A DNA stretch of 64,000 bases from a virus. The stretch is from the IMG/VR virus record IMGVR_UViG_3300027749_000038; one strand, 5' to 3'. Under the pieces are notes generated by a model that made no database searches, was not told where the DNA came from, and worked only from the letters and a program-made list of their open reading frames with translations. Made by a program: the position numbers and the translations under genes. This document shows, piece by piece, positions 1 to 64,000 of the stretch; positions within the stretch are counted from its first letter, which is position 1; each line of letters opens with the position of its first letter.

Positions 1-435
1 CCCAAAACTTACAGCAATCTTATCACATTCTTTTTCCATAAATTGATATGCATTTATAAATTCTCTATAGGTTCTTCCTTGTAAGACACCTATGCGTTTG
101 CCTTTTAATTTAGTAAGGTCAAATAATTCTGAAAATGCTTTAAACGATCTTAGATTGTCTTCATAATCTTGCCATACATCAGGAACAATGTATTCATCTG
201 GCTGAATTTCTTTAATCCAATTGTAATACAATTCTGGATTAAACGCATGTCCAAGTTCAAACAAGCTACAATCCATAATGATGTATCGTCCCTTTTCTTT
301 AGCTTCTCTAAAGTATTCTAGGTATTTGGGATCTTCTTCCAAGAGATGTACGAGACAGTAATCATAGTCTGTCATTTGCTGTACCTCTCTCATAATCATA
401 TAAGGAGCTTCATGAGCAATTAATGGTTTTTTCAT
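1..435 (-). CDS. TGT/DpdA-like TIM-barrel protein (7-deazaguanine transglycosylase-like), partial, runs off window start
   Basis: Translated by hand (not in ORF track): MKKPLIAHEAPY...IIMDCSLFELGHAF...PDEYIVPDVW...IGVLQGRTY...DKIAVSFG. The D-x-S, PD, QG and AV(S/G) motifs occur in the order of TGT-fold catalytic motifs. ATG lies 7 nt after the gp43 stop; queE/queC are in the window. Confidence 0.55.
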   Translation of the reverse strand, partial: MKKPLIAHEAPYMIMREVQQMTDYDYCLVHLLEEDPKYLEYFREAKEKGRYIIMDCSLFELGHAFNPELYYNWIKEIQPDEYIVPDVWQDYEDNLRSFKAFSELFDLTKLKGKRIGVLQGRTYREFINAYQFMEKECDKIAVSFG

Positions 436-442
436 AAAAATA

Positions 443-3013
443 TTATTGGAAAAGATCAAATAAATCTGTTTGAACCTCTCTGCCTGGTGTTGGTAAAATC
501 CAACCTACTCCATCATAGAACCGTTGAATAGGTGGTGCAAGTATTTTTTCAAACATAAATTGGTAATTCAATCCAACTACTTCTTTCAGTTCTGGAGGAT
601 AACTTTCATTAAATCCCATCACTTTATAATTGTAATTGTTACGCGAAGTATAAAAGTATTTGATCTTTCTTCCACTACCAATTGGTTCATACTTGTGTTC
701 CAATTTTAATTTCTTAAGAAGATTGTTATAACTAATACCAGCTTTAGGTCCAATAGGTGTACCTTTACCAGTCTGCCCCATCTCTCCTATCCGAGCCTCA
801 TACTTTTCATAATCTGAAATTTTACTGCGAATCGAAGCATCTTCTATTTTAAAAGTACAAAATTCATCATAAGCCTTGCGAAAGATTTCATCTGCTTTCT
901 TTTTATCTTGAGCTAACATCGCATTTTCAATCACTTGCATGATTAAATTTTTAACTGGCCGAGAAATAGTGGAGCGAGCCACCTCTACTCCTACATACTT
1001 GAAAGGTTTCTTAGGAATCTTGCCTTCTTGTTCTATAACATGTAGGATATATCTCTTCTTTTCTTGAAAGAACGCTACATCACATACAGCTTCTTGCTTG
1101 AATACAAAGCGTGGATCTATGGATTTGAGTTCTGCTGCTGCCCATTCAATAATTCTATCATTGAGGTATACATCAATCTCCGCCAAAACCTCTCGAGCTT
1201 TAGATGTAAGCCTATTGTTTTCTAAAAGTTTAGCATTTAATTTAGACAAAATTGGAGCAATGCTGAAGTAACAGCTATCCGTGTCACCATAAATGTATAT
1301 TTTTTTCTTATCTTCTGTAACTCCTTTGTCTTTTGCAAATTGATATGCGATCTCTGATGCTTGTTTTGCTACTGCTTGGCCTGTCAATGTGATGCTGGCC
1401 GAGTGATCTATGTCAAATAGAGGAGAATATTTCTGAGCAAATACTCCATAGATAGAGTTTAGAATTAACTTTAACACATTTTGAATAGTATCTAAGTTTA
1501 AGATCTCGGCTTCTAATTCTATTTTAGCATTTGGATCCGATGTTTCATTTACTTGATCCATTAATTTAGATACCATTGCTCTAATAGAAACACGTTCTCC
1601 GTAAACTCTGTTAATTAAATTAGGTACAACACCTTTAAACTTTTGAGTATAGAGGACATTATACTTTGATATGGCTAATTGTTCTTTTTGGACAAGCTTA
1701 TCAAACTTTTCTTTGTCTATGGTTATGGTTTTTTCGTTTGCTAGGCGAATAGTATACTCTCCACCAACCACTTCAATAATGCGACCTATTTTAGTTTCTG
1801 GTGAAATGTTAAGAGTGATGATTGTATTTGGATACAAACTGTTTGCATCATAACTGACTACGGCATTACTTAAACCTCTTTCTGGTTCGTGTACATATCC
1901 ACCTACATATTCATCTCTCAAGCCATCATTCTTGAAGGTAGGAATTCTATAACCCTGTATTACTGCTTGATGAGCCACTGCTCCTGTGATCATAGACACC
2001 TTACCCAATGATTGTTCAAATGGGATGAATCCTTTATAGGAAAGGGCTCTAATCAATTTAATGAATTTAAGCTTTTCATCCAATTTAACCAGCAATTTAA
2101 CGTCCTGAATGTTGTAATCTACAAACAATTCCCAATTTTCTTCTGACAGACTTGCTAGGTTTTGACCACCTACATCTGTTTTCCCTTCACCTAATTCATG
2201 TTCCCCGATGTAATTCAATGAATAAGATTCTCTATCTCCACGGGAAAATGTCTTATACACTTCCATATAATCAATGTTACTAACGCCTCGGATGTACCAT
2301 CTATTAATCATCTTCCCGAACTTATTCATCGCTACGTTTTCCCTATAGTAGATAGAATTGACTGGTGACATTCTGCTTGTCTCCTCTTCACCCAAGAGAT
2401 TCCCTAGTCGATTCATGATGTAAGGAACATCAAATCCCTCTCCATTCCAGGTAGCTAACACATCTGGATGGTCTGATGACCAAAAATTTAGGAACTTTTG
2501 TAATAGATCCCGCTCACTTTTACACTGAACATAGGTAACATTGCTGTCTTTTGGTTTGTAAGGACCTGTGCCCCACGAGTAATAATGGTTGGAAAGTGAA
2601 TCACATAGGGTGATTAGATTGATTGGGTCCTCTGGATTGTGTGGATCCGGCATTCTATCTGGACTATACGTCTCAATATCCAGCCAAAAGACCTTCAGAG
2701 AGCGATGTAATGCCTCAGGTTTGTGTAGTTCATCCTTAAATGTGGTTAAAAGAAAGTCTTGTTCACAACTTAGGTTATGAAATAGGCGCTTAATTGGTGT
2801 TTCATTAACGAAACGGTTGCGATCAAACTGATTTTTGAACTTAATTTTCTTCAAAGGTGTATTAAAAATAGAAATAGCGTCTACTCCTGACGTGGATTCT
2901 ACATAAAGATATGGTTCATAGCTAGATTCTATCTTAATTCTCTTACCATTTTCATCCCAAGTCCATAAATGGACAGCTTGTCTAGCAGAATCATAAAAGA
3001 CATTTCGATACAT
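443..3013 (-). CDS. gp43: Family B DNA polymerase (T4 gp43-like), 856 aa
   Basis: Exonuclease motifs DIET, WNGEGFD, YNIQD; polymerase motifs YDANSLYP, KLILNSIYG, YGDTDS; C-terminal DLFDLF resembles the gp45 clamp-binding tail. Confidence 0.97.
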   Translation of the reverse strand: MYRNVFYDSARQAVHLWTWDENGKRIKIESSYEPYLYVESTSGVDAISIFNTPLKKIKFKNQFDRNRFVNETPIKRLFHNLSCEQDFLLTTFKDELHKPEALHRSLKVFWLDIETYSPDRMPDPHNPEDPINLITLCDSLSNHYYSWGTGPYKPKDSNVTYVQCKSERDLLQKFLNFWSSDHPDVLATWNGEGFDVPYIMNRLGNLLGEEETSRMSPVNSIYYRENVAMNKFGKMINRWYIRGVSNIDYMEVYKTFSRGDRESYSLNYIGEHELGEGKTDVGGQNLASLSEENWELFVDYNIQDVKLLVKLDEKLKFIKLIRALSYKGFIPFEQSLGKVSMITGAVAHQAVIQGYRIPTFKNDGLRDEYVGGYVHEPERGLSNAVVSYDANSLYPNTIITLNISPETKIGRIIEVVGGEYTIRLANEKTITIDKEKFDKLVQKEQLAISKYNVLYTQKFKGVVPNLINRVYGERVSIRAMVSKLMDQVNETSDPNAKIELEAEILNLDTIQNVLKLILNSIYGVFAQKYSPLFDIDHSASITLTGQAVAKQASEIAYQFAKDKGVTEDKKKIYIYGDTDSCYFSIAPILSKLNAKLLENNRLTSKAREVLAEIDVYLNDRIIEWAAAELKSIDPRFVFKQEAVCDVAFFQEKKRYILHVIEQEGKIPKKPFKYVGVEVARSTISRPVKNLIMQVIENAMLAQDKKKADEIFRKAYDEFCTFKIEDASIRSKISDYEKYEARIGEMGQTGKGTPIGPKAGISYNNLLKKLKLEHKYEPIGSGRKIKYFYTSRNNYNYKVMGFNESYPPELKEVVGLNYQFMFEKILAPPIQRFYDGVGWILPTPGREVQTDLFDLFQ

Positions 3014-3048
3014 GCTTATATTTTCTCAGTTTTCAGTGAGGAAATCAA
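3014..3048 (-). promoter_or_regulatory. Putative sigma70-type early promoter of gp43
   Basis: TTGATT (3048-3043), 17 nt, GAAAAT (3025-3020), 6 nt, ATG. Confidence 0.4.
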
Positions 3049-3056
3049 GTTAATTT

Positions 3057-4367
3057 CTACAATTTTTGATCTGGATTCAATCTAATGAGCTCTGGAGACT
3101 TGAGTTGGCGCTCTTTGCTGCCCCAAGGTGTAAAATATATAGCTTCATAGCAGTCTAAATGATCTTCTAGCCATAATTTATCTGTAAACTGATAAAGATT
3201 AGAAGACAATTTCATATATCTATCAAAATCAGACGTAATATATTCTAATTGATTGATAAGATCTGTACCAGATTTGAATTTTACCTCTGCATCCCCGTAG
3301 GTACACAGGTCTTGGAAGACTCCTGGCATACCAAGAGCACCAGATTCAATCATTTTAATATTACTCTTAGATTTATTAAAGATATTATCTTGTAAAGGAG
3401 CAAAAGTAGCATTACAACCAGCATCATATTGAGCTTGAGGCAAATCAAAAAGAGGAGTCCATCCTAAAAATTCCATTTCTCCATTATCAATAAAGGGTTT
3501 GACTGCTAACGGATAGGTACCCTTCCAAACAAATTTAAACTTTTTACGAGCTTTAATAATTTCCTGAACCACATGTTCAAAATCATCCTTGAAGCCGGTT
3601 TTGTTGATCATATCTACATGAGTTCCAGACCCAGAATACAAAATACGAGGTCTCTTTTTATGTTGATCATATAATCTAGCAATTCTTTCTGGATTGTAAA
3701 GTCTGCCTAACCAAGACTTTGGTGCATAATTGGGTATGACTGTAATATTTTTGAGTCCAGTCTTCTCCATATAATAATCTTTCATGAATTGACAAGTAAC
3801 GGTCATTTCATCCATATGACTTAATATACGCAGGATAGTGTCTTCGGTTTCTTTGGAGGCAAAGGCTTCTTTGCATCTATTGTAATCTGGAATATCATTC
3901 CTAAAAACAATATCATCTACCTCATACAGCATGCGGTAGCCCATATCTTTTTGAGATTTTTTCAATTCGACAATGAATTGTTCTTGAATTGGGGTGGCTT
4001 GGCGTTGGAATCTAATAGATTTAATACCTTGATAAAACCTTATATCCAAAACCATGCTAGTTAAACCAGAAATACTAGCTTTTTGATAAGCATTTAAAGC
4101 AACTTCTGGCCAAACCATTCTCCAGAATCCACAACCACCGTAATCAGCATAATAATTTAATGCTCTTGGAGTAGATGCTTCCGGCATTTCTACTGCCGGC
4201 GCTGATGGAACATGAATGGGGGTCAATAGTATATAACGATAAACTGGTAAAAATTGTTTAGGAACACCTACTGGCAAATTGGGTATGCCTCCTAAGATTA
4301 CATTGTACTGATAAATGATAGAATCTTTAGATATTACATCTGTTTGATTTTTAATTTTTAAAGCCAT
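3057..4367 (-). CDS. Glycosyltransferase-like protein (GT-B/GT4-like), 436 aa
   Basis: DYGGCGFWRM, YEVDD, MTVT, and KSNIKMIESGALGMPGVF, a typical GT-B C-terminal motif. Confidence 0.65.
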   Translation of the reverse strand: MALKIKNQTDVISKDSIIYQYNVILGGIPNLPVGVPKQFLPVYRYILLTPIHVPSAPAVEMPEASTPRALNYYADYGGCGFWRMVWPEVALNAYQKASISGLTSMVLDIRFYQGIKSIRFQRQATPIQEQFIVELKKSQKDMGYRMLYEVDDIVFRNDIPDYNRCKEAFASKETEDTILRILSHMDEMTVTCQFMKDYYMEKTGLKNITVIPNYAPKSWLGRLYNPERIARLYDQHKKRPRILYSGSGTHVDMINKTGFKDDFEHVVQEIIKARKKFKFVWKGTYPLAVKPFIDNGEMEFLGWTPLFDLPQAQYDAGCNATFAPLQDNIFNKSKSNIKMIESGALGMPGVFQDLCTYGDAEVKFKSGTDLINQLEYITSDFDRYMKLSSNLYQFTDKLWLEDHLDCYEAIYFTPWGSKERQLKSPELIRLNPDQKL

Positions 4368-4399
4368 TGAAATATATAGTTAAGATAATAAAAAATCAC

Positions 4400-5152
4400 T
4401 TATACCTTTAAGGCTTTATCCCAAATTACTAACTGAAGTCTTGGTGAAAAATTAAAACCATGTTCCTTGGCTAACTCTGCTACATATGCTGCTCTCTCTA
4501 CATGTTCTTTTCGAGAACCTGCACATACCATAAGCCATACATTGCTTGGATGTATATAAAATTCTTTAGAATTAATGTAATTTTCAAACAATTCATCCAT
4601 GTCTTCTTTGGAATTAACTACAAACTTAAAACAAGAATTGTGTTTAGCATGCCAATCTAAAACTTCTGGTTGATACCTTCTTTCTTTCGGGTCTCCATTG
4701 TTAGATAACTTCGGCGATACTGTAAAGGATGCTTCGTAGGTATCATACCAAGTATCATTAGGTTTAATGGTGCCGTTAGTTTCAAAATCAATAGCTGGAA
4801 TTTGTTTATAACGACTGACAAATTCTTCTACAAAATCTAATAGTGGTTCTTGACGTAAGAAAGGTTCTCCACCGGTCAACTTCCAGATATCTCCTCTTAA
4901 AAGCTTCTCAACAAGACCATTTTCTTCATAAAATTTAAAGATATCTTCAAATGTCCATTTGTTTTTCTGGGACCATGAGATAAAAGAATCACAACCCCAA
5001 GGAGAATCAGGAGTAGCCCAACCTTTACACGTTAAATTACATCCAAATAAACGCAAGAAGATACTAGGTTTTCCGATTAATCGGCCTTCTCCTTCAATGG
5101 TGTGAAATCCAGGACCATCATCACTAATCAATAGGTAATTGTTTTCTGTCAT
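4400..5152 (-). CDS. queE: 7-carboxy-7-deazaguanine synthase QueE (radical SAM)
   Basis: FHTIEGEG...PSIFLRLFGCNLTC...CDS, TGGEP, ETNGT, TVSPK, KFVV, SPRLQ..IW. ATG at 5152 preferred over the TTG at 5170. Confidence 0.9.
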   Translation of the reverse strand: MTENNYLLISDDGPGFHTIEGEGRLIGKPSIFLRLFGCNLTCKGWATPDSPWGCDSFISWSQKNKWTFEDIFKFYEENGLVEKLLRGDIWKLTGGEPFLRQEPLLDFVEEFVSRYKQIPAIDFETNGTIKPNDTWYDTYEASFTVSPKLSNNGDPKERRYQPEVLDWHAKHNSCFKFVVNSKEDMDELFENYINSKEFYIHPSNVWLMVCAGSRKEHVERAAYVAELAKEHGFNFSPRLQLVIWDKALKV

Positions 5153-5156
5153 AATA

Positions 5157-6974
5157 TTAAATTTGTTCAATTAATTTTGTTTCTCCGTTGTGTTTTTCTA
5201 AAAGAATAATCTGATCCACACCTGATTTAGAGGTATGAGTGTTGTGTGAGATAATATAAATGTTTTCTTGAAATTTTTCAACTCTATCTTTTAGAATGTC
5301 TAAAATTTTATCTACACCTTTCTCGTCTATAGCAGAATCAAATAATTCATCATACATACTCAAGGAAAAAGAGGTGCCAGTTTGTTGTCTTAACAAATCC
5401 TGAAACATAAAAAGAATTGCCAGATCTATTCGTTTTTGTTCTCCGGCACTATAGTTAAAATAAGAACTTTCTTTTCCATACTCATCATGAATAGTCTCTT
5501 CAAACACTTCATTGAATTCACATTTACACGGAGCTTCTAAAATTTGTAAATAATGATTTAATCTAGAATTGAGAATGACTAACATTTTCTTAATAATGTA
5601 GGTCTTCACCCCTTCTTCTGATACTACATACTTTGCCACCTCTAGAACTGAAATTCTTTTTTGCAAATCTTCCAATTTAGTTTCTTCTTCTGCAATTTCT
5701 TCTTTAATATTTGATATTAAACTTTCAAATTCATTTTTAGAATTTTGAATTTCTTCAATTTCTTTTTGAAGAGAATTGTTTATGTCCGTTAAGTGTTTGA
5801 TTTCTTTAGAAATTATAGAAAAATTATGTATACTATCTGAATCTTTTTTAATTTGTGTATTTAATGTTTTGATTGCTTCTACTATATCTTTGCAATCTTT
5901 ATTTTTTTGCTTAATATCAGCTGTTAATAATTTTTTAGATTCTTCTTCTGTTTTAATTTTTACATCAATATCATTACACAATTCTTCTATGTGTTTTTTA
6001 TCATGATCTTCATAAGATCTCTTACAGGTGGGGCATGTTTGAGTTTTTTCTTTTAACGCCTCTAATTCTTTTTTTAATTGAGCAATTTTAAATGAAGACA
6101 AATTTTCTTGTTTTTTCAGAAAGTCTGATGATCCGGAACAATCCAAAGATAATTCTTCTAATTTTTTAATTTTTTGTTCTTTTTTAGAAATTGAATTTAA
6201 CAAGTCATTTTTTTCTTGTTCCAAAGCATTTAAATCTAATTTAGATTCAGTTTCTATTTTTTCTTTATTTATAGATATTTTGGTTTTTAAATTATCTATT
6301 TTTTCAATTTTAACATTTTCTGTTTTTTGAAATTGTTTAATGTAAATTTCTAAATTTTTCTGTTTTTCTATAAATTTTGCACTACAGAGATCGTTTTCTT
6401 TTTAGTAATCATTATGATCCAGCCGGATCTGTAAAAGCATTTCGCTAAAAATACCTAACTGCAATATGCCTTCTACAAATTTTCTCTTGTCTACTTTCTT
6501 TTGAGCCATGAAAGGTAAGGTGTTATTAGCAGCCATAATGACCGCGTTACGAAACACTTCTTCATTAGCTCCTATGAGTTCTTTAACTTTTTCATCCGTC
6601 TTGGGCATTGAGGAGAGAGTAATATCCTCTTCATTGCAGTACAGTTTTACAGAATTAGGAGAAATAGTTCTTATTAAAGTGTATGCATTTACTTTATTCG
6701 ATGAGACTACATTAAATTCTAATATCACACAACAATTGCCATCAGACTGTCTATGAACTATTCTCTCTCTTTTAATTTCTCTCATGGTGTTACCAAACAG
6801 ACACCAATATAAAGATTCTACAATAGTGCTTTTACCTACACCATTCCTCCCTCCCTTGTCTCTATTTTCTCCAGTTATAATAGAGATACCGCTTTGAAAA
6901 TTTAATGTTAGAGGTGTTTCTCCTACAGAGAGAAAATTTTGTATTTTTACAGATTTAAAAATTACTCGCTTCAC
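5157..6974 (-). CDS. gp46: Recombination endonuclease ATPase subunit gp46 (Rad50/SbcC-like), interrupted by one in-frame TAA at 6402-6404
   Basis: Walker A GVGKST in the N-part; CPTC zinc hook, YSAGEQKR signature, MYDELFD Walker B and ISH in the C-part. The 59 codons between the two track ORFs are open and in frame. Confidence 0.9.
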
Positions 6975-7008
6975 TAGTATAGTATCCTAGACGATTTAAA
7001 AATATCAA
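6975..7008 (-). promoter_or_regulatory. Putative sigma70-type early promoter of gp46
   Basis: TTGATA (7008-7003), 18 nt, TACTAT (6984-6979), 4 nt, GTG. Confidence 0.45.
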
Positions 7009-7018
7009 GAAAGATAGA

Positions 7019-7966
7019 CTACGATAAGAACAAATTATTAAATCGTTTCATTACATTTTCTGGGGTAAATTCTGAAACCAATTCTTTGTAATTTATAGTT
7101 TTATGATATTGTTTGTCAAAATTTAATAAAATATCAAAACATTCTTGATAAGAAGAATACCACAAGCCCTTGCCTCCGAGCATATCTAAATGTGCTGTGT
7201 CTATTCCTTGTCGACAGCTTATTACTGGTTTATTAAAAAATAAAAATTCTGCAATAGCTAGTCCGAAAGATTCTCCAAACTGTCTGGCATGAATCAAGCC
7301 GTCGCACATATTGATGTAATCAGATTTGTTCTGTAAATTGTATGTTGGATTTATAAAAATAATTTGATTATGTTTACAAAATTCTCTTGTATTCATAAAC
7401 ACAAAATAAATATTTTTTCTTTTTTTACAGACATCAAATACGGCTCTTTTAGAAGCTTCTATGTCAAATTCATCCAACCCTCCATATCTTCCAATAACAG
7501 TGGCTTCTTCTGATATATTTAATTTTTTTCTTAAATTAAAATTTTTACACTCTGGAAGAGTTACTATGTGAGGTACATAATTTTCTGAATTGTTTGTCAT
7601 TTTTTCAGACAACCATTTTGATACATAAAAATATTTGTCTCCGTGAGGATTGTAATGCTGAAATACAGCATGTATTAAATTTTTAGATCCAAGGGTAACT
7701 CTTCCATCTATGTCTCCCGCTTTTATCAAATATGTGTAGTCTATTTGAAGTTTTTTGATAATTTCTTCTATTTCTGAAAATTCATCATACAAATGTACCT
7801 CAAATCTATCTTCAAATTTTTTAAGAGCTCCTAGATCACTGCCTCTTCTGGAAACTATATAGGATTTATTATTTAATAAAGTTTCATTGTAGTGGGCATA
7901 ATCAAACATTGCTACCTCCGTACCCCTGATACATAACTGATTAGAATGAAATAATATGTTTTTCAT
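7019..7966 (-). CDS. Glycosyltransferase, GT4-like, 315 aa
   Basis: RGTEVAMFDYA N-terminus; GRYGG; HARQFGESFGLAIAEF (E-x-F-G-x3-x-E GT4 motif), KPVIS. Confidence 0.8.
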   Translation of the reverse strand: MKNILFHSNQLCIRGTEVAMFDYAHYNETLLNNKSYIVSRRGSDLGALKKFEDRFEVHLYDEFSEIEEIIKKLQIDYTYLIKAGDIDGRVTLGSKNLIHAVFQHYNPHGDKYFYVSKWLSEKMTNNSENYVPHIVTLPECKNFNLRKKLNISEEATVIGRYGGLDEFDIEASKRAVFDVCKKRKNIYFVFMNTREFCKHNQIIFINPTYNLQNKSDYINMCDGLIHARQFGESFGLAIAEFLFFNKPVISCRQGIDTAHLDMLGGKGLWYSSYQECFDILLNFDKQYHKTINYKELVSEFTPENVMKRFNNLFLS

Positions 7967-8505
7967 TATTTAGAAATTTGTATAACAAATGTAGGACATC
8001 CGTCTTCAGTAACTGCTATAATGTTTTGTTTATATTGATAACAAAAATTATCTACGGCAGCTGCTATTTGAGTTCCTTGAACATAATCATGTCCTAACAA
8101 AATACCTGAATTTTTTATTTTATTAAAAGATAATTCTAAATCTTTGGTTACAGCTTCATAGGAATGGTCAGCATCAACATAAATCATATCATAAGAATTA
8201 TCTGAACAAGAATTTAAAAAATCCACTGTGTTATTTCTTATAACATTTACATTACTATTAAACTTGTATACGTCTCTTAAATTAAAAAACACTTCTTCCA
8301 TATTATTAATAATGGTATGATTATTACCGTCTTTATCACCAGACCCAAACTTACCCTCCCATATATCCACCAAATTTAATTCCTTAGGAATCATTCTCTC
8401 ATATATTTCTCGCGCAAATTCTCCTTTAAAAACTCCCAACTCTGCTATTTTTAAATTTTTTGGAAGCTTGTCTAATAAATCATTTCTTGTTTTAAATATT
8501 CTCAT
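7966..8505 (-). CDS. Class I SAM-dependent methyltransferase (Methyltransf_24-like)
   Basis: AELGVFKG, LVDIW, DMIYVDADHSY, GILLGHDY. Confidence 0.85.
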   Translation of the reverse strand: MRIFKTRNDLLDKLPKNLKIAELGVFKGEFAREIYERMIPKELNLVDIWEGKFGSGDKDGNNHTIINNMEEVFFNLRDVYKFNSNVNVIRNNTVDFLNSCSDNSYDMIYVDADHSYEAVTKDLELSFNKIKNSGILLGHDYVQGTQIAAAVDNFCYQYKQNIIAVTEDGCPTFVIQISK

Positions 8506-9344
8506 ATAGAATTAACAAATTTAATTAAGCTCTTGGCCCTGTTTTTAAAGGTGTGTTTAGATTTAACAAATTCACAACCTTTTGCAGACACCTCCGAAAT
8601 AACATCTTCTTTGTTTTTTAAAAAATTAATAATTTCTACAGCTTCTTCTATGTTCCTATAAACAAAAACATTTGTTTCTGGTTTAAATCCTAATTCTGTA
8701 TATTGATCATTGTGATCTGTGAGTAGTAAAGTTCCACATCCCATAGTTTCAAAATTTCTATAATTTACATCCACACCAATATTTTTATTAAAATGGATTT
8801 TATAAGATCTGATAGCATTTATCATGTTCTGTCCTCTTACATCTATGTCTATTTTAAAAGACATAATAGAAGACAGATATTGTAACAAAGATCCTCTATT
8901 AACCACATTACCACAGAATCCTATTAGATGTTTTTTTTCATTCTCTACTGGAAACAAAAAATCACCATCATAACAGTTTGGAAACCAAAGACTATCTTTA
9001 TTACAAAAATATTTTGTAGCTTGCAAAATATAGTTATATTTTCCTTCACTGTAAACCATATCATAATATTCTTGTCCTCTACAATGGCTGTCTATAGCCC
9101 ACAAGAATTTTAGAGGAGACTTAACATGTGCCAAATTAGGCATCCATCCGGTATCATAATTTTCTAAATTAATAATAACATCATATTTTTCATAATCTGG
9201 AATTGTTTGAAAATTATCATGCCCTAAACCCCAAACATCACACTCTACTTCATTATGAATTAGGGCTCTTTGCATGCTATTACATTCTCTCAAATGTTTG
9301 CTAATTTCATGTCTACCGTTTTCCTGTATAATTAAAAATTTCAT
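8502..9344 (-). CDS. Glycosyltransferase (Glyco_trans_1_2/CgeB-like), 280 aa
   Basis: IGFCGNVVNRG, KIHFN, NYRNFETMGCGTLLLTD, KHTFKNRA. ATG at 9344 is coupled to the upstream stop (TAATG). Confidence 0.75.
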   Translation of the reverse strand: MKFLIIQENGRHEISKHLRECNSMQRALIHNEVECDVWGLGHDNFQTIPDYEKYDVIINLENYDTGWMPNLAHVKSPLKFLWAIDSHCRGQEYYDMVYSEGKYNYILQATKYFCNKDSLWFPNCYDGDFLFPVENEKKHLIGFCGNVVNRGSLLQYLSSIMSFKIDIDVRGQNMINAIRSYKIHFNKNIGVDVNYRNFETMGCGTLLLTDHNDQYTELGFKPETNVFVYRNIEEAVEIINFLKNKEDVISEVSAKGCEFVKSKHTFKNRAKSLIKFVNSI

Positions 9345-10069
9345 TAAAATACTCCTCTGTGGTGCCGGAATAATTGTGGATACGGGCGTTTTAAGTGATT
9401 GCCCCATTCAGATGGCTCTGGTAGTAATTCTATATTATGTTTTGCTGCTAGCAAGGACATAATGGATTGATCGTGTCGATGATCACTAAAAGTGGACAAA
9501 TTAGGTTTTGTGATGTTGGGTAAATCGGAAATTATATTTTCATTTTCTGAAAATGTTTTAAATTCTTTTAATAAAGATTGTGTAAAAGATGTTTTCTTAA
9601 AGAAAAGATAGGAAGCATCAATTTGAGGTGCTTTATAATATTTTTCTTCATCACAATCCATTAAGGTAAAACAATCTCTCTTAGTCCAATCTTGATTTAT
9701 ATGTGGTATTCCATGGGGATTACCATCTCTATTATCAAATAATACTACCTCTTTTTGATTACATACGGATATAATATAATCCAAATTGCTAACAATTTGA
9801 TTGCCACTATCAATGTACAAAATAATGTCGTTGTCATTTGCTATGTTAAAAGTTTGTTCCAAAATGGCTGATTTCCACATCCAATATCCATATCCTCTAG
9901 TGGTTGGTGTTAATAAATGAGAGTATTTTTCTGAAAATTCTTTATCCAAATTTGATGGATTAAAGGAAATAATATGTTTGACGCCAACCCTGGCAGCACT
10001 CTGGTTAAGATTTTTTTGAGATCTATACCATTTTTCATTATTAGCAAAAGAAATTAATATTACGTTCAT
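9344..10069 (-). CDS. Putative GT-A fold glycosyltransferase, 241 aa
   Basis: RGYGYWMWK, LYIDSG (DxD-like), HRHDQSIMSLL. Confidence 0.6.
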   Translation of the reverse strand: MNVILISFANNEKWYRSQKNLNQSAARVGVKHIISFNPSNLDKEFSEKYSHLLTPTTRGYGYWMWKSAILEQTFNIANDNDIILYIDSGNQIVSNLDYIISVCNQKEVVLFDNRDGNPHGIPHINQDWTKRDCFTLMDCDEEKYYKAPQIDASYLFFKKTSFTQSLLKEFKTFSENENIISDLPNITKPNLSTFSDHRHDQSIMSLLAAKHNIELLPEPSEWGNHLKRPYPQLFRHHRGVF

Positions 10070-10731
10070 TTAAAATTGATTAATTTACGAGCTTCAAAAG
10101 TGGCTCGATCTTCTTGTTCTAAACTATCATTTTTTATGTACAATTCATCCGGTTGATCTTTGACTATGGAATATTGCACATGTTTTATTAAAAGTTGATC
10201 AAAATACTTTACCTTGTTTAATTGTTGACTCACTAAAGTAAATTCTGTATCACTGTATAATGATTTATAAGCTGGATGGTAAATGTAACCAAATCTATCA
10301 TAATATTTTTTACCGAGAATACATAAGGTATTTAAATTAGATCCCTGAAAACCATCATTAAACCATAATACACCGTCTGTATTTGAAAATGTCTCTGACA
10401 TTTTGGTACGAATAACTTCATCATAACCTTTTTGTACTGGCAGCATATCATCGGAAGCCAACAACAAAATATCAAAATTTTTATCTTTTAAATTATTGTT
10501 TACGGCTTCTATTTTTGATTTGTTATTTTCAAAATAATATCTTAAATATGGATAAGAATTTAATCTATTAATAACTTCTTGATTGTTCATTGTGATATCA
10601 TCTGTATCACAAGATATAACAAATTCAACATTAAGATTTTTTAATAAAAGATAATATTTGTCTAAAATATTAAAAAATTTTGATGGTCTACTTCTAGTCG
10701 GAAATTTTATTAACAGTTTTAAATCCTTCAT
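10066..10731 (-). CDS. GT2-like glycosyltransferase, 221 aa
   Basis: KFPTRSRP, ISCDTDD, KIEAVN, LLASDDM, YSDTEFT. Confidence 0.7.
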   Translation of the reverse strand: MKDLKLLIKFPTRSRPSKFFNILDKYYLLLKNLNVEFVISCDTDDITMNNQEVINRLNSYPYLRYYFENNKSKIEAVNNNLKDKNFDILLLASDDMLPVQKGYDEVIRTKMSETFSNTDGVLWFNDGFQGSNLNTLCILGKKYYDRFGYIYHPAYKSLYSDTEFTLVSQQLNKVKYFDQLLIKHVQYSIVKDQPDELYIKNDSLEQEDRATFEARKLINFK

Positions 10732-11440
10732 ATATATTATTTCTCCCTTGAGTGTTATGACTATCCATTGCTTCGTGTTTAAAACAATTGGGATTTACAA
10801 AATCAAATTGAATATTTCTTAAAAAACAATATACACTTAAATATCTCTCTAAATTGTGTCCTGACATTTTATCATTTTTTAAATATTTTAAAAAATCAAT
10901 TGTCATTTCATCATTAAAAAAATCTACTAAAAAATTTCTTTCAAAAACCATATTATTAGTAGCCATCCAATTGTTATTGTTACCTTTAATAGAACGATAA
11001 CCTCTTTCTTTTAGAAAAGAAACCATTAAACTATTAAATATGCTATTATCTAAGAAACAAGAATGTAATTCAAACGCATGAAATCCATATACTTTTTTAT
11101 CTCCTTCAAATATATTAAAGATCATGGTTTCTAAACTCAATGGTTCTGTAATGTTGGTATCATATTCGAGAAAATAAATGTATTTAAATTGTTTTGCAAT
11201 TAAATTTAAATTTTTGGCAACTGCATACCACCCAGTATATGCTAAATAATTTTTATTATCTTCTATATTATCTATTAAACGATCACATTGGATAATTTTC
11301 TCAGAAGTATAATCTTCATTATGGATGCCTACTAAAATATAAACATAATTTTTAAGATCTTTGTATCTCTGTGAAGATTCAAATAACTCTATAATTTGTT
11401 TACTATGAACAACTATAGCAAAAATGATATTATCTTGCAT
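10694..11440 (-). CDS. Hypothetical protein, possibly glycosyltransferase-like, 248 aa
   Basis: Open frame inside the GT island; YTGWYA, FLEYD and H.LERY motifs are only suggestive. Confidence 0.4.
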   Translation of the reverse strand: MQDNIIFAIVVHSKQIIELFESSQRYKDLKNYVYILVGIHNEDYTSEKIIQCDRLIDNIEDNKNYLAYTGWYAVAKNLNLIAKQFKYIYFLEYDTNITEPLSLETMIFNIFEGDKKVYGFHAFELHSCFLDNSIFNSLMVSFLKERGYRSIKGNNNNWMATNNMVFERNFLVDFFNDEMTIDFLKYLKNDKMSGHNLERYLSVYCFLRNIQFDFVNPNCFKHEAMDSHNTQGRNNIYEGFKTVNKISD

Positions 11441-12161
11441 TTATTTTAATATCTTTATAACTCGGAATTTCCGTCTGGTATATACGTTCAATAAATTGAC
11501 CATATTTTAACATTTCCGAATTGTTGTGAGTGGCTGTTGGATCAATATCAATATTTCCATCTAAATTTCCAAATTTTTTAGTTCTCCAAGACATTCCTTC
11601 ATAATGTTTAAAATAAATGTCTTCTAATTTAGCATTACCCACCTTTAAACCAGCCTTTCTGATATCTTCAAAGAAACTAGCCCCTACATCATAAATCTTT
11701 GGTGAGGTTCTGTCTGAAAGCCTAATATGGTCATGAAATTTAATATTGTGTTGATTAATGTGTTTAACATTAATCAAACAATGCCACGGATGTACTCTGT
11801 TGTATAAAGACTTACCTCCGCGACTTCCACACACTTCACCAAAAAGAGTTAAGTCCATATTAACAAATTGATCAAATATATCTTGATGGTTTTTAAGAAA
11901 GACAATATCTGTGTCCACAAGCAACATATAGTCTGTAGAGCATTTATCTAAAAGAATATCTACAGAAGGGGAATGTAATCCTTTCTGATTTCTAATAAAC
12001 GGAACATTTTCTTTAACTAAAAGATCTGCAGTTTCTTCTTCAGAAGAATTTTCACATATCAATACTTTAGTGTCTCCATGATACTTAAAAAAAGACCTTA
12101 ACATGGTTAAGGTTACTTCTGGAGTGTTATAAGAACATGATGCTAGGGTTAGATTTTCCAT
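11430..12161 (-). CDS. GT2-like glycosyltransferase, 243 aa
   Basis: SCSYNTPE, ICENSS, LLVDTDIVF (DxD), YDVGA. Confidence 0.7.
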   Translation of the reverse strand: MENLTLASCSYNTPEVTLTMLRSFFKYHGDTKVLICENSSEEETADLLVKENVPFIRNQKGLHSPSVDILLDKCSTDYMLLVDTDIVFLKNHQDIFDQFVNMDLTLFGEVCGSRGGKSLYNRVHPWHCLINVKHINQHNIKFHDHIRLSDRTSPKIYDVGASFFEDIRKAGLKVGNAKLEDIYFKHYEGMSWRTKKFGNLDGNIDIDPTATHNNSEMLKYGQFIERIYQTEIPSYKDIKINAR

Positions 12162-12940
12162 AATTTATAAATTTCTTTGAGATTTAATTTAATTTCTTCT
12201 AGATTACTTTGTGGAATTTGTAATAAATCTACTTTATGTTTTTCATAAAAATATTGAAGAGATTTTATCACCGTGTTATGATGATTATAATGAGATGATA
12301 TAGTACTAGATTCTTGAGTCCACGGTATGTCCGTCAGAAAATCATTAGCATTTGGTAGGTCTGCAAACCACCAGAATGAAGGATGCATTTTATTTTGAAT
12401 GATTCTGTAGGTATGCTCTAAATGTTCGGTGGCGTTGTAAAATTTTTCGTCCATTAATCCTACTTTTTCCAAACACTCTTTAGTATAAAAACTAAAAGCT
12501 CCTACACAGTGAGGATACAGAGCTACTTTACTATTTTTATATTGAATAACTGTTTTTGGTGAAGGGGTATCGGAACCTGGATACTTGTTCATTAAACCAT
12601 GCTGACTATAATTAAAATGATGTATACCGGTATCTACATGCATTTTGATATACTGTTCAAATACTGCAGGATCTTTAATGATTATATCATCTTCCATCAA
12701 AAAGAAGTAATCACATTTTTGTTCTAATAAGAATTTTAAGGCACTATTTTTTGATATACCCACACCTTTGTTAACTGGATGTTGAATGTGATTATATATA
12801 TGATGAATGTCTTCATAAGGAGTGCCATCATTTACCACAACCACTTCTATACCTGAATCTTTTAAAGGTACACTATTAATTACTTTTAAAAAGTAATCTG
12901 GTCTTTTATAGGTTGTTAAACCTAATCCAATTTTTTTCAT
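12149..12940 (-). CDS. GT2 glycosyltransferase, 263 aa
   Basis: GLTTYKRP, VVNDGT, NKGVGISKNSAL, FLMEDD, VGLMDEKF...EHLE. Confidence 0.85.
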   Translation of the reverse strand: MKKIGLGLTTYKRPDYFLKVINSVPLKDSGIEVVVVNDGTPYEDIHHIYNHIQHPVNKGVGISKNSALKFLLEQKCDYFFLMEDDIIIKDPAVFEQYIKMHVDTGIHHFNYSQHGLMNKYPGSDTPSPKTVIQYKNSKVALYPHCVGAFSFYTKECLEKVGLMDEKFYNATEHLEHTYRIIQNKMHPSFWWFADLPNANDFLTDIPWTQESSTISSHYNHHNTVIKSLQYFYEKHKVDLLQIPQSNLEEIKLNLKEIYKLWKI

Positions 12941-13695
12941 TATAAAGGTTTTGAATATTTTTGTTGAAGAGTTTCTACAATATTAAAAAGTTCATCCTGG
13001 CTTCTATTAGGAAATTCCTTGGGATCAGGAATAAATTTATGCAAATGATAAAACATTCCATAACTCATATTGGTTATTTTTTGTTCATCTGAAAATTTAA
13101 TTTTTAAAACCTCTTCTTCCATAACATACAAACCATAATTAACACTTGGGGCGTGTGGCATTGGAGTACATACACCAAGTTTATGACATCTGATAATATA
13201 ATCTAAAACATCTAAAGATTCATTACTAGGTATTTGTTCATTAAAAAACCCAACATTTTTAATAATTCCAGAATGTAGAAAAATAAAATCTGGATTCATT
13301 GTATAACCAAGATCTAAAGAAATTTTATGATTGTCTTCCTCCAACGATATAACTTTCTTGTTAGGGCCAAACATAACCCAGGTACCAAAGACCGAAGCGG
13401 TTTTAATTACATGTTCAAAAAAATCTTCTTTGATACAAATTAAATTTGAATTAATAATGAAAAAATAATTTTTATTACCTTTACTCCTTTCTGATGTAAG
13501 AAAAATATTTCTCATAGAAGCCAAGGAAACGGCTCTGCTAAATTTAATACTTTTAATGTTATTGGGAATTTTATTTTCTGTGTTAGAAATAACTACAATA
13601 TTTTCTTTTAAAGAATTAGGAATTGCTTCCAGACATTTATTGAGGGTCTCTTGGGAATATATGTCTATAATTCCAACTGAAATTTTTTCATTCAT
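12940..13695 (-). CDS. Divergent GT2-like protein, 251 aa
   Basis: N-terminus resembles the neighbouring GT2 (ISVGII...CL..IP...VVIS...LASMRN..L; VGFFNEQ) but lacks a clear DxD. Confidence 0.4.
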   Translation of the reverse strand: MNEKISVGIIDIYSQETLNKCLEAIPNSLKENIVVISNTENKIPNNIKSIKFSRAVSLASMRNIFLTSERSKGNKNYFFIINSNLICIKEDFFEHVIKTASVFGTWVMFGPNKKVISLEEDNHKISLDLGYTMNPDFIFLHSGIIKNVGFFNEQIPSNESLDVLDYIIRCHKLGVCTPMPHAPSVNYGLYVMEEEVLKIKFSDEQKITNMSYGMFYHLHKFIPDPKEFPNRSQDELFNIVETLQQKYSKPL

Positions 13696-14756
13696 GCTGT
13701 TAATTTGGTGTAAAGATCTGAAAGATAACTAATAGTATCTTCTTTATTTGAGGTTTCTAGAGTGTTTACAAAATCTTGTAAACTTTTTGGAATATCTATA
13801 CTATTATAATTTAATTCTCCTTCTGTGGAAGATAAATTATTATCTACGGTTTGATAATCAATTCTAAAAAATTTAGGTTTAAGACTTTGTAATTTGGATG
13901 CTAATAAAGAAATTTTCTCAGAAGCATGTTTGGTATCAATTACGAAGCTAATCATATTATTAGGAATAATATTTTTTAAATGTTGGCTGGTTAAAGTTTT
14001 GTCCAAGATTTTTTGTAAAGAAACTTTCCAATGTTGTGGTGAGATATTATTAACTATAAATTCAAATTCATTGGTTTTTAAATCAAAAATATAAATTCCT
14101 CTTTCAGACCCAGAGTCGGCAAAATTTTGTTGGTAAGGACTGCCAAGATACAATACGTCCCCTCTTTCATATTTTCGATGATCTTTGTGATGAAAATGGC
14201 CAGATACAATATATGGAGACCTGTCTAAGAGATCTGAAGAATTTACCCCGTGATCACAAATTTTTTGAACATTCATTTTAAATGAATTAATTTCAAAGTG
14301 TCCAACACAAATATCTGTTTCTGGTATATTTTCTACCTTTATACCCCAAGGTATTAAGGATAAAGTTTTATTTACTGGGGTGTCAAATACCACGGGTTCT
14401 TCATCAACCAAAGTAATGTTGGTCCATCCCTTAAGAATTGAAATGGAATTTATATCTGATGAATTTTTAAAATGGCAATCATGATTTCCAGTGGAAATAT
14501 ATAAATTAAAATCTTTAAAAATTTGAAAAAAGGCTGCTGCAGTTGCTAATGTGTTAACAGAAATTTCACTTCTATTGTGAAAGATGTCGCCTGGAATTAT
14601 AATTTCTGTAATATCTCTTTTTTCATAGATATTTTTAGCCCATTCAGCAAATTTTAAAATATTTTCTTGCCAGATAACACTATCTCTCCCCAGACCCATA
14701 TGGATATCAGAGAAAAAACCTATATTTCTTGATTTAATTTTTTTTCTAATAGACAT
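13692..14756 (-). CDS. gp47: Recombination endonuclease nuclease subunit gp47 (Mre11/SbcD-like)
   Basis: Metallophosphoesterase motifs SDIH, GDIFH, GNHD, GHF, SGHFH, YLGSP. Confidence 0.93.
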   Translation of the reverse strand: MSIRKKIKSRNIGFFSDIHMGLGRDSVIWQENILKFAEWAKNIYEKRDITEIIIPGDIFHNRSEISVNTLATAAAFFQIFKDFNLYISTGNHDCHFKNSSDINSISILKGWTNITLVDEEPVVFDTPVNKTLSLIPWGIKVENIPETDICVGHFEINSFKMNVQKICDHGVNSSDLLDRSPYIVSGHFHHKDHRKYERGDVLYLGSPYQQNFADSGSERGIYIFDLKTNEFEFIVNNISPQHWKVSLQKILDKTLTSQHLKNIIPNNMISFVIDTKHASEKISLLASKLQSLKPKFFRIDYQTVDNNLSSTEGELNYNSIDIPKSLQDFVNTLETSNKEDTISYLSDLYTKLTA

Positions 14757-15387
14757 CGCGATCTTTCTGAATACGTAATTGATTATTCTTTACAATAGTA
14801 TTATAATTTTCCGAGAAAAGCAAAAGATTTTCTTGGTATTTTTCGTGTGTATCTCTTAAGTGTTTTTCTTTTTTAATTCGATTACGAAAAGCATTGAATG
14901 CAACTCTGGTAAAATATGAAAACGGATTAGATCCTTTCTCTCTATCATATTTTTGAGAAGTTAATGCCTTAAACATTCTGATGATACCATCACCTACCAT
15001 TTCTTCTCTAAATGTATAATTGATAAAGTTGGGGGCATAACTTAATTTATTTGCAATTTTACTAACCATTAAAGCCAAATTATCTGACATGTTGCCGGTT
15101 TTATAATAAACTGCTATTTCTTCATCAAATTCTTGAGGATTTACATAAAATTTTTCTTTATCTGCTTTTTTCTTGGCGTATGTAGGTTTAACTTCAATTT
15201 CCTCTTCTTCTTCATCATCTTCCTCATCTTTAATTTCAAACAAATCTTCATCTTCTTCATCATCATTTTCTGCTTTTGGATTTGTTGAAGAAAATCCTAA
15301 CATTTCTGCTTCTTCTTCTGTATAGATGATATTTTCAAAATCATCTTCTTTTCTTTTACGCGGAGATTTCTTTTTCGGAGTATTCAT
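14746..15387 (-). CDS. gp55: Late-transcription sigma factor gp55 with acidic N-terminal extension
   Basis: YVN...NFINYTFREEMVGDG...YD...SNPFSYFTRVAFNAFRNRIKKEK matches the gp55 family pattern; next to gp47. Confidence 0.88.
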   Translation of the reverse strand: MNTPKKKSPRKRKEDDFENIIYTEEEAEMLGFSSTNPKAENDDEEDEDLFEIKDEEDDEEEEEIEVKPTYAKKKADKEKFYVNPQEFDEEIAVYYKTGNMSDNLALMVSKIANKLSYAPNFINYTFREEMVGDGIIRMFKALTSQKYDREKGSNPFSYFTRVAFNAFRNRIKKEKHLRDTHEKYQENLLLFSENYNTIVKNNQLRIQKDRDVY

Positions 15388-16795
15388 ATTTTTCTAAAGT
15401 GTACATTTTTTTTCTTGCTTCTAGGTGTTTTTTACCATATCTAGTATTATCTGCTATATCAAATATAGAAGCAAGAGTCTTGGTCGGGTGTAATCGTAAT
15501 ACCCGACCAATAGATTGCATAATTTTAATTTTAGCTTTTCCTATGGAAGCAAAAATTATATTATGAAGATTGGGAATGTTGATTCCTGTGCTAAAAATTT
15601 TAGAGATAGCTACTACAATCACATCATGCCTGTCTTCCATCAAAGAGCGAATCTTTTCTCTCTCTTCCATTTCAGTAGAACCTTGAATAAAATATACAGG
15701 TCTCCTAGGTATTTCTCTTAAAATGTACATTTGGTCCAAGAGTCTGTATAGAGTTTCTCCATGTTCAATACGATCCACCATTATTAAGGTATTTTCTTGC
15801 AACCTCATTGCTAAATTTACAATAATTTCATTGCGTCTAAAATTAGAAAATAAAAATTCCATTTCTTGACGATAGGCCTCGGCTGGTTCTTGTATATCTA
15901 TATCAAAAATTGGAGGGTTGTTATGTTTAATATTTAAAATAATAATTTTAAAATTAGATACATATGACTGTTCTTTTAAAGAATGTGTCTTCTCTTCGTA
16001 TACGATGGGTCCAAATTCACCTATGATATTCCATTCATCAATTTTAGTAGAAGGAAGAGTTCCTGTAAATCCAAAACGATGATTAGTGTTTACAAATTTT
16101 AATATATCATTGATACAATTACCCCTTTTGGTTTGATGTACCTCATCCATCAACAATAATTCCACATCTGCTAATACAGAAAGATCTGACTTCTCTGACA
16201 TTAATATCTGAGACCCAGCCACTGTAATAAGAGCTTCAGGGTTATATGGAGATCCACCACACCACTTATGTACTCCAGTCAGTCCGTAAGAAATAAAATC
16301 TTCTGCAGTTTGCTCTACTAATTGGATAGAGGGTACTATTACTAGGATTTTATTAATATTTTTTTCTTTTTGAATAAAACTTTTAATCAAACCAGCCATG
16401 ATTAGTGTTTTTCCGCCAGCGGTTGGAATAACAACAACACCTCTGCCGTGTTGTAAAGCCCTAAAGATAGACTTCTCTTGATAATCCCTATATGTCTTGT
16501 TGAGACAAACTACTTCCGGTGAATCTATAAGAGGATTATATTTGATTAATAATTCCTTTTGAACTTCACACTTAATATGATTGGAATAACAATACTTCAA
16601 TATTAAACCCACCAAACCAATTTTAAATTTACCCTGAGGAGTTATACTATATATTCTTGAAGAAGCATATGGAGCTCTTTTATAAGATGGATTGGGTACT
16701 GAAAAATATTCTCTGATTAAATTAATATAGGAAATATCTCCTTTAATTTGAGCTCCCTTGCCATTGACAGATAAAATTAACTCCACAGTGTTCAT
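15356..16795 (-). CDS. uvsW: SF2 RNA-DNA/DNA-DNA helicase UvsW
   Basis: RDYQ, PTAGGKT, DEVH, GFTGT, FSTGINIPNL, QSIGRVLR; adjacent to uvsY. Confidence 0.9.
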   Translation of the reverse strand: MNTVELILSVNGKGAQIKGDISYINLIREYFSVPNPSYKRAPYASSRIYSITPQGKFKIGLVGLILKYCYSNHIKCEVQKELLIKYNPLIDSPEVVCLNKTYRDYQEKSIFRALQHGRGVVVIPTAGGKTLIMAGLIKSFIQKEKNINKILVIVPSIQLVEQTAEDFISYGLTGVHKWCGGSPYNPEALITVAGSQILMSEKSDLSVLADVELLLMDEVHQTKRGNCINDILKFVNTNHRFGFTGTLPSTKIDEWNIIGEFGPIVYEEKTHSLKEQSYVSNFKIIILNIKHNNPPIFDIDIQEPAEAYRQEMEFLFSNFRRNEIIVNLAMRLQENTLIMVDRIEHGETLYRLLDQMYILREIPRRPVYFIQGSTEMEEREKIRSLMEDRHDVIVVAISKIFSTGINIPNLHNIIFASIGKAKIKIMQSIGRVLRLHPTKTLASIFDIADNTRYGKKHLEARKKMYTLEKYEYSEKEISA

Positions 16796-17196
16796 TAGGT
16801 AGTTTCTAATTTAGTTATTTCTGTAATATTACGCATATCATAGGTCATAGATCTAAGAATGGTTTCTACCTTTTCTAGATATTCTATAATCAACTCTGTG
16901 TCTTCAATATCTTGAATAATATTTTGAACAGAATCTGAAGATTCTATTTTTTTCTCTAAAGTAGTTTTAGAAAGTCCTGGAGGAATTGCATTTTGACTTT
17001 CAAGAGAAGCTAAAACTGCTACATAAGTTAATTTTTTCTTTTTATTCAAAGAATTTAGATGTCTCTTGGCAAATATTAAACGAGCTACCCATTTGTGTTT
17101 AATACCAGGGAGCATTAATTGTTTTTGAAGAAGATTGATTTCATCAATACGGGTATCTTCTTTTAATTCGGTATTGTATTTGTCTAGATCCCACAT
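16795..17196 (-). CDS. uvsY: Recombination mediator UvsY-like, 133 aa
   Basis: Helical protein of UvsY size with D..ID...L......LP..KHKW pattern, directly upstream of uvsW as in T4-like phages. Confidence 0.7.
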   Translation of the reverse strand: MWDLDKYNTELKEDTRIDEINLLQKQLMLPGIKHKWVARLIFAKRHLNSLNKKKKLTYVAVLASLESQNAIPPGLSKTTLEKKIESSDSVQNIIQDIEDTELIIEYLEKVETILRSMTYDMRNITEITKLETT

Positions 17197-17218
17197 AAAT
17201 AAATAAGTATTATCTATT

Positions 17219-17431
17219 ATGAATTTAAATTTTCAACCATTGGTTACAAAAATATTAGAAGATATGAATGTTGCTGGTACTCCTGGAGCTTTTGGTAATA
17301 CTGGAAATTTAATGACAGATCCAGATGTTAAAACGGCCATGGCTATTACTGGAGGAGGTGTAAAACGTTCTAAGAAGAAAAAATTGCCTAAGGTTTTTAA
17401 AAGAAATTTTCCCAAAACTGGAGGTTTGTAA
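17219..17431 (+). CDS. Small hypothetical late protein, 70 aa
   Basis: TAAGTA motif 9 nt upstream; stop overlaps the next start (TAATG). Confidence 0.6.
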   Translation: MNLNFQPLVTKILEDMNVAGTPGAFGNTGNLMTDPDVKTAMAITGGGVKRSKKKKLPKVFKRNFPKTGGL

Positions 17432-17868
17432 TGGATACTGGTCATTGGAACATAGTACCTGGAGTTATTTTAACAGAAGAAACTTTTGGGTTTATATATG
17501 AAATAACCAACAAAATAGAAAATAAAATTTATATTGGTAAAAAACAATGCATGTCCAAACGAAGGCTTAAACCTCTTAAAGGCAAACTTCGGAAAAGATT
17601 AACCATTAAAGAATCTGACTGGAAAACCTATACAAGTTCTTCAGAAAAATTAAATGCAGATATAGAACGTTTGGGTAAAGAAAATTTTAATTTTCTTATT
17701 TTAAAAACCTGTACCTGTAAATGGGAAATGGCTTATTATGAGATAGAAACCCAAATATTAAGAGGGGCTATGTTTAGAGAAGATTATTATAACGGAATAA
17801 TCAATGTACGTATAGGAAAAGCACCTAAAAATTTAATAAAAAAAGAAGTTAATTATAATTATGTATAA
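17431..17868 (+). CDS. GIY-YIG family endonuclease (T4-like endonuclease II/Seg-like)
   Basis: GFIYEITNKIENKIYIGKK, DWKTYTSSS, F.F.IL..C, YYEIE.Q, YYN. Confidence 0.75.
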   Translation: MDTGHWNIVPGVILTEETFGFIYEITNKIENKIYIGKKQCMSKRRLKPLKGKLRKRLTIKESDWKTYTSSSEKLNADIERLGKENFNFLILKTCTCKWEMAYYEIETQILRGAMFREDYYNGIINVRIGKAPKNLIKKEVNYNYV

Positions 17869-18391
17869 ATCTCACTGCATTTACTGTGAATCAGAATATT
17901 TTGGTTTGGGTTGCTTGTATTCTCCTACACATACTCACGTACATATGTCTCCTACTGGGTGTATGTACTGTGGAAATACTTCTTTAGGGGGCGGATGTAT
18001 TTATAATCCATACGGATCAATACATGTAAGAGGACCTGAATTTTTAAATAAAACCAGCACCCAAGCAGAAAGTACAGTGTTGTTAAATTATCTAATAAGT
18101 AAAATTAAAGAACCGACTACAAAAGAAGGTTATAAATCTCCCTTAGATAGATTTTACAAAAGATTGGTGGGAATCATATCACATAGCAGTGAACCCTTGT
18201 TAGAAACTTTAATTTTACAAGAATCTTCTAATATAAAAGAAAAAACAAAAGAAAATTTCTTAGAATCTTATAATTTTAAGAAAAATTTACAAGCTAAACT
18301 AGAACAGGTAGAAGACCTTATAAAAGAAGCTTCTTTAATTTTACCCCCAGAAATGGTTGAGGAAGCTATAATTGACGCTATAATAGAGTAA
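17861..18391 (+). CDS. Hypothetical protein with two Cys/His (zinc-finger-like) repeats
   Basis: CIYC-x6-GCLYSP..H.H and CMYC-x6-GCIYNP...H in the N-terminal 60 aa. Confidence 0.6.
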   Translation: MYKSHCIYCESEYFGLGCLYSPTHTHVHMSPTGCMYCGNTSLGGGCIYNPYGSIHVRGPEFLNKTSTQAESTVLLNYLISKIKEPTTKEGYKSPLDRFYKRLVGIISHSSEPLLETLILQESSNIKEKTKENFLESYNFKKNLQAKLEQVEDLIKEASLILPPEMVEEAIIDAIIE

Positions 18392-18876
18392 TGACGGTAA
18401 AGGAATCATTAATAGTCTTTCTTCCACAAAGAGTTATAATTTTTCCTTTTTACAAATTTGGTAATGAATTTTTATTTAAAATATTTAAAAATTTACAAGA
18501 ATGGGATCTTTTAAAGAATAAAAAAATTACTGGAAAGGAAAAATATTTTAAATATTTTGTTGAAAAAGAAATTTCTTCTATTATTAATGATATTACAATT
18601 ATTTTTAAACAGTTAAACATAAAAATTTTTACCTTACAAAAAGATTTTATAATAGATAGTAATTTATTAAACCTTATAGAAGATAAAGATATTTTAATCA
18701 AACATATAAATAAAATTTTTTTAAAATTGATGGGAAAAAAATATTTCCATAAAATATCAAATAATTTAAATTTTAATACTTCTAATATTATGTATAAAAA
18801 TTTACATTGCTCAAATTCTACAGGTGAAGAAGTTGAATTTGTGATTAAACTTCTTAAAATAACACAAAATGAGTAA
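18391..18876 (+). CDS. Hypothetical protein, 161 aa
   Basis: Translationally coupled ORF; no recognisable motif. Confidence 0.5.
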   Translation: MTVKESLIVFLPQRVIIFPFYKFGNEFLFKIFKNLQEWDLLKNKKITGKEKYFKYFVEKEISSIINDITIIFKQLNIKIFTLQKDFIIDSNLLNLIEDKDILIKHINKIFLKLMGKKYFHKISNNLNFNTSNIMYKNLHCSNSTGEEVEFVIKLLKITQNE

Positions 18877-19759
18877 CAAGTATGTAATTTTTCACATAGA
18901 TGGTGGAGCTGGTAAAAGTATACTAGCTACAGCTGTTGTGGAGTCTATCAAGAACTTTTACCCTGATAGAAAAATAATAGTAGTTACACCATATCCAGAA
19001 GTATTTTTGCACAATACTTCTATTTACAGAGTGTATAAAAGTGGTTTGTATGCATATTTTTATGATGATTTTGTAAAAGATAAAGATTCTATTATTTTAA
19101 AACATGATCCTTATAATTCTGGAGATTTTATCAATAAATCCAAACATTTAATAGACATTTGGTGTGATACTTTTAATATTCCCAGTGTAACTCTTATTCC
19201 AAAAATATTTTTGACACAGAGGGAGTTATATAATGCAGCAAAAATAATTAATAAACAAGGACCAGTTATGCTTATACACTCCAATGGAGGGGGTGATAAT
19301 CAAGATTATGATTATTCATGGGCTAGAGATTTACCAATTTCTGTAGCTCAAGATATAGTTAATTCTTCCAAAGACAAATTTAATAAAATTTTACATATTC
19401 GCAGAGAAAATCAACCTAAATTAGAAAATGTTACTCAAGTAACAGACAATTTACGCAATTTATTTTGTTATACATTTTTAGCAGATAAATTAATATTGAT
19501 AGATTCAGTTATTCAACACGCAGCTGCGGCTTTTAACAAGAAGGCTGCTGTGGGGTGGATAGCAAATTCACCGAATGTTTTTGGACATCAGTGCCATGTT
19601 AATATCAAACCATCCTCTAAACCTTCTTTTAGGCATATGGTGGACTCATACTTTGAAGATTATGATTGGGTGGGCAGAAGACTTTATGAATGTCCATATG
19701 ATGATCTAGATAACCTTTTTGATAGACAAGAATTTTTAAACTACCTTTCCAATGATTGA
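18869..19759 (+). CDS. Putative GT9/heptosyltransferase-like glycosyltransferase, 296 aa
   Basis: GGAGKSILAT.V...IK...PDRKI.V (like the GT9 GD.I...P motif); LILIDSVIQHAAAAF.K.A.VGW....P..FG (like the GT9 DSG..H.AAA motif). Confidence 0.55.
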   Translation: MSNKYVIFHIDGGAGKSILATAVVESIKNFYPDRKIIVVTPYPEVFLHNTSIYRVYKSGLYAYFYDDFVKDKDSIILKHDPYNSGDFINKSKHLIDIWCDTFNIPSVTLIPKIFLTQRELYNAAKIINKQGPVMLIHSNGGGDNQDYDYSWARDLPISVAQDIVNSSKDKFNKILHIRRENQPKLENVTQVTDNLRNLFCYTFLADKLILIDSVIQHAAAAFNKKAAVGWIANSPNVFGHQCHVNIKPSSKPSFRHMVDSYFEDYDWVGRRLYECPYDDLDNLFDRQEFLNYLSND

Positions 19760-20018
19760 AAATAACCAAGAAGTTTTATTCCAAGTAATACGCATTTTTT
19801 CAGAAAAAGATCAAGAATGGCTTCCAGCCATTAAAGATGCAAATGCTCATGATTTTGATCCAGTCTGGGTCGCAGCCTTAATGTATTTGATACTAGATAG
19901 ATATGTGTCTAATATAGATGATAATGCTCAACAAGATTTTACAGAAAAGGTATACAAAATTTTTGAAGTAATGAAAGAAAATGGTCAACATTATATGGAA
20001 AAACTTAAAGTACAATAA
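19752..20018 (+). CDS. Hypothetical protein, 88 aa
   Basis: Coupled ORF; no motif. Confidence 0.5.
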   Translation: MIENNQEVLFQVIRIFSEKDQEWLPAIKDANAHDFDPVWVAALMYLILDRYVSNIDDNAQQDFTEKVYKIFEVMKENGQHYMEKLKVQ

Positions 20019-20026
20019 GTAATTGT

Positions 20027-20758
20027 ATGCGTTCCCAAAAATTTTTAGAATCATTAATACAAGAGAATTTGTTTTTATCAAAAAATTCTTTAAAGAAATC
20101 TTTGTTCGATGGCTTATTAAAACAAATTATTGGAGAAGATCTAGCAACCGCCCCAGCTCCAACTGATGTTAACGAGGTACCACCCCAAATATCTCAACAA
20201 ACAACAACTCCTTCAGCACTTCCACCAGAAGATGCGCATATTACCATAGAATTGACTAGGTTAGCGGTGGCGGCTTTTTTTGTTGATGTAGAAGCTTTTA
20301 AAGATAGTGCTGAAGAAAAGGGAGATTCGGGTTTAGTTCAAGATATTTCCCACAAAATTGCGGAAATATCCAGATACAAGGACGAAATGCCTAGTGAAGA
20401 GGATTGCCAAAAAATAATTCCCCTAGTTTCCTCTTTAGTTAAAATAGGTAACAAGTCTAATATAGAGGTAAACCTTCAAGACTTAACTGGTAAATTAAAT
20501 TTTGCTTCTAGACCCCTATTAATACAATTGATAGTTAAAGCATTACTGACCCCAGCTGCGGATATCACCAAACTTGATCCATTTATCGGGGATAAAATGA
20601 AAAAAATTCCAGAAGAATTGAACAATTTAACTAATTTAGATTTAAGTCAGGAAGGTAATTTAACTTTAGCGTTAGATTCTGCTAAAAAAATTCAAGATGA
20701 ACTATCAGATATGATAGCAGTGAATTCTACTGGAGATTTATCTGTGGATGTTTCTTAG
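20027..20758 (+). CDS. Hypothetical late protein, 243 aa
   Basis: Long ORF with TAAGTA 5 nt upstream. Confidence 0.6.
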   Translation: MRSQKFLESLIQENLFLSKNSLKKSLFDGLLKQIIGEDLATAPAPTDVNEVPPQISQQTTTPSALPPEDAHITIELTRLAVAAFFVDVEAFKDSAEEKGDSGLVQDISHKIAEISRYKDEMPSEEDCQKIIPLVSSLVKIGNKSNIEVNLQDLTGKLNFASRPLLIQLIVKALLTPAADITKLDPFIGDKMKKIPEELNNLTNLDLSQEGNLTLALDSAKKIQDELSDMIAVNSTGDLSVDVS

Positions 20759-20790
20759 TGATTTTTAATTTATAGAAGGTATGATGTGAC

Positions 20791-21054
20791 ATGTCTCAAA
20801 AAACCATAAATGTCACGGAAGAAGAGTTGCAGTTAATTTTAGAAGCTTTACTGTTTACTAGTTGTGTTGATGCTAATCATGAAGGATACGCAGAAGATAT
20901 GAAGAAAATGATAGGATTGGCATTTTCACTGAGGCATCAAAATCAAAGTGTTTATTTAAAAAATATTTTTGTTTTTGAAGACACTAAAAAACACTGGGAA
21001 GAATCCACTTCAGAGGTAATTAAATTTTTTCCAGAAATCTTAAAAACTAATTAA
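20791..21054 (+). CDS. Hypothetical protein, 87 aa
   Basis: ORF preceded by GTGATT-16-TATGAT-5-ATG. Confidence 0.55.
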   Translation: MSQKTINVTEEELQLILEALLFTSCVDANHEGYAEDMKKMIGLAFSLRHQNQSVYLKNIFVFEDTKKHWEESTSEVIKFFPEILKTN

Positions 21055-21693
21055 ATGAAAATAGCTGTAATAGGAACTCAATGTATTGGTAAAAGCACTT
21101 ATATTAAGGACTTTTTGATTAAATGGCCTATGTTTTCTTCTCCAGAAAAAACATATAGAGACTTGGTCAAAGAAAAGAATATTCCGATTAATAAATTTGG
21201 CACTGAAGAATCTCAACAACTTATCTTAGATTTTTTAGCCGACCAAGCAACTCAATATTCTAAATCTGATAATGTTATATTTGATAGATGTGTTCTAGAC
21301 AACCTTGCATACTCTTCTTGGTTACATCTTAATGAAATGGTATCTGAAAAATTTTTAGATAATAGTAGAATTTTAGTAAGAGAAACTCTTAGGCTATTTG
21401 ATATTGTTTTTTTCTTACCGATTTCTAAGACATCCCCGGTAAAAATTGTAGAAGATGGTGTAAGAGACACAGATCCGGTGTACAGAGAAGAAATTGACAA
21501 TATTTTTAAAGTGTTTCAACAATCTTATCTTCAAGGCGATGGTAAGATTTTTCCTAAAGGAGATTCAGCGGCTCTTATTGAGATTTATGGTAGCCCAGAA
21601 CAAAGAATTGCCTTGACATCTATGTATATTACAGAAAAAGGAACTATATATGGAGAACAAGAAAGTCTCATTTCAGACCTCTGGACACCATAA
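21055..21693 (+). CDS. P-loop nucleotide kinase-like protein (AAA_28/dNMP kinase family)
   Basis: IAVIGTQCIGKST, IFDRCVLD.LAY, FDIVFFLP. Confidence 0.75.
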   Translation: MKIAVIGTQCIGKSTYIKDFLIKWPMFSSPEKTYRDLVKEKNIPINKFGTEESQQLILDFLADQATQYSKSDNVIFDRCVLDNLAYSSWLHLNEMVSEKFLDNSRILVRETLRLFDIVFFLPISKTSPVKIVEDGVRDTDPVYREEIDNIFKVFQQSYLQGDGKIFPKGDSAALIEIYGSPEQRIALTSMYITEKGTIYGEQESLISDLWTP

Positions 21694-21702
21694 ATAAAAT
21701 AT

Positions 21703-22632
21703 ATGAGTTTGTTTAATACATTTTGTGAAAATTATCTAGAAGAAATGTCTGCACCGCGACGTGGGTCTATAGGTATTCCTAAATCTGCAGTCAAAACTCC
21801 AGGTTTTGCCGGAAAAGAAAAATTTGGAACCCAAGCTGGAAAGTATACTGGTGGTCAAATGTTAAATTTTCTAGGAGAATTTCTTACAGATAATGGTGAC
21901 AGAGCTTTAGATTATTCAGAAATACAAAAATTATTAGACACCTTTTTAAAGCGTAAAGGATTTGGTGGTACTGCAGCTAAATACTGGACTCGTACATTAG
22001 GTCAAGCTATTTATGACTTTGGTTATCAACCAGAAAAACCATCAGAAATTACAGATGGTAAAGGAGAACAACCAGAAGAGTTTGAAGCAGACGAAGTTCC
22101 GGAGATAGTTGATTCGGAAGAAGTTTCTGGAGGAGGAGAAGGAGGAGATGAAGAACCTACAGCAGAAGAACCAAAACCACCAGCCAGTCAAGAAGCTAGT
22201 GAAGAGGATGTATTAGAAGATTACTGGACCAAAAAAGTGTATGAGTACATTAAAGATGGTGGAGAAACTCCGACTTCTGAAGAAGATGTCACTGGATATA
22301 TCCAAAAAAGAGCAGCTCAAGTTAGAGATTCTGAAGCTGAAAATGAAGAATTTGTAGTAAGAAAAATAAAAACATTGATTTCAAAGGGTCTTTTGAAAAA
22401 AGAAGGAGAGGGATATGTGGCGGTAGAAAAAGAAGACAAACAAACAGAGGGTGAAGGAACTGGTGAAGTTGATACCTTTGATAGAGAAGGTGGAGAAAGG
22501 GATTATGGAGCCGAAGACACCATTGCTAATTATGCTTCTCAATTTGGAGAACGTCCAGAATTTGGCCAACATGAAAATTTTGATATGATGAAAGCGTTTT
22601 CGGAAATTTTCAAGTCAAACAGTCGTGAGTAA
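21703..22632 (+). CDS. Acidic hypothetical late protein, 309 aa
   Basis: Very E/D/G-rich; TAAATA 6 nt upstream. Confidence 0.6.
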   Translation: MSLFNTFCENYLEEMSAPRRGSIGIPKSAVKTPGFAGKEKFGTQAGKYTGGQMLNFLGEFLTDNGDRALDYSEIQKLLDTFLKRKGFGGTAAKYWTRTLGQAIYDFGYQPEKPSEITDGKGEQPEEFEADEVPEIVDSEEVSGGGEGGDEEPTAEEPKPPASQEASEEDVLEDYWTKKVYEYIKDGGETPTSEEDVTGYIQKRAAQVRDSEAENEEFVVRKIKTLISKGLLKKEGEGYVAVEKEDKQTEGEGTGEVDTFDREGGERDYGAEDTIANYASQFGERPEFGQHENFDMMKAFSEIFKSNSRE

Positions 22633-22659
22633 TTTTTAAATATCAGATATACTTCTTAA

Positions 22660-23628
22660 ATGAAGCAATTACCAGGTCATTATGTTTTAAGTAAATTTTA
22701 TACATATGCTGGTGAACCCACATTTAGAAAATTTGACGGGAATTATAATGCTTCCTGTAATATTTGCAGAGAAGGAAAGAGTTGGTTGAGGAAAAAAAGA
22801 TTGTTCTTTTATCCTTCAACCAACTCTTTTTATTGTTTTCATTGCGGTGATGGCAAAAGTTGGAATGCCAGAACCTATATTCAATTGTCTTCAGGTCTCT
22901 CTAAGGAAGAGATAGAACAAGAAGCTTTCACCGGAGATATATCTATTGAATTAGATATAAATAGAAATACTTCAATAGTTCGCAAAGAAAAACCATCATT
23001 ACCTTACGATTCCATAAACATTAATGATAAACAACAACAAGATTATTATAAAAATAATAGTAATTTTATAAAAGTTTTAGAATATATCGATCAAAGAAGA
23101 ATTAATACTGCTATAAACAAATGTAAAAATTTTTATATTAGTTTTACCGATTCTTTTCATAAAAATAGATTATGTATACCTTTTTATGATAGATCTGTCA
23201 AAATACCCTTTTATCAAACAAGAGCTTTAGATGGTTCAGATCCACGCTATCTTAACAAAGTTGGATACGAAAAGACCATATTTGGAATAGACAGAATAGA
23301 TACCCAGCTAGAATATATATTCATATTTGAAGGCCCCATAGATTCTATGTTTGTTAAAAATGGAGTGTGTTTGGCGGGATTAGAACTTACATCAACTCAA
23401 GAAAAACAACTTAATGAATTTGCATTTCATGAAAAGATATGGATATTAGATAATCCTAAAAAAGATCAAGCTGCTAAGGAGAAGATACATAGGCTATTAA
23501 TGCAAAAACAAAAGGTATTCCGCTGGCCTTCTGATAGTCCATTTAAAGATTTCAATGAATGGGTTGTAAAAGAAGGAATCGACGAAATACCTTATGATTT
23601 AATTTTAAATTCGTTGTTTCAAATCTAA
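22660..23628 (+). CDS. gp61: DNA primase (T4 gp61-like)
   Basis: Zinc finger CNIC...YCFHC; TOPRIM EGPIDSMF, WILDN, KDFNE. Confidence 0.9.
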   Translation: MKQLPGHYVLSKFYTYAGEPTFRKFDGNYNASCNICREGKSWLRKKRLFFYPSTNSFYCFHCGDGKSWNARTYIQLSSGLSKEEIEQEAFTGDISIELDINRNTSIVRKEKPSLPYDSININDKQQQDYYKNNSNFIKVLEYIDQRRINTAINKCKNFYISFTDSFHKNRLCIPFYDRSVKIPFYQTRALDGSDPRYLNKVGYEKTIFGIDRIDTQLEYIFIFEGPIDSMFVKNGVCLAGLELTSTQEKQLNEFAFHEKIWILDNPKKDQAAKEKIHRLLMQKQKVFRWPSDSPFKDFNEWVVKEGIDEIPYDLILNSLFQI

Positions 23629-24203
23629 CCCATTTTAAGCTGTTCTGCATCTCGTTCTTTCTTTGGAGCCATAATAATAAATCCGTTAAGAACTTCTTTT
23701 AACTTTTCAATTTCTCCAGCAATACGCGTAATACTATCAGATGCTTTGCGAGTTACTCCGCGCAGGAGGGAACCGGGCCTGTCTTCTGCAGCTAGGATTT
23801 TGTGTAAAGATTGACTATCTGGATTATTCATGAAACTAGCAAATTCTGCCAACTTTTCACTCCAGTCTTTAACTGCCGTAATAGCATTTGCTGTAATGGC
23901 TGGATCAGTTCCTTGTGTATCAAATTTACCAGCATCAGTTCCCTGCTCCAACGAACCTTCAAAATCTTTTTGATTTTGATCCGGAGTGAATTGTTCCGGA
24001 GTTTTTGCATCTCCCACAGGAGCTTCATCGGCTTCTTTGACTAAAAATGTAATAAAACTTTTGGCAAATGGAATATACCCTTCCTCACATCCACATTCTT
24101 CTCCTTTAATATTGGCTTTAAGAATGCGTTTTACTTCTCCTCCAATTCTTTTCTTGGAAGCGGAGTTTTTCATTTTTACTGTTGTCTTGCCATATTTTTT
24201 CAT
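23625..24203 (-). CDS. Hypothetical late protein, about 192 aa
   Basis: Minus-strand ORF; TAAATA 8 nt upstream of ATG 24203. Confidence 0.6.
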   Translation of the reverse strand: MKKYGKTTVKMKNSASKKRIGGEVKRILKANIKGEECGCEEGYIPFAKSFITFLVKEADEAPVGDAKTPEQFTPDQNQKDFEGSLEQGTDAGKFDTQGTDPAITANAITAVKDWSEKLAEFASFMNNPDSQSLHKILAAEDRPGSLLRGVTRKASDSITRIAGEIEKLKEVLNGFIIMAPKKERDAEQLKMG

Positions 24204-24221
24204 TATAATATTATTTATCAC

Positions 24222-24959
24222 ATGGACGCTTCAAATTCTCCTAAATCTTGTGTAGTTTTATTTAGCGGTGGTATGGACAGCACCGTAGTTTTGTATCATG
24301 CAATCAGAAATTACGATAAAATAACAGCTCTTTTAATAGATTACGGTCAACGTAATGCTACAGAAATAGCGGTTGCTTCAAATACTATTGTTTCTCTTTT
24401 TGATAAAGAACAAAAATCTATCGGATTCCAGAAAATAGAAGTTCCTCTCAAAAGTATTGGATTTAAATCAGCCTTGACACAGACAGATATAGCGGTCCCT
24501 AAAATGAAAGAGGTGATTGGAGATCCTCAAAATGATGCTTATGTACCTAATCGTAATATGATATTTTTGTCATTAGCAGTTGGAATGGCAGAGAGTTGCA
24601 ATGCAGATACTGTTTTATATGGAGCAGCAAAGGCAGATGACACATCGGGTTTTTGGGATTGTACTCCAGGATTTCGTAATAGATTAAATACCATTTTGTC
24701 TCTAAATAGGAGAAATCAAATTAAAATAGAAGCTCCTTTGATAGAAAAGACCAAGAAAGAAATTATAGAATACGGAGCAGAATTGGGAGTAGACTTTACC
24801 AAAACACGCACCTGTTATACAGAACACTTACAAGCATGTGGTGAATGTCCTAGTTGTTCAGCTCGTTTAGCAGGATTTATTCAAGCAAAATTAATAGATC
24901 CAATTAATTACAGTAGAAAAATTGATTGGGTGAAGTATAATTGTGTAGAAATTAAATAA
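24222..24959 (+). CDS. queC: 7-cyano-7-deazaguanine synthase QueC
   Basis: PP-loop SGGMDS, DYGQR, YVPNRNMIFLS, DC...F, APL....K..I, T..CY, CGECPSC. Confidence 0.92.
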   Translation: MDASNSPKSCVVLFSGGMDSTVVLYHAIRNYDKITALLIDYGQRNATEIAVASNTIVSLFDKEQKSIGFQKIEVPLKSIGFKSALTQTDIAVPKMKEVIGDPQNDAYVPNRNMIFLSLAVGMAESCNADTVLYGAAKADDTSGFWDCTPGFRNRLNTILSLNRRNQIKIEAPLIEKTKKEIIEYGAELGVDFTKTRTCYTEHLQACGECPSCSARLAGFIQAKLIDPINYSRKIDWVKYNCVEIK

Positions 24960-24960
24960 A

Positions 24961-25599
24961 ATGTGTGGAATAGCAGGATCTTCAGACCTAGAAAAAGCCT
25001 TTAATCTTTACAAGCTTAATTTACCTAGAGGTAGTTATTCATCTAGCTTATTGGCATTAAATACCAATACAGGATCAAATTTTATATACAAACAAAAAAA
25101 TCCTTTTACAGAGAAAGACAGGGATTCTTTAATTTGGAAAAAAAATCAAAGTCGTAATGAGTTCAATTATTTTCTTTTTCATTCACGAGCTCCTACCAAT
25201 AGCACAGAAACAGAATGGTCTGCAAACACTTCCCATCCCTTTAAAGAAGATAATTGTTATGTAGCTCATAATGGCATTATAACAAATTTTGAAGAACTTA
25301 ATAAAAATTTAGGATTTGAGGTAGACACTCAATTAATACCTTATGATTTAATAAGGACCTATAATATAGTAGAAACTTATTCCAACTATCAAGGATTACT
25401 TACTAGTTGGATAGTTTGGGATCAAACCATATATCTTGTTAAAGCTGGAAGTTCTTTGTGGATGAACTCAGATTCTTTTTCCTCAACACAATTTAAAGAT
25501 TCTCATCACGTAGAAGAAGATGGTATTATTTTTGAATTTAAAGATAATCAATTTAAAAAAATAAACAATTTTAATTACACAAACCCGTATTTTATATGA
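24961..25599 (+). CDS. Class II (Ntn) glutamine amidotransferase domain protein
   Basis: MCGIAG N-terminal Cys, HSRAPT, SHPF, AHNGII, VDT; 1 nt downstream of queC. Confidence 0.8.
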   Translation: MCGIAGSSDLEKAFNLYKLNLPRGSYSSSLLALNTNTGSNFIYKQKNPFTEKDRDSLIWKKNQSRNEFNYFLFHSRAPTNSTETEWSANTSHPFKEDNCYVAHNGIITNFEELNKNLGFEVDTQLIPYDLIRTYNIVETYSNYQGLLTSWIVWDQTIYLVKAGSSLWMNSDSFSSTQFKDSHHVEEDGIIFEFKDNQFKKINNFNYTNPYFI

Positions 25600-26285
25600 A
25601 GAACAAAAGAGTATATGTAGTTTCTGCCACGGAGGCAAAAACATTAGAAGAATGGCAACAAAAACCTATTTTCAAATCCTTAGAAAAACAAAACATATTA
25701 AGAAGCGCCAAAGAATTTGATTTTTATGTTGTAAAAGACAACAAAAGAGGTCTTCCAGAACTTTATAATGAGTTTTTATACAACGACAAACATAAAAATG
25801 ATATTTTGTTGTTTGTGCATGATGATGTGGAATTAGAAGATGCTTTTCTGGTAGAAAAACTTCTAAATTCTCCATATGATGTTACAGGACTTGCTGGAGC
25901 AACAACTGTAGATTTGAGTAAACCTCCAGCTTGGCATCTAATGTCCGAACGTTCAGCTCATGTAGGTGAAGTAGCACATACTTCAGAAAATCGAGTATGG
26001 ACAACCTGTTTCGGACCTACTAATTCTAGAGCTTTAATAATGGACGGATTGTTTCTAGCAGTAGATGTAGAAGCAACAACTTGCAAAGGAGCTAAATTTG
26101 ATGAAGATTTTACATTTCATCACTATGATATTACATTTTGTTTAGATTGTAATTCTAAAAAAGTAAAATGTGGAGTGCTGCCTATTAGAGTAGTTCATCA
26201 TGGCCTAGGAGACAGTATGAATACACCAGAATGGAATGCCAGTGCTCAAAAATTTATTCAAAAATACGGGATTAAAACAAATTAA
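25596..26285 (+). CDS. GT2-like glycosyltransferase (Glyco_tranf_2_5-like)
   Basis: YN, LFVHDDV, GLAG, DGLFLA, FDE.F.FHHYD..FC. Confidence 0.7.
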   Translation: MKNKRVYVVSATEAKTLEEWQQKPIFKSLEKQNILRSAKEFDFYVVKDNKRGLPELYNEFLYNDKHKNDILLFVHDDVELEDAFLVEKLLNSPYDVTGLAGATTVDLSKPPAWHLMSERSAHVGEVAHTSENRVWTTCFGPTNSRALIMDGLFLAVDVEATTCKGAKFDEDFTFHHYDITFCLDCNSKKVKCGVLPIRVVHHGLGDSMNTPEWNASAQKFIQKYGIKTN

Positions 26286-26301
26286 CAGTTAAATTGAACT
26301 T

Positions 26302-26892
26302 ATGAGATCTTTAATATACAACGATGCAGACTATGATGGCTCTCTTATTCATAGTCGTTTTGGATACAGAATTTATCGCAAAGATTATTCTTCTCTTGGA
26401 GTAGTTTATACTACTCGAGGCAATATGGATGTGAAGGCCAATCTTATTGATTTAGAAGATAAACTTTCAGACGATTTTATCTATTCAGATGATGCCTTGA
26501 GTGTGTGTTGGGAGATTCCTAATATGAATGCTATTGGTGCAGTATTCTTCCAACGATTGTTCGTACAAGAGATTGCCAATTTGTTTCGCACAGACAAATA
26601 TGGTTTGTTTGATGTAAAGGTAAATGGTGATGATCTAATGATTCGCAAACTTGGTATGGGAGAAAATAGCATTACAGAATTTGGCAAAGCCAGTGTAAGC
26701 ATTACCAAGGTAACAGATGGAGTAGCTTTGGGTCATTTAGGTATTAACATTTCAGCAGGTCCCAAAGCTCCTAGTTTTGCATTTTCTTTATTTCTAACAG
26801 AAGAATTAGTAGAAGAATTAACAATTGATATTACTAATATCTTTGATGAAATTTTAAAAGACAGTTTTATAGCTACTACAAAAGTTATTTAA
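26302..26892 (+). CDS. DUF366-like protein (biotin/lipoate ligase-like fold)
   Basis: YDGS, RG.MDV..NLIDLED, I.SDD.L, E.P, AV.FQRL, GDDL, K.SVSI, LGHLGINI match the DUF366 pattern as recalled. Confidence 0.7.
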   Translation: MRSLIYNDADYDGSLIHSRFGYRIYRKDYSSLGVVYTTRGNMDVKANLIDLEDKLSDDFIYSDDALSVCWEIPNMNAIGAVFFQRLFVQEIANLFRTDKYGLFDVKVNGDDLMIRKLGMGENSITEFGKASVSITKVTDGVALGHLGINISAGPKAPSFAFSLFLTEELVEELTIDITNIFDEILKDSFIATTKVI

Positions 26893-27284
26893 TGAAACCC
26901 AATTACAAAGACAATTTATTTCCTTTTTTAAATTGGATTCTTAAGAAGAATTCAGTACAACCAGATGAAAATGATATTCCATCTATTTTTATAACCAATA
27001 GATGGCTATCAATGATAGATCCTTCATTGGCTCAAATAGTGAATGTTACATTTAATAGATGGATTTATAAGACACTTATATCCAAAGAAAATTTACTAGC
27101 CGGTAAAATTTATAGAACATTATTGCCTCGTATTGGTAAAAAAATAAATTATATTAAAAGATCTACTCAAACAAATAAAACAGATGAGGTTGATAATATA
27201 GAAACATTGGCTAATAATATGGAGATCTCGGTAAGAGAATTGCATATATACAATTCAGCGTTGGAATACTTAAACAAAAAATAA
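26892..27284 (+). CDS. Putative clamp loader small subunit (gp62-like)
   Basis: FI.NRWLS...N, LP...K..YIK, LA....IS.RE...Y pattern and 130-aa size. Confidence 0.45.
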   Translation: MKPNYKDNLFPFLNWILKKNSVQPDENDIPSIFITNRWLSMIDPSLAQIVNVTFNRWIYKTLISKENLLAGKIYRTLLPRIGKKINYIKRSTQTNKTDEVDNIETLANNMEISVRELHIYNSALEYLNKK

Positions 27285-27286
27285 TT

Positions 27287-27670
27287 ATGATTGATAGACC
27301 CGTAGACTTAGAAGATCGCATTGGAGGAAAAGTTCAAATTGAACATTATGCTGGTAAAAGTTTTGAATTAGAAGGATGGCAACTAACCCAAGTGTTAGAT
27401 AACATCTTAATGGTACAATTCGCTGACATTAATGATGAAGGTACAGAGATTAAGAGAGGGAATTTGTGGATTCCTATTAATGCAGTTGAATATACCTGGC
27501 GAGTGGCTCGGGTAGTATTAGCTGGTTCTAAGTGTGAAACAGTTAAGGTAGGTGATTTTGTCATCTTTCCAAATGATCGAGGACTAAAGGTTAATAACCT
27601 AAATGGTTTAAGAAATATTGCTTTCTTAAATGAAGATCGTATTTTTGGAGTATGTACTTTAACTGAATAA
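27287..27670 (+). CDS. GroES/Cpn10-like co-chaperonin
   Basis: LDNILMV...GNLWIP...ARVVLAG....VKVGDFVIFP...FLNEDRIFGV. Confidence 0.75.
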   Translation: MIDRPVDLEDRIGGKVQIEHYAGKSFELEGWQLTQVLDNILMVQFADINDEGTEIKRGNLWIPINAVEYTWRVARVVLAGSKCETVKVGDFVIFPNDRGLKVNNLNGLRNIAFLNEDRIFGVCTLTE

Positions 27671-27672
27671 AT

Positions 27673-28062
27673 ATGTCTTCTGTCATTTCCGGTTCCGGCT
27701 TAGCTTCTTTATTAACTTCTAATGTAGCAGAATTTAAATTTAACAGACGCAATCCCAAGCCAGATTCTCCAACTACTCGTAGAATGTTAGCGACACTAGA
27801 TCCAAATATTCTAGTTTCAGATATCGGACGTTCTGTTTTTAATTTTAAACCACCTGGTCAAGGTGCTCCTTACAATCCAGCATCCAAAGGATTAATCATT
27901 GTGTTTGATCTTTTTATGCAAAATTGGAGAGCAATTCCATCAGAGGGAATAGAATTGATTAAAGTTATTCCATCTTCACCTCCAGAATTGTTTTGGGAAT
28001 ACTTTAAAGAGAATCTAGTGACTATGTCAGCTTCTCAAAAAGCAGCATTTATGAATTTATGA
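27673..28062 (+). CDS. Hypothetical SH3/WYL-like (DUF2693-like) protein
   Basis: V.EFKF.RR...RRMLATL...VFDL....WRAI pattern. Confidence 0.45.
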   Translation: MSSVISGSGLASLLTSNVAEFKFNRRNPKPDSPTTRRMLATLDPNILVSDIGRSVFNFKPPGQGAPYNPASKGLIIVFDLFMQNWRAIPSEGIELIKVIPSSPPELFWEYFKENLVTMSASQKAAFMNL

Positions 28063-28418
28063 TAACTGTTGAAAACCCGACATTAGAAGAAACCTGCAAA
28101 TCTCTATTACAGAGACAGGTTTCTTTTGAATTAAATAACAAAATTTTTAAACAAGGACAGTTGATTCTTTTTTATCAGAAAAATTTTTATCTTATTTTTA
28201 TTATTAACACTTTGAAGAGAGATAAAGATAAGATAGAAATTCCCATTCCATTTGCTATAGAAACCCATTCTGAGGATAATCTAGTGTATTTCGATTATCG
28301 AATTAAGACTCTATCAAAATTGGCACCAGAAGTAGAAAATTATTTAAAAGTATATCCCTCCGCTGGAGTCAAAAACAAATACTGGAATAATATTTTAACT
28401 ATAACTTGTCATGAATAA
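28059..28418 (+). CDS. Hypothetical protein, 119 aa
   Basis: Coupled ORF (ATGA overlap). Confidence 0.5.
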   Translation: MITVENPTLEETCKSLLQRQVSFELNNKIFKQGQLILFYQKNFYLIFIINTLKRDKDKIEIPIPFAIETHSEDNLVYFDYRIKTLSKLAPEVENYLKVYPSAGVKNKYWNNILTITCHE

Positions 28419-28707
28419 CTCTCATATTTGTTTTAATGTATTTTCTGGTACATTTTGTAATCTTTTAGAAGAAGATCTTAAAAATATAGGTCTTGGATAT
28501 TTGCCTCTCAAAAAAAATTCTAGTAAAAATTGCAATAAATGTTATGGCAGAGGATTTAGAGGAATGCAAACTGAAAATTTTACACATACTCCATGTTCTT
28601 GCGTGCAAAAAAACCTAAATTTAGATATATTAAAAGAAATTGAAAACAAATATATCAAACTTTTTGAACAACTTTCCGGGTCCAACACCCAGACCACAGC
28701 AAATTGA
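28411..28707 (+). CDS. Small zinc-finger protein (DnaJ-type CxxCxGxG half-site)
   Basis: CNKCYGRG...PCSC. Confidence 0.5.
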   Translation: MNNSHICFNVFSGTFCNLLEEDLKNIGLGYLPLKKNSSKNCNKCYGRGFRGMQTENFTHTPCSCVQKNLNLDILKEIENKYIKLFEQLSGSNTQTTAN

Positions 28708-30304
28708 TGCCTTAGAGAAAATTTATAAGAAATTTTCATCTGGTAAAAAATTTGTTATAGCTAGACTACCTACGGGATCAGGAAAATCTCATATAGCCAC
28801 GGCGATAGCAAGGTCTTCTAATAAAATAGATGAAACTAGGCGATCTCTTTTAGATAGTTATAAAGCATTCAAAAGAGATCAAAACGGTGAATACCTGCAT
28901 AAAGAAACTTTTATGCAAGGAGAATCTTTTGGATCAGTTATATTAACCGTAACTAGATCTTTGCAAAATCAATATTTGGAATTGTTTCCCGAAGCTATAG
29001 CAGCTAAAGGTAAGAACAATTACAATTGTGCGGTAGATACTAATGTTACCGTAGATTTTGCTCCTTGTTTATTTAGTTCTAAATTAAAGCAAGAATGTTT
29101 TGAGGAAGATAGGTGTCCTTATTATAAGGTTCGAAAAAATGCTTTAATTTCAAATGATCCTATATTGAATTATAGAGCATATTTTAATATGCCTAAATTT
29201 TTACAACGTAGACAGTTTGTTATATTTGATGAAGCAGATAAAATTGAAAGTGAATTAGTGGGTCAATACTCCGTGACATTAAATTATGCTCAATTAGCAG
29301 CAGAAGAAATTGTATTCAAGAAGGTAATTTCAGATGATAGTGAAGAAGCCGGTCTATGGGTTCATGATATCTATTTGCAATTAAAAGATCTGGTGGTAGA
29401 TGTAAAACAAAAAGTATCTTTAATGTCCAATAAAAATGGATTTGAAAGTTTGTTGTTTAAACAACAACAAAGATTGGGTAAATTAACCAGTCTTTATAAT
29501 GCAGTTATGGATGTAGTTTTGAATTGGCAATCTTGTCAATATCTAGTAGAAAACAAAGATGCTAAAGAAGTTACATTTGTGCCTTTTGACATCAAACCTT
29601 TAGCAAAAGAATTGTTTGAAATGGCAGATCATGTACTTTTAATGTCTGCAACCATCAGCAATGTACAAGAATATGCTAAAAGTATAGGTATTTCAGAGAA
29701 AGACTATGAGTTTATTGATACCGATTCAGTTTTTGAAGCATCAAAATCTCCTATCTATTGTTCTTCGAAGTATAGCCTATCATTTAAGACCCTAGAAGCT
29801 AATCTTCCTAAGGTATTAGAGATGGTTTATAAGATATGTGAATCACATAAAGGAGAGAAAGGATTGATACATACTCATACCACAGCCATCACAGAGCAGG
29901 TTAAACGAAAATTTAATAAAAACAATAGATTTTTATTTAGAGATACCGGAGTTTCTAATGAAGATATTATCAAAGAGCACAAGTCTCGAGTAGATGAAGA
30001 TACTATTTTGGTTAGCCCTTCATTAGACACAGGAGTAAGCCTGGATGATGATCTTGGTAGATTTCAAATCATTATAAAGGCTCCGTATTTGCCGTTAGGT
30101 TCTAAAAGAATTAAGAAACAATTCGATAAAAATCCTCAATATTATGGTATGAAGATGTTAGATACACTGATTCAAATGAGTGGTCGATGCACGAGATCAA
30201 TTAAAGATCATTCAGTAACCTATATTTTAGACGGCGCGGCAGTTAAGGCGGTAACAAGTAATAAAAAACATTTACCAAAATACTTCTTAGAACGTTTCAT
30301 GTAA
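28640..30304 (+). CDS. DinG/XPD-like SF2 helicase, TTG start
   Basis: FP...PRPQQ, LPTGSGKS, LQ.QY, KGKNNY.C, CPYY, DEAD, LMSAT, SPSLDTGVSL, IIKAPY, QMSGRCTRS..D, ILDG. Confidence 0.85.
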   Translation: MKTNISNFLNNFPGPTPRPQQIDALEKIYKKFSSGKKFVIARLPTGSGKSHIATAIARSSNKIDETRRSLLDSYKAFKRDQNGEYLHKETFMQGESFGSVILTVTRSLQNQYLELFPEAIAAKGKNNYNCAVDTNVTVDFAPCLFSSKLKQECFEEDRCPYYKVRKNALISNDPILNYRAYFNMPKFLQRRQFVIFDEADKIESELVGQYSVTLNYAQLAAEEIVFKKVISDDSEEAGLWVHDIYLQLKDLVVDVKQKVSLMSNKNGFESLLFKQQQRLGKLTSLYNAVMDVVLNWQSCQYLVENKDAKEVTFVPFDIKPLAKELFEMADHVLLMSATISNVQEYAKSIGISEKDYEFIDTDSVFEASKSPIYCSSKYSLSFKTLEANLPKVLEMVYKICESHKGEKGLIHTHTTAITEQVKRKFNKNNRFLFRDTGVSNEDIIKEHKSRVDEDTILVSPSLDTGVSLDDDLGRFQIIIKAPYLPLGSKRIKKQFDKNPQYYGMKMLDTLIQMSGRCTRSIKDHSVTYILDGAAVKAVTSNKKHLPKYFLERFM

Positions 30305-30332
30305 TGTTTCCGGAACTAAGTATCCTTTAATA

Positions 30333-31415
30333 ATGAGAAATTATACTTTTAACTTTGAATTAAAAACCATGATGGAGCAATTTGTTGCTGCTTTCAATGA
30401 TATCATTATTAAAGGATACGATAACAAGAACACTTATATACCTGGTAGTGAAAAAAATGTTAATTTTGTATATTCTCCCAAACAACGAGTATATGCCTCT
30501 TTGGTTGCACCGGGTCCAGGTGCAATGCAACTTCCGGTCATAGCTGTAAGTTTTGGAACTATTTCCAGAGATAAGAGTAGAGTTTTTAATAAAAATAACG
30601 GATTTATACTTCCAGCGGATCAACCCAAGTCTGAAGTATTTTTAAAGAGAATTCCTCAACCCATACCAGTTGATGTAACTGTCAATATGACAATAGTTAC
30701 AAAATATCAGGAACATATGGATCAAATTATCAGTAATTTTGTACCATATTGTGATCCTTATATAGTTATTTCTTGGAAATTTCCCGGACTAGAAAATTCT
30801 AGTACTCAATTTGAAATTAGATCAGAAGTACTTTGGAGTGGAATTGTAAACACTTCATATCCTAAAGAATTAAATGCCTCCCAAAATTTCATGGTTACAG
30901 CAGATACCTCCTTTACTATAAAGGGTTGGATGTTTAAGAAATTTGACGAACCTTACAAGAAGATATTTTATATAGATAGTGATTATAGTGCCACCTCACA
31001 CCTACGAGATGGAGATACTTTACTTAAATACCCAGAAACAGAATATTTTTCCATTTCTGCTTGTCCATTTATCAAAGCAGTATTTCCTCAAGAAATTTTT
31101 ACACCAAATGTATCAGCCACAACATTTGATATATACGGAAAATATCTCATTCAACCTCTTAATGTATATTTAAGTGCTTCGAACCCATTAATGTTTAATA
31201 ACATTACCACATTTTCACCATTCATTAGTTCTACAAAATTATCGTCTGTATATACTCCTTTCAAAGCGGTATCTACTACTTTCAATGCAATAGATGATCA
31301 ACATATAGAAATTAGTTTTCCGGAAATTCCAGCTCATCCCGGATTTGTTGATATCATTGTAGAAAATGAAGCCGGATATGGAAAATTAAATTCCTATAAA
31401 TTACAAGTTACTTAA
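30333..31415 (+). CDS. gp15: Tail sheath stabilizer/terminator gp15-like, with C-terminal extension
   Basis: F...FNDI.I, V..VYSPKQR, LPVI, RD..R..NK, P.PV.V...M.I, DQI...F.PY..P. Confidence 0.7.
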   Translation: MRNYTFNFELKTMMEQFVAAFNDIIIKGYDNKNTYIPGSEKNVNFVYSPKQRVYASLVAPGPGAMQLPVIAVSFGTISRDKSRVFNKNNGFILPADQPKSEVFLKRIPQPIPVDVTVNMTIVTKYQEHMDQIISNFVPYCDPYIVISWKFPGLENSSTQFEIRSEVLWSGIVNTSYPKELNASQNFMVTADTSFTIKGWMFKKFDEPYKKIFYIDSDYSATSHLRDGDTLLKYPETEYFSISACPFIKAVFPQEIFTPNVSATTFDIYGKYLIQPLNVYLSASNPLMFNNITTFSPFISSTKLSSVYTPFKAVSTTFNAIDDQHIEISFPEIPAHPGFVDIIVENEAGYGKLNSYKLQVT

Positions 31416-31464
31416 CAGAAATAATGTAGTGTTAAGTTACAATTTTACCTAAATATAAAATTAT

Positions 31465-33324
31465 ATGCCAGATGTTCTCTCCAATTCTCCTCGAGGTTCA
31501 GGTGCCTCTAATAATTTTATAGCTAATGTTTTGCAGAGACTTCCTTATATCTCTGCTGGATTAGATGTTAATCAAGGTAATACCAAATACGAATTATTTG
31601 ACAGGCTTTCTAAGAAGACTGAAATGAGACTCTTAAAGCAGTCTGTCATTACTGGTCCGGCAATGACCTCTGTGTATGGTGATTCTAATAGAGGAAATAC
31701 ATTTGGTTCTCAGAATCCTTATCACAATTACATATATGCTCATGTAGATACAGATAAAATTCGCAGAATATCTGAATATCGTCGTATGGCTTCTTTTTCA
31801 GAAGTGTCTGATTGTCTAGATGAAATATGTGATGAGTTTATAGTCAAAGACGAGAATGGAAAAATAGTACATTTAAATTTTTCTCCATTTGCAGATCTTA
31901 GTTCTGAAGAAAAAACTGAAATACAAAAAGAATTTGAAAAATTCATTAACATTTATGATTTAGAACATAAAGGATGGGGGTACTGCAGACATTTTCTTAT
32001 AGAAGGAGAAATTTTCTTTGAAAATATTATCTATAAAGAAGATACAAGCTACGGAATTATTGGAGCATTGGCCATTCCATCAGAGATTATCAATCCAGTA
32101 TATGATAATGTACAAAACAATGTTATTGAAAATTTTATATTTCAAAAACCAATTAGTTTACAGAAAAATCCAGCATCAGCTCTTTCACAGGGTCAAAGTA
32201 ATATTTCTTCTGCAAATAATTTGCAGAATCAAATTTTGACTCTACAAGGTAATCAAATTACCTATATTAATTCTGGCATTTGGAACGAAGATCTGACTGT
32301 CAAAATACCATTTATAGAAAATTGTAGAAGAGCTTATAAACTTCTTTCTCTTTTAGAAGATGCTATTATTATTTATCGATTAGTTAGAGCTCCGGAAAGG
32401 CTTAAATTTGTTATTGATGTTGGAAATATGCCACCTGCTAAGGCCACTGCTTATCTAGAACAGCTTAAACAGCAATACTGGTCTAAACAAGTGTTTGACG
32501 GAAGCAAGGGAGGCATAGCAAATGCTTATAATCCACAATCGATGTTAGATAGTTATTGGTTTGCTAAGCGTACTGGTGAAACTGGGTCTGATGTATCGGT
32601 ATTGCCGGGTGGAGACAATCTTGGGAAATTGGATGATTTGGTTTATTTTGTTAATAAACTTTATAAAAGTTTAAAAGTACCTCTTTCTCGACTGAATCCT
32701 AATGAATCTTATAAAGATGGTTCTGAAATTTTACGCGAAGAATTAAAATTCGCAAAATTTATCATACGTTTGCAAAATCAGTTTGCTAGTGGTTTTAAAG
32801 AATCTTTTATAGCTCATCTTAAAATTAAAGGTTGGTGGAAAGATTATAAATTACACGAATCTTATATAAATTTAAATTTTAATGCCCCTTCAAATTATTT
32901 TGCTATCAGAGAACAGCAATTATTTGAACTCAAGCAGAAAAATTATGGTACTATGGCTCAAAGTGAAGGAATTTCTGATATATTTGCTCAGCGACATTAT
33001 CTACAATATAGTGATGCTAAGATTAGTGAAAATATGGAATGGCTACGCAAAGAAGCCGCTTTTAAATGGGAGCTTTCTCAGATTGCTAATGCTGGTCCAA
33101 ATTGGAGAGAACAGATAGAAATGGCTCAACAAGCCGCTAGTGGTGGAGTTTCTGCTGGAAGCGGCAGCGGGGGTGAATCAGGAATAGGAGGTTCTAATAT
33201 TCCAGAATTTGGAGGAAGTACACCAGAAACTACTCCTACAATTCCAGCAGCGGGTGAAGGCGCTGCACCAGAACTAGGAGCAACTCCTACAACTACTGAA
33301 GTACCTACTACCCCTGCGGGATAA
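31465..33324 (+). CDS. gp20: Portal protein gp20
   Basis: YRRMA...EV...LDEI.DE, LLEDAIIIYRLVRAPERLKF.IDVGNMPPAKA..YL, YWF.KR.G..G..V..LPGG.NLG, LY.SL.VP.SRL, EI.REE.KF.KFI.RL. Confidence 0.97.
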   Translation: MPDVLSNSPRGSGASNNFIANVLQRLPYISAGLDVNQGNTKYELFDRLSKKTEMRLLKQSVITGPAMTSVYGDSNRGNTFGSQNPYHNYIYAHVDTDKIRRISEYRRMASFSEVSDCLDEICDEFIVKDENGKIVHLNFSPFADLSSEEKTEIQKEFEKFINIYDLEHKGWGYCRHFLIEGEIFFENIIYKEDTSYGIIGALAIPSEIINPVYDNVQNNVIENFIFQKPISLQKNPASALSQGQSNISSANNLQNQILTLQGNQITYINSGIWNEDLTVKIPFIENCRRAYKLLSLLEDAIIIYRLVRAPERLKFVIDVGNMPPAKATAYLEQLKQQYWSKQVFDGSKGGIANAYNPQSMLDSYWFAKRTGETGSDVSVLPGGDNLGKLDDLVYFVNKLYKSLKVPLSRLNPNESYKDGSEILREELKFAKFIIRLQNQFASGFKESFIAHLKIKGWWKDYKLHESYINLNFNAPSNYFAIREQQLFELKQKNYGTMAQSEGISDIFAQRHYLQYSDAKISENMEWLRKEAAFKWELSQIANAGPNWREQIEMAQQAASGGVSAGSGSGGESGIGGSNIPEFGGSTPETTPTIPAAGEGAAPELGATPTTTEVPTTPAG

Positions 33325-33332
33325 GTAGTGTC

Positions 33333-34496
33333 ATGGGTGTTTTACCAAACAACTTTAGAGGAAGTACCACTTTTAATAACAGCATCTCAAGTTACGACAT
33401 GCTTGCCTTGAGGGTTAAGCGTCTATTGGGATATCCTTTAATTCAAATAGAGATTGCAGACGAACAACTCTATGAAATAATGAATATAGCCTGCGAATAT
33501 TTTACCAAATTCGCAGGTATGACAGAAGAATTTTTAATATTTAGATCCGATCTTTATATCCCAGGAGTAGGACTCCCTATCGGAAGGTTGATTAACATAT
33601 CACCAGACTTAGCAACCTCTTATGATAATTTATCTCCTCTTATTCCAAATAATCAAACCGCCACAGAATATGATAGTTTGATAGGAGATGCAATAAACCA
33701 TACTTTTATTGTCAACCATAATTTAAATTCAGACACAGTATATCCCACTGTATATGATGCAGCTAGCAATCAATTGGTAATAACTGGGTCTTCTGTTATA
33801 GATGCAAACAACATACGAATTAATTTTTCTTTTGTTCCTTCTGTTAATCAATATAAAGTAGTAGTATTAAATGGTAAAACTACTTCAGAAATTTCACCTA
33901 CATTATCTCTCTCGTCTATTCCAGCTGGAAGTCATGGATTTACTGGAATAGATTTTGACTTAAATGATTATCGCAAAGTAGTAGATGTTTCTTCTTTTAT
34001 AGAAGGAAGCAATACTGGTATAAACACTTTATTTACTATAGAACACGCCATAGCCCAACAAGCATATTTTGGACATTTATTAGGTAATGTTGGTTATGAC
34101 TTAGTAACCTGGCAAGCTTTGAAGGGATGGATAGATCTTAGAGAAAAAACTCTGGCTTTAACTCCATATTTAAGATTCTACCCAGAAGATCAAATATTAA
34201 AGATTATTCCAGAACCAACTCAAAATTCCGTATATTTTGGATTAGTTAAATGTAAGCTTCAAAAACCAATTAAACATATAGTCAGTCAATTATGGGTTTA
34301 TAAATATGTAACAGCTCTAACTAAAATTGCAGTTGCTCACGCTAGAGGAAAATATACAGGCGCGGCTTTATTTGGTGGACAAACTATAAATTATACCGAC
34401 CTAATGAGCCAGGGATTGGCCGAAAGAGATAAATTGGAAGCTGAGATAACATCAGACTTAATCGACAGAGAACCTATCCCATTTTTTATTGGGTAA
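33333..34496 (+). CDS. gp13: Neck protein gp13-like with internal insertion
   Basis: RLLGYPLIQIEI..EQ, W..KY..A..K...G..R.KY....LFGGQTIN.......G..E...LE...P..FFIG. Confidence 0.8.
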   Translation: MGVLPNNFRGSTTFNNSISSYDMLALRVKRLLGYPLIQIEIADEQLYEIMNIACEYFTKFAGMTEEFLIFRSDLYIPGVGLPIGRLINISPDLATSYDNLSPLIPNNQTATEYDSLIGDAINHTFIVNHNLNSDTVYPTVYDAASNQLVITGSSVIDANNIRINFSFVPSVNQYKVVVLNGKTTSEISPTLSLSSIPAGSHGFTGIDFDLNDYRKVVDVSSFIEGSNTGINTLFTIEHAIAQQAYFGHLLGNVGYDLVTWQALKGWIDLREKTLALTPYLRFYPEDQILKIIPEPTQNSVYFGLVKCKLQKPIKHIVSQLWVYKYVTALTKIAVAHARGKYTGAALFGGQTINYTDLMSQGLAERDKLEAEITSDLIDREPIPFFIG

Positions 34497-34499
34497 TAT

Positions 34500-34964
34500 A
34501 TGAGAAAATCCCTCAATAAAAATTCTGAGTTTAATCAAGGCAAATTCATACCAACTAAACCAGAAAAATATAGAGGATCTTATCCGATATATTTTAGATC
34601 TAGTCTAGAATTAAAAGCTTATCGATGGATGGATAATAATGACAAGGTTATTTCCTGGGGGTCTGAATCTGTAATAATACCTTACATGTCTCCTCTAGAT
34701 AATAAAATGCATAGATATTTTGTAGATCTAGTTGTGGCCCTTAAACAAGCAGATAATTCTATTAAAAAATTATTAATAGAAATTAAACCTGAAAAATTTT
34801 GTGAAGCTCCTAAAATAACTCCTCGTAAAAGCAAAAAAACTATTTTATTTGAACATACCCAATACGTTACAAATACAGCTAAATGGGAAGCTGCACGTAA
34901 ATGGTGTGATAGACATGGATATATTTTTATTGTAATGACCGAAAAAGATCTAAATAGATCTTAA
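34500..34964 (+). CDS. gp4: Head completion nuclease gp4 (TnsA-like endonuclease)
   Basis: G.F.P..PEKY.G, RSSLE, W.SE...IPY.SP.D...HRYF.D, IEIKP, N.AKWEAA..WC. Confidence 0.9.
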   Translation: MRKSLNKNSEFNQGKFIPTKPEKYRGSYPIYFRSSLELKAYRWMDNNDKVISWGSESVIIPYMSPLDNKMHRYFVDLVVALKQADNSIKKLLIEIKPEKFCEAPKITPRKSKKTILFEHTQYVTNTAKWEAARKWCDRHGYIFIVMTEKDLNRS

Positions 34965-34992
34965 ACAAGTTTTTGAATAAGGCTACTTGAGG

Positions 34993-35000
34993 TATAAATA
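34993..35000 (+). promoter_or_regulatory. T4-type late promoter TATAAATA upstream of gp21
   Basis: Exact T4 late consensus 17 nt upstream of the ATG at 35018; gp55 is encoded in the window. Confidence 0.7.
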
Positions 35001-35017
35001 TTAATTATAATTTTTAT

Positions 35018-35707
35018 ATGAGTAATAACGTTTACCGTTTGCTAGTAGAAGAACCAACTTATGAAGTAAACTATTTGTTGGAAGAACAAAACAAGAACTC
35101 TCCTTCTAATATGTTTATTAAAGGACCATTCTTGATGGCAAATGAAGCTAATAAAAATAAAAGAATTTATCCATTAGAAGAAATGGTGAAAGAAGTGGAT
35201 CGTTACAGAGTTGAAATGATTGATAACAATAGAGCCACTGGAGAACTTAATCATCCTCAATCCCCAGAAATTAATTTAGAAAGAGTTTGTCATATAGTAA
35301 CAGACCTCAAACAAAATGGTAATATTTTTGAAGGCAAGAGCAAAATTCTTCACGGAGAAGGAATGCCATTAGGAAATTTGGTGAAGGGTTTAATTCTGCA
35401 AGGAGTAAAATTAGGAGTTTCTAGTAGATCTTTAGGCAGACTCGTAAGTGAGAAAAATGGAATGAACCGAGTAGCCGACTTTAGACTAGTTGCGGTAGAT
35501 GTGGTCGCGGACCCATCGGTTCCTACTGCCTTCGTGAATGGCATTTTAGAATCTAAGCAATGGACCATTGGTAGCAACGGAGAATTTTCTCCTTACTATG
35601 AACAATTTGAAAAAAACATTAGTTCTTTGCCCACTAAAAATAAAAATCAATTTCTCAAAGAACATGTAATTGCTTTTATTAATGCAATTAAAAACCATTC
35701 AAGATAA
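35018..35707 (+). CDS. gp21: Prohead protease gp21
   Basis: N.N.RIYP...EV..Y, GELNHP, L.RV.H, GK.KIL...P.G, GV.LGVSSRSLG, D.VADPS.P.AFVNGI.E. Confidence 0.95.
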   Translation: MSNNVYRLLVEEPTYEVNYLLEEQNKNSPSNMFIKGPFLMANEANKNKRIYPLEEMVKEVDRYRVEMIDNNRATGELNHPQSPEINLERVCHIVTDLKQNGNIFEGKSKILHGEGMPLGNLVKGLILQGVKLGVSSRSLGRLVSEKNGMNRVADFRLVAVDVVADPSVPTAFVNGILESKQWTIGSNGEFSPYYEQFEKNISSLPTKNKNQFLKEHVIAFINAIKNHSR

Positions 35708-35720
35708 ATATATTCAAATT

Positions 35721-35960
35721 ATGACAGAAAAACAACTTATTTCTAAATTCATAGCTCAGCTTTGTGAAAAGCAATTTGCTTTTGCAAATTCTACACTAGC
35801 TACTATTGTAGAGGCCAAGCTCAAAGGTAAAATTAAAAAAGAAGCCGATAAAATGTCTGGTAAAACAGAAAAAAAATCCAAGAAAGATAAAGCTTCTGAA
35901 TTTTTTGCTAAAATGAAGGGCAAAAAAGCTACTAAAGGGGCATACCAGAAGAATAAGTAA
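35721..35960 (+). CDS. Small basic prohead-core-like protein, 79 aa
   Basis: Between gp21 and gp22; TAAATA 10 nt upstream of ATG 35721. Confidence 0.55.
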   Translation: MTEKQLISKFIAQLCEKQFAFANSTLATIVEAKLKGKIKKEADKMSGKTEKKSKKDKASEFFAKMKGKKATKGAYQKNK

Positions 35961-35975
35961 ATTTATACCTGTAAT

Positions 35976-36869
35976 ATGAATATATCAGCTATTCTAGAAA
36001 ACATTGAAGGAAATACTCTTAACGAGGAAGCAGCAACAGCCATTGCAGAAGCATTTGAAGCTGCCGTTAATGAGAAAGTTTCTACTCGCATTGGACTTGA
36101 AGTGGAAAAAGCCTTAAATGAACAGGACACTGACCACGCCGCTAAATTAAAAACATTAATTGAGGCTATTGATAAAGATCATTCATCTAAGCTCCAAGAA
36201 GTAGTTGAAGCGATCAACATCAATCACACAGAAAAACTCAAAAAAGTAGTTAATTACTACACCAAAGCTGTAAATGAAAAGGCTCAAACTTTCAGTAATA
36301 AGATTGTAAGTGAAATGAGCAATTATTTAGATTTGTATTTGGATAAATTGATTCCTAAGGAACAATTGAGTGAAGCTGTTGCTAATACCTCAGCTCGTAA
36401 TCAATTAGAACAAATTAAGAAAATTATTTCCTTTGATCCTTCTTCTTTAAATGAAGATTTCAAAAAAGTTGTTATCAATGGTAAATCTAAAATAGATGAA
36501 CTTCAAGCAAAACTTAATGAGTCTTATAAAGAAAACATTGAGTTAAATGAAACCGTTAAACAAACAAAGGCTTCTTTGTTTATTGAACAAAAATCTAAAG
36601 GAATGTCTTCCACAAAGAAAGAATTTCTTACCAAAATTTTGAGTGATAAGTCCCCAGAATATATCAATGAAAACTTCGATTATGTTGTTGATATGTTTGA
36701 AAGAAATGATCGCTCCGCAGCCAACAATCTAGCCACAGTTGCAACAAAGTCTGCAATCACCAAAGATGCTAAGGTTGTTAGACCTGTACAAACTCTTGTA
36801 GAATCAGCTCAACCTGCCGATTCTGCAGTAAACCTTTACATGGAGGGCTTGAAGTCCTTCGGTAAATAA
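35976..36869 (+). CDS. gp22: Prohead core scaffold gp22-like
   Basis: Coiled coil, A...FEAAV.EKV, V...YLD.Y; directly upstream of gp23. Confidence 0.8.
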   Translation: MNISAILENIEGNTLNEEAATAIAEAFEAAVNEKVSTRIGLEVEKALNEQDTDHAAKLKTLIEAIDKDHSSKLQEVVEAININHTEKLKKVVNYYTKAVNEKAQTFSNKIVSEMSNYLDLYLDKLIPKEQLSEAVANTSARNQLEQIKKIISFDPSSLNEDFKKVVINGKSKIDELQAKLNESYKENIELNETVKQTKASLFIEQKSKGMSSTKKEFLTKILSDKSPEYINENFDYVVDMFERNDRSAANNLATVATKSAITKDAKVVRPVQTLVESAQPADSAVNLYMEGLKSFGK

Positions 36870-36939
36870 TTTAGTTGGAGAATTACATGACGTTTTTCTC
36901 GAAATTATATCACAGTAAATAGAAAGTTAATTAAAATAT

Positions 36940-38391
36940 ATGAGTAATGTTAGCTCCGCTCCAGGATATATCGATCGTAACCGCGCAACTCAGTTGCTAG
37001 AAAAATGGGCCCCAATCCTTGATTTCTCTAGCGCTAAGGTAGCTCCAATTGAGAATGACCATAGCCGTTTGGCTACTGCCATCTTGATGGAAAACCAAGA
37101 GAAGTGGTGTTTAAATGAAGCAGGAAATACCGCCTCCGGTGGTGTTTTCGGCACAGCGGCAACTGGTAATTATGGTGGCCAAGTAGGACCCGCTGGGTCT
37201 GATTGGTACGCTAGTAATGACGCCCGTATGCCTAAAGTATTGATTCCTATGGTCCGCCGTACTTTCCCAGAGTTGATCACCAACGAAATCGTTGGAGTTC
37301 AGCCTATGAATGGTCCGGTTGGTATGGCATTTGCAATGCGTTATAGATATGAAAATGCTGCTCTAGGTACAAACGGTATTGATGGTGTCAATTCTCCCGG
37401 TGCTGGTACAGGTGTGGGTTCCAATGGAATTCCTCGCGTGGCTGGACCGAACGAAATTGGTTTTCAATACTTGGATACACGTTTCACTGGCACTTCTTCC
37501 GCTGGTCTTTCCGGAGTTACCTCCGATTGGTCATGGAATGCAGAAGACCAGGGTGTAGCCGCTATCTTGAGTCAGTTTGAATTAACTGGGAACATTCCTC
37601 AAGTAACTGTTGAATTCAGCAAGATCGCAGTTGAAGCCGGTACACGCCGCCTCGCAGCTCGCTGGTCGGTTGAATTGGAACAGGATTTGAAGAACATGAA
37701 CGGATTGGATATCGATTCTGAATTGACAAACGCTATGTCGTATGAAATTCAGGCCGAAATCGACCGTGAAATGATTGTTCGCATGATTCAGTTGTCTCTT
37801 AATGCAGGTAAAGGTACTGGGTATAGCTTCTGGTATGCAGCTTCTGCTGATGCTCGTTGGATGGGAGAACGTAATCGTGACTTCTACGCCAAGGTCATCG
37901 TTGAAGCCAACCGTATCGCCATTCGTAACCGCCGTGGTTCCGCAAACTTCATCGTTGCAACTCCACGTGTTTGTGCGATTTTGGAGATGCTCCCTGAGTT
38001 TCAGTGGATGCCAGTAAACGGAAACGTCAACACACAACCAACAGGCATTGCCAAAGTTGGTACAGTTGGTGGCCGCTTTACAATCTACCGCGACACACGT
38101 ACCGAAGCTCAGAACCTAGGTAGCCGTAATGCAGCAGGAACAGGTATTGAATATGCTTTATTAGGTTACAAAGGTACCGAGTATTACGATACAGGTATCG
38201 TCTATTGTCCGTACATCCCAGTGATGATTCAACGTACAGTTGGACCGACAGATTTCGCACCTCGCGTAGGGTTAATGACCCGTTACGGAGTTGTGGATTA
38301 CATCTTCGGTGCTTCTTTGTACTACCATGTAATCATCGTTAAGGGTCTCAGCACTGACAATGTAGCCGGTAATGCCAGAATCTACATGTAA
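36940..38391 (+). CDS. gp23: Major capsid protein gp23
   Basis: LLEKWAPIL, LIPMVRRTFPELI..EIVGVQPM.GP.G..FAMR..Y, V.A.TRRL.A.WS.EL.QDL...G.D...EL, YCPYIP, P..G.MTRYG. Confidence 0.98.
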   Translation: MSNVSSAPGYIDRNRATQLLEKWAPILDFSSAKVAPIENDHSRLATAILMENQEKWCLNEAGNTASGGVFGTAATGNYGGQVGPAGSDWYASNDARMPKVLIPMVRRTFPELITNEIVGVQPMNGPVGMAFAMRYRYENAALGTNGIDGVNSPGAGTGVGSNGIPRVAGPNEIGFQYLDTRFTGTSSAGLSGVTSDWSWNAEDQGVAAILSQFELTGNIPQVTVEFSKIAVEAGTRRLAARWSVELEQDLKNMNGLDIDSELTNAMSYEIQAEIDREMIVRMIQLSLNAGKGTGYSFWYAASADARWMGERNRDFYAKVIVEANRIAIRNRRGSANFIVATPRVCAILEMLPEFQWMPVNGNVNTQPTGIAKVGTVGGRFTIYRDTRTEAQNLGSRNAAGTGIEYALLGYKGTEYYDTGIVYCPYIPVMIQRTVGPTDFAPRVGLMTRYGVVDYIFGASLYYHVIIVKGLSTDNVAGNARIYM

Positions 38392-38408
38392 GCCTTAGGA
38401 TAGTTCTT

Positions 38409-38444
38409 AAAACACTCCCACCCAAAAGGTGGGAGTGTTTTTTT
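38409..38444 (+). terminator. Rho-independent terminator after gp23
   Basis: AAAACACTCCCACC-caaaa-GGTGGGAGTGTTTT: 14-bp perfect stem running into a T-run; A-run on the left suggests bidirectional action. Confidence 0.9.
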
Positions 38445-38481
38445 GCTTTGATTTCCCATATTTTTGTCTTATTATAGACAT

Positions 38482-39033
38482 ATGAATTTAAGATTTGCTT
38501 TTTGTGGAGCCCACGGAACCGGTAAAACTACTGTTTTAAAAGATATAGCAGATGATCTTTTAGATGTTTACGATCTTAAACCTATTTTTAATACTAGTAA
38601 TGCTCGTAAATTATTCAAATTGGGTGAAGAATTAAATGACAAAGGTGGAAATTTTGTACAATATGTAGTACAAGCCAGTCATGTTAGTCGATTTGCAGAA
38701 GAAAATTGGTTTGCCGATCGATGTGTGGTAGATGGATGGGCTTATATGATTGCAGCAAGGCTTAAAAATCAGGTTGATTCAGAATGTTGGCACTCTGTGA
38801 GTTGTATGATGGAGTTCTTCGTTCCTTTATATACACAGATCTTCTATGTTCCTATTGAATTTGAGATGGAAAATGACGGAATCCGTAAGGTTGATACAGA
38901 ATATCAGAGAGAAATAGATCATTATATGTCAGAAGAATTGTTAAAATATAAAAATGTAACAATAGTTAAAGGAAGTCGTGACGAGAGAAAGAATATTGTA
39001 TTAAAATACCTCCATGAACTTATTCATTCTTGA
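38482..39033 (+). CDS. Second P-loop nucleotide kinase-like protein (AAA_28 family)
   Basis: FAFCGAHGTGKTT, DRCVVDG.AY, IFYVPIEF.ME.DG.R..D..YQ..ID; ATG 38482 follows TTGATT-16-TATTAT-6. Confidence 0.8.
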   Translation: MNLRFAFCGAHGTGKTTVLKDIADDLLDVYDLKPIFNTSNARKLFKLGEELNDKGGNFVQYVVQASHVSRFAEENWFADRCVVDGWAYMIAARLKNQVDSECWHSVSCMMEFFVPLYTQIFYVPIEFEMENDGIRKVDTEYQREIDHYMSEELLKYKNVTIVKGSRDERKNIVLKYLHELIHS

Positions 39034-39541
39034 TCTAGATCCTCAAAAAGCAGCTCAATATTATCAAGATCTTCATATCAACAAGATTATTATAGAAGGT
39101 TCTCAGTTGTTAGCTGCTGGTTATTCATTAGAAAGACTTGCAGAAGCAGATTGTCCTCGCACTCAAAAAGGTCAACCACGTAAACATGGACATTATAATC
39201 ATCCAATGACCAAATGGGTGAGGCAAAATATGAATAATTTTACTTGGACCTTGGACCATTTGAGTGGTTTATATCAAGAAAGATTATATCGATTTGGTAA
39301 ACCACATTTTACCTGGGAGTTTATAGAATGGAGTAGAAATAATCTTCCAAAGTTGCCTTCTTCTAACCTTACAGAGCATCCACAATGTTTTGCAGTTTCA
39401 TTTCCGGAATGTATTGTACCAGGTAATCCAGTCCTGGGTTATCAGAATTATTACAACAAAGCCAAGAGAGAGTTTAAATTTGGAAAAAAAATGGTAAAAG
39501 CTTCTTGGACTAAAAGAGATGTGCCTTACTTCTTTGTTTAA
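39014..39541 (+). CDS. Pyrimidine-dimer DNA glycosylase (DenV/Pyr_excise)-like protein
   Basis: MNLFILD.DP..AA....D.H..K...E..QLL, H.NHP...WVR....N..W, L..E...RF.K.H. Confidence 0.65.
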   Translation: MNLFILDLDPQKAAQYYQDLHINKIIIEGSQLLAAGYSLERLAEADCPRTQKGQPRKHGHYNHPMTKWVRQNMNNFTWTLDHLSGLYQERLYRFGKPHFTWEFIEWSRNNLPKLPSSNLTEHPQCFAVSFPECIVPGNPVLGYQNYYNKAKREFKFGKKMVKASWTKRDVPYFFV

Positions 39542-39554
39542 TAAGTAATCTTAT

Positions 39555-40022
39555 ATGAATTTTTTAAATTTTTATACCGAAGCTGTTAATAAATTTAACA
39601 CAGAATGGCAGGTTACCAGAGAAGAAGCCAAAAAAATTAAAAATGTAGATGCTAAAATATCACATGTCAAAAAATTTTTAGAAGATAATCCATCCAAAGC
39701 TAATTTGGGCAGGGTCTTAAATTGGACTCGTATGTCTAAGTTGGGTTATAAGAATTCTTCGCCTGAATTGACTCAGAAATTTGAAGATTATCTGGATTAT
39801 CTAGAAGTTAATGCTGATAAATTTTCAGAAGAAGATAAAGATGTAGACCTTAAAGATCTACCAGAAAGTAAATTTATAGCTGTATATAAAGATTTGGTTC
39901 ATAGAAAGAATGATTTCCAACACGGAGGAAAAAGACCGGTTTCTATGAGCCAATATTTGGCTAAAATGGTTCAGGTAGCTAAAGAAAGAGACATTAAGCT
40001 TCCACTAGACCCACAAGCCTAA
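39555..40022 (+). CDS. Hypothetical late protein, 155 aa
   Basis: TAAGTA 7 nt upstream. Confidence 0.6.
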   Translation: MNFLNFYTEAVNKFNTEWQVTREEAKKIKNVDAKISHVKKFLEDNPSKANLGRVLNWTRMSKLGYKNSSPELTQKFEDYLDYLEVNADKFSEEDKDVDLKDLPESKFIAVYKDLVHRKNDFQHGGKRPVSMSQYLAKMVQVAKERDIKLPLDPQA

Positions 40023-40486
40023 CCATCCAGCAACATATCTCCTCTGGTTTTTGAAGATTTACTACCAATCATTTGAGAAATTACCTCATCTCTAGTGGCT
40101 ATAAGAATATTATTAGATGCTGGAAGTCTAGAAACTATATCTTTCTTTCCAGCAATATCCATTTCTTTAAGTTTTACATCTACAGTGGCTTGTTTTTGTT
40201 GTAGATTAATTTTATTCATTGAATCAATAGCCTTGGTTGTGGCTCCTATCAACTGAGCCATAGCAGCAATTTCTTTAGAATCAGCTCCCATAGCAATAGA
40301 ATTTTTAAGACTAGTAATAGCCTCTAAACCAGCTTGAATTACCTCTGAGGTTTTTTTGTATACATATTCATTAACATTTTCATCATTCACTTTTTCTACA
40401 GGACTAGGAGGAATTAATAAAGCAGAAGTAATACTATCTGCTCTAAGGTCTTGTATAATACTATCAATTTCGTTACGGCATTCCAT
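40019..40486 (-). CDS. Terminase small subunit gp16-like
   Basis: Y......E.I..G..AI..L......E.......LI......L...  helical pattern and C-terminal NNILIATRDEVISQM, like the gp16 NN.LF.GST.EL motif. Confidence 0.55.
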   Translation of the reverse strand: MECRNEIDSIIQDLRADSITSALLIPPSPVEKVNDENVNEYVYKKTSEVIQAGLEAITSLKNSIAMGADSKEIAAMAQLIGATTKAIDSMNKINLQQKQATVDVKLKEMDIAGKKDIVSRLPASNNILIATRDEVISQMIGSKSSKTRGDMLLDG

Positions 40487-40487
40487 G

Positions 40488-40521
40488 TTGAATATTTTTT
40501 AATCCAGAGCTATAATACTTA
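40488..40521. promoter_or_regulatory. Overlapping divergent promoters: sigma70-type for dut (+) and late TAAGTA for gp16-like (-)
   Basis: + strand TTGAAT (40488-93), 17 nt, TATAAT (40511-16), 6 nt, ATG 40523; - strand TAAGTA at 40521-40516. Confidence 0.6.
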
Positions 40522-40522
40522 T

Positions 40523-41077
40523 ATGACTAATTATCCTTTTCTATCAGAAATTCACTTTAAGAAAACTCATCCCGAGGCTCTTCTTCCGCGTAGAAATAAT
40601 TCTAATGATACAGGTTATGATCTATTTGCTGTAGAGGATGTTACTATTCCTTCCAAGGGAGATGGAGTTGTCCCAACTGGAATACAAGTAGCAAAGGTAC
40701 CGGAAAATATTTGGTATTTAATTCTTCCGCGATCTGGTATAGGCTTTAAACATGGTATACAACCTCATTTAGGTGTAATTGATAATTGTGTACCAGCTGG
40801 TACTAAAATTCTTACATCAGAAGGAGAAATAAATGTAGAAGATCTTTTTGAAAGAGAAATTAAACCAAACATTATTTCATATCACATCGACTCTCATCAG
40901 CTTCAGGAAGATAATATAAAGGATATGTGGATTGTAGAAAACCGTGAACTTTTTAAAATACATACAGCGGATGGTAATATACTAGAAGTTCCTCCAGAAA
41001 AAGAACTTTATACAAAAAAAGGATGGATAAAAGCTTTGAATTTGACAGAAGGAGATGAAATACTATCAGTTTCTTAA
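40523..41077 (+). CDS. dut: dUTPase N-terminal extein (88 aa) fused to split intein N-half (96 aa)
   Basis: dUTPase motifs 1-3: GYDL, PRSG, GVIDN; then CVPAGTKILT (intein block A, Cys1 at 40787) and a Hint N-domain ending GW.KA.NL..GDEI, then stop. Confidence 0.92.
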   Translation: MTNYPFLSEIHFKKTHPEALLPRRNNSNDTGYDLFAVEDVTIPSKGDGVVPTGIQVAKVPENIWYLILPRSGIGFKHGIQPHLGVIDNCVPAGTKILTSEGEINVEDLFEREIKPNIISYHIDSHQLQEDNIKDMWIVENRELFKIHTADGNILEVPPEKELYTKKGWIKALNLTEGDEILSVS

Positions 41078-41112
41078 TACCATTACCACCACGATATAGG
41101 GTAAGTATACGT

Positions 41113-42069
41113 ATGAAGCACGAACACACATGCCCACAATGTTATATTACATTTTTTAACTCTAAAAAAATTTCTAAATACTGTTCCAAAAAATGCAAAA
41201 TAGAAGCAATGACAATTGCTAAAATTTTAAAGTGTGAACTTTGTTTAAAACCATTCAAATCTACAGATTTACAACGGCGTTTTTGTTCTGTTTTGTGTTC
41301 ATCAACTGCACATAAAAATCGCAAAATTTTAGAATGTTTATATTGTTTTAAAAAATTTGAAGTTATGGGATATATGGCTTTAAAAACAAAATATTGTTCT
41401 CGAGAATGCAGTTCAAAAGATATAAAATTAAAAGGTATTTTAAAAGTTCCAGAATCTGAAAAAAATGTTTTTAGCAAGAAATGTAATAACTGCCAAAAAG
41501 ATTATAAAGTTTGGGGATACAGGAAAGAAATTTCAAAATATTGTTCAACTAAATGTCGTTATGAAACTGGTAGAATTTCTTGTATATGTTCAATATGTAA
41601 AACTTCTTACGAAGAAGAATATAATGTCTATTGTAACAGCTTTAATGTTAAACACAAATGTAAAAATTGTAGAGAATTAAATTCAACTTCCTCTTTTGAG
41701 TTGGATGTAAGGTTGTTCCTTAAACAAAATGGATTTAAATTTTCAACGAACCAGGCTGTAGCAAAACCAAACAAAAGGGGATATGTGTATCCAGACATTG
41801 TTTGTGGCAATATTATTATTGAATGCAATGGTGATTTTTTTCATTGCAATCCGGAAATTTATTCATCTTCTTTTATAAATCCTCGCACATTAAAAACTGC
41901 ACAAGAAATTTGGGACCATGACAAGTATAAAAGAGACCTTTATATGGAATGTGGTTATAATGTAATTGTTGTGTGGGAATCAAAGTGGAAAAATCAGATT
42001 CACCAACTAGAAATTTTAAATATTCTTAAATCTTATGAAAATAACCCACTCCAAAGTGACAAAAATTGA
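41113..42069 (+). mobile_element. Free-standing Vsr/DUF559-like (EDxHD-type) homing endonuclease gene with C2C2 zinc-finger repeats
   Basis: Four clear CxxC.K.F-x(8-11)-(Y/F)CSxxC repeats plus a variant; C-terminal S.FE..V...L...G, YPDI, IIIECNGDFFH, D..K....GY.V.V.WE. It lies between the two intein halves. Confidence 0.8.
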
Positions 42070-42334
42070 AAAATCAACTTCTAAAGACATTTTTTATTTA
42101 TCTGTAAAAAATAACGCCAATTATTTTGCTAATAAGCTTTGTGTACACAATTGCTATCGTGGCGATCTGGGAGTTAAATTATATAATTTTTCTAATACAG
42201 ATCATAAGGTGTTAAAGGGAGATAGAGTAGCTCAAATAGCTTACTTTCCGTTGATATCTCTCGAACCACAGTGGTCAGAAGAAGTAGAAGAAACCGACCG
42301 AGGAGCTAACGGCTTCGGTCAATCAGGAAAATAA
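42035..42334 (+). CDS. dut: Split intein C-half (39 aa) fused to dUTPase C-terminal extein (60 aa)
   Basis: Lys-rich IntC ending NYFANKLCVHN, then +1 Cys (42152) and CYRGDL (rest of motif 3), GDRVAQ (motif 4), RGANGFGQSG (motif 5). Confidence 0.92.
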   Translation: MKITHSKVTKIEKSTSKDIFYLSVKNNANYFANKLCVHNCYRGDLGVKLYNFSNTDHKVLKGDRVAQIAYFPLISLEPQWSEEVEETDRGANGFGQSGK

Positions 42335-42336
42335 TT

Positions 42337-43269
42337 ATGAACAATCATTATAAAAATTTATGGTGTGAAAAATATAGACCACAAAAATTTGAAGATCTAG
42401 TTTTAGAACAAGAAATTAAAAATCATTTATTGTCTATCAATGAGGATACTCCTCATCTTTTGTTTCACGGTAGTGCTGGTATCGGTAAAACCACCTCAGT
42501 TAAGATTCTAGTCAAACATGTATTAAAGTGTCAGTATCTTTATATTAATGCCAGTGATGAAAATGGTATTGACACCATTCGTAACAAAGTTATTTCATTT
42601 GCTCAAACTCGATCTTTAGATGGAAAGAAAAAAGTAGTGATTCTAGACGAAGCAGACGGATTGACCGGAGATTCTTTGCGTATTCTACGGAATGTAATGG
42701 ATGAATTTACAGACACCACCCGTTTTCTTCTCACTGCAAATTACATTAACAAGATTATTGAACCTATTCGTTCAAGATGTATGTTGGTTAAGCTTCAACC
42801 TAACCTTAAAGGTATTGTACAGCGAAGCATAGATATCCTTAGAGGCGAAGGAGTTTCTGTAGCAGATGATCAAAAGTCTGCATTGCTAAGTCTTATAGAA
42901 AAAAACAGTCCAGACATTCGTCGAATTATTAATGATTTACAAAAATATTCAGTCTCTGGTCAATTAATCATTAAAGAAGATAATCAAATATCAAATTTTG
43001 CGTCTTCTATATTTAAAGATTTAACAGCAAAGACTTCTAGCTTAGAAATTCGTAAAAAGATTATTGAAGCAGAAAAATCTTTTAATGGAGACTTTCAAAG
43101 TTTGATGAAAGAATTATTTGAATACATTTATCGCTCAGATTTTAAAGACAATGTCAAAAAATCTTTAATGTTAAATCTCGGAGAATATATGTATAGAGAT
43201 GCAACAGTTTTAGACAAAGAAATTAATTTCTTTTGTTGTATAATTGCTCTGGAAAATGATTTAAAATAA
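42337..43269 (+). CDS. gp44: Clamp loader large subunit gp44 (RFC-like AAA+)
   Basis: LWCEKYRP, GSAGIGKTT, INASDENGIDTIR, ILDEAD, LR..M.EF, IIEPIRSRC, PDIRRIIN.LQ, D.EI. Confidence 0.93.
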   Translation: MNNHYKNLWCEKYRPQKFEDLVLEQEIKNHLLSINEDTPHLLFHGSAGIGKTTSVKILVKHVLKCQYLYINASDENGIDTIRNKVISFAQTRSLDGKKKVVILDEADGLTGDSLRILRNVMDEFTDTTRFLLTANYINKIIEPIRSRCMLVKLQPNLKGIVQRSIDILRGEGVSVADDQKSALLSLIEKNSPDIRRIINDLQKYSVSGQLIIKEDNQISNFASSIFKDLTAKTSSLEIRKKIIEAEKSFNGDFQSLMKELFEYIYRSDFKDNVKKSLMLNLGEYMYRDATVLDKEINFFCCIIALENDLK

Positions 43270-43270
43270 A

Positions 43271-43849
43271 TTACTTCTTTTTAGAGGTAATTTTAACCAA
43301 CTTTGGCGCACCTGGTTTACTTGTGTGTGCCAAAGTTGTATTTTTTACTGGCAAGAAGTCATCTTCTGGACGATTATCTACCTTTGTTTCCATTTTGAAC
43401 ACTTTGATATCACCATTCAAAGGCAATTCATACCTATTAGGAACTCCTTGTACAGGAGGGAGATTAATTCCATAATCTTTAATGTTTAATAAATCAAAAT
43501 CTCCAGGAATAGTAAACTCATTATATTCTGTAGGCCACTGAACAGTGCGTGGATCAGTGTGTAAGCTAAGATACACATCACCAGCTCCTTCGTTATCATT
43601 AGCATCCTTCACATTTTGCAAGGATCCACGACTAACAACTCTTTTGATAAAGAACATAACTTCATTATTAATAAGTTCTTTTAAAAAATTAGAAAAAGCC
43701 TCATGGCCACTATAATGTTTTTTAAAATAATCACACTTTAAAAAACTAGGTTTCAACACAATAGGAGTGCCCTCTCTAAATCCTCCATTAGAAAAGTGAG
43801 AAAATGCTGTTTCAAATAAATTTTGAAATTTGTTAAATTTGTTATTCAT
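43271..43849 (-). CDS. Hypothetical late protein, 192 aa
   Basis: Minus-strand ORF sharing the palindromic TAAATATTTA element with gp25. Confidence 0.6.
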   Translation of the reverse strand: MNNKFNKFQNLFETAFSHFSNGGFREGTPIVLKPSFLKCDYFKKHYSGHEAFSNFLKELINNEVMFFIKRVVSRGSLQNVKDANDNEGAGDVYLSLHTDPRTVQWPTEYNEFTIPGDFDLLNIKDYGINLPPVQGVPNRYELPLNGDIKVFKMETKVDNRPEDDFLPVKNTTLAHTSKPGAPKLVKITSKKK

Positions 43850-43870
43850 ACATTATAGAGATTTTAGGCA

Positions 43871-43880
43871 TAAATATTTA
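43871..43880. promoter_or_regulatory. Palindromic bidirectional late-promoter-like element TAAATATTTA
   Basis: Perfect palindrome giving TAAATA on both strands, between divergent genes 43849(-) and 43886(+). Confidence 0.55.
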
Positions 43881-43885
43881 TCACC

Positions 43886-44416
43886 ATGGCCGCTATTTAT
43901 TTAGATAATATAGTTAAACCCAAGATTACTAATAGTGGTTCTGCTCTCACAGACCAATACAACAAATCTGCCTCTAATTATACTTATACAGATTTACACC
44001 TAGATTTAAAAATAGCCCAGAACATAGGAAACGGTTTAAATCCAGTTTTTTCTGCAGATTTTGAAGCAGACCATGATAAAAAAGCTATTTCAAATTCTAT
44101 TTATAACATTTTTACCTGTAAGCAAGGTTGGAAAGTCTTATCTCCAGATTTTTATGGATCCCTTGATAGGTTTTTATTTGAACCCGTTTCTGAATCTAAT
44201 GCTGGTGTAATAGGCAGAGATATAGCACGTTCTATAAACACATTTGAACCTCGCATAGAATTACTTAAGTTATACATTAAACCCAATAAAGAGGAATATA
44301 GTTATGAAATATCTATTAACTACAGGGTCAAACAATCTGGATTGCTAGATAAATTAGAATTTAGATTTAATACACAACACTATTCAGGGGTAAACAACAT
44401 TACAGTATATGGATAA
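43886..44416 (+). CDS. gp25: Baseplate wedge gp25-like
   Basis: Y.DL.LDL, AI.NSI.NIF....G.K...P.F...L...LFEP, I...I..FEPRI.L. Confidence 0.85.
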   Translation: MAAIYLDNIVKPKITNSGSALTDQYNKSASNYTYTDLHLDLKIAQNIGNGLNPVFSADFEADHDKKAISNSIYNIFTCKQGWKVLSPDFYGSLDRFLFEPVSESNAGVIGRDIARSINTFEPRIELLKLYIKPNKEEYSYEISINYRVKQSGLLDKLEFRFNTQHYSGVNNITVYG

Positions 44417-46178
44417 TCAATTTTTAGCTTTTGATGCATTAGAATTGCGCAATAAAATTGTTGATAAACTCAACAATAGTCAAGTTTTTACTGATCAAAA
44501 TTTTCAAGGATCTAATATTTCTGCCATAATTGATATTATCAGTATGGCTTTTGGTAGTTTACAATTTTACAACAGTAAAAGCTCTTCTGAGAGCATGTTT
44601 TCCGAAGCTCAAATATATGAGAACATGAATCGAATTGTTAAAATTTTAAACTACAATCCGATAGGCAAAACTTCTCAATCTGTTCCTTTTACTATCACCG
44701 CTTCTAGTGATCTCTCCGCAAATTCTTATATAATACCTCGCTATAGTTATACATCTGTTGGTGGTACAATTTTTACCCTGACACAAGATATAGGTTTTAC
44801 AAAACAAACAGCCGGAACAGAAACCATTACAGACTTAAATCACACTTATATGCTGAGGGAAGGTTCTATACAAGAATATGATATCCATTCAGCTTTGGGA
44901 ATTGAAAATGAAGTGGTATATATCGCAACCGGAGATGATGTTTTTATTGACCATCTTACTATAGATGTTTATGTATTAAAAGACACTCAAATGTGGAAAA
45001 AATGGACCAGAGTGGAAAATTTAACCCAATATTCTGCTACAGATAAGGCATATGAAGTAAGATATAACGCAAATAAAAGATATGAAATTTTGTTTGGAGA
45101 CGATATCAACGGCGAAAAATTAGATACTGGTGATAAAGTAGCTATTTATTTTTTAAAAATAAACCCAGGTAGTAACACCGTTGGACCACATGCTTTAAGA
45201 AATAATACTTTTGTTCCATTCAACTCTAGACAATTTAGTACAATTTTTAATCAAACCAAATCTATTTTTGGTACCTATTTTACTTTTGATAAACTTAATT
45301 TATTGTCTTTAGACAATTTATTTCCATCTTCTTTATATAGTGATGAAGAATCTATTGAATCTATAAGAAAAAAAGCTCCAAAATCTTTTAGAAGCCAACA
45401 AAGATTGATAACAACAGATGATTACAATTATTTTGCTAATAATAATTTTTCTAATATTATTAAAGATTCAAAAGTAATTGATAATGACACCTATTTAAAT
45501 ACCCATTTAAAATATCTATATTCCATAGGTTTAAGCAAACCACAATTAGAAACTCAAATTTTGTTAAATCAGGTTAAATTTGCAAATTCTTGCAATTTTA
45601 ACAATGTTTATATATACAGTATTCCTAAAAATTCTCAAAAATATTTATTATCAGCTCAAAAAGAAGTAATTTTAAAAGAAATTAATAGATACAAAGGACT
45701 TGGGGTTCAAATTGTTCCTATGGATCCCGAATACATGTTGTTTGATTTTTATTTAAAAGATTTATACAAACCAGCGACTACAGCAGATATTTTTCAGACA
45801 ACTTTAAGAATACACAAAAATCCAAACACTCGCAGATCGAAGGCTTCTATTAAATTTGATGTAGTTAATTTAATTAAAAATTATTTCGACTCTGCAGTTC
45901 TTGGATACGATATCAATACCCATCAATTGACTACAGACATTATAGCAATAGATGGAGTTGACTACATAGATAGTTATCGCAAAGACACAGATACCGTCTC
46001 AAGGCAATTATCATTTTTAGTGTGGAATTCTAAATATCCTACAAATGATATAAATGTTTACACTCAAACAATATATTTAGATGATTTTAAATATCCTTTG
46101 ATCAATAATGTTGCTTATTTAGCAGACCGAATTGAAATACTAGATCTTTCTTATTCTATAAAAATAGCTGACTTTTAA
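44409..46178 (+). CDS. gp6: Baseplate wedge gp6-like
   Basis: FD...L...I...L......DQNFQGSNIS.IID, SE..F..AQ..EN...I...L.Y.P, YEI.FGD...G, ESIESIR..AP..F..Q.R..T..DY. Confidence 0.88.
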   Translation: MDNQFLAFDALELRNKIVDKLNNSQVFTDQNFQGSNISAIIDIISMAFGSLQFYNSKSSSESMFSEAQIYENMNRIVKILNYNPIGKTSQSVPFTITASSDLSANSYIIPRYSYTSVGGTIFTLTQDIGFTKQTAGTETITDLNHTYMLREGSIQEYDIHSALGIENEVVYIATGDDVFIDHLTIDVYVLKDTQMWKKWTRVENLTQYSATDKAYEVRYNANKRYEILFGDDINGEKLDTGDKVAIYFLKINPGSNTVGPHALRNNTFVPFNSRQFSTIFNQTKSIFGTYFTFDKLNLLSLDNLFPSSLYSDEESIESIRKKAPKSFRSQQRLITTDDYNYFANNNFSNIIKDSKVIDNDTYLNTHLKYLYSIGLSKPQLETQILLNQVKFANSCNFNNVYIYSIPKNSQKYLLSAQKEVILKEINRYKGLGVQIVPMDPEYMLFDFYLKDLYKPATTADIFQTTLRIHKNPNTRRSKASIKFDVVNLIKNYFDSAVLGYDINTHQLTTDIIAIDGVDYIDSYRKDTDTVSRQLSFLVWNSKYPTNDINVYTQTIYLDDFKYPLINNVAYLADRIEILDLSYSIKIADF

Positions 46179-46180
46179 TT

Positions 46181-49100
46181 ATGATATCTTTCGTAAATTT
46201 TTCCGTAAGTTCATCTACCGGATATGTAGGAATAACTCCAATTTCTTTTTTTCCTACCATATACCCAATTACTAAAGACACAAAAGTTACTTGGTATTTT
46301 GGAGATGGATCTTCCAGCTCTTTATTATACCCAACCCACACATATTCTTCAGCTGGCTCTTTTCAGGTTAAATTGGTAGCATATAGCCCTAGTGGTGATG
46401 CTATGGAATCACAAAGCATCCAAACTATTACGATTACTCTCACTCTAAATGAATCTATATATTTTGAAAGAGTACCTCCACCCACTCACGCCGGATTTTT
46501 AAATGCTTATCCGTTTAAATTGGTTATTACTTCTCCAGACACTAAAGACCATTTTATACAATTATCAACTTTATTTTCTCGTTCTAGCAATCCAGGTTCT
46601 GGTACTAAATGGAATTTTCTCAGACCCGAGACTCGTTTTTATGATTTAAATGGAAATCAAATCCAAACCATAAAAACAATAGACACTATATTACACTCTA
46701 ATTCTGCCGGTAAATTAAATCCTACTGGATCTTATGTCGCCGGAGTCAGTGGATATGCTGAATTTTATTTCTCGGATGATTTGTATAATATGGATGTAGC
46801 GACTTCTTCCTCAGATTATACAACCATCCTGGCTACATTATTAACAGATAATTCCAAAGATTATACACTCCAAACTGAATCTTTAAATTTTTTACCCAGC
46901 TATGCTAATAGTAAAGCTGTTGCGGTTTGTCCCTATGTCCAGACCTGGAAAACTCCTGATATTTTAAAAATAACTGAAAACGGAATCAGAGAACATGCAA
47001 ATCCTCGTTGGTCTACTTCTAAGGTACCTATTATAGTCAATGCCACATATTCTCCGATAACTTTAGAAGATCCGTGGTTATCAGAAAATAATTTTAAATT
47101 TCCTTCAGATTCTTCTTATTTTGTTCATAGTTTTCCGTTAAAAAACGAAGACAATTTTCCTATAGAAGTGGGTCTAATTGGTTTAAGTGCTGTATTTAAT
47201 CCAGAACCATATTTTAATTGGACTGATTATTCTAACTACAAAACTCCCGGATACTATAAAGGACAATTTGATGCAAACAACGTTAATACTTTAGGGGTTT
47301 GTATCACCGCAGCATTAACCGCAGCAATGCCTCCATTGACTGCAAACTTTTTTAATCCTCTATTATGGCTTTCTAATCCAGAAAATGGCTCTGTAACTGT
47401 AGCCCAATACAGTAGAGTCAATTTATTGTCGTCCTTAGTAGTACCCCCCATTGTTCAGCAATCCTTTGAAATGCCGGTAGTAACTAGTGGACTGAGTGGT
47501 TTTCATGGCATATATAGCATTGCAGCATTACCATACCCATACTACCAAGCTTGGATGTTAGACTCTGAACTTAGTTATTTATATAGAATAGATTCTAAAG
47601 GAGATATATTAAGTGCTATAGATATAAATGATTTAGTTACCACAAATTTAGGAATAACCGGAACAACCACATATCCGATAGCAATGAGTTTAGATAGCCA
47701 ACAAAATATATGGTTAACGTTAAGTGACTCAGTGACATCTATAAAATTAGATAGTTATGGTAATTTCTTAACAGCCATAAACCCATCTTCATTTGTTTTT
47801 TCTTCTTCCAGCAGTTTAAGCAGTTTTGTTCCATGGTTGTGTGCAGAAAGTTACTTTCCAACATTAACCAGTTTTTTGACTGATGAAATATTCATAGAAC
47901 CGACATTTTTAGATATTGATATAAATGACAATATTTTCATTTGTTACTCAAATCCTTTAAGTAGTTTCATTGTTCAATATAAAGCCGATGATTTTTCAGT
48001 ATTATATGCTATATCTTTACCAGCCTTATCCACTCCTTCAGAGATTGTTTGTGACAATAATCGAAATGTTTGGATATCTTTACCGTTTAATCAAGGTGAC
48101 AACTTAGGTTATATAGAAAGGCGTAATTCTACTTTAACCCTATTATCAAGTGCCCCCGGAGGTCTTTCTCGATTTGGGCCTTATCAAGACATTAATAATT
48201 TAACTATAGACAATAACCAAAACCTATGGTTTACTCATGATTATCGATCTGTATCCAAGATAACAGTAACAAATGATATATCCGGTAACGAATTATATTC
48301 GACTCAAACTGTTGAATTGTTTACAACTAATTCATATTTAAACGCAGACACTCATGTATTAGAGGGCATATGTTCAGATTTGGCTGGTAGAATTTATGTT
48401 ATTAATTCTATGGAGAATTGTGTATATCTTTTAGACAACAACAGTGTGTCTATTGTGGATAGTTTTGTTATCAATCCGCAAGGTTTTGTACATTATTTGG
48501 ATGTAAATAATAAAAATACATTGGCATATGGTAGAGGTAATAAATCTTTACAGGCTAATGGAGATTGGTCTGGATTTAGATGGACCAACAAATTTGGCTC
48601 AAAGTATCTTTCTTCTATAGAAAAAACCACTAATTATTTTTCTATTTCAGGAATATCTCGACCTTTAGATTTTTATGCAGATAATTCTTATGCATATGGA
48701 TTAACCAAGATAAATGAAGACTTTGATATGGCTTCTTATATGAAAAAATTAGCTTTTATGCCAATTTTACAAGACTGTCCAGTTTTGTTTGATGATTTTT
48801 TTGCTAGTATATTAGGAAATAAATCTGGAGACTTAGGCACAAATATATATGAAAAAATTGCCAATTTTGTCAGTAACAATGTAGACATAGATACCTGCAA
48901 TATAGATCAGTTATATAGTTTATCTCAGATGGTAGATTTAAACACAGATGATTTTTTGTTTACCTATCCTGAGTCTATAAAAAGATTAATGAATTTGATT
49001 AGTATCAATCAAAGTAGACTTCGAGGAGCTAAAGATTCGAGAAAGTATTTTTTTAAAAGTATTCCAGGCCAGCAAATAGAAGCGTTTAACAAAGGTCCTA

Positions 49101-49456
49101 TATATACCTCTTCTATGGGAATATCGGCTGGTGAACTGGTTATATTAAAAAACAAAAGTATAGATGAATACCAACTAATTTACACTGGAAATATTAATAA
49201 TTTTACTCTTTATTCAACCAATATGTTAGCATCATATATTAATTTGCCTCTAAATTGGGCAGAATATTATGAATTTTATAAATATATTTCTTTGAGTGAA
49301 GGTAAAACTTTAGAAGGGATGATAGATTGGGAGAATCCATTCACTACCATTAATTATAAGACTTCCTCCAAAGAAGAATGGCAGGGTAATGAGGGAATAT
49401 ATGAGACTCTATTAACCTATGAATTATACAAAGGATTAAATTTGTTGAACTATTAA
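46181..49456 (+). CDS. Large baseplate/virion protein: PKD domain, beta-propeller repeats and baseplate-wedge-like C-terminus, 1091 aa
   Basis: TWYFGDG...PTHTYSSAG.F.V.L (PKD); repeated xDxxxNxW blades; C-terminal I.NFV.N..DIDTCNIDQL.S. Confidence 0.7.
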   Translation: MISFVNFSVSSSTGYVGITPISFFPTIYPITKDTKVTWYFGDGSSSSLLYPTHTYSSAGSFQVKLVAYSPSGDAMESQSIQTITITLTLNESIYFERVPPPTHAGFLNAYPFKLVITSPDTKDHFIQLSTLFSRSSNPGSGTKWNFLRPETRFYDLNGNQIQTIKTIDTILHSNSAGKLNPTGSYVAGVSGYAEFYFSDDLYNMDVATSSSDYTTILATLLTDNSKDYTLQTESLNFLPSYANSKAVAVCPYVQTWKTPDILKITENGIREHANPRWSTSKVPIIVNATYSPITLEDPWLSENNFKFPSDSSYFVHSFPLKNEDNFPIEVGLIGLSAVFNPEPYFNWTDYSNYKTPGYYKGQFDANNVNTLGVCITAALTAAMPPLTANFFNPLLWLSNPENGSVTVAQYSRVNLLSSLVVPPIVQQSFEMPVVTSGLSGFHGIYSIAALPYPYYQAWMLDSELSYLYRIDSKGDILSAIDINDLVTTNLGITGTTTYPIAMSLDSQQNIWLTLSDSVTSIKLDSYGNFLTAINPSSFVFSSSSSLSSFVPWLCAESYFPTLTSFLTDEIFIEPTFLDIDINDNIFICYSNPLSSFIVQYKADDFSVLYAISLPALSTPSEIVCDNNRNVWISLPFNQGDNLGYIERRNSTLTLLSSAPGGLSRFGPYQDINNLTIDNNQNLWFTHDYRSVSKITVTNDISGNELYSTQTVELFTTNSYLNADTHVLEGICSDLAGRIYVINSMENCVYLLDNNSVSIVDSFVINPQGFVHYLDVNNKNTLAYGRGNKSLQANGDWSGFRWTNKFGSKYLSSIEKTTNYFSISGISRPLDFYADNSYAYGLTKINEDFDMASYMKKLAFMPILQDCPVLFDDFFASILGNKSGDLGTNIYEKIANFVSNNVDIDTCNIDQLYSLSQMVDLNTDDFLFTYPESIKRLMNLISINQSRLRGAKDSRKYFFKSIPGQQIEAFNKGPIYTSSMGISAGELVILKNKSIDEYQLIYTGNINNFTLYSTNMLASYINLPLNWAEYYEFYKYISLSEGKTLEGMIDWENPFTTINYKTSSKEEWQGNEGIYETLLTYELYKGLNLLNY

Positions 49457-49479
49457 ATTTCATTCTAAGTATTATTGCC

Positions 49480-52400
49480 ATGGCAGCTGCTGACTCCGCT
49501 TTTTTAATTGAAAAATTAGGTACCTGGCCTACAGAAACCTACAGAATTTCTCCCAGTTCTCAACTTATAGAACCACGGCTAGGAGAACTTCCGGCAGAGA
49601 ATTTACTCAGACTCTGCAATGTGCCTATTAATGAAGTAGAAAATATTAATACACTTTATTACAACAAAGCATCTTACTTTTTTTCTAATCAAACTAGTCA
49701 ATATATAATTAATACTGACGAGGGAGCATCTTTTGTATGGGATTTATCCAGTCACCGCACAAAATACAATATAGGTCATCAGTTTAATTATTTTTATGTA
49801 AATATTAACCCGGGAGCGGAAGCAGCTTTTAAAAGAGAATATGCATATTCTCTTTATCCTTCTAGATTATTTCTTAAACCAGTTTCTTTGGTTAAAAATA
49901 TTAATTCTTGGACGCTAACAACCTCTGCCGTAGTAGCAGATCATACTACGTTTTTTTTCAAATCCTCTGCTTCTGAAGCTCTAGCATATAGTCAACATTA
50001 TAATTTTTTAAATAGTGGACCCACATTTAGCCCTCTTCCATCTACATCAGATACTTCTTATGTTTTTAGTTTAAGCTCCTGTAGACAACGAATCAACTAT
50101 CCAGTTATTATTTTTTCTCCAATCAACAATCCGTATAAAACAGTTCGAGCTCTGGAAGACGCTACTATTAATTCTAAAATAAGACCAGATTCTCCGTGTG
50201 TAACGTATTCTGTATCGTATTCTGCGTATGACGGTGTTTTGACTCTCGGGCAAGATCGAGTAGATACTCATCCTGACCGACCCCACTCTTTCAGAAGTTC
50301 TTACATTCTCAACAGCCAAAGTTTATCTAGCACCCGACAAGCATTTCAACTGCTACAGTTTAGAGCTTTAGGAGATACTACCTCCAATTTAGGCGATGCT
50401 AGTAATTGTATACTAAGTGCTGTCATAGATCTATCTTCCTCTACTGCTAATTATTATAGCAGGTATCATTATGTTAATAAAACAATATATAGTGATGTGA
50501 CAGGAACTCCAGGATCTTTCTTAGGGTTAGATTTTATATCAGACAGCCCAATTTTATTATATTCTTTAGAAACTGTAAGTTCTACTCTTAGTACTTTTTA
50601 TATTAATTCTGTTAGTTATAATTTAAACACTCCTATTTTGCCTTCTATTGCCAATAAGAGTATACAAACAACTACCAAGTATCCACCTCACTATTATTCT
50701 TATCAATTATCTTTATCCGCTCCAAAGCTAGGATTTAATAATTTAACAGATTCTTGTTATTTAACTTTTAGTCTAATTTCATCTGCAGTTTCTGCAAATT
50801 CTCAAACGGTTGTTTTATCTTCTTTTATAAGTTCTGACTATGGATTATTGAAATATGATCTTAAAAACAATAATGTAAAAGAATATATAAAATATGAATT
50901 ATTATCAGATTCTTTTTTATTAGATCTAAGTGCTATTAATGTGTATTATGGTCCAAATAAAGACACTTATAATTTAAAATTTTCTCCATGGGTTCCAGTA
51001 TCATCCGGAGCCGACTTAGTAATAGATTATCCCCACACACCTTATGGGGAAGCTACACTGGTGTTGAGATCCACTTTAAGTTCTGCTAGTGGTTTTATAA
51101 CGTCCAAATTACCTACAGTAATAACTATAGCAAAAAACCAAACCCAAAGTTATACCGGATCACCTATATTTTTAAATCCAATTAATCAGACCGGCACCAC
51201 TTTTGATGTATCTTGTGATATGTTGACAGCAGCTCCTCAATGGCCTACTAGAGATTTGAGAAATTCTTATATTACTTGGAGTTATTCACCATCCGGCTTA
51301 GGCGCTACTTTAAGTTCTTTAGATCTCAGTGGAAACATTGTCAAACCTTTATCAGCCAATGTACCAATTTTATTTTCTCCACAAACATCCTATGTAAGAT
51401 TTAGTGATTTTGGTTTGAATACCATCACCATTCAATTATCTTCTCAGAAGTATAATGAAGTAACTACCTTACAATCTAACTCTGCCATTCAAAATCCGTT
51501 TGACGAAAAAAGATTTGTTATAGGACCCAGTAAAGCTCTAGATAATTTAAACAAAACCCGAACTATAGGTTTAACAGCCTTGGTACCATATCACGGTAAG
51601 GTGTATCAATTTCCAACCGGCACCTCATTGTCTTGGTCCTGGATATATGCATTTACATTACAACCAGAACTAACCCCAATTAAGGTATATTACTACGGAA
51701 GTGGAGGTTCTCTCACTCCATATAGTTACGGAACCATATTACCAGCAACTCAACTTAGTTCTATTTTTGTAGAAGTGACTCCTGGATATTCAACACAATT
51801 ACCAGATGTCAATGATGTGGAATTGGTTTTAACGTGTCATTCACAAAATAATTTATTTAAAACTAATTATAGTTTTTATGTAGATGAATTTCCATCTAGG
51901 GATCTTTTAAATTCAGACTTTACTGTATCATATACTGGATATAACTCTATATCGGCAACTGTATTAGATACTTCTTTGAATCAATACATTTTGACCCGAC
52001 CAAATGACAATACAAATGTATTTTCTCTGTCTTCTTATAGCACATCAGACATATCTCTAAGTACCACTTATGTATGGAGTGTTTCAGACAACACCGGACA
52101 TACTCAATTAATTTCAGCATTTTACGGCAAACATCCCACTTTAAATCTTGCAATTACTTCTACTGATATTAATACCACAACAGTCTCATTATGTGGTTTA
52201 AGTGCTTATGCGGTGGGATGGCAAGATCCTAATTTAATAGAAAATGTAGATTTTAGACTCCCAGCATATCACAACATAGCAACGACAGTTACAATTTACA
52301 CACCCAATTCAGCAGAATTTTATACTCCATTAAAATTTATTACATATCCAGAGTATTATTGGAGTGGAACAAAGGCAGTTTTATTAAGTGCTAGCAATTA

Positions 52401-55296
52401 TACACTAGCAAGTGCTCCTACAGCATATAATAATAAAAAATCTAATAGTCAAAATTTTTATATTAGTGCCAATAAAATAATGTCAGAGTATGATTATAGT
52501 ATTGGATCTCAAAAAACCTTTTTAACTACACTAAACTCTCCTTCTGCAACCTTAATATCTCTACCATATACATCAGAATTTCTCTCAAATAACGGTCTGA
52601 CAATATCTTTAACTGCATATGGACAGATGTATCCACAGACTACACCTTTTCAATATGTTAAACCATCTAGTGTGGGTGGAGAATTGGCGATGTACAATTT
52701 CAACCTCACAGCTAGTTCAGTTTTACCATCCACAACTGATGTAAATTCTTTTGAAAAAAACCCAACACTAGTAAACTTTAATACAGATGTTCTTTTTTCT
52801 TATACTCTAGATTCAACTAAGATAGATTTAGATTATAAGAGATATATTTCTTTGACACAATTTATAAGAGCTGCGGATTCTACCTCACCAGTAATTCCAG
52901 TTAGTGGAGGAACTGCTACCTATGCTCTTAAAAGTACACTTTGGCCAGATTCTTATTTAGTAACAGTTCCAGCAACCACCGGAACTCAAACAATTAATTT
53001 ACAAATAGGAGATCCCTATGAACCTGGTTATCTAACAGAAGAGCAAATCAACAGATTGAGCATATCTTTATACAGTACTAATATTCCATTCACAATTCCA
53101 AGTTCTACCTTCAGTAATTATTCATCCGGAGCGTGGCCACAAGGAGGTGATTTATGGAATCCAGTATTTAGTCAAAGAATTTATCCATTAAGTGGGGATA
53201 ATAGATGGAGAACATTCACAGCATTTGCCACCGCAGTATCTCCCTCTATTTTTGTTTCAAATTTTATATCCATCACCGGAGCTCCAATATCAGTTGCATA
53301 TACCTCTCCAGCGGAAGTAGATGATAATAATATTCTTTTTTATAGAACATATTTTGGTGAAAACGCCACAGATGGTGTAATTTCCTACAAAGGAGGATTA
53401 GCAGAACACACATACACCCAGCCTGGGACATATTTTATAGATTATGAAGCTGTCTATCAAGACGGAGCTACTAAAATAGGCACCTTAGCAGAACCAATCA
53501 TAATTAAATCCAAATGGTCAGAATATAATCAAACTCATTTAAGAGATCTTAATGAGGAGATTATAGATTTGCCATGGACTCGAGAGCAAACTCACATCCA
53601 ACCCAATGAATGGGGAGTAGCAGATATCTTTAACACTTCTTTAAAAAGATTAAGTGACAATTTGACCAAACTTCAAGACAGCACTCAATCCATCAATAAT
53701 GATTTTCCTACCGTTTATTACGGATGGCTTGGATGTAATGCTACAAAAAAGGGATTTGGTATCCGCTGGCATAACAAATATTTTGGAGGCAAATATTATG
53801 CTACTCCATCAACTTTTAGTCATATAAATAAAAATGTTTACAAAGACAGTACCGTACAATTTTTTAATAACATAATAGATATTTCTTCTTCTGGTGATTA
53901 TCTATATGTTTTAGATGATTATTTTAATGTTAGAATGTTTTTAAATAAAAACTATAAACCACAAGAAATAATATTCACTGATACCCCATCTTTTGTAAAT
54001 CAATTTGTAAAACCTTCTAATATAGAAGTGGATGAAAATGGAATAATGTATATATTAGACCCACCATCTAATAAACTTTATAGTTTAAATATAGACATAG
54101 AATCACAAACCATTAATGTATCTATCAATGTCGGAGGATTTGGTGGACGAAACGATTCTAGTAGATTTTCTGCTCCATCTGATTTATCTTTGTCTGAAAA
54201 CAATGTATTTGTTTTAGATTATAATAATAAATGTGTCAAAGAGTTTACTAGTGATCTAAATTGGATTCATACCTATTACACAGAAAAATTTGAAACTGAT
54301 AGACCAGAATATCTAGCCACTCATTTTGATGGAATGTGTTATACTGTTTCAGAAAACCATAATTTGTATGTTTTTGATATATCATCTCCTTCTCCTCTAT
54401 ATATCACTTCTTTAAAAGAAATTAGTACATACTATCCAAACTCAGTTATAACTAAAATGACTCTGGATGAAGCTGGTGAATTTTTATACATCATTGCTTC
54501 TAATGGTAGAACTGGTTTATTATTCAAGTACAGTGCTCTTGGAGTATATATAGGAACTTCTCCCCTTGCCTACAATCCATTAACAATTAAAAAATCTTCT
54601 TATCGCAATTTACTGATGGCTATTCCACAAGCCATTGTAAAAATTCAAGATGTAGTAGATTTATTCCGTATAGGACAAGGTTTACCTACAAATATGTGGT
54701 CTGAAGAACAAATATTGTTAAAAAAAGACGATTTTGCTTCTGATATTTCTTACAATAGATGTTTGAAGAGAATTTCTCAGAATATAAAAACTTTCAGAAA
54801 TAATCTCAATGGAAAATTTTCAAAAGTTACAGAAAGGCTTTCAGTTGGAATAGTTACCTATTATGCCCAGATACCTGTATCAATTGAAGAACAACCATCT
54901 TTACACAAAGATGTAGAGAAAGATACAGTCTCTGTAGGTGTAAATGAATTTCACCTTCCTCAAATTTTAAATAGAGAAATAGACAAAATTTACGACTCTA
55001 TATTGTCTATCAAACAATTTTTAGATATTTATGCCCTTTCCTTACCAGACTTTAAAGTAGAAGGATCTGGAGTATCTGTAATATGTCCTCAGGGATTCTG
55101 TTGGTCTTGGAATGCTATGTCTTGTTACAATCTATCCCTACCATCCATAAGAATATGTAATGTAAATCCCATTACCTATCGAGAATTAGAATCTTCTTTT
55201 CCTATAAATTATGATTCCAGTGAAGGATGGACTAAAACCTGGGACAATGCTAGTTCAGATTGCTGTAACAGCACACCCAATCCCTTGGACGAATAA
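49480..55296 (+). CDS. Very large Ser/Thr-rich virion protein with Ig/PKD-like and NHL repeats, 1938 aa
   Basis: HTYTQPGTY (PKD-like); F.KPS.I.VD, RFSAPSDL....NVFVLD..N..VKEF (NHL); TAAGTA 8 nt upstream. Confidence 0.7.
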   Translation: MAAADSAFLIEKLGTWPTETYRISPSSQLIEPRLGELPAENLLRLCNVPINEVENINTLYYNKASYFFSNQTSQYIINTDEGASFVWDLSSHRTKYNIGHQFNYFYVNINPGAEAAFKREYAYSLYPSRLFLKPVSLVKNINSWTLTTSAVVADHTTFFFKSSASEALAYSQHYNFLNSGPTFSPLPSTSDTSYVFSLSSCRQRINYPVIIFSPINNPYKTVRALEDATINSKIRPDSPCVTYSVSYSAYDGVLTLGQDRVDTHPDRPHSFRSSYILNSQSLSSTRQAFQLLQFRALGDTTSNLGDASNCILSAVIDLSSSTANYYSRYHYVNKTIYSDVTGTPGSFLGLDFISDSPILLYSLETVSSTLSTFYINSVSYNLNTPILPSIANKSIQTTTKYPPHYYSYQLSLSAPKLGFNNLTDSCYLTFSLISSAVSANSQTVVLSSFISSDYGLLKYDLKNNNVKEYIKYELLSDSFLLDLSAINVYYGPNKDTYNLKFSPWVPVSSGADLVIDYPHTPYGEATLVLRSTLSSASGFITSKLPTVITIAKNQTQSYTGSPIFLNPINQTGTTFDVSCDMLTAAPQWPTRDLRNSYITWSYSPSGLGATLSSLDLSGNIVKPLSANVPILFSPQTSYVRFSDFGLNTITIQLSSQKYNEVTTLQSNSAIQNPFDEKRFVIGPSKALDNLNKTRTIGLTALVPYHGKVYQFPTGTSLSWSWIYAFTLQPELTPIKVYYYGSGGSLTPYSYGTILPATQLSSIFVEVTPGYSTQLPDVNDVELVLTCHSQNNLFKTNYSFYVDEFPSRDLLNSDFTVSYTGYNSISATVLDTSLNQYILTRPNDNTNVFSLSSYSTSDISLSTTYVWSVSDNTGHTQLISAFYGKHPTLNLAITSTDINTTTVSLCGLSAYAVGWQDPNLIENVDFRLPAYHNIATTVTIYTPNSAEFYTPLKFITYPEYYWSGTKAVLLSASNYTLASAPTAYNNKKSNSQNFYISANKIMSEYDYSIGSQKTFLTTLNSPSATLISLPYTSEFLSNNGLTISLTAYGQMYPQTTPFQYVKPSSVGGELAMYNFNLTASSVLPSTTDVNSFEKNPTLVNFNTDVLFSYTLDSTKIDLDYKRYISLTQFIRAADSTSPVIPVSGGTATYALKSTLWPDSYLVTVPATTGTQTINLQIGDPYEPGYLTEEQINRLSISLYSTNIPFTIPSSTFSNYSSGAWPQGGDLWNPVFSQRIYPLSGDNRWRTFTAFATAVSPSIFVSNFISITGAPISVAYTSPAEVDDNNILFYRTYFGENATDGVISYKGGLAEHTYTQPGTYFIDYEAVYQDGATKIGTLAEPIIIKSKWSEYNQTHLRDLNEEIIDLPWTREQTHIQPNEWGVADIFNTSLKRLSDNLTKLQDSTQSINNDFPTVYYGWLGCNATKKGFGIRWHNKYFGGKYYATPSTFSHINKNVYKDSTVQFFNNIIDISSSGDYLYVLDDYFNVRMFLNKNYKPQEIIFTDTPSFVNQFVKPSNIEVDENGIMYILDPPSNKLYSLNIDIESQTINVSINVGGFGGRNDSSRFSAPSDLSLSENNVFVLDYNNKCVKEFTSDLNWIHTYYTEKFETDRPEYLATHFDGMCYTVSENHNLYVFDISSPSPLYITSLKEISTYYPNSVITKMTLDEAGEFLYIIASNGRTGLLFKYSALGVYIGTSPLAYNPLTIKKSSYRNLLMAIPQAIVKIQDVVDLFRIGQGLPTNMWSEEQILLKKDDFASDISYNRCLKRISQNIKTFRNNLNGKFSKVTERLSVGIVTYYAQIPVSIEEQPSLHKDVEKDTVSVGVNEFHLPQILNREIDKIYDSILSIKQFLDIYALSLPDFKVEGSGVSVICPQGFCWSWNAMSCYNLSLPSIRICNVNPITYRELESSFPINYDSSEGWTKTWDNASSDCCNSTPNPLDE

Positions 55297-55322
55297 GGTA
55301 AATATTACATCCCACATTTGTT

Positions 55323-57794
55323 ATGAGTAACCGTTTTCATTCTAAGTACCATCGCCAAAATCATCACACTTACTCTAGCAGTGATAATCCAGATGCTGGA
55401 CACGACCCAATAGCAAGCCCAGAAGCTCCTTTCCAGGGACCGTTTGTAATCAATGGCACCTTAAGTGCAATTGCGCCACTTAGTGCTTCTGCTGGATTTT
55501 TTAAAAGCAATTACACCGGAATTGTGGCGTGTGGAAATGTTCTTGGAGCTGATATATACGGTAACACCTGTATTCATGGGAATTTAACCATATCAGGAAA
55601 TATTAATAATGCTGGCGTAGGTGGAGGTGGTGGAGGAGGAGATTATGTTTTTACAGACGGTTTGCAGGTAAATGGAAATATAGTAAAAGTTTATACTGAC
55701 CCAAGCACCATTAATATTGCCAATGACGGAAGAATGTCTGTTAACCTGACAACCATTACAGATGCTTTGTGTGCCATGGTAGGTCATCCGGCAACATTTA
55801 GTAGAAACTCTTATTGTTTTGCTGCTAATTCTGGCTTGCAATCTTCCCATTTAGCAACTACTTTTGACGCCTGTGGGAATGGGACTACTTGTTATGGCGT
55901 AAATTTAAAAGTAGACAACAATTCTATTCAAATAAATTCAGTATCTAATTTAGTAGAATTAACATCCGCAAGTCGATTTAAATTCATTCCGTCAGCTGGG
56001 TTAACTATTAATTCCACAATTAATTCTGGATATACTACAATTTCCGCTGCGGTAGATAATAACACCATTAAAATTATAAATGGTCAGATATCTTCTATAA
56101 CCACATTTGGTAACGGAATGAATGTCAGTACAGATAAGGTTGTAACTCCAAATATAGACAATACATCCATAAAACTTGATAATTTTAATAAATTAAGTTT
56201 AGGTTATAATTTTTGCCAGGGAGTTTGTTTAAATAATTCTACAGTTACTGCAAACGTTGACGAAGAAACTATTGTAGTCAACAACAGCAACCAGTTATCT
56301 GCAATTAATGTAATAAAAACCAATCAACCACAAAGTTCTATACAAACTATTAGAGGATCGTTGACTGTTACTAGCGATTTAAATGCTCTTAGTGGAATAA
56401 CTTTTGCAGATGGTACAAAAATTACTTCTTATAGCAGTATACCCAAAACTGTTGCATTTTTTGGCGAAAATCACACTAGTCACTGGACCGCCAATGTAGT
56501 AACTTCAGACAATCGAGTAATAATGTGGGGCAACAACAGATTCTTTTCCAGAGATGATACAGATAGTATATGGCCACCACACCAAGTTTCATTTGATGAA
56601 TTTTATAACTTCACACTTCCAGCAAATACCAAAGTTATAAAGATGATAACTACCAGAGCTCATTCCATGGTGCTGTTTGATAATGGTACCTTGTGGTTTA
56701 TAGGAGTAGATGCTCTGGGTAATTGGAATTATTATTTTCAAAAAATAGCCATTTCTGCATTTATAGTAGATTTTGAAACATCTAGTCACGGCAGTTACGA
56801 TTGGCCAAATACAGCCGCCATAGACTCTAGTGGTAAATTATATACATGGGGTACTAATTATTACGGAGAATTGGGGCACGGTACATGGACTTACTGGCAA
56901 GATATTAAAACTCCTACTGGATTTGAAAGTGGTGTAAAACAAGTAGTAATGACACGTACCTGCTTGCATGTACTTAAAACAGACGGAACTCTGTGGTCAT
57001 CTGGTGGAAATTACTATGGCCAGTTCAGCAATGGCACTAGTTCACCAGCTCAAACAACTAATACACTTGTAGTGGCTCAGAAAAGTTTAAACAATGATGG
57101 TAATTTGCCAGGTACACCATTTAATAATATTACTAAAATTTTTAGAAAGAGCACCTCTTGTTATGAATCTTTGTATGTTTATACAGCAGACAATTCTGTA
57201 TATGCTGTTGGACTAAATGATTCTGGTCAATTGGGTGTGGGTGATAATACTAATAGAAATCTTTTCGAGAAAATAGCCACATTTACATCTGGTATTGTAG
57301 ATATGGCAATTTATGGAGTTGGTAGTTATACTCATTGTCTTGCATATACTTCTAACGGTACAGTATACACCTGGGGATACAATGGTTATGGTCCATTGGG
57401 ATTTGGAGATGATACTAACAGAAATACTCCAACCGTAGTATCTTCTTTAGCCGGCATAGCTCCAGTTAAATTAATAAAATATGGCATAGATAGTAATCCC
57501 ACAAATTCTGCTTTTATAGGAACTGATGGTTATTTATATTTGGCGGGATGGCGAGCCTTAACCACAGAACAATGGACTGGAGCAAAAGATTATGTTACAA
57601 ATTTTGCAAGAGTTCCTGTACCAAACGTGGTAGATGCTCAAGCCATGACCGGCATTAATCATGTTGTAGGTTGGTTAATCAAAGACAAATATAATAAAGT
57701 TTATATGATATGTGGATATCCAGCTTATTACATGTCCGGACCCACCAATCGCCAAACAAGACAACCAGCAGATATAACTAGTTGGTTTGTTTAA
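55323..57794 (+). CDS. Tail fiber-like protein with VDxxTI shaft repeats and C-terminal RCC1/BLIP-II propeller, 823 aa
   Basis: VDNNSIQIN, VDNNTIKII, IDNTSIKLD, VDEETIVVN; LYTWGTNYYGELGHG, VYAVGLNDSGQLGVG, VYTWGYNGYGPLGFGD..NRNTP. Confidence 0.8.
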   Translation: MSNRFHSKYHRQNHHTYSSSDNPDAGHDPIASPEAPFQGPFVINGTLSAIAPLSASAGFFKSNYTGIVACGNVLGADIYGNTCIHGNLTISGNINNAGVGGGGGGGDYVFTDGLQVNGNIVKVYTDPSTINIANDGRMSVNLTTITDALCAMVGHPATFSRNSYCFAANSGLQSSHLATTFDACGNGTTCYGVNLKVDNNSIQINSVSNLVELTSASRFKFIPSAGLTINSTINSGYTTISAAVDNNTIKIINGQISSITTFGNGMNVSTDKVVTPNIDNTSIKLDNFNKLSLGYNFCQGVCLNNSTVTANVDEETIVVNNSNQLSAINVIKTNQPQSSIQTIRGSLTVTSDLNALSGITFADGTKITSYSSIPKTVAFFGENHTSHWTANVVTSDNRVIMWGNNRFFSRDDTDSIWPPHQVSFDEFYNFTLPANTKVIKMITTRAHSMVLFDNGTLWFIGVDALGNWNYYFQKIAISAFIVDFETSSHGSYDWPNTAAIDSSGKLYTWGTNYYGELGHGTWTYWQDIKTPTGFESGVKQVVMTRTCLHVLKTDGTLWSSGGNYYGQFSNGTSSPAQTTNTLVVAQKSLNNDGNLPGTPFNNITKIFRKSTSCYESLYVYTADNSVYAVGLNDSGQLGVGDNTNRNLFEKIATFTSGIVDMAIYGVGSYTHCLAYTSNGTVYTWGYNGYGPLGFGDDTNRNTPTVVSSLAGIAPVKLIKYGIDSNPTNSAFIGTDGYLYLAGWRALTTEQWTGAKDYVTNFARVPVPNVVDAQAMTGINHVVGWLIKDKYNKVYMICGYPAYYMSGPTNRQTRQPADITSWFV

Positions 57795-57803
57795 AAATAA
57801 TTT

Positions 57804-58478
57804 ATGTTTTTTGAATCTTCTGTAACTTTATTAGAATCTTTATCTTCTAGTGGTATAACTATAGAAGGAGTAAGCCCATTAATGCTTACTATAGATCCTT
57901 CTCTTTTATATTCTTCTAAAAATAGTGGTAGTGGTAAAAAATTAATCAGAATAGAATATGATTTTGGAGATGGTACTCCTGCACACATTCAAAAAATGTT
58001 TTTTACAACAAAAATTGCAGATTCTTCAGCACCTATATCAGAAGATTTGGGTGATCCTCGAAATTATCCTATAAAACATCTTTTTAATATAAAAGATGGT
58101 AATAAAACTTCTATTAACATTTCTGTAAAATGTGTTTGGACTCAAGACCCCTCACTAAGACAAGATAGTTTTCAAATATATAATATATTTTTAAATTTAA
58201 ACACAGCTATTTTAGCTAGTAATCCAACAGAAATAAGTGCTAAATTTTTCGAAGATGTTCATTTAGTCACTACTAAAATGTTCGGAATAGATGACTCAAT
58301 TATTTACAATTTTCAAACATTTGAACCATCTTATTTAAGCCCAGTTTTAGTAAAGTGGAAGAATAATAATATTCCAACTCTTCGGCAACAATTAATATCC
58401 ACTCCCAGGTCAGCCGTTAAAGTTATACCAGCCTTTGACACTCAAAATAATTTAGATGAATCTGTAAATATTGTATGA
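57804..58478 (+). CDS. Hypothetical virion protein with PKD-like motif
   Basis: YDFGDGT...H.F; structural gene context. Confidence 0.55.
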   Translation: MFFESSVTLLESLSSSGITIEGVSPLMLTIDPSLLYSSKNSGSGKKLIRIEYDFGDGTPAHIQKMFFTTKIADSSAPISEDLGDPRNYPIKHLFNIKDGNKTSINISVKCVWTQDPSLRQDSFQIYNIFLNLNTAILASNPTEISAKFFEDVHLVTTKMFGIDDSIIYNFQTFEPSYLSPVLVKWKNNNIPTLRQQLISTPRSAVKVIPAFDTQNNLDESVNIV

Positions 58479-59335
58479 ATTTTGTAGAACAAGCCAATCT
58501 TCCAGGAGAATTGTGGTTAAGATCTCCAAACGGAGCCAAAGACACTGCAAATAATGTATTATCTGATGTATATGCCAAATATTCTCAATATTCTTCTTTT
58601 TATAGTGAATTAACTTCTAATTCTATTAGGAGATTTGATACTTTTTATGATTGTCTTTTTGTGGAAACAAAAAGTGGTTGTTTTTTTGAAAAAATTGTGA
58701 TAGAAAACAATTCTATACAATCTTTTAATCGTTATAACCAATTTACTCCTCACTCTGGCCAAGTACCCGGATATGCTGCGTTTAACACCCGACCTGGGTA
58801 CTGGTTTGATGATGTTAATAACTTAATATATCACGTAATTTTAACACCATCAGCTCTTAATATTAATTTTAGTTCTCGTTTTTATCTCAACATTCATGTA
58901 AAAATTTTTGATTGCAACACCTGTGATATAAAAACTGTTTTATTAGATCAACTAGTGCTTATATTAAAAGAACCCGGCACCGATTGGAGTACCTACAATT
59001 ATGTTTTAGAAGATCCTTGTTTGACTTTTAATTTTTCTACAAAACATTTTAATATTTCTTTTTTAATTAAAAATATACCAAGACAAACTGGCATAATTAG
59101 TATTAATTTTAAATCCGGAGATTCAAAATATTATGATGATTATGTTATTACGGAAGTAAACGGCCACGTGCCATTTTTTAATATAGATCTGGAAAATACC
59201 ATCACCAGACCATTCTTCCCTGGACTCATATATCCAATTCATATTCTTACCGTAGACCCCCAATTTACAAAAAACGACAAAGCTATACAAGTTCTCTCGT
59301 CTGATTTTAAGAAATATTTGCTGGTTATAGAATAA
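58475..59335 (+). CDS. Hypothetical protein, 286 aa
   Basis: Coupled ORF in the structural module. Confidence 0.55.
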   Translation: MNFVEQANLPGELWLRSPNGAKDTANNVLSDVYAKYSQYSSFYSELTSNSIRRFDTFYDCLFVETKSGCFFEKIVIENNSIQSFNRYNQFTPHSGQVPGYAAFNTRPGYWFDDVNNLIYHVILTPSALNINFSSRFYLNIHVKIFDCNTCDIKTVLLDQLVLILKEPGTDWSTYNYVLEDPCLTFNFSTKHFNISFLIKNIPRQTGIISINFKSGDSKYYDDYVITEVNGHVPFFNIDLENTITRPFFPGLIYPIHILTVDPQFTKNDKAIQVLSSDFKKYLLVIE

Positions 59336-59346
59336 GTATAAACAAG

Positions 59347-62300
59347 ATGGCCATCACATGCGAAGACATTCGGATCACAGACCTATGTAGAGCTGATCAC
59401 TTAGTTAATAGTGATTTGTTATTAGCTGCTACCAATTTCTCTACTCAAGCAAGCACCCAAGCTGTCTCCGCTTGTGTTGTATTAAATTATATAACTGACA
59501 GATCCGCATACAGACTTGATAATCAGTGCAGTATTGTACCATCTAATCCCTTGGTTGGCCAAAGCTATAACAACACCATCACTCTTTCTAAATATTCCAA
59601 TATAGCCAGTGGTTTGAGTAATCGTATCGATGCAGCTGGAGATGGTGGTGGATCTGCTATCGGTTCTGGTTGTTGTAATTACGTAGGAGATGATTTATCT
59701 GTTATTGGAGGAGGAGAACAAAATTCTGTAGATGCTTGTGCATCAGCTATTGTTGCTGGGGCTTATAACGGTTCTACCGGTATATACGACTTCATCGGTG
59801 CTGGTGTGTATAACAAAGTCACTCTTCCAAAATCTTCTATTGTTGGTGGAGAAGGTAACCAAGTTAATGCTACTAAGAGTTTTATTGGAGGAGGACAGGG
59901 CAATTTAGTAAAATCTAATTATTCTTCCATTGTAGGAGGTTATAGTGGAATAGTAGATAGTCCATACTCCACCATTGTAGGTGGAAGCAATAATATAACT
60001 TGTGGAGATCACAATTTTATAGGATCTGGTACTTGTAATCAAATAGACGGAGAGCATTCTTCTGTGAATGGAGGCTCTTACAACATAGTTAATTCCAGTT
60101 ATGCGTCAATTGTTGGAGGTAACCTAAATAGAACTAATGCAAATCATAACTTTATAGGTGCTGGAGTAAATAACACCACTAACCAAAATTGTGCTTCTAT
60201 AGTTGGTGGTGAAGATAATTTTGTAAATGGAGAAATCAGTTCTATCTTAGGTGGATATAGTAATGTAATTAGTGCTAGTGGATCCTCTATTGCCGGTGGA
60301 TGTTGTAATAATGTTTCTGGAGAGTTTACTTCTATGGGAGCTGGTGCATGTAATGTCGCTAGTGGAGATTTTGCTTCTATAGTGGGAGGCAAAACTAATT
60401 CTTTATCCGGAAATTATGCTTCAATTCTTGGTGGTGAATTAAATAAAGTAGTTTGTGATCATTCTATCATAGCTGGAGGATATAACAATTGTGTCTCAGA
60501 TTGTTTATCGTTTATAGGAGGAGGCCAAAGTAATTTTTCTAGTAATACTCACACCGTTATAGATGGAGGATTTTGCAATACAATCAGTGGAGAGAGATCT
60601 TCTATTGTAGGAGGTTATTGCAACAACATTTCTGGCAGCAATGATTTTATTGCTGGTGGAGGACGCAATATTGTAAAATCTAATTTTTCTTCCATAGTCG
60701 GTGGATTTAGTAGTTCTGTATTAAGTGGAGATTGTTCTTTAATTGTTGGTGGTGAATGTAATGTAATTACAGCCGGAGGTTCTTCTATTGTCGGCGGCAT
60801 AAACAACCAAATTAACGGCTGCAACTCTGTTATTGGTGGAGGCTGTTGCAATTTAGTACAAACTTATCATTCTTCTATTGTCGGTGGTTATAGTGGTTCT
60901 GTATTTGGAGCTCATTCTACAGTGGTCGGTGGATGTAAAAACGTTGTTAATGGATGCAAGTCTGTGATCACTGGTGGTGCTTTAAATAACGTTCTAGGAA
61001 ATGATAGTTTTATAGGTTCTGGTGAAATTAATAAAGTTGATGCAGATTATTCTTCTATTGTTGGTGGTGTTTCAAATACAGTCTCTGGCACCAAATCTGA
61101 TATTGTTGGCGGAGAGTTTAATAAAGTTCAATCTAACTATTCTTCTATTGTTGGTGGATATAGTGGTTCTATATTAAGTGGTGATTATTCTTTAATTGCT
61201 GGTGGATGTTGCAATACAATCAGCGCAGACAGTTCTTTAATTGCTGGAGGAGTTTGTAATACCGTTAGTGGGTCTAAATCTAATATTCAAGGAGGACAAT
61301 TTAATACAGTTAAAACCAATTATTCTTCGGTAGCTGGTGGATATAGTGGTTCTGTATTGACTGGAGATTGTTCTTTGATTGCTGGAGGTTCTGCTAACAC
61401 CATCAAAGGAAGTGGTTCTTTAATTGCTGGAGGAGTTTGTAATACAGTTAGTGGAACCAAATCTAATATCGGTGGTGGTGAGTGTAATGCTGTTGGATCT
61501 AATTTTTCTTCTGTGGTTGGAGGCTTTAAAGATACTATAACAGCGGGAGATTATTCTTTAATCGCCGGTGGAGCTTGCAATAATATTAACGGAACAAAAT
61601 CTGTTGTTGCCGGGGGAGAATGTAATATTGTTAAAAGTAATTACTCCTCTATTGTCGGTGGTTATAGCAGTTCTGTATTGACTGGGGATTATTCTTCCAT
61701 TAATGGAGGACTTTGCAACGTAGTGTCAGGAACTAGATCTCAAATAGGTACCGGTGAATGTAATACAGTTAAAACCAACTACTCCTCTGTGGTCGGTGGT
61801 TATAGCAGTTCTATATTAACCGGAGATCATTCCACTATTGTAGGCGGATGTAGTAACGTAATCAGTGCTAGCGGTTCTTCTATCGTCGGAGGATTTAATA
61901 ATTCTGTAAATTCTCTTGGTGGATTTTCTTTAATTGCAGGTGGGTGTAGTAATGTCGTTAGTGCTAGTGGATCCTTAATTGCTGGTGGTATTTCTAATAA
62001 AGTTAGTGGAGATAAATCTAATATTATTGGAGGAGAATGTAATATTGTCAAAACTAATCACTCTTCCATAGTTGGTGGTTACAGTAGTTGTGTAGCAACT
62101 GGAGATTGTTCTGTAATTGTTGGAGGTTTTAGTAACTCAATCAGTGCTAGTGGTTCTTTAATTGCTTCAGGAGGACTTAATATAGTTAAAACTAATTATT
62201 CTTCCATTGTTGGAGGATATAGTGGCTCTGTATTGACTGGTGATTATTCTTTAGTTGCTGGTGGATGTAGTAATGTAGTCAGTGCTAGTGCATCTTCTGT

Positions 62301-64000
62301 AGTAGGAGGATTTTCTAACACGGTTAAAACCAATTATTCTTCCATTGTTGGAGGATATAGTGGCTCTGTATTGACTGGTGATTATTCTTCCATTGTTGGA
62401 GGTTGTAGTAATGTGATTAGTGCTAGTGCATCTTCTGTAGTAGGAGGATTTTCTAACACGGTTAAAACCAATTATTCTTCTATTGTTGGTGGATATAGCA
62501 GCTCTATACTAACCGGAGACCATTCTTCCATTGTTGGAGGTTGTAGTAATGTGATTAGTGCTAGTGGTTCTTCTATTGCTGGTGGTATTTGCAATAATAT
62601 TACGGGTTATAAATCCTCTATTGTAGGCGGAGAGTGTAATATTGTCAAATCTGGATATTCCTCCATTGTTGGAGGTTATAGTAGTTCTCTTGTAGCCGGA
62701 AATTACTCTTCTATTGTTGGAGGATGTTGTAATATGCTTAGTGCTACTGGTTCCACCATAGTTGGAGGTACTAACAACACTCTTAAATCTGACAATTCTT
62801 ATATAGCTGGTGGCAATAATAACAATTCTACCAATTATTCAAACACTTTTATTTTAGGAAGCAATGTTACGGCTACTTGTTCAAATTATACTTATGTCAA
62901 TAATTTATCTGCAGTTTCAGACATTACCGCAGTAATTGTAAATGGCAGAACTTTATTATCTTCTCCAAGTGCTGTTATAACTAATATAACTGCTAGTAGT
63001 GCAGTTAGAATTGGTTCTTTCATAACCGCTCCTAGTGGTTATTTTATAGATACTACTGTAGATAATGTGTTATATGGTAACATAGTTCGAGCTTCCACAG
63101 TATTTAAATCTCCAAGTGCTTCAATAGTATGTGCAGTCATTGACGATACCATCAAGGTTTGCACTCTTTTAAGAGCAGCTAGTGCTTCTATAGGAAATGC
63201 CGCAGTAGATAATGTGTTATATGGTAACACAGTTTGTGCTTCCACGGTATTTAAGTCTCCAAGTGCTTCTATTTATAATGCCACAGTAGACGACACTCTT
63301 AAGGTTTGTACTCTCCTTAGAGCAGCTAGTGCTTCTATAGGAAATGCCGCAGTAGATAATGTGTTATATGGTAACACAGTTTGTGCTTCCACTGTATTTA
63401 AGTCTCCTAGTGCTTCTATCGTATGTGCTGTTATAGACGACACCCTTAAGGTTTGCACTCTTTTAAGAGCTGCTAGTGCTTCTATAGGAAATGTTACTAT
63501 AGACAACACATTATACGGTAACACAGTTTGTGCTTCTACTGTATTTAAGTCTCCAAGTGCTTCAATCACTGCCGTAACAATTACAAGTGCTCAGTTTTCA
63601 AATGTATCTATTAACAACACCTTACTAGGAAATACTATATGTGCTTCCACAGTATTTAAGTCACCCAGTGCTTCTATAGATTATATAACTGTAAATTTTG
63701 ATCTTACTAGCAATAATATAACCAGCCAAAACAACTTAATAGGTAAAACAATATATTCTAGTTATATCAACAACAGTAACAGAATAAATTCACCTATAAT
63801 CAACGCCACCACTCAAATATTAAGTGCTGGTACAGACATTGCGTCTTTGTTTCTTAAAGCCGGTAGTGTTGATGAAGGATTTTCTACAACTTTATACCCT
63901 TACAAAGCACCTAATTTTATCTCTTATACAGTTTCCAATAACTCAACAACAACCTTTGTTCTTCCTGGAAATCTTTTTGTAGGAACACTGGCTAATGATT
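59347..64000 (+). CDS. Giant Gly/Ser/Asn/Cys-rich beta-roll fiber/adhesin, more than 1550 aa, partial (not in ORF track)
   Basis: Read by hand from ATG 59347 (MAITCEDIRITDLC...), in frame to the window end (...GTLAND) with no stop noticed; TAAGTA 8 nt upstream. Confidence 0.85.
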   Translation, partial: MAITCEDIRITDLCRADHLVNSDLLLAATNFSTQASTQAVSACVVLNYITDRSAYRLDNQCSIVPSNPLVGQSYNNTITLSKYSNIASGLSNRIDAAGDGGGSAIGSGCCNYVGDDLSVIGGGEQNSVDACASAIVAGAYNGSTGIYDFIGAGVYNKVTLPKSSIVGGEGNQVNATKSFIGGGQGNLVKSNYSSIVGGYSGIVDSPYSTIVGGSNNITCGDHNFIGSGTCNQIDGEHSSVNGGSYNIVNSSYASIVGGNLNRTNANHNFIGAGVNNTTNQNCASIVGGEDNFVNGEISSILGGYSNVISASGSSIAGGCCNNVSGEFTSMGAGACNVASGDFASIVGGKTNSLSGNYASILGGELNKVVCDHSIIAGGYNNCVSDCLSFIGGGQSNFSSNTHTVIDGGFCNTISGERSSIVGGYCNNISGSNDFIAGGGRNIVKSNFSSIVGGFSSSVLSGDCSLIVGGECNVITAGGSSIVGGINNQINGCNSVIGGGCCNLVQTYHSSIVGGYSGSVFGAHSTVVGGCKNVVNGCKSVITGGALNNVLGNDSFIGSGEINKVDADYSSIVGGVSNTVSGTKSDIVGGEFNKVQSNYSSIVGGYSGSILSGDYSLIAGGCCNTISADSSLIAGGVCNTVSGSKSNIQGGQFNTVKTNYSSVAGGYSGSVLTGDCSLIAGGSANTIKGSGSLIAGGVCNTVSGTKSNIGGGECNAVGSNFSSVVGGFKDTITAGDYSLIAGGACNNINGTKSVVAGGECNIVKSNYSSIVGGYSSSVLTGDYSSINGGLCNVVSGTRSQIGTGECNTVKTNYSSVVGGYSSSILTGDHSTIVGGCSNVISASGSSIVGGFNNSVNSLGGFSLIAGGCSNVVSASGSLIAGGISNKVSGDKSNIIGGECNIVKTNHSSIVGGYSSCVATGDCSVIVGGFSNSISASGSLIASGGLNIVKTNYSSIVGGYSGSVLTGDYSLVAGGCSNVVSASASSVVGGFSNTVKTNYSSIVGGYSGSVLTGDYSSIVGGCSNVISASASSVVGGFSNTVKTNYSSIVGGYSSSILTGDHSSIVGGCSNVISASGSSIAGGICNNITGYKSSIVGGECNIVKSGYSSIVGGYSSSLVAGNYSSIVGGCCNMLSATGSTIVGGTNNTLKSDNSYIAGGNNNNSTNYSNTFILGSNVTATCSNYTYVNNLSAVSDITAVIVNGRTLLSSPSAVITNITASSAVRIGSFITAPSGYFIDTTVDNVLYGNIVRASTVFKSPSASIVCAVIDDTIKVCTLLRAASASIGNAAVDNVLYGNTVCASTVFKSPSASIYNATVDDTLKVCTLLRAASASIGNAAVDNVLYGNTVCASTVFKSPSASIVCAVIDDTLKVCTLLRAASASIGNVTIDNTLYGNTVCASTVFKSPSASITAVTITSAQFSNVSINNTLLGNTICASTVFKSPSASIDYITVNFDLTSNNITSQNNLIGKTIYSSYINNSNRINSPIINATTQILSAGTDIASLFLKAGSVDEGFSTTLYPYKAPNFISYTVSNNSTTTFVLPGNLFVGTLAND
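59653..62826 (+). repeat. About 65-70 tandem 15/16-aa repeats (S-x-I-x-GG-x-x-N-x-V/I)
   Basis: For example SSIVGGEGNQVNATK, SSIVGGYSGSVLTGDY; resembles YadA-head/Hep_Hag-type beta-roll units. Confidence 0.85.
62185..62598 (+). repeat. Three near-identical 138-bp (46-aa) tandem units inside the fiber gene
   Basis: gttaaaacYaattattct starts at 62185, 62323 and 62461. Confidence 0.85.
63055..63680 (+). repeat. 147-bp (49-aa) tandem repeats: 3 full units plus 2 partial
   Basis: D(N)(V/T)LYGN.V.ASTVFKSPSAS... unit starts at 63061, 63208, 63355 and 63502. Confidence 0.9.

Follow-up and report, generated by a model that had tools for sequence, protein, structure and literature searches.

A mobile split-intein cassette divides the dUTPase gene of an uncultured T4-like phage

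The window, a 64,000-nucleotide stretch of DNA, comes from an uncultured T4-like phage whose dUTPase gene (dut) exists as two half-genes that carry the halves of a split intein and have an endonuclease gene between them. This cassette is real and mobile; its kind has been known since 2009, but no paper that we found has dUTPase as the host. The dut cassette is a split intein with a putative homing endonuclease, and the dUTPase halves are likely trans-spliced to give a 148-aa protein.

Three ORFs lie on the + strand, with the host halves, the split-intein halves at the break, and the free-standing endonuclease ORF in the middle. ORF1 (40523-41077) encodes dUTPase motifs 1-3 and then a 96-aa intein N-half (IntN); ORF2 (41113-42069, 318 aa) encodes a putative homing endonuclease with zinc fingers and a Vsr-like (EDxHD) domain; and ORF3 (42035-42334) encodes a 39-aa intein C-half (IntC) and then dUTPase motifs 3b-5. 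The ORFs and junctions given in a preliminary description of this DNA were all reproduced, coordinates included. A sigma-70-like promoter match (TTGAAT, 17-nt spacer, TATAAT; 40488-40516, + strand) ends 6 nt 5′ of the dut ATG and is a consensus match only, at 10 of 12 positions, of a sort no commoner in the region than in its shuffles. The N-extein (40523-40786) comprises dUTPase residues 1-88 with motifs 1-3a and ends in GVIDN, and the C-extein (42152-42334) begins with Cys+1 and YRGDL, contains motifs 3b-5, and runs for 60 aa plus the stop. They match PF00692 at 7.1e-11 (profile positions 5-74 of 129) and 1.1e-10 (positions 69-129), respectively, with the five dUTPase motifs in order, and they match PDB dUTPases down to 1.7e-13 and 1.4e-13. 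Each half alone scores under the whole-protein cut-off of TIGR00576, as expected for a split gene. Trans-splicing had been predicted to yield a normal dUTPase of 148 aa, and the sum of the exteins (88 + 60 aa) agrees with the length of an uninterrupted dUTPase encoded by a close relative of the phage. IntN, from Cys1 to Ser96 with a stop at 41075-41077, occupies 40787-41077, and IntC, which ends in VHN, occupies 42035-42151. A 35-nt spacer (41078-41112) precedes the endonuclease gene, and the endonuclease ORF overlaps the IntC ORF by 35 nt (42035-42069); a similar overlap is found at most related loci. No Shine-Dalgarno sequence was found upstream of ORF3, which counts against splicing, and a hairpin around the IntC start, sought by folding, was unsupported.

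Both intein halves match Hint-domain profiles. With TIGR01445 (intein_Nterm), ORF1 residues 89-164 reach 33.1 bits, above the cut-off of 24.5. PF14890 covers IntN at profile positions 4-93 of 155 (2.3e-6, 27.9 bits) and IntC at positions 118-155 (6.4e-5, 23.2 bits), the halves having been scored separately and the gathering score of 35.8 applying to the whole domain. The window IntC reaches 15.3 in TIGR01443 against a cut-off of 15.6, a value that counts against splicing, whereas its relative at locus L003 reaches 18.0. An AlphaFold model of IntN, obtained with alignment A1, has a pLDDT of 90.6. Every match listed for this model in a Foldseek search of the PDB is a Hint domain (from inteins, hedgehog, and a bacterial intein-like domain); among them are the RecA mini-intein (rmsd 2.0 Å) and the Npu DnaE N fragment (TMt 0.78), both at TMq 0.82. 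Hint matches for both halves, which the preliminary description had named as decisive, were obtained from PF14890, with TIGR01445 and AlphaFold/Foldseek adding to them for IntN, and its reading of ORF1 and ORF3 as bearing a split intein is supported by profile, fold, and comparative evidence. The opposite charges that it had reported also held on recounting: IntN has 19 Asp/Glu and 10 Lys/Arg residues (net -9), and IntC has 7 Lys/Arg and 2 Asp/Glu residues (net +5).

The residues at the splice junctions are in place, with Cys1 at 40787, His38-Asn39 at the end of IntC, and Cys+1 at 42152, and block A of IntN reads CVPAGTKILT. In block B, PPEK (Lys codon at 41000-41002) takes the place of TxxH and aligns with TPDH or TPEH of canonical members. 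The Asp and His of block F are also missing: Tyr21 stands where most relatives have Asp or His, and Ala28 where most have His. By sequence, the window copy departs from the intein consensus more than most of its family does. The block B His is regarded as indispensable in many inteins, and the steric compensation discussed in the same work is not obviously applicable here, the residue at -1 being Asn, which is not bulky (PMC6333167). Both departures, which the preliminary description does not mention, speak against splicing, which we infer and which would have to proceed with Pro and Lys in block B and without the block F pair.

A PDB search with the sequence of the endonuclease alone found almost nothing, so a fold search was needed. 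The nuclease domain (aa 190-318 plus stop, 41680-42069) is modeled with a pLDDT of 84-92, and its Foldseek matches are Vsr (1cw0, 1vsr) and I-Bth0305I (3r3p, 3hrl), with probabilities of 0.98-1.00 that reach 1.00 for 1cw0, 1vsr, and 3r3p. This predicted fold agrees with the endonuclease that had been proposed to lie between the halves. Among relatives of the enzyme, Pfam MTES_1575 is matched by 8 of 8 and DUF559 by 3 of 8, and TIGR00632 (vsr) aligns residues 190-290 with profile positions 19-118 of 119 at 0.039. Candidate E-D-x-H-D residues are E237 and H244, invariant across both endonuclease types, D270, also invariant, and D228, nearly so. The N-terminal region (aa 1-189, 41113-41679) contains four to five zinc fingers of the form CxxC...[FY]CSxxC, with Cys columns that are invariant in the family. 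The family profile matches the FCS finger 2l8e at 2.7e-4, family members have zf-FCS and zf-FLZ Pfam matches, and the model of this region consists of repeated hairpin-helix modules. The array is presumably DNA-binding, and from these features we infer that ORF2 has endonuclease activity. In the 5′ region of the gene, a hairpin was unsupported (MFE -9.1 kcal/mol, z-score -0.19), a point against the preferred reading, and no T4-type late promoter was found: TATAAATA is absent from 41040-41112, a range that takes in the spacer, and is not enriched in the window.

The insertion is documented by an empty allele. A phage contig, L002, is ~94% identical to the window over 4 kb on each side and has an uninterrupted 148-aa dut that reads GVIDN-G-YRG, with clean breakpoints at GGAGTGATTGACAAT|GGTTATCGCGGA; a search for an intein-free dut in a related phage, suggested at the outset, thus succeeded. 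The 1365-bp cassette is therefore a clean insertion, in frame within dUTPase motif 3 between Asn88 and the next codon, and its removal restores the host reading frames and the motif exactly. The N-extein differs from L002 at 1 of 88 amino acids, and the 40 residues after the junction do not differ at all except for Gly/Cys at +1. Near the junctions, 9 of 29 bases differ from L002, whereas the flanks differ at 6% and the remainder of dut at 1.7% (P = 3e-5 or less). The upstream tract (40769-40783) holds 5 synonymous differences, all ≤17 nt from the insertion point, and the downstream tract (42152-42163) holds 4 in 12 nt, including the GGT to TGC change that converts Gly to Cys+1. The distant carrier L003 has TATCGTGGC of the downstream tract in common with the window. 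When the window is compared with another carrier, L001, the cassette shows 4 differences in 1365 nt, versus 4.2% in the flanks (P about 2e-20). On sequence comparison, the clustering of substitutions at the junctions and the low divergence of the cassette point to recent homing. In the cassette-free contig nearest the window, no intein N-terminal match was found in 131 kb. Cys at +1 had been noted to replace the usual residue, which the Gly of L002 bears out. The accompanying suggestion of selection for a splice nucleophile does not follow for the host gene: 38 empty alleles of this dUTPase clade have G, P, Q, S, or M at +1, and since the position is naturally variable, Cys came with the cassette and was tolerated.

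The window is one member of a large family. An exhaustive protein search found split dUTPase N-halves in dozens of 50%-identity clusters; among the best-scoring 75 representative clusters, 39 have proteins that end in an IntN placed after dUTPase motif 3. IMG/VR contains about 50 split dut loci, 23 with a unique IntN, and in each the ORF ends where IntN ends. An ORF of 277-358 aa lies between the halves at every locus for which the C-half was recovered. The locus scan worked with an alignment of 10 sequences, one of 34 being too diverse. Diverged split alleles from the protein search and IMG/VR are all split, and they fall into two insertion registers one codon apart; in an IntN tree built on few columns, the register may have changed at least twice. 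Cys1 is invariant in the family, His-Asn is present in 18 of the 18 distinct C-halves recovered, and the +1 residue is Cys in all recovered C-halves but one, which has Ser. The block B Thr/His is absent from nearly the whole family. In subfamily 1, the block B Lys is invariant and the Pro is at least 90% conserved, whereas subfamily 2 has TxxS or TxxT; a few family members have Gln or His at the His position. Net charges range from -3 to -14 for IntN and from +1 to +6 for IntC, and IntN dN/dS is 0.09-0.30 in 8 pairs. The conserved Cys1, His-Asn, and Cys+1, together with these dN/dS values, make trans-splicing likely. A contiguous mini-intein relative occurs in a dUTPase (P0052), and the clade of one split relative (P0002) also has an empty allele. 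No nucleotide match was found among cultured phages. A tblastn search of 50,697 phage records gave no fractured dUTPase among the matches listed, which cover 30 of the 82 records for IntN and 12 of the 113 for ORF1 and consist only of distant inteins in terminase and portal genes and of ordinary dUTPases.

Several other explanations were weighed against trans-splicing. The intein halves could be dead for splicing and serve as noncovalent docking domains for the dUTPase fragments, a reading modeled on phage Aeh1 and its fragmented NrdA (PMC3045599). We regard this as unlikely. The block B and block F residues missing from the window copy speak for it, and charge complementarity and purifying selection would likewise be expected of a pure docking domain. 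However, docking would not call for Cys1, His-Asn, or the +1 nucleophile, all of which dozens of diverged lineages have retained, and the Gly to Cys change at +1 came with the cassette. An unspliced 135-aa Hint domain would, moreover, lie at a distance of one residue from the Asp of motif 3, known to be catalytic in dUTPases, and would probably wreck the active site.

It is less probable still that a selfish endonuclease cassette has inactivated dut, with the phage managing without dUTPase and the intein halves decaying as remnants. The presence of the cassette is polymorphic among close relatives, and the window copy has more deviations from the intein consensus than its relatives have, both of which speak for inactivation. 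Nevertheless, none of the three ORFs is disrupted in either of two independent assemblies (the window and L001), the exteins are near-identical to the empty allele and keep all dUTPase motifs, and dN/dS is well under 1. A frameshifted or truncated intein was not seen in about 50 loci, the one exception to intactness being L051, which has a C-half with a shortened extein. As for a mis-assembly that joined the cassette to a phage dut, the general risk attached to metagenome assemblies is the one point in its favor. Such a chimera is unlikely because the same architecture was assembled independently in L001, from another metagenome; a 45%-identical version of the split locus in L003 and L004, the split architecture in about 45 further contigs, and the exact restoration of the frames and the host motif make it extremely improbable. 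Both half-proteins are also on record from other sources.

With trans-splicing as the preferred reading, a mechanism can be proposed. The endonuclease, through its zinc fingers and EDxHD domain, would cut cassette-free dut alleles of co-infecting relatives, and recombinational repair would copy in the cassette along with a few flanking bases. The presence/absence polymorphism, the junction tract, and the low divergence of the cassette lend such site-specific cleavage indirect support. The dUTPase halves would then be made as separate proteins, at little cost to the host. The oppositely charged IntN and IntC would associate into one Hint domain, which would trans-splice the halves via Cys1, the terminal His-Asn, and Cys+1 to give a 148-aa dUTPase reading GVIDN-C-YRG. 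For the family as a whole, the balance tips slightly toward the dUTPase inteins being a large phage clade, naturally split, that splices efficiently without the block B His, having Lys or Ser/Thr there and, in the window copy, lacking the block F Asp/His as well.

The layout follows the fractured genes described by Dassa, London, Stoddard, Schueler-Furman, and Pietrokovski in 2009 (PMC2677866), as the preliminary description had recognized. As in that work, a split intein divides a conserved phage enzyme of nucleotide or DNA metabolism between two ORFs, with a free-standing Vsr-like endonuclease gene between the halves. The lengths of IntN (96 aa) and IntC (39 aa) fall within the reported ranges of 88-105 and 33-54 aa, and the endonuclease gene runs 35 bp into the IntC ORF at its 3′ end, within the 6-69 bp reported for 15 loci. 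dUTPase is absent from the hosts named there, which are gp41, IMPDH, DnaE, NrdA, NrdJ, DNA ligase, and terminase (PMC2677866). The earlier suggestion that dUTPase is a new host holds for the literature searched, in which no published dUTPase intein was found, but not for the databases, with their dozens of clusters and about 50 IMG/VR loci. In 15 of the 16 Dassa loci, the 5′ UTR of the endonuclease gene contains an RNA hairpin, frequently accompanied by TATAAATA, whereas the spacer before the window endonuclease gene has neither; those inteins keep all five catalytic residues, the block B Thr and His among them, whereas the window intein has Pro and Lys there; and, unlike those enzymes, the window endonuclease has an FCS zinc-finger array as its N-terminal region (PMC2677866). 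The nuclease domain resembles I-Bth0305I (Taylor et al. 2011, PMC3239194) in its Vsr-like fold (3r3p, TMt 0.65-0.72, probability 1.00) and the EDxHD family in its conserved acidic and His residues. I-Bth0305I, however, resides in a group I intron and has NUMOD/HTH N-terminal motifs, whereas the window enzyme lies within a split intein and has zinc fingers (PMC3239194). HMMER gave no direct link between the endonuclease and I-Bth0305I, the sequence similarity being too low.

The intein is split at the same site, between blocks B and F, as gp41-1, NrdJ-1, and Npu DnaE, and in Foldseek comparisons the IntN model has the same fold as NrdJ-1 (8ubs, TMq 0.72) and the Npu DnaE N fragment. The IntC sequence resembles gp41-1 and Spl DnaX. 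Identity to characterized split inteins is nevertheless only 12-26%, and the window intein departs from them in its noncanonical blocks B and F. It also pairs Cys1 with Cys+1, where gp41-1 and NrdJ-1 use Ser at the latter position. Like archaeal inteins that lack the block B His, the window intein keeps its junction nucleophiles. In one of these, Tko CDC21-1, a basic residue reportedly compensates for the missing His, as ascribed to Tori et al. in 2012. Those inteins are contiguous, with the compensating Lys outside the standard blocks, whereas the window intein has Lys at the His position itself, and the dUTPase family is large, phage-borne, and naturally split.

For the phage itself, the cassette would be an ordinary selfish element from which little phenotype is expected. 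The near-isogenic empty allele, the junction tract, and the barely diverged cassette together provide a clean natural case of a split intein and endonuclease whose spread is in progress. Protein ligation routinely relies on split inteins, and few host genes have supplied the natural ones employed; the dUTPase inteins form a well-populated and diverse family in a host enzyme for which no published intein was found. Their conserved Pro-x-x-Lys stands where reviews put an essential Thr-x-x-His. If they do splice, they would offer a direct test of a first acyl shift catalyzed without the block B His, would constitute a second widespread natural way to activate the N-terminal scissile bond, and would supply many new split-intein pairs that might be orthogonal to one another.

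ORF analysis of 40523-42334 in the window reveals three ORFs, all on one strand. ORF1 starts at an ATG at 40523 and encodes 88 dUTPase residues up to GVIDN, followed by 96 residues that begin with Cys and end at a stop codon. The TTG at 40451 listed by the ORF finder was rejected as its start, because it overlaps the divergent upstream gene and has no support from relatives. The ORF2 product (41113-42069) has 318 aa. ORF3 begins at 42035, 35 nt within ORF2, and encodes 39 residues ending in VHN, then Cys, and then YRGDL with the rest of dUTPase. On the Pfam dUTPase profile (129 positions), ORF1 covers positions 5-74 and ORF3 positions 69-129; the break falls in the motif GVID-x-D/G-YRG, and solved dUTPases align to either side. 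The surrounding genes are a T4-like myovirus set (major head protein, portal, thymidylate kinase, clamp loader, baseplate wedge). A divergent 155-aa ORF (40019-40486, minus strand) adjoins dut. No PHROG match was found for it, and because homologues keep this position in L002, L003, L031 and L125 (IMG/VR contigs), it ranks as a conserved unknown in this group of phages. A sigma-70-like TTGAAT-17-TATAAT (40488-40523) ends 6 nt upstream of the dut ATG. A Shine-Dalgarno sequence is absent before both the dut ATG and ORF3 in the window; a leaderless dut mRNA is one possibility, and a host that does not depend on Shine-Dalgarno pairing is another.

The insert in the dUTPase gene is a split intein, with an N-half (IntN) in ORF1 and a C-half (IntC) in ORF3. 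Residues 89-164 of ORF1 align with the entire TIGR01445 model (intein N-terminal splicing region) and score 33.1 bits, above its cut-off of 24.5. Pfam Intein_splicing (155 positions) matches IntN at 4-93 and IntC at 118-155, and the break therefore corresponds to the usual loop between block B, the Thr-x-x-His site, and block F, the Asp/His site of the C-terminal region. The intein-model matches sought for both halves were obtained with Pfam; TIGR01443 (intein C-terminal splicing region) scores ORF3 at 15.3, marginally below its cut-off of 15.6; the relative in L003 scores 18.0, above it. An AlphaFold model of IntN, built from 34 family sequences, has a pLDDT of 90.6. With this model as query, every PDB match listed by Foldseek is a Hint domain, be it from an intein, a bacterial intein-like domain or hedgehog. 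Among them are NrdJ-1, the Npu DnaE N fragment (TMq 0.82, TMt 0.78) and, with TMq 0.82 and rmsd 2.0 A, the RecA mini-intein. The charge counts of the two halves in the preliminary description were exact on recount, and the complementary charges are shared across the family, with net values of -3 to -14 for IntN and +1 to +6 for IntC.

The middle gene is a predicted homing-type endonuclease. Weak but consistent sequence evidence comes from Pfam MTES_1575, found in 8/8 relatives, and DUF559, found in 3/8. TIGR00632 (vsr) matches the middle ORF weakly over the whole model length (0.039), and the family profile gives weak matches to Vsr and 3hrl near E = 0.1-0.5. Residues 190-313 are modelled by AlphaFold with pLDDT 84-92, and Foldseek matches this C-terminal domain to Vsr (1cw0, 1vsr), the I-Bth0305I catalytic domain (3r3p; TMt 0.65-0.72) and 3hrl with probabilities of 0.98-1.00. 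The EDxHD family, which has I-Bth0305I as its prototype, developed from the Vsr-like genes described with the fractured genes (PMC3239194, PMC2677866). Described EDxHD members carry N-terminal NUMOD/HTH motifs (PMC3239194), whereas residues 1-189 of the window endonuclease hold 4-5 FCS-type fingers (CxxC...[FY]CSxxC). One zinc-finger unit (aa 39-67, window 41227-41313; model pLDDT <50) is additional to those of the 277-295 aa relatives.

An intein-free dut allele in a related phage, which the preliminary description had proposed to look for, is present in L002 (131.5 kb), a contig ~94% identical to the window across 4 kb either side. Its dut is uninterrupted, encodes 148 aa and reads GVIDNGYRG. 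Compared with L002, the window contains exactly 1365 additional bases (40787-42151) and a GGT-to-TGC change at codon +1, the first C-extein residue. Nine of the 16 differences in dut fall in the 17 nt before the insertion point or the 12 nt after it, a rate of 31% versus 1.7% elsewhere in dut (P = 3e-5 even with the 6% genome background as reference). The downstream tract TATCGTGGC is common to the window and the 45%-identical carrier L003 but not to the near-isogenic empty allele. This junction tract resembles the outcome of donor co-conversion, or of target-site immunity. L001, a second carrier from another metagenome, shows 4 differences/1365 nt from the window in the cassette versus 4.2% in the flanks (P ~2e-20). 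These comparisons mark the cassette as a discrete insertion that moved recently; in the window and L001 it is younger than the divergence between the two genomes.

The element is one of a large family. With IntN as query, exhaustive HMMER searching retrieved 220 representative clusters (E <= 1e-3); among the best 75 of these, IntN lies directly behind motif 3 and at the protein C-terminal end in 39. Pfam dUTPase was found in 30 of the 34 family rows scanned. A scan of IMG/VR with an HMM pass yielded ~50 loci with 23 distinct IntN, and the ORF stops at the IntN end in each. Every locus with a recovered C-half has an ORF of 277-358 aa between the halves, its 3' end usually overlapped by the IntC ORF. 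The IntN tree contains two well-supported subfamilies (98/93 support), and nuclease type co-varies with them. The zinc-finger/Vsr-like nuclease accompanies subfamily 1 (CVPxGT...), which holds the window. Subfamily 2 (CFSEDM...; L044, L051, L053, L056-L059, L066, L068, L081, L100, L102) goes with another nuclease, in which a C2H2-like finger at the N-terminus and repeated W..(D/E)Y(R/K) motifs are combined with a canonical PD...E-x-K signature. At L051:2076-2243, the C-half extein is shortened to ~20 residues (HN/CSYNINDKDRGSNGFGSTGV), and this may be a decaying allele.

Most alleles share the insertion register G-x-I-D/Cys...HN/Cys-[DGS]-Y-R-G (slashes mark intein boundaries). A second register, one codon downstream (G-x-I-D-N/Cys...HN/Cys-Y-R-G), occurs in the window, the carriers L003 and L004, and the related proteins P0012, P0013 and P0026. 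One dUTPase clade has both registers (P0002, GEID/C, versus its empty relative L125, GEIDNGYRG), and the IntN tree, which rests on just 96 columns, requires at least two register changes. P0052 has one contiguous, unsplit mini-intein in dUTPase, in the D/C register, with block B TxxQ and without an endonuclease. It is related to the split family, is of the cis-splicing type and may show the state preceding nuclease-gene invasion. Two proteins of other host types, P0034 and P0042, contain a complete intein and, a few residues on, the N-half of a second one, with which the protein ends; in P0034 the two are 7 residues apart, within a CxxxCxxC motif resembling a radical-SAM cluster site.

At block B the window reads VPPEKELYTKKGW; aligned to the canonical relative P0044 (CTPEH) and to RecA (ATPDHKVLTEYGW), Thr is replaced by Pro and His by Lys. 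The Lys is invariant in subfamily 1 and the Pro at least 90% conserved; subfamily 2 has Thr-x-x-Ser/Thr, with Gln or His in a few members. Block F in the window has Tyr21 and Ala28, where most relatives have Asp or His and then His; the Ala is shared with an 85%-identical relative. The window copy deviates from the intein consensus more than its family does. The block B His is termed essential in many inteins, and a bulky -1 residue has been proposed to compensate sterically (PMC6333167); such compensation is not obviously applicable here because the -1 residue is Asn or Asp.

In the mechanism considered most likely, the predicted endonuclease would home the cassette, and the halves would trans-splice to restore dUTPase with Cys at +1, a position that varies naturally within the clade (38 empty alleles carry G, P, Q, S or M there). 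Trans-splicing of the two dUTPase halves is considered probable. The intein halves might instead serve for docking only, a reading we consider doubtful: the nucleophiles are conserved, with Cys1 invariant across the family, His-Asn in each of the 18 distinct C-halves obtained and Cys at +1 in all of these save one (Ser), and the insert lies one residue away from the motif 3 Asp. Simple loss or inactivation of dut is less probable still, as the ORFs are intact, the exteins are conserved and selection is purifying (dN/dS 0.09-0.30 for IntN coding sequences in 8 pairs from both subfamilies). That the three-ORF arrangement arose as an assembly artefact is extremely improbable.

The locus matches the fractured genes of Dassa et al. 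2009 (PMC2677866) in fragment lengths, ORF overlap, charge pattern and phage context, in agreement with the preliminary description. It differs from them in its host enzyme, dUTPase, which that paper does not mention; in lacking the 5' hairpin and late-promoter box; in the zinc-finger DNA-binding region of its endonuclease; and in its block B/F chemistry. A full-text search of an incomplete collection of papers found no description of a dUTPase intein. As a host, dUTPase is therefore new with respect to the papers searched, but not unique to the window, given the number of such loci in IMG/VR. The finding would gain in significance from a demonstration that these inteins splice although they lack the block B histidine.
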